From NCBI RefSeq assembly GCF_006345805.1, contig NW_021833568.1:1-28329 (forward strand): a stretch of 28,329 nucleotides of DNA. Reading direction: 5' to 3'. The notes under the pieces were generated by a model. The model searched no databases. It saw only the letters and a list, made by a program, of their open reading frames with translations, and was not told where the DNA came from. The DNA is from Octopus sinensis (lineage: Eukaryota). Both the position numbers and the translations under genes were made by a program. The stretch's first letter is position 1. Each line of letters starts with the position of its first letter. This document shows positions 1 to 28,329 of the stretch, piece by piece.

Positions 1-147
1 TCACTCTTACTCACTTTTATTCTCTAACACACACGCTCCCTGTCTCTCTGTCTCACGTATGTAAACATATACATATATGCATATATTTATACATACATAC
101 ATGTATGCATATACTTATACATTCTACACATGCATATCCACTCTCTC

Positions 148-197
<50 letters not shown>
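1..197. repeat. Low-complexity/microsatellite tract (CA/TC/TACA-rich, ending in (TA)n)
   Basis: Visible directly; pure (TA)n at about 156-197. Confidence 0.9.
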
Positions 198-201
<4 letters not shown>

Positions 202-295
202 CAACAATTGAGGGTAAAATTAATTAATTAATCAATTTCACCAAGTATTCAGTATGCAAAGGGACCATTTAAGGCGAATTCAAATTATTACATTA

Positions 296-666
296 TATAA
301 AAGGGCTTAGTAAAATAAATTACTTTGCCGCATACTGAACTCATTAGAAATAGCAGCTAAAAAAACTTTTTTAAAAATATTCCAATACTTAAAGAAAACC
401 TCTCTCATATAGTGTTTGCTCAATTCAACTCACGCAAATATGGGGGTAGAGACATTAAAAAATCAAGTGCAAAGGTTATTTAATAACCTTTGCACTTGAT
501 TTTTTAATGTCTCTACCCCCATATTTGCGTGAGTTGAATTGAGCAAACACTATATGAGAGAGGTTTTCTTTAAGTATTGGAAATAGTTTTAAAAAGTTTT
601 TTTAGCTGCTATTTCTAATGAGTTCAGTATGCGGCAAAGTAATTTATTTTACTAAGCCCTTTTATA
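296..666. repeat. Near-perfect palindrome with ~185-bp arms and a 1-nt spacer at 481
   Basis: Left arm TATAAAAGGGCTTAG...AAAGGTTATT (296-480) is the reverse complement of 482-666, apart from a few changes in one A/T-run. Confidence 0.95.
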
Positions 667-687
667 ATATATATATATATATATATA

Positions 688-1983
688 CACGAGGGGCGTT
701 CAATAAGTAATGCCCCTGACCCACTTCCCATAGCAGTAGAGCAACGAAACTTGGCACAGTTATTAGTCTTTTTCTATATAGGAACAACCCAGAGTTACGC
801 ATTTCTCCCATTATTTGATGCAGCTTTGAATACCGTTTTTGTAGAAGACCCCAACTTGGTCCTCCAACCACGATGTGACTTCAGAAATCAAGGCTGCATC
901 ATCTGGGAAACACTTTCCTTTCAATAACAACTTCATGGCTGGGAAGAGGTGAAAATCAGAGGGTGCAAGGTCAGGAGAGTAAAGGGAATGGGGGATGAAT
1001 TCATAGCCGCACGCCTGTGCTTCTGATCTGGCGACACGCGAGTTGTGGATCGGAGCGTTGTCCTGCAGGAGGAGGATGACTTTGCTGATCTTTCCCCGCC
1101 TCTTGATTTTGATAGCTTCTCTTAATTTCCTCAAAAGTGAAGCATAATAGACTCCTGTAATTGTGGCACCCTTTGCCAGGAAATCTGTCATCATTACTCC
1201 GTCCTGGTCCCAGAAGACTGTGAGCATGACCTTGCCAGCGGAGGGCTGCACCCTTGCCTTCTTTGGAGGAGGAGAGTCACGGTGCTTCCACTGCATTGAC
1301 TGGGCTTTGGTCTCTGGATCATAGTGATGGACCCAGGTTTCATCTTGTGTAATCAGTCTTTTGAAAAATGTTGACTCATCTTCTTGGCACATCTCTAAAT
1401 TCATCCTCGAGGAATCGACGCGTTCTTGCTTCTGGAAAGGTGTGAGCAGCCTGAGAATCCATCTGGCAGACACCTTTTGCATATGCAAATGGTCATGAAT
1501 GATAGTTTCCTCAGACCCGGTGCTAATCTTGACCTCATGCGCTATTTGGCGAATAGTTATGCGTCGATCTTCCAAAATGGCAGCCTCAACTTGACGGACA
1601 GATGCCTTATCAATGGCAGAAGGGGGCGACCAGATCTGGGAGCTGTTTCCACAAAGTGCCAACCATGTTTGAATTCACGATGCCAGCATTTTACAGGTTC
1701 ATATGATGGGGCATCATCAACATAAGTTACTTTCATTTCATCAAAAGTACCCCGTGGTGTGCGTCCTTTCAAATACAAAAACCGGATCACTGCTCGACAC
1801 GCAACAGGCTCCATTTCCCACTTGACTCAGTTCAAATACCTGTAAATCAGAAAACACAAATAGTTCAGAGCTGTAATTTGCCACTTAATCTATAGAGATA
1901 TAAATAATTGCACAGGCAAAATTTTAGCTAGATCAAACAACTGCAAGTGGGTCAGAGGTATTACTTATTGAACGCCCCTCGTA
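688..1983 (-). mobile_element. Full-length mariner (Tc1/mariner, DD34D) transposon, 1296 bp
   Basis: 39-bp TIRs at 688-726 (CACGAGGGGCGTTCAATAAGTAAT...) and 1945-1983 with 3 mismatches, TA on both sides (686-687, 1984-1985), internal transposase. Confidence 0.97.
763..1814 (-). pseudogene. Mariner transposase with one frameshift and one premature stop
   Basis: ORF 1557..1814 gives the HTH N-terminus (MEPVACRAVIRFL). A frameshift near 1620-1640 leads into ORF 811..1662 with TQDETW, QDNAPIH and YSPDLAPSDFHLF (34 residues between the 2nd and 3rd Asp). After the stop at 811 the frame continues WEKCVTLGCSYIEKD* to 763. Confidence 0.95.
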
Positions 1984-2205
<222 letters not shown>

Positions 2206-2530
2206 TAAAGGCTAAAGACCCCCTTCGGTCATGAATGAGCATGAGATTGCACTTAGAAAGTTCCCCTTGGAGGCATAAATCCGAGCAAGGCTGTTTATGG
2301 AAGATCAGAAGCCGCCCATGCATACTGGTCCCTCCCCTCCACGCCACCGATGTTATCCAAGGGAAAGGCAAAGAGGGCTGATACAGCTTGGAAGCAGTGA
2401 GGGGTCACAACTCATTTCTATCGATTAGTGAACTGGAGTAACGTGAGATAAAGTGTTTTGCCCAAGAACACAACACACAGCTCGGACCAGGATTCGAACT
2501 CACAACCTCATGATTGTGATTCCAATGCTC
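2206..2530 (-). mobile_element. tRNA-derived SINE
   Basis: Reverse-strand B-box (GTTCGAATCC) near 2490-2500 and a GTTGTGTTCTTGGGCAAAACACTTT core; an opposite-orientation homolog lies at 12205-12475. Confidence 0.8.
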
Positions 2531-2534
2531 ACAC

Positions 2535-2997
2535 ACAAGAGTCAGCTGGAAGGTTCATTAGCTTATCAGTAAATCTAATGGAATGTGATCAAATGAGTTT
2601 TATTTTTCAACCTTCTCCCCCTTATGGTCCACACACATCTTCCATCAGTGTTGTGGTATTTGGGACCCATTGATGAACAAGCTTTCTTCCTGCTGCTCCA
2701 AAATGTCATCAGCAGCAGACATGTCGTCGTCATCACTGCGATAATGCTTCCCAGCCAGATGTTGCTTTTTGGGGTTTAGTTTTTCATATTTGGAAACAAA
2801 TGACAGTCAGGGGCCAAATCAGAGGAACAGGGAAGCTGGTCAACCACTTCAAAGCCACAGTCATATACAATAGCCATTGGAACCAAGGACTGACTTGTGT
2901 ACTGGGGCATTGTCCTGGCGAAATATGACCCCTTTTGGCAGGTTGCCTGGCCGTTTGGTCTTGATATCTTTTCGTAACCGCCTCAGCATGTTAGCAC
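2535..2997 (-). mobile_element. Degenerate mariner 3' fragment (same family as 8697-9925)
   Basis: Minus translation pieces KGVIFRQDNAPVHKS and SDLAPDCHLFPNMK; DNA similar to 8700-9080. Confidence 0.8.
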
Positions 2998-3351
2998 ATG
3001 TGATTCAGTCAACCCTGCATGAAACCATAAAATAATGTCTTATAAAATCAGAGAGAAGGTGAAATAATTCATTCTTGGAACAATTTAGTCCCAAAATAAA
3101 TGATGCTGTAAATAAGAGCGCTTTAATACTTGGTTAAAATCCACTTTGGATACAGAAATTGGCTGGGTTGCATTGGTCCAGGGGTAGAACGCTTGTGTAA
3201 TTTACAGGAGATGTTGGTTCGAGTTATACGGGAAGCGTTCAGCTTTATCTATTGAGAGGGTTTTTAACCTAATATTTAGCCCCTATTATGTATAGCTTTA
3301 TTGACTACAAGTTCTACAATACACAACCATATAAAAATATTCTTTTCTTCT

Positions 3352-3515
3352 CTAGGAACAAAGCCGGAAATTTTGGAGGAGGGGAAGTCGATTAGATCGA
3401 CTCCAGTACGCAACTGGTAATTAATTTATCGACCCCGAAAGGATGAAAAGCAAAGTCGACCTCGGTGGAATTTGAACTCAGAACGTAAAGACAGACGAAA
3501 TACCGCAAAGCATTT
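3352..3515 (-). mobile_element. SINE of a family typical of Octopus
   Basis: GTCGATTAGATCGACTCCAGTACGCAACTGG...TCGACCCCGAAAGGATGAAAAGCAAAGTCGACCTCGGTGGAATTTGAACTCAGAACG, recognised from memory as a high-copy octopus SINE. Confidence 0.75.
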
Positions 3516-3532
3516 AATTCAAACGTGAATTA

Positions 3533-3612
3533 AAGGACGCAACGCGTTGCCTGGAATCGAACTGACAACCATACGATCGTGAGTCGAATGCCCTAACCAC
3601 TCAGCCACCCAC
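3533..3612 (-). mobile_element. tRNA-like SINE head
   Basis: Minus strand GTGGCTGAGTGGTTAGGG (A box) ... GTTCGATTCC (B box); no complete cloverleaf. Confidence 0.7.
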
Positions 3613-3613
3613 C

Positions 3614-4023
3614 TTCAAGGTATTGACCTATCATCGTCGTGTGACAATCATAGTTGTCAACGAGAAGTCAGCTCCCCTCACAAATACATATACTTTTTCC
3701 AGTATCGATTGACACTGATATTGAAAAAGTGAAATCAAACAATGATAAATCTCAGAGCGAGTTATAAACAGTAGCGGCAACACATCGTGACGTATATTTT
3801 CCATTTGAATATGGCTAACCCCTAAGGGTGGATGCTACTGTAGTTTGTAGCCCCAGGAAGACACCTCCTCCAGCTGGCTATAGACACACTTTCCGTGCCC
3901 TATCAGTATTTGCAAAGGGAAGTCATCCTTCCCGTCTTCAACTTATGATACACACGGACTCGAGTTTCAAGGTATTGACCTATCATCGGCGTGTGACAAT
4001 CACAGTTGTAGACGAGAAGTCAG
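3614..4023. repeat. Two 58-bp direct repeats (3614-3671, 3966-4023), period 352 bp
   Basis: TTCAAGGTATTGACCTATCATCG(T/G)CGTGTGACAATCA(T/C)AGTTGT..ACGAGAAGTCAG occurs twice with 4 mismatches. Confidence 0.9.
3951..3995 (-). ncRNA. Minimal type I hammerhead ribozyme-like motif (U4C core variant)
   Basis: Minus strand CACACG-CCGATGA-T-AGGT caat ACCT-T-GAAAC-tcga-GTC-CGTGTG: 6-bp stem I, 4-bp stem II, short stem III with palindromic ACTCGAGT, GUC cleavage triplet. Confidence 0.7.
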
Positions 4024-4229
4024 TTAATTACAGGATGCGATATTCAAGAAAGAATAATGTGTGGGGTTGTCAGGAAGAGGAGATTAGGTATAGAGGCCCT
4101 TAGAACATGGAAAGGAAACTGCATAAACAAATGAAAAAATCTAAAATTCTTTGAAATACTTTCACCACAATTTACAACACAGGAATATTAAACATAGTAA
4201 ACAAGAAACCATAGAAGTTACCCTTTTCC

Positions 4230-4565
<336 letters not shown>

Positions 4566-5389
4566 CTCATCTCTTTTATGAGGTGTTAAGGGAAAAAATC
4601 TATTCTATAATTTTTTTCTCTCTCTTTTCTCTTACTTTTCCTCTCAAATCCCAGTCAATATATTTTTCTTGCTTTTGTTTTTATATTTTGTTCCTTACAT
4701 ACACTTCTGCTGCTGTATTTCTGTCCAGTGTTACCTTTGTTTAGCAACACTTCCATAAATTTATCAAACTTTAATCATGACACAGTCTTATCTTCTTGAC
4801 ATTCCAGTCAATAATGTTCAGAAATTTGGCTAAATATATTATTTCAGAGCAAATGTTTCACAGGAATTCTTCCACAGATTTGTAAAAACGATGTTATACA
4901 TGTTTTGTATATTTTCGTTTAGTCTTTAAAACATGGTAGACATTGATGATGCTTCTTCTGTCATCTGATGTTTTGAAATTATAAAGAAACAGCAGTGTAA
5001 AATGTGGAGGCTACTTAAAAAATACAGATTTATTTCTACTGAGATAAACTGTAGAAACAAACATTTACCTTAACAACTGAGCTGGATGCCAACAGCTCCA
5101 TAAAGAAATGCCAATCTCTCAAAGTAGATGGGAGTGGGACACCCAAGAAGATATGGGAGAGTTTCAGGTGATATGATAAAGACAAAGGTACCTGGCACCC
5201 AGCTGTACCCAAGAAAATCTGTACTCCACAGCAGAAATATTCAGACTCATCCGTCTGGTGGCAAAAAACACCTGTGACCTTTCTTCATAAAAGCAGATGT
5301 GCAGTGCCATGTTAAAGTGGCACCACATTAAAGCAACTCTTGGTGGCACATAAAATTGCCTGTGCAGTGCCACATAAAAGCAACCTGTG

Positions 5390-5545
5390 AACTGTGAGGT
5401 GGTTGGCACGAGGAAGGGCATTTAGCTCTCGGAACCATAAAAATTCACACTGGAGTGTGCTGCAGCTCCCCAGCTTGCCAGCCCTGCTCAAACCATCGAA
5501 TCGCTTCCAGTATAGACAACATAGGTCGAAAGATGACGATGAACT
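5390..5545 (+). mobile_element. Degenerate interspersed repeat with an RTE-type 3' end
   Basis: GGTTGGCACGAGGAAGGGCAT motif ending in a decayed (GAT)n tail; related pieces at about 12625-12760 (+) and 24765-24900 (-). Confidence 0.5.
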
Positions 5546-5959
5546 TCATTTATTAAAATTTACATCATAGAATCTTGTGTGAAGCTTAGATATTTGTCAA
5601 CTCCACTGACACCTTCACATTGTGTAAGGCTTTTCAAATAAAACTACAGAATGGTGGACACTAACATTAGTCTTTCTCCAGAAATATAACTTGACATTGT
5701 TGTTTAGATCCAGGTCAGTTCTGACTGAACAGACGTGTGATTATAGACATTCCACCCATGAACATCCTGTCTATTTCTCTTACATTCTATATATATAATT
5801 ATGTCAGTCTTCAATATTTGTAACCCATAGGAGAAATTGAAGAGAAATGTGCTGTTATTTCTAGTAGGTCATGTTGTCACATGGAGAACTGCCGGAACTA
5901 CAATTTTTATGACAGATGAAGCAAGAATAAACATTGATGAATAATGAAAAGCCAAGAAA

Positions 5960-6270
5960 ATTAGGAAAACAACTTTGATTTCCAACGATGTGATTTCAAG
6001 TTCAGTTCCACAGAGCAGCACCTTGAGCAAGTGTCTTCTTTAATAGCAGCATCTAAAGCCATCTGAGTGGATCTGATAAACAGAAACTCAAAGAAGGTAG
6101 TCCTGTGTGTTTTTGTGTCTTCATATCACTTAACACATGTCAATGCACATCAACCTGAAAATATGTACAGACATGGGGAAATATTACCTTGCTTGGAAAC
6201 TAGCAAGGGTTCACATGAAGAAGGCCATCTGGCAGAAAAATCTCTGCCTGACCCACAAAAGAATGAAAAA
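5960..6270 (+). mobile_element. Old degenerate SINE
   Basis: Decayed B-box region followed by a CACCTTGAGCAAGTGTCTTCT core and a GAAGGCCATCTGGC tail motif. Confidence 0.5.
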
Positions 6271-6799
6271 ATGGATTTTCTTAGCAGATACTTGTTTTGC
6301 ACATCATAATCATCATCTGCCCCATCGGTTTATTGTGAAAACTTTTATGCTTCCATGAGTCAAATTCTTTTTCTGTACTATACACTTAAAAGGGTAGGGT
6401 TAAAAAAACTCTTTTTAAACATACACAAAAAAGGTCATGAAATTGCTGAAAATTGCTGAAGTATATTTCCATCAATTATTTTCTGTTTGTGTCAGATAAA
6501 TTATTCTTTCATTTGTATCTGAAAAAAAGTTATGGTAAATTTTGATCCAATTCTCTTCCGCAGTCTCATCTGCAAATGAAACATCTCTTAGGTATTATTT
6601 TATTCTTTCACTCGCACGATTTTCAGTAAGAAAATAAAAATTCCAATGTTTCCGTGATATGGTGGGGGGCGAACCCCCTCACCACTTTTCCGAACAAAAA
6701 TAAGAAGTTTGCAACATATTAGGAGGTCAGGGTACTTGATACCACGCAAAAATATCCGAGGGTTTTTTTTTGGGTGGGGTGGGGATTTGGTAGACAGAA

Positions 6800-7007
6800 A
6801 CTGAAAGATGCCCGTCGTGTTTGTTTGTGTCCCGTGACCGCTTGACAATCAGTGTTGCTATATTTAGTTCTTTGTAGCTTAATGGTTTGTCAAAAGGCAA
6901 CAACAGAATAAGAACTAGGCTAAAAAAATAAGTCCTGATGTCGATTTGTCCAAAGGCGGTGCTCCAGCATGGCCACAGTCAGGTGATTGAATCAATCAAA
7001 AGAGTAA
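6800..7007 (+). mobile_element. SINE 3' half (octopus-type)
   Basis: AGAATAAGAACTAGGCT...AAGGCGGTGCTCCAGCATGGCCACAGTC...AAAAGAGTAA terminus, recognised as a common octopus SINE end. Confidence 0.6.
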
Positions 7008-7019
7008 TTCCACATCATT

Positions 7020-7240
7020 GCCTTCCTTCTTCATGAACGTCCATCGCCCTTCTATAGCCTGTGTATGGATGCTGTCATCATTTGGATCAACAACACTGGT
7101 TGAATCGCTGACAATTTAACGGGGTTATACAAGTTGTGGAGACCCACACAGGAACAGCCCAATCGAATATCAAACGGGTTTCATGAAATATTCGTATATT
7201 ACTCTCATCACTTCTGGTTTCTATAATAAAATACACTTTT
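7020..7240 (-). mobile_element. Merlin (IS1016/ISXO2-like) transposase relic
   Basis: Minus translation IVSDSTSVVDPNDDSIHTQAIEGRWTFMKK resembles the Merlin motif VNHSxxFVDPxTGxHTQxIExxWxxxK. Confidence 0.65.
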
Positions 7241-7560
7241 TGAAGGACAATTTACTTTCATCGAATATAGATTTATATTTAGCAGCAGATTTTTAGGGGA
7301 ATTTCTAGGGAAAGGAAGAAAAAACATTAAAAGTATAAAAGATTAAACCCCTCGCCACCCATCTTCTACTGGTTAATCCTTTCCCACTTCTTTCGTTTCC
7401 TTTGTTTCGTTGGTGAAGTAATTCCCTTTTTCTTCTGTCGATTATTTCATCTTTTAATACTTTCTCTTTCACCATCTAAAAATATTTTGCCAAATAAGAA
7501 TTTATATTCTATTATACGAACAAAAACAAATTCATCCTTTAACGACGGTATACATTATTA

Positions 7561-7727
7561 GGCGTAACTTCGGTATAAGTACCGGAAGCATTTCAAGAAA
7601 GTGTTTTTTTAATATATATGGTGGGGTCATGGTTAGGGTTAGGGTGGGAGAAAAGGGTTTCTGTTATCTTCAGAAATGTAAACAAAGCCACGTCCGGTAC
7701 TAATGGTACCTATACCGAAAGATCGCC
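7561..7727. mobile_element. 167-bp MITE with imperfect 23-bp TIRs and an 8-bp TSD
   Basis: GGCGTAACTTCGGTATAAGTACC ... GGTACCTATACCGAAAGATCGCC, flanked by CATTATTA (7553-7560) and CATTATCA (7728-7735); internal GGTTAGGGTTAGGG. Confidence 0.75.
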
Positions 7728-8403
7728 CATTATCATACCCAAGAATTGCAATGGTGTTCGGTAGCTTAAAAACGGGTGCAAATCATATTTTTATAACTTT
7801 TCATAAAAACATCTTTAAATCGAGAAAGAAACTTCCTCAATCACAAAGTTAATACAATATTAGGAGCTTTGCTTAAGTTGAAAATGATTCAACCATTTTG
7901 CTGGCGTATGTCATGTGATTAAGACGTCGTCATTCTAATATGGTGATATGAGTTGCAATTACCTGCTTCTTACACAATGGTCCGAACAATGGTTGTTTCA
8001 AGAAGAACCTAACTCAAATTCTTACGGTGGAATAAACAAGACTTATTCTGGTTATTAATTTCCCTTCCTTACAAATACCAAGCAGTAAACTTAGTAAAAA
8101 TGTAAGACAAACAAAAACATTGTCATTAGCTCACCTGTTTACCCTTAAACAACAACCTGTTTTAGTCCACTTCTTGCCAAAGACAAAATCGATTCTATTG
8201 TGTATTATTAATTATCCATTTTACCAATGACGCTAACCTCGATTTCATTAAATTACATTAATATATTTAATAGAATTATTTTACAGATAACATTTCAAAT
8301 GGAAATTAGGAATGGAACCTGTTCTCAGTCATCTGACATACAAAAACTTTGAGTAAAAGTAACATTTACAGAAATCAATTAGATATCATTATTTTCTACT
8401 CAC

Positions 8404-8475
8404 CTACTTGCCACCAATCGCTTCCCAATTGCCGTGCCACTTTCAGGAGATCCTTCTCCTTCAGTTTTTTAGTAT
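8404..8475 (-). CDS. Isolated 72-nt phase-1/1 exon encoding a death-domain N-terminus (paralog of 22986-23057)
   Basis: tttatttcag|AT ACT AAA...CAA GTA G|gtgagt; xTKKLKEKDLLKVARQLGSDWWQV(G). Same length, phase and flanking intron as the 22986-23057 exon. Whether it is expressed is unknown. Confidence 0.7.
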
Positions 8476-8696
8476 CTGAAATAAATACTTCCATGTTTTA
8501 CATTTTATAGTAAAATTCCTTAATCTTAATTAATAATCGATATTTTATTATCGTAAGATATTCGTATCATCAATGACCAAATGGGGACCGCAACTGTTTT
8601 GCCCAACATTTTCAAACGTTTTACACTGGTAGCATACAATAGCTTAATATCCAGCTAATCTTCCTAAATCACTTTTATTTATTAAGGTATCCTACA

Positions 8697-9925
8697 TATG
8701 ATGGTCGGTTGAAAAGTTCATATTCTGACAAAGATACTCTCAACGAATGTGAGCAAATGAGAGTTTGTATTTCAACACCCCCTCCTTGAGGTCCACGCAA
8801 TTCTTCCGTTGGTATTTCAGTTCTTGAATCCCATTGGTGAACAAGCTTTCATCCTGTTGCTCAAAAAAGTCCTCAGCAACAGATACGATGTCATCGTCAA
8901 TGCGATGACGATTCCCAACCGAGTATTTTTGAAAGTTGATGTACAAACGATAGTCAGAAGGGGGTAAATCGGGAGAAGAAGTAAGGTGATCAACTAGTTC
9001 AAAACCAGGGCCATGCTCAACAGCCATTGAAGGCAAGGACGTATGTGCTGGGTCATTGTCTTGTTTTGATGATACAGAACCCGTTGCATTAGTTTCCCGG
9101 GGCATTTGGTCTCGATAGTCTTTTGTAACTGCTTCAGTAAGATGGTATAATACCCTCCCTTGATGGCAGAGCCCTTCTGAAAATAGTCAATAAGCACAAT
9201 GCCTTTTGCATCACAAAAACCTGAGACTATCCCCTTCCATGCAGATGAAACGATGTCGGCCTTCCTTGGAACAGGTAAAGACGTGTGTTTCTACTGCATG
9301 GATTATCTTTTTGTCTGAGGCTCAAAGTGTTTAATCCAACACTCATCGTGGCTTAAGAAAGGTTCAAGGAATTCAGCTGAATCTGCTTCAAGCAATGTCG
9401 GATTTTAGAATAATGTGATCAGCCTAGTGTGCTTTTGATCAGGTCTCAGAAGACGTGGCACCCACCAAACAGAAACCATTGTCATGCCAAGTGCAGAATA
9501 TTCTCAAATCTGTCACCGAAAATGCTAATACCATTGGCTATTTGATTTATAGTCAATCACCCGTCATCCATCACCATGCGGTGAAAATGTTAAATGTTTT
9601 CCTCGGTGGTGAAAGTAGCAGGACGTCCAGACATTGGATCTTTTCAATACTCTCAGTTCGCCTCCTAAATTCAATTGTCCACTTTTGCACAGTTGATAAC
9701 GTTGGAGTGTCATCATCTAATATAGCAACCGTGTCAGCATGATCGCCCTTGGGGAATAAACCCTTTTTCTGCACGATGCCATATTTTGTCCATTTTCAAA
9801 AGAGGCCGCTACTAGTCACATTACAAGTCTTCTTTGAACATTCAGTTTTCAATTTATGTGGAATCAAAAAGTGCAGTTATTAATAAGAAGTGTTGAAATT
9901 AATGCATGCTAGATTTTACACGCTA
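8697..9925 (-). mobile_element. Old degenerate mariner, one TIR recognisable
   Basis: Fragmented transposase (LIDYFQKGSAIKGGYY, QDNDPAH, SSPDLPPSDYRLY, STVQKWTIEFRR) over several frames; TIR-like ATGATGGTCGGTTGAAAAGTTCAT at the left end. Confidence 0.88.
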
Positions 9926-9989
9926 CACTCTACATTTGTACAAACCTCATTAACTTCATATAACTAATTATCCACACGTTATGGCGGTG

Positions 9990-11350
9990 AAAAATATCTG
10001 AAATGGTACACAAGAACGGATGCTCAAGAATATATACGCAAGACGGAGATATAGATCAAACTGGACGCGGCAAATCTCGTATTTTCCGAGAGGTCCTCAC
10101 TTATCTATTGCTTATAACCCATCCTCTCTTTCTGCCATGATCTCAATGCCTCTACTCTTATTGGACAATGAGGTAGTGTACCATTGTCCTAAACATTTTA
10201 CATGTTTCTTTTCAACCTTTGACATGGTTTCACCTGCTATTTTGAACTTCTTCTGATGACCTTTGACAACTGACAGACTGCATTACTTATTAGCTTTAAA
10301 CCACACTCTTGACCAAGTAATTAGTCCATCCAGTCTATCCAGGACGATTTGTATATCATTTTACTCTCTTGTTATTATTGTCATATCATCAATTAATGCC
10401 TTCTCATGTGATTTCACTCGAGCCATTTCTTCTGATCAATCTGCTGATCTAAGTAGCTTCTCCATAACAAGCTCAAATGACCGATATTGTGCAACCTACA
10501 GGTATTTCAATTTCAAGACGATCCCACTCTGTTGTGAAATTTTCTGCCATGAACTGCATTTTGAAATTGTTATAGCAGCTCTTCATCAGATAATCTTTTC
10601 TTCCAGTATATAAAAGAAGTCCATTGCTTTCATCAACAACTGATTGGAGCTATCTACTGAGTGGTACAGAAATATAAGCATTAGCCAGATCAAACCATAC
10701 AACATTCAACTCCTTTTTACTCTCCTGTCTGTCTTGTATGCATCCCAGATTGAAAATGCTTGTTCCACACACCCACGAATTCCGGAGATGTCAGCCTTCT
10801 GGACATTTCCCGTCCTATAGACATGATTTTGTAGATATGCAGCTGATCCCGTAGCAAGTAAATCCATGTAAATCTTGTCATCTACAGTCAGGATTGAAAT
10901 TGGTCTGAATTGACCAATAAATTTTACTTTAGCTTCTTTTGTTAATTAAACTCTTCTGCCTTGCACCAGGCATCAACAGTTCATTTTTATGCTATAACAC
11001 TCTAAATGGAAGCTAAAGCTTATAACATAATTGCGTACAATACTTGTACACTTTGTCTTTATATGGTATACAAACACCTTCTGGGGCGCTCTTTCCTCTT
11101 GCTGAAATCAACCAAGCTGAAATATATGATTACTGCTTTCGATGGTCATTTCAAACTGTCCACGAGTACGAATGGTTGATCTCACTTTGGGTCACTGTAG
11201 GTCTCCTGTATATGGCCGTCCAGTCCATTTTCAGTATATTTTCCCCTACCATATTTAGTATCTGCAAACGGTTTCCTAGTAACCTCATAAGGGTTCTTAA
11301 GGATCTCTTCTCTAATTTGCTAACTCTCCTTTCTTCTGCCAATGTGTCTG
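9990..11350 (-). mobile_element. Degenerate Hero/NeSL-type (R2 group) non-LTR retrotransposon RT relic
   Basis: Minus translation KEAKVKFIGQFRPISILTVDDKIY, VQKADISGIRGCVEQAFSIW and KALIDDMTI, with many stops and frameshifts. Confidence 0.75.
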
Positions 11351-11665
11351 ATATTTCTTTGCATAAGTTAGAAAGGGAAGTTTAATATTCTTGAAGACCA
11401 AACAATCTTTCTAGGGTTTTTGGTACAATAAAATGTACCCAGGACCCTGTAGAATGTGGTTGGTGTTTGGAAAGACATACCACCATGGAAAAGTCGGAAT
11501 GTTGTAGTGAGATGTGTTCCTCAACCAATGACGGTGGATAGTAATTCTGAATAAGAACTGACTTGGATAGTGGCCATCCATCCATCCAATTGATAGGAAG
11601 ATGGAAATCAGATGATAAAAGATGAGGACGATGTCATTTATTGTATTGTATCTTGCAGCAAATAT

Positions 11666-11837
11666 TTATCCTGAAGAGAGTGAGACAACGGTTGTCCCAG
11701 CAGGAAACCAAAGTCTCCTTCTTGGACAAAGACAACGTTTAGTGCATGTAATGATAGATTTACTTTCAGTGAAAAAAGTATGTTCACAGTTGGAACAAAT
11801 TTCATTGTAACTCTGCAAGATTATGAGAGACATCTGC
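11666..11837 (-). pseudogene. Degenerate RING-like exon of a tandem paralog
   Basis: Acceptor ttgttgtttag|G. ACAATGAAATTTGTTCCAacTGTGAACAT (TMKFVP/CEH) and AAACGTTGTCT (KRCL) align with TIKFLPCGH and KRCL of exon 27692-27831; indels are present and several Cys are lost. Confidence 0.55.
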
Positions 11838-12139
11838 CTAAACAACAACAATAACAGGACACCGCATGCTTCAGAACATTCCCTACTTCTTTTAACTTCC
11901 CCAACACTACACCTGATCTACCTATGCACCTTTTTTCCTCTTTATTACTCTTTAACTGTTCTCTTTTCTGTCATTCTCTTTCATTCTTTGTATTTTGCAT
12001 GATCCAGCTTTCACTGCTGTCTTTACTTGACGAACTGCTGCTTCTTGTCCCCTCTTTAAACCTTTTCCAGTTAGTTGTAGTAGACCTGTGCTCTAAACAT
12101 GATTACATGTAAAATAGAAAACATAAAGGAAATACTTAC

Positions 12140-12204
12140 GGTGGTGGTAAAAAGGTTTTTAATTTTCCTTTCAAATTTCTGTCCTGAATAAGGTCCAGCG
12201 GATA
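12140..12204 (-). pseudogene. 3' remnant of a last-ankyrin-repeat-like exon, cut by a SINE
   Basis: Minus YPLDLIQDRNLKGKLKTFLPP(P)|gtaagt; the phase-2 donor matches the phase-2 RING exons, and the peptide resembles the PLDLxxDxNL end of the Mind bomb ankyrin array. Confidence 0.55.
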
Positions 12205-12475
12205 GTGAGTTCGATTCGTGGAACGGGCTGTGTGTTGACGCTTTATTTCACGTTACTCCAGTTCACTCAGCTGTTGAAATGAGTTGTGACATCCCTGGGC
12301 CGAAGCTGTATCAGTCCTTGCCTTGCCCTTGGGTAACATTGTTGGCATGGAGAGGGTATTCTGTTAAGCATGGGTGACTGTCGGTCATCCATAGACAAAT
12401 TTTTCCGGATATGTACCTTGGTGGGGAACTTTCTAGGTGCAATATCCTGGTCATTCATTACCAAAGAGGATCTAC
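12205..12475 (+). mobile_element. tRNA-derived SINE (same family as 2206-2530)
   Basis: GTTCGATTC B-box, then TTTATTTCACGTTACTCCAGTTCACT...GGGGAACTTTCTAGGTGCAAT; reverse-complement similarity to 2206-2530. Confidence 0.8.
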
Positions 12476-12959
12476 AAAAGCATGCACTACCCTACCTCTT
12501 AGATTATTCCCTTATTCACTAGCATGAAACTGACCCCCACCCCAAAGGATTTGTGGTTCTGCGACCTGCATGGGAACCTCAATAGTCGGGTAGTGTGATA
12601 AAAGCACTGAACCCATGCTGTAAATTAGTTGATGTTAGGAAGGGAATCTAACCAGAAATAGGAGACCAAAAGAGACATTTGAGCGCAGTGCAGTCCTTGG
12701 ATCCTGTCCAGCCCAAGCCAGAAAGGAACATGGATGTTAGATGATGATGACAATGAGGATGATGTTATCTACTCGATTGATGAGGACAATCAAGAAAATG
12801 ATGAACATGATTATAAGCAATTTACATCTGCATTGTTTTGTATGTGATTATATGTGTTATTTTTTATTTTTATTTCATCTAGTTTCAGCACAGGAGATGT
12901 GGTCATGCTGGGGCTCTGACATTTGGTGTTACTACATAATTCTACTTCACGAATGCTTT

Positions 12960-14080
12960 TTAGCAATTGACATTTAATGCATGTGAGTGCTTGATGCAGC
13001 TTCCCTCGTCTGCACCTCCTGCAACGAAGTTGGTTCATCTGGGACGCCTGACAAGAAGAGGTCCAGCATTATTTTAAAGACACCTGCATCCACCCCATGT
13101 AGGTGTCTCAGGGCCATCGGGACAATATTGAAGAGCTGTGGATCTCTAAAGCCCAGGTTACTGCAATATCTTGTCCTACATCTTGATGGCAAATTTGGAG
13201 TCCTTGGCACTATGCAGTGGCGCCCAGTTCTAATATTTGTATAACTCTCGGTGCCAAAATTTGGGACAAGATCTTCTAGGATCTTCCAGATGTATATTAT
13301 GGCATATCTTTCCCGCCTACGCTCTAAGGAATAGAGTATGAATCTCTTGAGTCTTTCCCAATAGCTTATATGCTGCATAGAGGCTATCTTCTTCGTGTTG
13401 CTTCGTTGGATTGCCTCAAGTTCTGCGATTAATTTGGCACTGGTTGGTGACCATAACTGAGAGCAATAGTCAATGTGGTTTAGGACAAGTGTCCTCCAGA
13501 AAACCATGATGGTTTCCTGGTCTCTTATTCTAAAATTTCTAAGAATCCATCCGGTCAGCCGCCTACATTTCATTGACAATTTAGTAACATGCACATGAAA
13601 GGTTGCATCATTACTCATGTAAATGGCCAGGTCTCGCACTGATTGTGCCTCTGGGATTGCAATCCCTCCAGGTCCAGTGTATTTATTGAGTATTGCATTT
13701 AGTTTTGCATGCTGATAGCATAAAGCTTGAAACTTTTCAGCATTGAACTGCATGCTATTCTTTTCAGCCCACTTGTATATTTCATCCAGCTCACAGTGCA
13801 GGTGCATAGCGTCTCCCGGTTTCTGTATTACCTGTGAAACTTTAGTATCATCTGCATAACTTGTGATCGTGGGACTCTGTGTGACTGAGAGCATGTCTGA
13901 GAGGGCCATTATGAACAGTAGTGGTCCCAAAATAGTGCCATTCTCCCAATTTTCCAACCATGCCAAAATGACGCATATTGTGACATATCATTCCATGATC
14001 AAATTTTATCAACGGCCTTTGCAACGTCGAGATATAACACTTCCACATTTGAGTGGTTGAGCAGCTGTTTCAGCAAGCAG
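12960..14080 (-). mobile_element. 5'-truncated CR1/L2-group LINE (RT C-terminal half), internally deleted
   Basis: LYLDVAKAVDK, GTILGPLLF, YADDTK, DYCSQLWSP, YSLERRRER. The segment between GKLGEW and GTILGP (which would include SGVPQG) is missing. Confidence 0.92.
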
Positions 14081-14302
14081 TATTATAAGAATGTATATAT
14101 ATATATATATACATTCTTACAATACTGGTTGCTGAATGTATACATTATTACAACACTATGACTGGAGTTGCTGCTCGCATTGCCTCCCATCGGATTAAAA
14201 AGTGTATACAGCTCATTTGAGCACTACTATTCCAGTCTGTTATATATTTTGAGCGTTGTTATCACTAACGATCTCAAGATATAACTTTATATTTTGTAAT
14301 AT

Positions 14303-14368
<66 letters not shown>

Positions 14369-14426
14369 CCATATACATACAATAGAGAGATGTTTTTGTT
14401 TCACTTTTAACACGTAATACTGAAAT

Positions 14427-14747
14427 AGTGGAGAAGATATGATACTGCTGTGGACTCGCTCTAGGCAAGAGGTTAAACATTTTTTTGCCCATGATACTAC
14501 ATGGACCCTAAGTAAGGCATGTGTAAAATTTGAATGAAATTGGTTCTGTAGTTCTCAAGTTTTAGGGAATCAGAGTGGAGAAGATATGATATTGCTATGG
14601 GCTCGCCCTAGGCAAAAAGTTAAAATTTGTTTGCTGATGACACTCCCCGGACCCTAAGTAAGGCATGTGGGAAATTTGAATGAAATCGGTTGCGTAGTTA
14701 TCAAGTTTTAGGGAAACACACAGACAGACAGACACGCATCCTTAGTG

Positions 14748-14750
<3 letters not shown>
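14427..14750. repeat. Two tandem 147-bp units followed by (CAGA)n; probable non-autonomous Helitron-like element
   Basis: AGTGGAGAAGATATGATA... starts at 14427 and 14574; the end ...AAATTTGAATGAAATCGGTTGCGTAGTT...ACAGACAGACAC...TTATATATA resembles Lep1-type Helitron derivatives. Confidence 0.7.
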
Positions 14751-14785
<35 letters not shown>

Positions 14786-14790
<5 letters not shown>

Positions 14791-16415
14791 TTAGATAAAA
14801 CTTAGATATGTTTCGACCAGAGATTGGTCCAGGCCATGTCTAACTTAATAGCACCACCTGATAGGATTATTCGAATCCTGTTTAAGTCAAGTTTTGTTCA
14901 AGTAGTGAGTTCTTGTTGGGTGAGTTGTATCCAGTTTTGTTCAAGTAGTGAGTTCTTGTTGGGTGAGTTGTATCCAATTATGGGTGGCTTGTCTGGTATT
15001 CTTTGAAGGAATCTATCCAGACTCTGTTTGAAGTTGATGGGATCCTTTTCCTCTTTGATCTCCCTCGGGACAATGTTAAATAGGGCAGGGCCTGTTGAGG
15101 AAAAGAAATTATGTTGCAGTGTACATGTATGTTGTGATCTTGAATTTGGCAGGGGACGTATAGCCGTGGTCCAAGTCTCGGATGAACCTTGAAGCTAATG
15201 TTTAGGTCGTTTGGGCAAAGTTGGCGGTATATTTTCCACATCGTACAAATGATGTACCGCTCACGGCGACGCTGGAGGGAGTAAAGTTTCAAGGCTTTAA
15301 GGCGATCCCAATAGTCGAGAGCAGCCATGCCTTCAATTTGTTTAGTGAGAGCCCTCTGGGGTGACTCAATTCTGGAGATGTTTTGTCTTGTGTGAGGAGA
15401 CCACAGTGGGCAGCAGTATTCAAGGTGTGGCCGTACAAAGGATGAAAAAAGTGGTATGATGACACCTTGTTCTCTGGACCGGAAAGTTCTTAAGATCCAG
15501 GAACTCATCCTACGAGCTGTATCGACCTTCTTGTTGATGTGTGCACTCCAACTGAGATCGTCATCAACAATTACACCCAGGTCTCTGATATTGTTAGAGG
15601 CTGTGAGCGGTTCCCCTGAAGGAAGAGAGTATGGTTGTTTTAGTGAGGAATTTCTTCCAAAATGCATCAGCTCAAATTTTCCCTCATTCAGTTGCATTTT
15701 GTTTCTGTCTGCCCATTGACTCACAGCATATAGGTCAGACTGGAGTTGAGTTCGGTCTGCTTCTTCATTGACGATTTGCTGGAGCTTAGTGTCATCAGCG
15801 AATATTTTCACTTTGCAGTGATGTACGACACTGGAAAGGTCGTTTACATAAATTATGAAGAGTAGCGGACCCAAAACAGTTCCCTGGGGAACACCGCTGG
15901 TGACTTTTGCTGGGTTTGAGTGGACTCCATCAACTACAACATGTTGTGTTCTATTCGCTAGGAAATACTGAATCCAGTGTAGAACTTTTCCACGGATTCC
16001 AACATTTGCCAATTTTGAGAGTAGGATTTTATGGTCTACCCTGTCGAACGCTTTACTGAAGTCAAGGTATATGACGTCAGAGTTCGAACCTGTTCCCAAG
16101 GCTTTGAGTACATCTTCAATGTGGTGTAAGAGCTGTGTTAGACAGTCCCTGCCACAGCGAAAGCCATGTTGATTTGAATTTAGGAGTTTGTGGGTCTCCA
16201 GGAAGTCAGCTATCCTTGATCTTAACACTCTTTCAAACACTTTAATGATGTGGGAGGTGAGTGAGATTGGGCGATAGTTGACTGCGAGGGATCTGTTTCC
16301 CTGTTTGAAAACCGGGATGACCGACTGGGATAGAAACTTATTCGGTATATAACCTGCGTCTAACGAGTTTCTCCAAAGGTTGGTCAGAGGGACTGCAAGT
16401 TGATATCTACATTCC
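14786..16415 (-). mobile_element. Young 5'-truncated CR1/L2-group LINE (RT domain to 3' end)
   Basis: Frame open from about 16415 (QLAVPL...NYRPISLTS) through YLDFSKAFD, SGVPQGTVLGPLLF and FADDTK. One frameshift near 15165, a 3' hairpin and an (ATCTAAGTTTT)2 tail; (TA)n on both sides. Confidence 0.95.
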
Positions 16416-16472
16416 TACATATATATATATATAATATATATATATATATATTATATATATATATATATATAA

Positions 16473-16523
<51 letters not shown>

Positions 16524-16559
16524 TATATACATGCACATACATACATATATATAAATTAA

Positions 16560-16910
16560 AGAAAAGACTATTGTCTATAACGTATACAATGTAGAGAACA
16601 AAAAGATTTGAACACCTTCAAGAAAGCACCATCGAAAAGTGACTTGGTGCGACTATGAAAGATATCTAACCAGTGGCGGTAAATTCGTCACAATAGAAGC
16701 AAGGTTCGAGTCAACGGAACGTGCAAGGGAGTACTCGACCCGAACCTTGCAAATTGGAAATATTTTACTTTTACCTTTATATCTGGGACGTAGGACGTAC
16801 CGGATAAAAATTAAAAATGTCCCCCCAGAAGTAGAGGTAGGCTGGATTGTAGCCACACTTCTATACAAGAGCGAGGACAAGATACAATTGACCGAAATTA
16901 CAAGAGACGG
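16560..16910 (+). mobile_element. Fragment resembling a non-LTR retroelement ORF1 (RRM-like)
   Basis: KFVTIEARFES...LLLPLYLGRRTYRIKIKNVPPEVEVGWIVA. No start context and truncated at both ends; the RIxIxNVPPE motif is ORF1-like. Family assignment is inferred. Confidence 0.45.
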
Positions 16911-17079
16911 GCCTACAATTCCAGTCTGTTATATATTTTGAGTATTGTTATCACTAGCGATATCAAGACATAGCTTTGAATTTTGTATTTTATGTGTAGA
17001 TGTATATATATAGATGTATATATACACATATATACATGCACTAGCACTATGACCAAGCAACGGCGGGTTATAATGCTAG

Positions 17080-17120
<41 letters not shown>

Positions 17121-17157
17121 ATGTGTGTGTATATATATATGTGTGTGTGTGTGTGTG

Positions 17158-17314
17158 GAGGCGCAATAGCCTGGTGGTTAGGGCAGCGGAATCGCAGTTT
17201 CGATTCTCAGACCGGACGTTGTGAGCTTTTATTCAGCCAAAACATCTAAAGCTCCACGATTCTCGGGCAGTGCGTGGTGGCAAACCCTGCTGTGCTCTTT
17301 CGCCACAACTTTCT
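17158..17314 (+). mobile_element. tRNA-derived SINE 5' part following a TA/TG microsatellite
   Basis: GGAGGCGCAATAGCCTGGTGGTTAGGG (A box) and TTCGATTC (B box). Confidence 0.75.
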
Positions 17315-18269
17315 GAAATTCGATCCCATTTTGTCACAACAGAGGCAACTATGGGGTGCAAGAATGTTAATAATGTTAATAACTTTAGCAGTTTCTTGTA
17401 ACACTACAATCTGATCTGCAGAAATTTTCTGTGACACAAACAACTCTCAGCGAATCATGCGACGAGTGAAACAAATAAGTATTTCATTCTGTCTCTCACA
17501 GATTGCTTCTGTGAATTGAAGGATTCCAATATACTTTCAAAACAACTGTATATGATTAATTCTATAAAACGGAGACAAAATGTTTTAAATGTGTCTAGTG
17601 TTCATACATTCAGACACCAAACAATTCTTATAAATTAAACGAACGGGTATTCTTTCACTATTTTGTCAAATCAATCCATTATATTTCCTCTTTTTCATGT
17701 GAAATTGTGTCGTTCTGAGAGGATTACTTATATATGAATGCATGATATACCTTGAGGTTTGTGACTCTCCTCAGTTACATCATCATCATTATTTCCTCTG
17801 GTTTTATTCTTTGATTGACTTGACCAATCAGGGGCAATATATTTTCTCATTAATTAATATATGCTAATAACTTTCAGAGTCTCTGTGCAAAAGATGAAGA
17901 TCTCAATCACCAAAGGAATTGATTTGGGTCATCACAGTTGAAAGTTAAACATTTTAGTTTTATAGAATCAGTAAAAGAATTATATTTTCTCAGGTTTTCA
18001 CACCTGGCCCTTTTAGAAATACATTTACTGCTACAGATTAAATTCGATACTAAATATGTTTCTCTTAGCTTATATAAAGAGTCACATATTTTGTACAACT
18101 TTCAGGAAAAAAATCACGTTTATATTTTTCTGCTGTTTTAACATCACAAATAATGTTTGAATATAATTTCGCTACCAGGTTTTGGAATTAAAATTCAGTG
18201 AAATATATTAACAATTTATTTGAAATAATTTTATACAGAATTTGATACCAAATAATTTGTTTTAATACT

Positions 18270-18797
18270 AATAAGTACCCTGCGCGTAAGCGAAAGCAAG
18301 GTATTGTGGTCGCTTGCCGTAGTCTGTTTGTGTTTTAGAAACAATAACTGGACAACAGCAGAACGGATCTTCACCAAACTTAGCAGAAATACTCAGTCAA
18401 TAAATGACTAAAATTGATGAAAATTATGTTCCATTATCTTCAAAACCGGCGGATGGGTGAATCAAAATGTTTTGACTGTGCATATGTTTTGCAAAAGAAA
18501 TTATGAACGCAGGTTATGCATCGTTGTGGCAAGTTCTCAGCACAAGAAGCTAATAGCAGCACAGAAAAAAAACGTATTATGTTTATTAAATACTATTTTT
18601 CACTCACCAGATGGGACACGGAATAGTACATAATATATATGTGTGTGTGTGTATGTGCGTGTGCGCGTGAGTGTATGTGTGTGTTTGTGTATGATTTGAA
18701 TCGACCATTGTCTTCGTGTGTACAGATCATGGTGTATCTAAGTACTTAGACACATGTAGGTACACACATACATAAATACATACACAGATATGCGATT

Positions 18798-18862
<65 letters not shown>

Positions 18863-19380
18863 CAGTGATGGATGCGAGAGTTTCGTTTATTTACGAGTTG
18901 ATTTCTTAATTTCACCAGAAGTATATACCTATAATGGTGATACTTAAAACAAAAAAATATGAAATAAATCGAGCTTACAATTTTCCCGATCAGCAGGTAC
19001 CCATATTATTTATATCCTGCGTTTGATTCTTTTGCCTTCATTGAAAAACGTTGATAACACTTCTGAAATTCTATGCAATATTTTCTATACTTATTTCATT
19101 TTGTTCACTTTCGTTTTCATAATCATGATTTTTATTTGAATAACCATTTATTTAGTCATTTGCAAATTTTACTTTTACAGTTTGCCGTAGACATCGGTCA
19201 ATTCCACTTTTAACTGTCATCTTCTTAGATTTTCAATCGTCTTTTAGGCAAACAATTACAAAGCTTAAGTTAGTTCAATGCAAAAGTATGTCTAAGAAAC
19301 GCATTGTAAGCCATACTATAATTTGAGAAAAAAAACTTCATCTGCTCGCAGGGTATGCATCACCCCTCAAATGCTTTTTT
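18270..19380 (+). mobile_element. HINE/DINE-1-like non-autonomous Helentron-type element
   Basis: Subterminal IR TACCCTGCG (18276-18284) / CGCAGGGTA (19347-19355), a nearby 5' inverted partial copy GCAAGGTA, 3' stem-loop GCAT-N10-ATGC followed by a T-run, internal (TG)n. Confidence 0.6.
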
Positions 19381-20260
19381 TCTTTTCCCTTTCAATAGCA
19401 ATTTCTTATCAATTTCCGAAATAAAATTGAGGCAATTTAAATAGTTTTGTATTTAATTACCGAATTAAACCAGATTTGTTAACTCCTATCAGAAAAGAAT
19501 CCTACAACCAGTGGATAATGACTATGTGTCTTACAATCTTGTTTCATTAAATTATGTACGGTAGAGCTTTCTGTCACATCCCACAATTTTATAGACAAAG
19601 GAAGTCCGCCAAGGAAGCTTCAAGTGTTTTACTTCTTTAAAACATTTTCTACGTCTATGGTGAAAAGAATTATGAAATTAAAATAAAAATTAAAATGCGA
19701 TAACATCCGAGTAGTATGATGTTAAATATTGTTGGGCAAAATAGAACTTTTCCATTATCTCAAGTTATTCCGATACTGTGGACTCACTGTGACTTTTCCT
19801 CAATCACATGAAATTACAGTAACAAATACTGTGATGTTATTTCATTACGACAGTTATACTTAAATTTAAATTTATTAAAACTTGGTAGCTAGAAAATAAA
19901 GAGCAGCCTAGAGCTAGAATACAAAATAAAATGATTATTAATTGCACTCACAACCCCATGAAGTTTTATACAAGCATCCCCACTTTAAACTGGTCTTAAA
20001 CCATAACAGAACAAAGAGAGATATCCTTAGATACATCGTATATTATATAGAAATACTATCTCTATGTGATATATATTCATAGAAAAAAACACATCAATGT
20101 ATGTATACCAGACATTTTGTTCTAAGCTATAAATGAAGGGAGATAACTATTAATTTCGCAGAGGATATTAAAACTGTCTAAATAACAATGAAAGTGTTTA
20201 GGGAAGTGATTATATATACAACAACAGCAACAACAACAAACGGATATTTCAAAGTTTATC

Positions 20261-20266
20261 TTTATT
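20261..20266 (-). promoter_or_regulatory. Candidate polyadenylation signal AATAAA
   Basis: Minus-strand AATAAA about 210 nt after the stop at 20476; weak evidence in AT-rich DNA. Confidence 0.3.
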
Positions 20267-20475
20267 TCAAAAGCTTATTTCTAACAAAGGAGCCAAACCA
20301 GTGAAGATAGATCTGCTAGAATTAGTAGCTAAATCCACTGCACTCCACACCTCATCATTGTAAAGGAGGACACATTGGAGAATGTGGTTCTTGGTTCTCT
20401 ATACTTTGGTCAAAGGTCTCTCTCTTTGGTCAGCATTCACCTGGGAGTAAACAACAGCAGAATTTACACAGAAAT

Positions 20476-20681
20476 TCACCGTTCATATAATGAGAGATAC
20501 TCAAGGGCAGCAAAGCACTCAGCATCTTTAAGGGCTTTTCTGAGGGTCTCAACTGTACGTTCCTCTGGTTTACAATTTATAAACCACTCACAAAGCATTT
20601 GATAACTCTGTTTTACTGTGTCATGAGGAAAATCATTCTTGATAATATTCTGGTCAATTGCTGGAACTCCTAGAAAAATAC
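20476..20681 (-). CDS. Terminal coding exon: remainder of the death domain
   Basis: cttttgcag|GT ATT TTT...; (G)IFLGVPAIDQNIIKNDFPHDTVKQSYQMLCEWFINCKPEERTVETLRKALKDAECFAALEYLSLYER*. Death-domain pattern LG..I..I...Q...ML..W...T...L..AL. Confidence 0.88.
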
Positions 20682-21299
20682 CTGCAAAAGATACAACGAC
20701 AGAAAATAACAGGAACAGCAACATTAACAATAATACAAAGACTATGTACTGTAAGTTATAAATATAACAAAGAATCTACACCAATAGAGAAATAACGAAA
20801 TAAATAAGAAACATGAAAACTATAAGAAATTGTTCTCTATTTTTAAGAATGTTGACAAAAATAACAAAGAGGTTAAAATAAAGAAGTAAGAAGAAGAAAT
20901 ATTAAAAAGAAAGAAGGATTTGAGAAAATGTATGGTAAACAGCTGACAGGAGCAGTATTTGTGTGGAAAATATCCTTTGTTAAGGAAGGCTTTGAAAAAC
21001 CATCTGATAACATCAACGCTGGAAATAACGATGTGTGATACCCCTTCCTCGTCTGGAATATCAACATTTAGACATACTTGGAAAGTGGGGACTGGGTTGA
21101 CAAACATTACCTGTAATATTCGGTACACGGTGACCAATTAAATAACAAATAGACAAGATACCAGAATGATCACAATGACACAAAAAAATAATATTTCTTA
21201 ATTCTCCTCAAATATTATAGAAGACACCAAATTAATTTTCTTGGTTCATGACTCAAAATAATGATTTCTTTCACTGGATCAAGTCCACAATGTAGAGAG

Positions 21300-21916
21300 A
21301 GATGTCGACAATGGAGTAAACCTAGCAATGAATAGTGTTTTAATTAACAGGAAAGAGGTGGGTAAGTAGGAATTCTATAAGCCAAGGTGATGCAGTGGGA
21401 CCAGAGGTATGTTCACAGGGTAGAGGAAATACTTTGTCATTAGCAGATATACGGGGGTCGCTATAGTAAGAACAATTATGGAAGTTGTAGTTGATGGTTT
21501 CTGTTACCTTGGTAATATAATTAAAAGTGGAGGAAACTATTTTGCATTCATACTATTTAGAGCAAAATATGAGGTGAAAAATGCACAGTTAGCTATTATG
21601 CCTGTTGGTAACAAAGAGATTCCGTTTGTATGATGCAATGATGCATTGAATATGGAGGATGTATGAAAACTGGCAAGAAATTAAGAGAGCATTCTTTACT
21701 GGATGTGTAATGCTAATGTGTAGAAATCAGGGGAAAAAATGAACTGGAAGAAAAACTAGGTGGTGCAGATATGGGAGGCGTACGGAAGATACAAGCTGGA
21801 TGAAGAAGTACCAGGAAATCCAGATGGAAGTAAACAAGAAGTTAAATCTGTCAAAGGACGACAACAGCTGTGAGATAAGTAGTCTAACTCATTCAAACTT
21901 CGAGAAATGAAAACAA

Positions 21917-21945
<29 letters not shown>
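21300..21945 (+). mobile_element. Highly degenerate RTE-clade LINE 3' fragment with a (GAT)n tail
   Basis: EVVVDGFCYLGNIIKSGG resembles RTE EVVDxFxYLG; (GAT)n at 21917-21945. Confidence 0.6.
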
Positions 21946-21947
<2 letters not shown>

Positions 21948-22985
21948 CGTTGTTTGTGGATTGATTTTAGCCCAGTATATGACTGTTAGATTTTATATTA
22001 ATTCCAAAGGTATAACATGTTCGACATGTCATAGATGATATCCTCTCTTAATTTAGATAAACCATTTCTATCAGCTGACTGACAGGATATTGTCGTGACT
22101 TCTTGTATCCAGGCTGGAAGGTTCAAATCTAGTCCCCGGCACTGCTCTATATCCCTGCTAAAGGCGTCTCTCTATGATGCAGTCTACCTAGATGCATATA
22201 GGTACCATGGGAAGGCATTTGTGTAAATAATGGGAACATTGTATAAATGGTATTTTATGTTGTTACACATTCAGACAAGGGGAAATGGGTTATTGTGATG
22301 TTCATGCCTTTCCAAATGACTTTGTAATGTAAAGAGAGAGTGAAGTGATTTCAATGAGAAACAAAATCAATTCGAATTTACATATGATGGCATAATTATT
22401 TTATAATTAGGAAGTGTTTCATTAACTTATAAGTACTGAGTTCAATCCAGCAATGAAGACAATCAACAATGTGATTGTCTGTTTAGAGACAAGACAATAG
22501 GTTGACCTGGGGCTAAAGAATTACTATAAATATAGGAAAACAGACTGGCGAAAGGGCAGGCTACAACATGTCACATAAAATGCACACTCTCCTATTTAAA
22601 AAGTTCCATTTGGTAATTTGGTCCTTATCTACCTTTCTTCATAATATTGCCAGATTAAGTCTACACAACAACAACAACAACCTATCATTAAATTAAGTAG
22701 AAACGTAAACAACGTAAACAACAAAAGCGTCGCTATTAACTCACCTGTTTACCTTTAAATAACAAAAGAACTTCGTTCCTTGTATCAACTCTATTGTAAT
22801 TTCTAATTTCACCAAGTATGCAAAACTATGCTAATTTCGGTAGATATTTTATGAAGTTTCAGTAATATCTTTAGCTAACATTTCAACAGGAAATTAGGAA
22901 TGGAAACTTTTCTTTGTTATTTTAACAAACAAAACTTCAAGTAATGGTAAAATTTATAGAAAGCAATTAGGTATTCTATACTCAC

Positions 22986-23057
22986 CTGCTTGCTGCCAGT
23001 TGCTCCCTAACTTCTCTGCTGCTCTTTTGAGATACTCCCCATTCAGGTTTAGAGACT
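22986..23057 (-). CDS. 72-nt phase-1/1 exon: death-domain N-terminus
   Basis: tttatttcag|AG TCT CTA...GCA G|gtgagt; xSLNLNGEYLKRAAEKLGSNWQQA(G); joins 20681 in frame to give LGSNWQQAGIFLGV. Confidence 0.88.
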
Positions 23058-23329
23058 CTGAAATAAATATTTCCAAACATTACACTTCACAGTACAATTT
23101 CTTTGTCTCTGTTAATTGGTCTTTATTTTATTAATGTATTTTATATTGTAAGACATTCCTATTATCAATGGTCAATATTAAGAACCACAACTAAATAGAC
23201 TCACCTTCCTAAACTTCTTGTATCTATTAAAATATCCTACATTATCAATTAACTTAGCAGTTATCTGATTTAATTATTACTCGACGAACGAGTTTACTTC
23301 TGTTCCGCAATTCTCTAAGTCGTACGTAA

Positions 23330-23660
23330 AGCTTATAACAGAATCCTGTACAAATACTTGTACACCTTCTATGGTATACTATTGCCTTATGGGGCACCCA
23401 TTGCTCTTGCCTTCTTCACACAGCTATCTGATTGGTGTTGGTTTAAATCACTTTGCTGAAATTTGATTCCTAGCTTCATTCGATATTTCAAACCCTCCAT
23501 GAGCTGGAACTGCTGGCCTTGCTGTGGGTCACTGTAGGGATCCTGTATATACCTGTCTAGTTCATCTTCAGTACATTTTACACTACTTCATTTTGCATCT
23601 GCAAATAGATTCCTATTAACATCATAAGGGTTCTGAAGGAGTTTTTCTCTAATTCAACCT
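23330..23660 (-). mobile_element. Hero-like relic homologous to 11020-11320
   Basis: Colinear DNA similarity, e.g. AAGCTTATAACA, GGGTCACTGTAGG, CATAAGGGTTCT. Confidence 0.7.
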
Positions 23661-23694
23661 CATTTCCTGTTTCAGTTGTTGCAGTCAGAGTGGA

Positions 23695-23960
23695 TGGTCT
23701 CTTTTTCAACCCTGCTCCAGACATAATAATCCATGGGATTACAATCAAGGCAATTAGGAGGCTAAACATGGGTTCATGGAAGCCGTATAAATTCTCGGAC
23801 AGTCACTTCTGATTCTTCTTGCTGGTATGGAAAGGAACTGCATTCTGCTATCATGTATAAGGCCTTCGAACAGCGACCGTGTCCAGCCAGATTTGACCAC
23901 CGTCTCTAGGAGCATTAACAGCCATCTGAATTGAACTTAAGGCTGTGTTCAAAGACGTCA
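23695..23960 (-). mobile_element. maT/DD37D-type Tc1/mariner transposase relic
   Basis: Minus RPYT**QNAVPFHTSKKNQK*LSEN...PPNCLDCNPMDYYVW, matching QQDSAPxH / WPPNSPDxNPxDYxVW. Confidence 0.75.
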
Positions 23961-24764
23961 GCTTCAATGGAGACACATCTGAAGACATGCTGGCCACTGC
24001 TTCGTAAACTCCGTTGCAGCTTTACAATGTTTACAGAGTATTGAACAGCAGCCATGATGTTGACATTTTGATACATGGTATTTGTGCATCATAATACAGG
24101 TAAATCTTTCCCAGTCTCCAGTGATCTTCCAATCCTGTATGTCAGCTAAAATTTTCTCAATTACATTTTTCATCTTTATAATGTCCATCGACATTGATTG
24201 TTCATAAATGCATACTGTTATCTCTGAAAAAATGTGACATAAACAGTTATCAAATTTATTGAGAACATATTGTAACTGTGCTATGCGTAAGAAATGATAT
24301 TCTCTTCTCATGTCTAGAAATTACTAACCAAAATTCTTCTCATCTTCCAGTATTCCAATGTTAACCAGCATGATCATTATATGATCTACTCACAAACAAC
24401 TGACACATCATTTCAAGTAAGATAAGCATTTGCCTGCCGTCTTTCTTAATTGTTGCTGTTGGTAGTTGTTCATAAAACCGCCCTTATCTACAGTTCACCA
24501 GAGTGTCATCTGATACAGGAAACGTTTGAAGACATTTCAATGTCGCTCATTCCCCTTAAAGACATAATTCTCAACAGATGAAATGGAACAGAAAATTATT
24601 TCAGGTGTTCTAAAATACTTTATATTTTCACAAACCCTCATTAACTACATATCAATTGTCATTCACACATTATTACAGGAAAAATAGCTGAAATGGTAAT
24701 TTATCCATATTCCCAACTATGCCAAACTTGGTGATTATTTTCCGAAATTTCAGTAATATTCATA

Positions 24765-25150
24765 CCATCATCCATTATCCATTCTGGCGTGGGTTGAATG
24801 GCCAGGAACTAGCCAGGCCAGGTGTTGCACCAGGTTCTATAATCTCTTTTCTGTTGGTTTCTATGGCTGGAGACCCTTCCTTACACCAACCACTTTACAC
24901 AATATGCTGCATGCTTTTTTCGTTTCACCAGCACTAGTGCATTTTTACCAGCACCAGTTCAGCACCCATTCTAATCCTTTTTATGTGGTACCTTAATTTT
25001 AGGATCTCAATTCAGTTAGGGTGGGCAGGTCTTTTCGAGTACAGTAATGCGCTCCATATTTCATCTCTGTCATTTGTTTCGTAAGGCTCAGTGTTTTGAG
25101 ATCGGCCTTCAACATTTCGTCCAATGTCTTCCTGGGTCTCCTTCTCCCAC
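24765..25150 (-). mobile_element. RTE-related repeat fragments
   Basis: Reverse of the GGTTGGTGTAAGGAAGGG...AGCCATAGAAACC motif, plus a GRPRKTLDEMLK-like RTE C-terminal piece. Confidence 0.5.
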
Positions 25151-25399
25151 ATCATCCCTAATCTCTTTCTCAAACATTGATGCTGTTAATCTTGAATTTC
25201 AACTTCTTGCTTCCCAGTTAACCAGAATGTCAGCTGATTCAGGAAATATTTGAAGACATCTGAATATCATTCATATTCCTTAATGAAGCAGATATCTTTC
25301 CAGGTGAGCGAGGATTAGTTCTACACAGGTCGAACAGCTAAATAATAATAACAGGTGTCTTAAAACACTATACATTTGTATCAAATACCATTAACTACA

Positions 25400-26064
25400 T
25401 GCAACTGGTGAGCAACATGTTACTCTAAGGAATATATCTTAAATGGTATGTAAGAAGTGATTCTCAAAAATATTTAAGCAAGACGGAGATGCAGATCAAA
25501 CTGGAAGCGACAAATCTGATATTTGTTCAGACACTTTGGCGTATCTACTGCTTATAATTCTTACATCTGTGACAAGGTATGTATCAATTCCTCGTTTCCT
25601 ACCAGACAGCAAGCTAGCACACCATCGTCCTAATCTTTATATAGGCTTGTCTTTAACATTTGGTCTCGTTTCTCCTGTTATTTTTGAAATTTACTTGCTT
25701 CTGCTTATATTTGACAAATGACAGACTGCATTACGTATTTACTTTAACCTTCATTCTTCACCAAGTAATTACTTAATCCAGAACTATTTGCATATCTTTG
25801 GGTCTCTTGTTAGTATTGTGATGTCATCCATGGAGTCTTTTTAGATGAATCCACTTGAGCCGTTTCTTATGATCAACCTGCTGATCATAAAGTCTCCATC
25901 ATAAGCAGAAAATAAATGCTGTACAAACTACAGCAATTCCAATCTCAAAAAGGTGCCAGTCTGTTGTGAAGTTTTCTTTCATGAAGCACATTTTGAAATT
26001 GTTATAGCAAACCCCATCACATGCTTAATCTTTTCGCATATATAAAAGAAGTCTATTGCTTCCA
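25400..26064 (-). mobile_element. Hero-like relic homologous to about 9940-10640
   Basis: Colinear DNA similarity, e.g. GCAAGACGGAGAT..AGATCAAACTGGA, TGACAGACTGCATTAC, CATTTTGAAATTGTTATAGCA. Confidence 0.75.
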
Positions 26065-26138
26065 TTAATAATTTTTGTGGTCATTAACTAAGTTTTGTGC
26101 CACTTTCTCAAGGGGCTGCTTTTTTGTGGCACTCGAGT
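26065..26138 (-). pseudogene. Degenerate copy of the death-domain first exon (donor lost, in-frame stop)
   Basis: ttttacaag|AC TCG...; xSSATKKQPLEKVAQNLVNDHKNY* aligns without gaps to xTKKLKEKDLLKVARQLGSD; the upstream intron is homologous to that of the other copies. Confidence 0.65.
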
Positions 26139-26559
26139 CTTGTAAAATTCTTATTTGTATTGATAATCTTTCTACAATGCGCAATGAGAAACCACTATGG
26201 CTTCGGTTAACATTTTCATATTTTCTACAGATTTCCTATGTAATAGCTCAATATTATGTCCACAACAAAATGGACCAACCTTCCTAAATCTCCTCTTTCT
26301 ATTAAGATGCTCTACATAATCTAACAATGTGGCAATTATCTCATTTAATTATCACTTGACAACCCCGCTTTATCTATTTTACCAAACATGTTAACCATGA
26401 CTTTATGAAATTTCAGTAATATTTTTAATGCAATTACTTTAGAGCTAACCTTTCAAATGGAAATTAGAGATGGGATCTGTTCTCCACCATTCTAATACGC
26501 AAAATAGCTGAGGTGAATGTAAAATCTATAGAAATTAATTAAGTTCTCTAATTCTAAAC

Positions 26560-26610
26560 TCATCACTGTGTCTGACACTGTCTGCACTTCCTTCTCTTCA
26601 AACTTTGGAT
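26560..26610 (-). CDS. Candidate short linker exon derived from the death-domain first exon; donor uncertain
   Basis: atttcaag|AT CCA AAG TTT GAA GAG AAG GAA GTG CAG ACA GTG (DPKFEEKEVQTVSDTVM). The homologous donor position reads ATGAGT; the GT 4 nt downstream gives a 51-nt phase-1/1 exon. Confidence 0.45.
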
Positions 26611-27691
26611 CTTGAAATATGGTTTCAAGTTTTAGATTATTAATAGCACAATTTCTTTTATTATAATAATCTTATTTTATTATGAGAGACATTCATATCT
26701 TCAATGGCCAGCCAGCGATCATAATGCTTTTGGTCAATATTTTTATACTTTCAACAGTGGACCCATGTATAGCCAATATTTAGCTCCAAACGAACTCTAG
26801 TTGATCTTTGTAAATTTCCTCTCTCTGTTAAGATATCCTACATAATCTAACAATGTTGTAATTATATCACTTAATTATCACTTAATAACAGTTTATCTGT
26901 AGGTTTTGGTTTCCTTGCTTATATCTATAACCCTAAATGTATTCTCAAAACTCTAATCTTCACTAACAACCTGTTTAATTCCAGTGTCAACAAATTTATT
27001 CATCAAAGATATAACAACAAACACATGTCACAACCACTTCAAGAAGGAGAAACATACTCTTAATCTCTTTGTTAAACATTGTTGCTGATAATCCCTAATT
27101 TTAACTTCACAGTTCACCAGAATGTCATCTCATTCAGGATATATTTGAAGGTTTCATGATCTGGTTGCTTGACAAAACAAAACTGTCTCTATTAGCCTTA
27201 TATCCTCCAATTACAAACATAACAACATGGAATTGTGTGTTAAAGTCTCTCAAACTAGTGACATCTATTTTACTCCTTTAAACTATTCTACTGATTTAAT
27301 ACTTTACCAAAGATGACACTGATGTCCTTGTAAGTACTGTTGTATTTACTTATCTTCTAATAACTCCTAATTAATTATAGTGTTGACGGAGATTTATTGA
27401 TACTTCAGTTACTCACTAATTATCTTGCAGAATCCTCCATTATCTTTATGTTGCAGACTACAACCCTCTTGAAGTGTGACATGTTTCCTACTTGGATAAG
27501 GTCAATGTTTGGTGGATGTAGTGTGAGAGATATAATATTACAGAGAACAGACACCAGGAACACCTTTATTCATAAATCTGCCAGATTATGGCAGACCTCT
27601 GTCTACATAACAACATGAAGTATATTATTCTATACAATAAGGGCAATGGGACAAGCAGGACAAACAGACAGATCAGCAAAGATTTTCTTAC

Positions 27692-27831
27692 CATCTCCAG
27701 TTCTGCTCGTTACAGGTTTCCCGCACTTCAGACATCGTTTAAGTGAGATTTTCGAACATGTTTCACATGTGACAAAATGCCCGCATGGAAGAAATTTTAT
27801 TGTGGCCGTTTTATTTCTGCACCACAAACAC
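27692..27831 (-). CDS. RING-finger exon (C3HC4, Mind bomb/IAP type) of a RING + death-domain protein
   Basis: ttctacag|G TGT...GAT G|gtaaga (140 nt, phase 2 to 1); CLWC-x11-CGH-x3-CETC-x7-CLKC with all 8 ligands. Upstream exons were not found in the window. Confidence 0.9.
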
Positions 27832-28329
27832 CTGTAGAACAAAATAGAAACATATCAAACCAATAACATTCATTTATAAGAAATATTAGAAATATTACAT
27901 TATGTACATGTTTGGAGTAGAGAATATTATGAGACGCTCCAGTGACAAGCAAGAGTACATCAGAAATTCTTCTTTAAACAATTACATACATACAGAATTG
28001 TGTGTAGTTAAATGGCATGCTCACAAACACACACACATACATACATACACACACATGCATACACACATTCATAAATGTTTGTCTTGACCCTGACACATCA
28101 TAGAAATTGGTTGACACACAGTGAACTGCATATATTCCAGAAATATATTTCACTTCTAACATCGAACTCATTTCTTCTGAACAAATATATCTACACAGAT
28201 TTCTTATATACACATACTTTATTATATACACTTTATTATATATATCCCGTCTCCACAGATTAGCAGATGAGGTTTCCAGTACTGCAGAGTGCAGAAATTA
28301 CCCGAATCTAGTACAGGTCAACTAGACAC

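Follow-up and report, generated by a model that had tools for sequence, protein, structure and literature searches.

The window, a 28,329-nt stretch of Octopus sinensis contig NW_021833568.1, carries an insertion of a 352-nt repeat with a hammerhead ribozyme motif, which lies between a SINE head and a broken zinc-finger array. The features discussed below are as follows.

3614..4025, minus strand: retrozyme insertion of 412 nt, or 1.17 units of the 352-nt repeat, with its 5' end at 4025
3951..3995, minus strand: type I hammerhead with U4C and U10.1·U11.1, predicted cut 3957/3956 (sequence; Rfam RF00163 alignment)
3995-3990, minus strand: 5' strand of stem I, CACACG
3989-3983, minus strand: core C3 C4 G5 A6 U7 G8 A9 (CCGAUGA)
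3982, minus strand: U10.1, then AGG
3978-3973, minus strand: stem II loop UCAAUA, then CCU
3969, minus strand: U11.1
3968-3966, minus strand: G12 A13 A14, then A15.1 and C
3963-3960, minus strand: palindromic stem III loop UCGA
3959-3957, minus strand: G, U16.1 and C17 (GUC, an NUH cleavage triplet)
3956-3951, minus strand: 3' strand of stem I, CGUGUG
3939..4009, minus strand: extended helix I with an internal loop (UGU opposite U), closing the hammerhead (folds; compensatory pairs)
3764..3840, minus strand: predicted four-way junction of three hairpins on a closing stem, containing site A (folds; compensatory pairs)
3779..3790, mostly 3784, minus strand: site A, the preferred 3' end of family insertions (85 of 192 3' ends)
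3733..3748, mostly 3737-3741, minus strand: site B, the second preferred 3' end (75 of 192)
3614..3643, minus strand: second hammerhead, with C3 replaced by A, ending after G12 A13 A14 and without a cleavage site (sequence; direct repeat)
3533..3617, minus strand: tRNA-like SINE head, from an abundant SINE (1,116 candidates, 40 scored)
4218..4556, minus strand: broken C2H2 zinc-finger array (84-nt repeats; translation with internal stops)

Read from the sequence, minus 3995-3951 is a complete type I hammerhead, with helices I, II, and III in order around the core. Stem I, the core, the GAAAC-UCGA-GUC segment, and the cut between 3957 and 3956 all lie where the original prediction had placed them. 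Stem II is also present, but the AGGU/ACCU pairing proposed for it gives way to N-AGG/CCU-N, because the alignment of a sibling copy to Rfam Hammerhead_1 fixes the register at 4 bp with a 6-nt loop. In this register a second core defect, U10.1·U11.1, appears that the prediction had missed. The label of a minimal type I hammerhead has to be dropped. The Rfam alignment gives the canonical metazoan layout of a 6-bp helix I, a 4-bp helix II with a 6-nt loop, and a 2-bp helix III with a palindromic loop, and the window motif does not have the traits of minimal hammerheads (no helix III, a long helix II, and an extra base after A9) as described in PMC4209133. The canonical metazoan type I hammerhead (RF00163; PMC4209133) shares the 6-bp helix I, the helix II/III layout, and the GUC triplet. 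In contrast, the window copy reads CCGAUGA instead of the CUGANGA box and has U·U instead of the G10.1-C11.1 pair, so that U4C and U10.1·U11.1 occur together, and older relatives have C10.1·A11.1. The alignment of the sibling covers the full 45-position model at 32.2 bits (E 1.2e-6), just short of the gathering score of 34. The window copy itself reaches 17.8 bits (E 0.07) when a 181-nt stretch is searched, and it was missed by an Rfam scan of the whole window with hits accepted up to E 1. In the genome, 351 sites match a 34-nt core pattern exactly and none matches its reversed control; this difference and the end-to-end alignment of the sibling argue that the motif is not a chance occurrence. 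Self-cleavage by the window copy is doubtful, and the ribozyme of its subfamily is predicted to be weak.

The second motif, expected 352 nt away with A at C3 and an end after GAA, is present in a 58-nt direct repeat (3614-3671 and 3966-4023, 352 nt apart, 93% identity). With one complete but doubly variant hammerhead and the second cut site missing, the window copy would be unable to release a monomer alone. The insertion also has no normal 3' end: sites A and B are internal, and the rest of the unit is absent from the window. At this side the SINE head, in which ARAGORN detected no tRNA gene, overlaps the retrozyme by a 4-nt microhomology (3614-3617). When the junction was compared with a paralog (L239) and two SINE copies (L240 and L241), the paralogous stretch was found to have the same SINE adjoining a CA/TA tract, with the retrozyme absent. 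Because of this stretch and the 4-nt overlap, the 3' end of the window copy was likely lost via a microhomology-mediated deletion into the neighboring SINE. Insertion of the SINE into the unit was ruled out, given the absence of the remainder of the unit and the microhomology at the junction.

A genome-wide family with several cores

The hammerhead unit belongs to a genome-wide family, with 1,342 exact core matches across four core patterns (exact 29-nt patterns, hence lower bounds; reversed controls all 0). The canonical core with U4 and G10.1-C11.1 (CUGACGA) is the commonest, with 675 matches. The CUGANGA box is found there and in the subfamilies that have U4 with A-U or U·U at 10.1-11.1 (220 matches). 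The pattern of the window type has 85 matches (by hand count, 45 CCG, 32 CUG, and 8 CCA), and the C·A or C·U pattern has 362, with C4 in 48 of the first 100 listed (hand count). Overall, C4 is present in roughly 220 exact matches, or about one in six of all (hand counts, with part of the list extrapolated). The suggestion that C4 is a natural variant is thus borne out as a trait of lineages, although CCGAUGA is not the consensus that it might have been, the canonical CUGACGA being the commonest. A further core state, G10.1·U11.1, is seen in copies at L127:5948-6272 and in L026. In addition, a tail pattern of the younger subfamilies has 1,333 matches (a lower bound), and a DNA search gave at least 130 matches among the 40 scored of 2,506 candidates. 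A more distant relative was found at a single locus.

The units are both dispersed and tandem, with 347-356 nt between sites. The proposed search for tandem copies accordingly recovered both arrangements, including an array of 7.2 x 350 nt, and with more than 1,300 matches in units of about 352 nt the idea of one copy of a non-coding, hammerhead-bearing retroelement family holds. No ORF of at least 100 aa was found over the unit, and no RT/GIY-YIG ORF was found in or beside it. The search for an adjacent GIY-YIG/RT ORF was thus negative for the window unit, which argues that the element is a retrozyme rather than the pLTR remnant of a full element. Across lineages that differ by about 20% overall, G5, A6, G8, A9, GAAA, stem I, and the palindrome are fixed, and stem II shows compensatory change.

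The monomer is strongly self-paired (folding z -5.15), and 95% of cells pair in a consensus fold of 13 monomers from six subfamilies. Both sides change in 10 of 96 pairs, compared with 5.0 in shuffles and 1-4 in slid controls, a count that is inflated by relatedness and by a structure derived from the same sequences. The covariation that had been asked for in the stems is seen as A-U/G-C exchange in stem II and as changes in the extended helix I, again with the structure taken from the same alignment. The predicted four-way junction is a candidate protein-binding structure in this model. The stem III palindrome can form an 8-bp duplex (-10.7 kcal/mol), which fits the need of a double hammerhead.

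Insertion ends and Penelope-type mobility

The anatomy of insertions was examined in 130 cases, of which 42 came from BLAST-top or hand-picked loci and the remainder were taken in list order. Apart from the ends at sites A and B, 32 of the 192 element 3' ends lie elsewhere. The two fixed 3' ends are 43-47 nt apart, and the stretch from A to B corresponds to a Penelope-type tail. Site A is the putative start of reverse transcription. The flank is TA-rich at 117 of 160 A/B ends, compared with 251 of 5,670 background 20-mers, indicating (TA)n targets. Target-site duplications are mostly unreadable in such TA tracts, with a few AT-rich candidates of 10-14 nt (L013, L039, and L072). Two inverted arms with their 3' ends outward are found in 62 insertions, of which 43 are A+B, one is A+A, none is B+B, and 18 have an end outside A/B. 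Among those with both ends at A/B, 43 of 44 use one of each (p 2e-12).

Penelope-like elements (PLEs) have an inverted 5'-truncated arm, microsatellite targets, and a tail of 30-40 bp that is often at one end only (PMC8557442). For a lizard PLE, cleavage and extension take place on both strands, with two internal RNA start sites bounding the tail (PMC11167929). The A/B ends, the TA flanks, and the A+B pairing of the octopus unit fit these start sites, both-strand priming, and the tail of the lizard element, as well as PLE anatomy in general (PMC11167929; PMC8557442). In all, the octopus insertions have the tail, the two internal 3' ends, the inverted arm, and the microsatellite target of a non-autonomous PLE. 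Like PLEs (PMC8557442; PMC11167929), they combine two internal 3' sites, a one-end tail, an inverted 5'-truncated arm, and (TA)n targets, but the unit has no RT/GIY-YIG ORF. A further difference is that the octopus arms use different sites in 43/44 insertions, whereas in the lizard PLE in vitro the start site is alike for both strands (PMC11167929). Based on this anatomy, mobilization of the unit by a Penelope-like protein in trans is likely.

The genome does contain intact ORFs that combine RT and GIY-YIG (775-883 aa), in elements that likewise terminate in TA tracts. Among 32 loci (150 of 5,029 candidates scored), no autonomous PLE that shares sequence with the unit was found; BLAST and local alignment against shuffles gave no shared segment above chance. 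The loci L121-L130 hold a young and abundant Penelope-like family whose elements have a 781-aa RT+GIY-YIG ORF preceded by an ORF of 479 aa and terminate in TA tracts; no hammerhead was found in the family's own 3' repeat. At L127 a retrozyme shares a microsatellite with a 5'-truncated PLE. About 110 nt of microsatellite separate the two, and the retrozyme was taken as an independent insertion rather than as a part of the PLE. Three other hammerheads near PLE fragments were considered as partners of the unit and rejected, as they belong to other repeat families. Hammerhead repeats of other families at L109:742-1245, L121:583 and 6518, and L104:2620 have a long stem II and a palindromic stem III and lie in TA tracts. 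The L109 repeat is a fold-back whose arms each carry a hammerhead and whose ends are unequal.

Taken together, these findings indicate with a probability of about 0.8 that the window holds a decayed 352-nt non-coding hammerhead repeat of the animal non-LTR retrozyme kind, likely inserted by a trans-acting Penelope-like RT/GIY-YIG protein, and that the ribozyme of its subfamily would be weak. Animal non-LTR retrozymes (PMC7229834; bioRxiv 10.64898/2026.07.22.740005) likewise have a non-coding tandem unit of about 350 nt with one type I hammerhead each, strong self-pairing, and autonomous PLEs in the same genomes. The octopus family differs from them in having several mobile subfamilies with non-canonical cores and insertions that are mostly shorter than two units and often inverted; it is known here from DNA copies, and a parent pLTR was not found for it among the 32 PLE loci. 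Mussel retrozymes of 350-390 nt form circles (PMC7229834, Cervera & de la Peña 2020). Retrozymes have also been proposed to be non-autonomous PLEs, in a study in which one of nine frog dimers cleaves (Li, Clavereau & Pollet 2026, bioRxiv 10.64898/2026.07.22.740005). That study kept complete cores only and would therefore miss the subfamily of the window.

Possible loss and regain of the canonical core

A tree was built from 103 copies over 205 columns, with the core columns excluded; each locus that contributed a copy did so once, with a complete tail and stem I. It was rooted on seven older relatives; 47 of its 99 inner branches are unsupported, and one row (L079) is mis-cut and long. The tree is a ladder, with C·A and U4 at the base, followed by a C4 grade (C·A, C·U, and U·U). 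Three U4 groups lie within this grade, namely the canonical G-C group (100/98), a U·U group (99/98), and a group that passes from U·U to A-U (91/91). Inclusion of the core left the branching order unchanged, and a single C4 clade was rejected (p-AU 0.00024, for a group defined after the core-included tree). Mean pairwise tail distance falls in tree order from 0.119 (n=17; C·A, U4) through intermediate values of 0.093 (n=7), 0.058 (n=13), 0.037-0.055 (n=16, 9, and 9), and 0.042 (n=12) to 0.024 (n=26; canonical), with the window-type distance lowered by BLAST-top loci. The canonical-core subfamily is both the youngest and the largest. A Watson-Crick pair at 10.1-11.1 was gained in two lineages. 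C4 lies within a CpG, which makes the C-to-U return mutationally easy. Sporadic CpG decay as the sole source of the U4 copies was ruled out, as these copies form supported clades. These patterns suggest that the textbook core was regained later, after spread with damaged cores, an order that is moderately supported, although recombination between subfamilies could mimic reversion.

The subfamilies also differ in their arrays. Among the listed matches (hand counts), tandem pairs of exact cores are found at 16 of 59 canonical sites, compared with 2 of 73 of the window type (p 5e-5), 5 of 86 with U4 and A-U or U·U (p 5e-4), and 1 of about 96 with C·A or C·U (p 6e-7). In samples taken in list order, where exact matching was not used, arms of at least 600 nt are found in 7 of 31 canonical copies and 0 of 93 others. 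Array frequency is confounded with age and with detection by exact matching. Few arrays are found in the A-U subfamily, although its age is close to that of the canonical subfamily. The longest array of the window type (L009:576-3205; G000:C2, about 197.248-197.251 Mb) has 7.2 units and an inverted arm, and G5A, which should abolish core function, is present in every unit; thus, long arrays are possible without a good core. When copies were sampled by their tail only, 96 of 103 passes extended past the cut site by over 5 nt on its upstream side, which indicates that templates were circular or uncut and that cleaved linear monomers do not serve as the main template. Private variants are shared between the units of an insertion in 9 of 39 tandem insertions and in 4 of 32 inverted ones, compared with 8 of 230 control pairs, giving weak support to one template molecule per insertion. 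Contigs from four runs (four studies; RNA status guessed) cover the unit, and both C4 and U4 alleles are present. In each run one contig with canonical-subfamily letters crosses the unit junction, for which a circle, a tandem transcript, and DNA are indistinguishable.

Several explanations may account for these patterns. In the favored one, the 352-nt unit would be transcribed, and a Penelope-like protein would nick both strands of a TA tract, with one cDNA starting from site A and its counterpart from site B to give tail-out inverted arms. Copying without cut RNA would have allowed the C·A, C·U, U·U, and U4C lineages to keep spreading, mostly as short copies. Lineages back at U4 and at a paired 10.1-11.1, above all G-C, would likely self-cut as dimers via the ACUCGAGU palindrome and circularize, and would thereby yield more and longer tandem insertions. 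The window copy would have lost its 3' end, likely by the deletion into the SINE described above. A bolder reading, held tentatively and with the odds somewhat against it, is that catalysis was lost and then repeatedly regained within this single lineage. It would have spread for much of its history with a crippled core, by priming from uncut RNA alone, and would then have regained U4 at least three times and a paired 10.1-11.1 twice, with the return to the canonical core switching it to circular templates and leading to its largest, array-forming burst.

It is unlikely, but conceivable, that all cores are active enough in vivo, with loop contacts, dimers, or the PLE protein rescuing U4C and the mismatches at 10.1-11.1. 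Every subfamily would then pass through cleavage and circles, and the core changes would be near-neutral drift. U4C and U10.1·U11.1 are each natural but weaker variants (PMC3088659). The former is less active in vitro yet supports viroid infectivity, and the latter is the best-tolerated mismatch (PMC3088659), while a PLE hammerhead was protein-assisted (PMC11167929). The fixed core residues (G5, A6, G8, A9, and GAAA), stem I, and palindrome of the octopus family, with compensatory change in stem II, would also be expected. However, mismatched-core subfamilies yield few tandem insertions, and of the 22 positions in the core and stem II, 4 change on the branch that leads to the canonical subfamily, compared with a branch length of 0.035 outside the core. 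No assays of the double variant or of C·A were found in the papers examined.

A ribozyme that is irrelevant to spread is a rather unlikely alternative. The unit would be a PLE-mobilized passenger copied from uncut multimers, its arrays would derive from master arrays or arise at the DNA level, and the canonical core would result from CpG decay, chance, or recombination with another family. The hammerhead of the lizard PLE is indeed dispensable for insertion in vitro, where its mutants have no effect (PMC11167929), and frog retrozyme dimers were uncleaved in 8/9 cases (bioRxiv 10.64898/2026.07.22.740005). In the octopus family, 5' ends show no peak at the cleavage site (7 seen versus 5.6 expected; 5 versus 2.4 in a 6-nt window, p 0.10). 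Three lineages nevertheless returned to U4, whereas the mirror CpG change G5A, seen at 3 of 73 sites, founded no dispersed lineage. The gain of Watson-Crick pairing at 10.1-11.1 in two lineages is also at odds with irrelevance, as are the private variants within insertions, which are as expected from one template.

Cutting of weak-core RNAs in trans by a good-core partner within a double hammerhead, with the palindrome and stem I common to the subfamilies, is improbable. In the dimer architecture each core acts on the cleavage site of its partner (PMC4209133), the palindrome duplex (-10.7 kcal/mol) and the substrate strand kept in all subfamilies would permit this, and the G5A array at L009 would be explained. 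On the other hand, the tree suggests that the canonical partner was absent while the C·A and C4 lineages spread.

The kind of element is already known; what is new is the family history, with its moderately supported order and what it may mean for catalysis. The same two changes are known singly, U4C from a viroid and U10.1·U11.1 as a natural variant (PMC3088659, Perreault et al. 2011). In the octopus family they occur together, have become fixed in a retroelement lineage that amplifies, and seem to have been reversed at a later stage. In the consulted literature on octopus or cephalopod hammerheads, retrozymes, and core variants, neither this family nor core loss and regain was found, although a prior mention is possible. 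The family bears on the need for hammerheads in Penelope and retrozyme mobility and on the circle origin of tandem arrays, a field in which circles have been proposed and found in mussel, coral, and salamander, whereas PLE insertion in vitro has no need for cleavage. Six natural cores can be compared in it on a common background, for which the relative order of ages is available along with copy numbers and array lengths. If the loss-and-regain reading is true, these cores would form a natural allelic series showing that Penelope-type mobility can do without self-cleavage even though selection favors it, and a Penelope dimer would prime the two DNA strands from distinct RNA sites that act as a pair. 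How PLE proteins prime both strands is in any case constrained quantitatively by the nearly strict A+B pairing of the arms.

It is highly improbable that the window copy has been kept to regulate the neighboring zinc-finger gene through a ribozyme in the gene's 3' region, as the copy's shared strand and position about 190 nt downstream of the last zinc-finger stop are set against internal stops in the zinc-finger frame, ordinary divergence of the copy, two core defects, and a second core that varies between near-identical duplicates. The locus is an ordinary dead, decayed copy, with the end of the zinc-finger array about 190 nt upstream of it on the same strand. The duplicates are two inverted copies of window 663-5438 with 98% identity (G000:C5:115.650-115.670 Mb), whose second core differs at C3. 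The window contig may be a third copy of this C5 region or an alternative haplotype. Elsewhere in the window, positions 289-673 form a near-perfect fold-back with 192-nt arms (96% complementary, 1-nt spacer) flanked by TA tracts, which could be another tail-out twin insertion or a MITE. A transposase remnant at 667-2004 (ORF 811-1674, minus strand) lies inside 60-nt inverted repeats and is presumably Mariner-like. Finally, two non-LTR reverse transcriptase frames of 337 and 478 aa are located at 12974-16414 on the minus strand.

What the first reader, a model, noticed from the sequence alone, without database searches (positions are those of the whole stretch)
22850..26890. Array of duplicated exon cassettes for the first death-domain helix
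Seen: three homologous exon-plus-intron cassettes lie between the RING and terminal exons: D-PKFEEKEVQTVS (26610), xSSATKKQPLEKVAQNLVND (26138) and xSLNLNGEYLKRAAEKLGSNW (23057). A fourth, xTKKLKEKDLLKVARQLGSDW, is at 8475. All start in phase 1 and share flanking motifs (ATTAA..T..CTACAT upstream in all four; GGAAATTAG downstream in three). Inference: cassette duplication both created a new linker exon and supplies interchangeable DD N-termini, a possible mutually exclusive splicing route to altered DD partner specificity. Only one upstream copy is clearly intact here.
Basis: partly seen in the sequence, partly recalled or inferred. Interest (0 to 1): 0.7.

Follow-up and report, generated by a model that had tools for sequence, protein, structure and literature searches.

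The report
Death-domain exon copies became linkers
In a family of over 100 octopus genes that join ankyrin repeats, a RING finger and a death domain, copies of the death domain's first exon have mostly turned into short spacer exons spliced one after another, likely setting the distance between the domains, while the extra copies in this window are broken and give no choice of death domain.

Summary
The cassettes are real homologues, but there is no array of interchangeable death-domain (DD) exons here. Only 23057 is intact and spliced to the terminal exon (RNA contigs, 2 of 4 runs). 26610 is a 51-nt linker-class copy without a donor. 26138 is a truncated remnant. 8475 lies in a 4-kb fragment of another paralog, 12 kb past the stop codon.

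The gene belongs to an octopus ankyrin-RING-DD family (130 terminal-exon matches). In 81 of 81 loci with an intact Trp-bearing DD-first exon, it is the last intact cassette. Upstream copies are Trp-less 48-78-nt in-frame linkers. RNA contigs and RefSeq models join them in series; the models also skip them in combinations. None of the four known mutual-exclusion mechanisms is met.

Swapping occurs in DNA: RING and DD are discordant in 23 of 351 locus pairs. Two of 112 loci keep two DD-first exons (one pair differs at 6 residues), so rare alternative use remains open. The scan noted similar cassette duplication on other DNA of this genome. No paper on the family turned up in five searches.

The parts
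27692..27831 (-). RING (C3HC4) exon, phase 2 to phase 1, eight zinc ligands present; 98% identical to the RING of paralog L052. The ankyrin exons would lie beyond the contig end.
   Evidence: (window is the whole contig)
26564..26610 (-). Cassette c1: dead copy of the 51-nt linker class; donor GT replaced by AT (AT in L052, TT in L037, GT in L050); acceptor region probably carries sequencing gaps
   Evidence: sister to the L050 51-nt linker, support 97
26369..26371 (.). Junction private to this contig: joins an L052-type RING+c1 half to an L031/L033/L037-type DD half; about 2.5 kb present in L037 is missing
   Evidence: (0 of 39 other scored matches span it)
26084..26370 (-). Cassette c2: upstream flank plus a decayed, truncated exon remnant (26138-26084) without pyrimidine tract or donor
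22986..23057 (-). Cassette c3: intact 72-nt phase 1-1 DD-first exon; encodes helix 1 and the start of helix 2 with the invariant Trp
   Evidence: (joint 20679-22984 in X1, X6)
20476..20681 (-). Terminal coding exon: rest of the death domain and stop
8404..8475 (-). Cassette c4: intact 72-nt DD-first exon of a different paralog, orphaned
   Evidence: sister to L052, support 99
7907..11854 (-). 3.95-kb intron-exon fragment of an L052-type paralog that carries c4
   Evidence: 94.6% identity

Best explanation
This is the 3' half of one member of a large octopus ankyrin-RING-death-domain family in which the first death-domain exon and its intron flanks were copied repeatedly; the last intact copy stays the death-domain exon, upstream copies lose the tryptophan and either decay (both do in this window) or are spliced in series as in-frame spacers that are predicted to be skippable and likely set the reach between RING and death domain. 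Every copy is phase 1-1 and a multiple of three, so any subset keeps the frame and duplication or loss is cheap (shown from sequence). Whole death-domain halves are also exchanged between paralogs in the DNA, with switch points in the linker region (shown for assembled loci; the recombination mechanism is inferred). This window looks like such a product and would splice RING directly to c3 and the terminal exon (inferred; that first joint was not seen). The proteins likely act as ubiquitin-ligase adaptors in death-domain signalling complexes (inferred from domain content only).
For: Family: 130 terminal-exon matches in G000; 57 protein hits, all named Octopus; Pfam finds ankyrin in 8 of 8, RING in 7 of 8 and Death in 7 of 8 long models. 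Census: of 77 loci 60 have an intact DD-first exon and it is last in 60 of 60; of 35 more, 21 of 21. The first census also holds 84 intact Trp-less exons of 48-78 nt. Serial splicing in RNA contigs: 51-nt to 51-nt (X5) and Trp-less 72-nt to DD-first (X5, X3; not listed for the probable DNA run X19) on L056; a 78-nt linker lies directly before a c3-type exon in X1 (loose end; mapped). Models: P0001 has four 78-nt linkers, then a c3-type exon. Nine isoforms of one gene and 21 of another vary linkers and keep the same DD-first exon. AlphaFold of P0001: 10-residue pLDDT blocks 93-98 over residues 111-190, 40-70 over the linker. Exchange: RING versus terminal exon discordant in 23 of 351 pairs (rho 0.24); DD-first versus terminal exon in 0 of 1830 at protein thresholds (rho 0.65). 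Switch points mapped in L045, L037 and the window.
Against: Combinatorial skipping rests on predicted isoforms; short reads from near-identical paralogs could create them, and no skip joint was among the 15 listed (229 not shown). RNA evidence is contigs of runs only guessed to be RNA, laid at 88-90% likeness, so joints may come from paralogs. At DNA level 16 of 503 pairs with terminal exons at least 90% alike have DD-first cassettes under 85% alike, and L050/L052 switch between the two DD exons, so the DD is not always exchanged whole. L080, L161 and P0031 keep two Trp-bearing exons. Near-identical scaffolds inflate all counts. No function was tested.
Confidence: 0.78

Rival explanations
1. 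One reading: the cassettes are mutually exclusive exons that give one gene several death-domain N-termini.
For: L161 has two intact Trp-bearing exons 1.1 kb apart that differ at 7 of 72 nt (6 amino acids) against 8 of 258 flank nt, Fisher p 0.026. L080 has two identical copies. P0030 and P0031 place different Trp exons before the same terminal exon. One subfamily has a 13-nt complement of the cassette donor in the RING intron.
Against: c1 and c2 are dead and c4 is outside the gene. Serial joints exist in RNA contigs. 22 of 23 multi-protein groups never show two different DD-first exons. P0030 and P0031 are two accessions of one locus, probably two annotation releases, and P0031 includes both exons in series. 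The complement is confined to five near-identical loci, pairs at z of about -1 to -3, and is absent from L080, which has the same cassettes.
Confidence: 0.06
2. The copies are neutral debris of unequal crossing-over; the linker is tolerated filler and the many isoforms are splicing noise or annotation artefacts.
For: 56 of 182 near-full cassette hits have no intact exon by my rule. pN is close to pS among Trp-less 72-nt exons (0.349 against 0.354). Several loci carry stops or lack the DD-first exon (L034, L036, L038, L135).
Against: 126 of 182 stay open and in frame. 78-nt linkers show pN 0.047 against pS 0.110. A Trp-less 72-nt linker is shared with O. bimaculoides models (P0008, P0029). This rival shares the anatomy of the best explanation and denies only a function for linker length.
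Confidence: 0.3
3. The c1-c2-c3 'array' of this window is an assembly chimera of two paralogs, not a real allele.
For: No other scored place in G000 spans 26370. Long contigs of all four laid runs leave the window at 26371 (table 8). The segment upstream has one-sided single-base gaps.
Against: L037 shows the same order with 2.5 kb more and is itself a switch between two types; comparable switches occur on chromosome-scale contigs (L045, L063, L102). The family-level conclusions do not depend on this junction.
Confidence: 0.35

Closest known systems
Mutually exclusive exon clusters from tandem duplication (Dscam, 14-3-3zeta, Mhc; PMC6071210, passages read)
   Same: Similar exons in tandem, duplicated together with flanking intron.
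   Different: Here copies are joined in series, diverge to other lengths, lose the domain's core residue, and no exclusion mechanism was found.
Mind bomb MIB1/MIB2 E3 ligases (source names of many hits)
   Same: Ankyrin repeats followed by a zf-C3HC4_3 RING.
   Different: No MIB/HERC2, ZZ or SH3_15 match in 8 long models (these defining domains are recalled); one RING, then a linker and a C-terminal death domain.
RIPK1, FADD and ankyrin death domains
   Same: Best sequence match in PDB is the RIPK1 DD (E 2.6e-4); Foldseek ranks FADD, ankyrin, TNFR1 and RAIDD DDs first (best E 6e-3, rmsd 1.7).
   Different: Identity by structure is 19-29%; no kinase, DED or ZU5 region was found; the partner is unknown.
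Expanded oyster IAPs with RING and DD (PMC8917759, passages read)
   Same: Mollusc lineage expansion of RING- and DD-bearing proteins, with splice variants that change domain content.
   Different: BIR repeats instead of ankyrin repeats; no DD-derived linker exons in the passages seen.

Membership tests
Mutually exclusive exon cluster | One and only one exon of the cluster per mRNA | tested here: not met
   Serial joints in RNA contigs and serial models. Not testable for L161 and L080.
Mutually exclusive exon cluster | Two or more intact, splice-competent equivalent exons in the gene | tested here: not met
   One in this gene; two in 2 of 112 paralogous loci.
Mutually exclusive exon cluster | Steric exclusion by a very short intron | tested here: not met
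   Shortest of 84 introns between intact cassettes is 115 nt, and a 115-nt intron is spliced in X5.
Mutually exclusive exon cluster | Frameshift and decay on double inclusion, or mixed U2/U12 sites | tested here: not met
   Intact cassettes are multiples of 3 with AG/GT ends; my search rule required this, but DD-first exons are 72 nt and the models confirm the frame.
Mutually exclusive exon cluster | Conserved docking site complementary to selector sequences | tested here: not met
   Downstream test 8.5 against 8.6 nt shuffled (n 146); upstream 9.4 against 8.4 (n 50), the excess from one subfamily. Only 400-nt docking windows were tested.
Death domain superfamily | Helical death fold with conserved Trp; Pfam Death above cutoff | tested here: met
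   (fold modelled on paralog P0001, 97% identical over the terminal exon).
MIB1/MIB2 | N-terminal MIB/HERC2, ZZ and SH3_15 (REP) domains (recalled) | tested here: not met
   Absent in 8 of 8 long models at E 0.001; models may be 5'-incomplete.
MIB1/MIB2 | Ankyrin repeats followed by RING | tested here: met
   ankyrin exons lie outside this contig.
RING E3 ligase | Ubiquitin-ligase activity | not testable with these tools
   Only the C3HC4 ligand pattern and Pfam match were seen.

The most novel reading that the evidence does not exclude
Octopods run an undescribed diversified repertoire of more than 100 ankyrin-RING-death-domain ligases with three layers of variation from one recycled exon: combinatorial linker splicing (20 or more isoforms a gene), DNA-level reassortment of sensor/RING halves with death-domain halves across the cassette region, and, in young duplicates such as L161, a true choice between two death-domain first helices plus isoforms that drop the helix and switch the domain off.
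Probability: 0.25. Interest if true: 0.7.

Novelty: new variant of a known kind. Interest (0 to 1): 0.42.

Why it matters
It shows, with intermediates still in the genome, how an exon that encodes part of a folded domain is recycled into spacer exons. L080 and L161 hold fresh copies, Trp-less 72-nt copies keep the length, and 51-nt copies follow a 21-nt deletion. It also flags a large octopus ankyrin-RING-death-domain family that databases label MIB2-like although it lacks the MIB N-terminus; this is a candidate immune or cell-death repertoire. The window itself is an ordinary, partly decayed and possibly misassembled member.

Tried and rejected
No RNA holder was on record for window 20200-28000; runs guessed to be RNA were used. 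No joint from RING to c1, c2 or c3 was among the 15 listed (20 not shown): not used as evidence. Contigs cover the introns too, so cover says nothing on expression.

The number of origins of linkers is unresolved: the free flank tree (90 of 148 rows after removing near-copies) needs 8 changes, but a single linker clade is not rejected (AU p 0.76) and scored higher than the free tree. Exons are less alike than their flanks (0.66 against 0.76 for DD-first pairs), but flanks were aligned with gaps left out, so this is not claimed as selection.

The 13-nt donor complement was rejected as a docking site. Open frames at 24320-23967, 23587-23390, 11381-11154, 10881-10720 and 10649-10476 have no Pfam match. 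A first RING/DD comparison by pattern caught only 11 loci and was redone. No ankyrin or RING match lies within 34 kb upstream of L161, so its gene is not shown to be complete. Range outside Octopus: searches returned only Octopus names, which is weak evidence given word-limited searches; the profile search over cluster representatives was not run.

Paper searches on the family (listings only): 14 papers; 19; 0; 0; 2; none describes it by title or abstract start. Searches were for exon-duplication background. PMC11463336 passages cover ankyrin-caspases, not this family. Supplements were not read and could list these genes. About 15 of the 130 matches, mostly stop-containing arrays, were not fetched.

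Full report
What is in the window. The window is a whole contig of G000. On the minus strand lie a RING exon (27831-27692), cassettes c1 (26610), c2 (26138) and c3 (23057-22986), and a terminal death-domain (DD) exon (20681-20476); c4 (8475-8404) is 12 kb further on. An HMM from 61 paralogous cassettes confirms homology for c1, c3, c4 and the upstream flank of c2. Only c3 is usable. c1 has AT for GT at the donor, as does L052; L037 has TT. Its odd acceptor lies in a stretch with 15 one-base gaps in the window against 2 in L037, whereas L037 against L052 shows 1 and 3. c2 lacks the pyrimidine tract and donor, and its frame depends on an A6 run that is A4 in three paralogs; its exon part scores E 0.74. 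c4 is in a fragment 94.6% identical to L052, with no terminal exon behind it. In a tree of flanks c1, c3 and c4 fall with different paralogs, so they are not a local triplication.

The family. The terminal exon has 130 matches in G000. A profile search returned 57 proteins, all named as Octopus species, mostly ankyrin repeats, one RING, a linker and a DD. I fetched up to 10 kb upstream for 112 loci. In the first 77, 60 have an intact 72-nt Trp-bearing exon and it is the last intact cassette in all 60; 84 other intact cassettes are Trp-less and 48-78 nt long. In the other 35 the count is 21 of 21. 'Intact' means my rule: a TTYYAG acceptor, a GT donor, 45-96 nt, a multiple of 3, no stop. Near-identical scaffolds are counted separately. 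The 72-nt exon gives helix 1 and the start of helix 2; Leu, Leu, Leu and Trp are 95-100% conserved among 40 distinct copies.

How the cassettes are spliced. On the window, contigs of 2 of 4 runs join c3 to the terminal exon. One contig continues upstream of a c3-type exon into a sequence that is the 78-nt linker exon of L031/L033. On L056, contigs join 51-nt exon to 51-nt exon (X5) and the Trp-less 72-nt exon to the DD-first exon (X5, X3); neither joint is listed for the probable DNA run X19, and loose ends in X5 join DD-first to terminal exon. Of 119 database proteins with a recognisable terminal exon, 102 have a DD-first exon before it, 10 have the RING and 7 something else. Of 23 groups that share a terminal exon, only one shows two different DD-first exons. 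Isoform sets of 9 and 21 models differ in which linkers they include. A few models skip the DD-first exon itself (P0038, P0124). These are predictions. None of the four exclusion mechanisms listed in PMC6071210 (passages) is met.

Where swapping does occur. Among 27 loci with RING and terminal exon, 23 of 351 pairs are discordant; three unrelated RINGs (27-46% alike) sit on terminal exons 85-97% alike. The window's RING is 98% like that of L052 while its terminal exon is 48% like. L045 and L037 switch paralog type within the linker region. DD-first and terminal exon usually travel together (0 of 1830 discordant at protein thresholds), with exceptions at DNA level (16 of 503). The window's own junction at 26370 is unique among 40 scored matches and may be real or an assembly error.

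L080 has a recent duplication with two identical DD-first exons 5.1 kb apart. L161 has three 1.1-kb copies: two intact exons that differ at 6 residues, and a third with a 21-nt deletion that removes the Trp. P0031 from O. bimaculoides carries two Trp exons in series. Skipping could give alternative first helices in such genes. I had no RNA test left for them. I read them mainly as early stages of the path from DD exon to linker (inference; the tree is unrooted and does not fix direction or number of origins).

Mechanism and status. Shown: anatomy, decay of c1 and c2, separate origin of c4, position rule, frame symmetry, serial joints in paralogs, RING/DD discordance among assembled loci. Predicted by annotation: combinatorial skipping. 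Inferred: a role of linker length in RING reach, recombination as the cause of discordance, and a role in DD signalling. Tandem duplication of symmetric exons is a known process. The conversion of a structured-domain exon into a variable linker across a 100-gene family was not found in five paper searches. Earlier notes of this scan report similar cassette duplication in other genes of this genome and nothing on this sequence.

Noticed in passing
L161 5645 and 4560 (minus); L168-L169 (adjacent upstream stretches): Two intact, diverged DD-first exons in a 1.1-kb triplication; four 66-nt linker exons in 3.1-kb repeats 21-31 kb upstream. Best candidate for a real choice of first helix.
   Followed up: partly
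L080 613 and 5732: Two identical DD-first exons in a 94% identical 1.6-kb duplication, after seven 51-nt and one 72-nt linker in L114.
   Followed up: partly
L034, L036, L038: Close paralogs in which a deletion removes all cassettes, leaving RING 1.7 kb from the terminal exon; their RING starts with a stop. Models P0002 and P0004 join RING to a DD without its first helix.
   Followed up: partly
L135 2550-9898; G000 C1 near 41.74 Mb and 107.09 Mb: Tandem arrays (3.5-kb period in L135) of terminal DD exons, most with a stop codon.
   Followed up: no
L042, L049, L051, L055, L056, RING intron about +151: 13-nt exact complement of the cassette donor region; confined to this subfamily.
   Followed up: yes
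window 22744-22752 and 8134-8142 (minus): A shared motif downstream of c3 and c4 that looks like an 8-9-nt micro-exon with a good donor; no RNA joint to it was listed.
   Followed up: no
window 12977-16414, 814-1826, 2578-2990, 8743-9795 (minus): Long frames that look like reverse-transcriptase and mariner-type transposase remnants (labels recalled, not searched); one such insertion interrupts the c4 fragment.
   Followed up: no
window 4221-4556 (minus): About four C2H2 zinc-finger units at 84-nt period, interrupted by a stop (label recalled).
   Followed up: no
window 25365-26071 and 23313-23654, matching 9925-10639 and 11000-11317: Intronic segments shared by many paralogs, in opposite order around c3 and c4; no Pfam match.
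   Followed up: partly
window 289-673: 192-nt inverted repeat, 96% complementary, 1 nt between arms.
   Followed up: no
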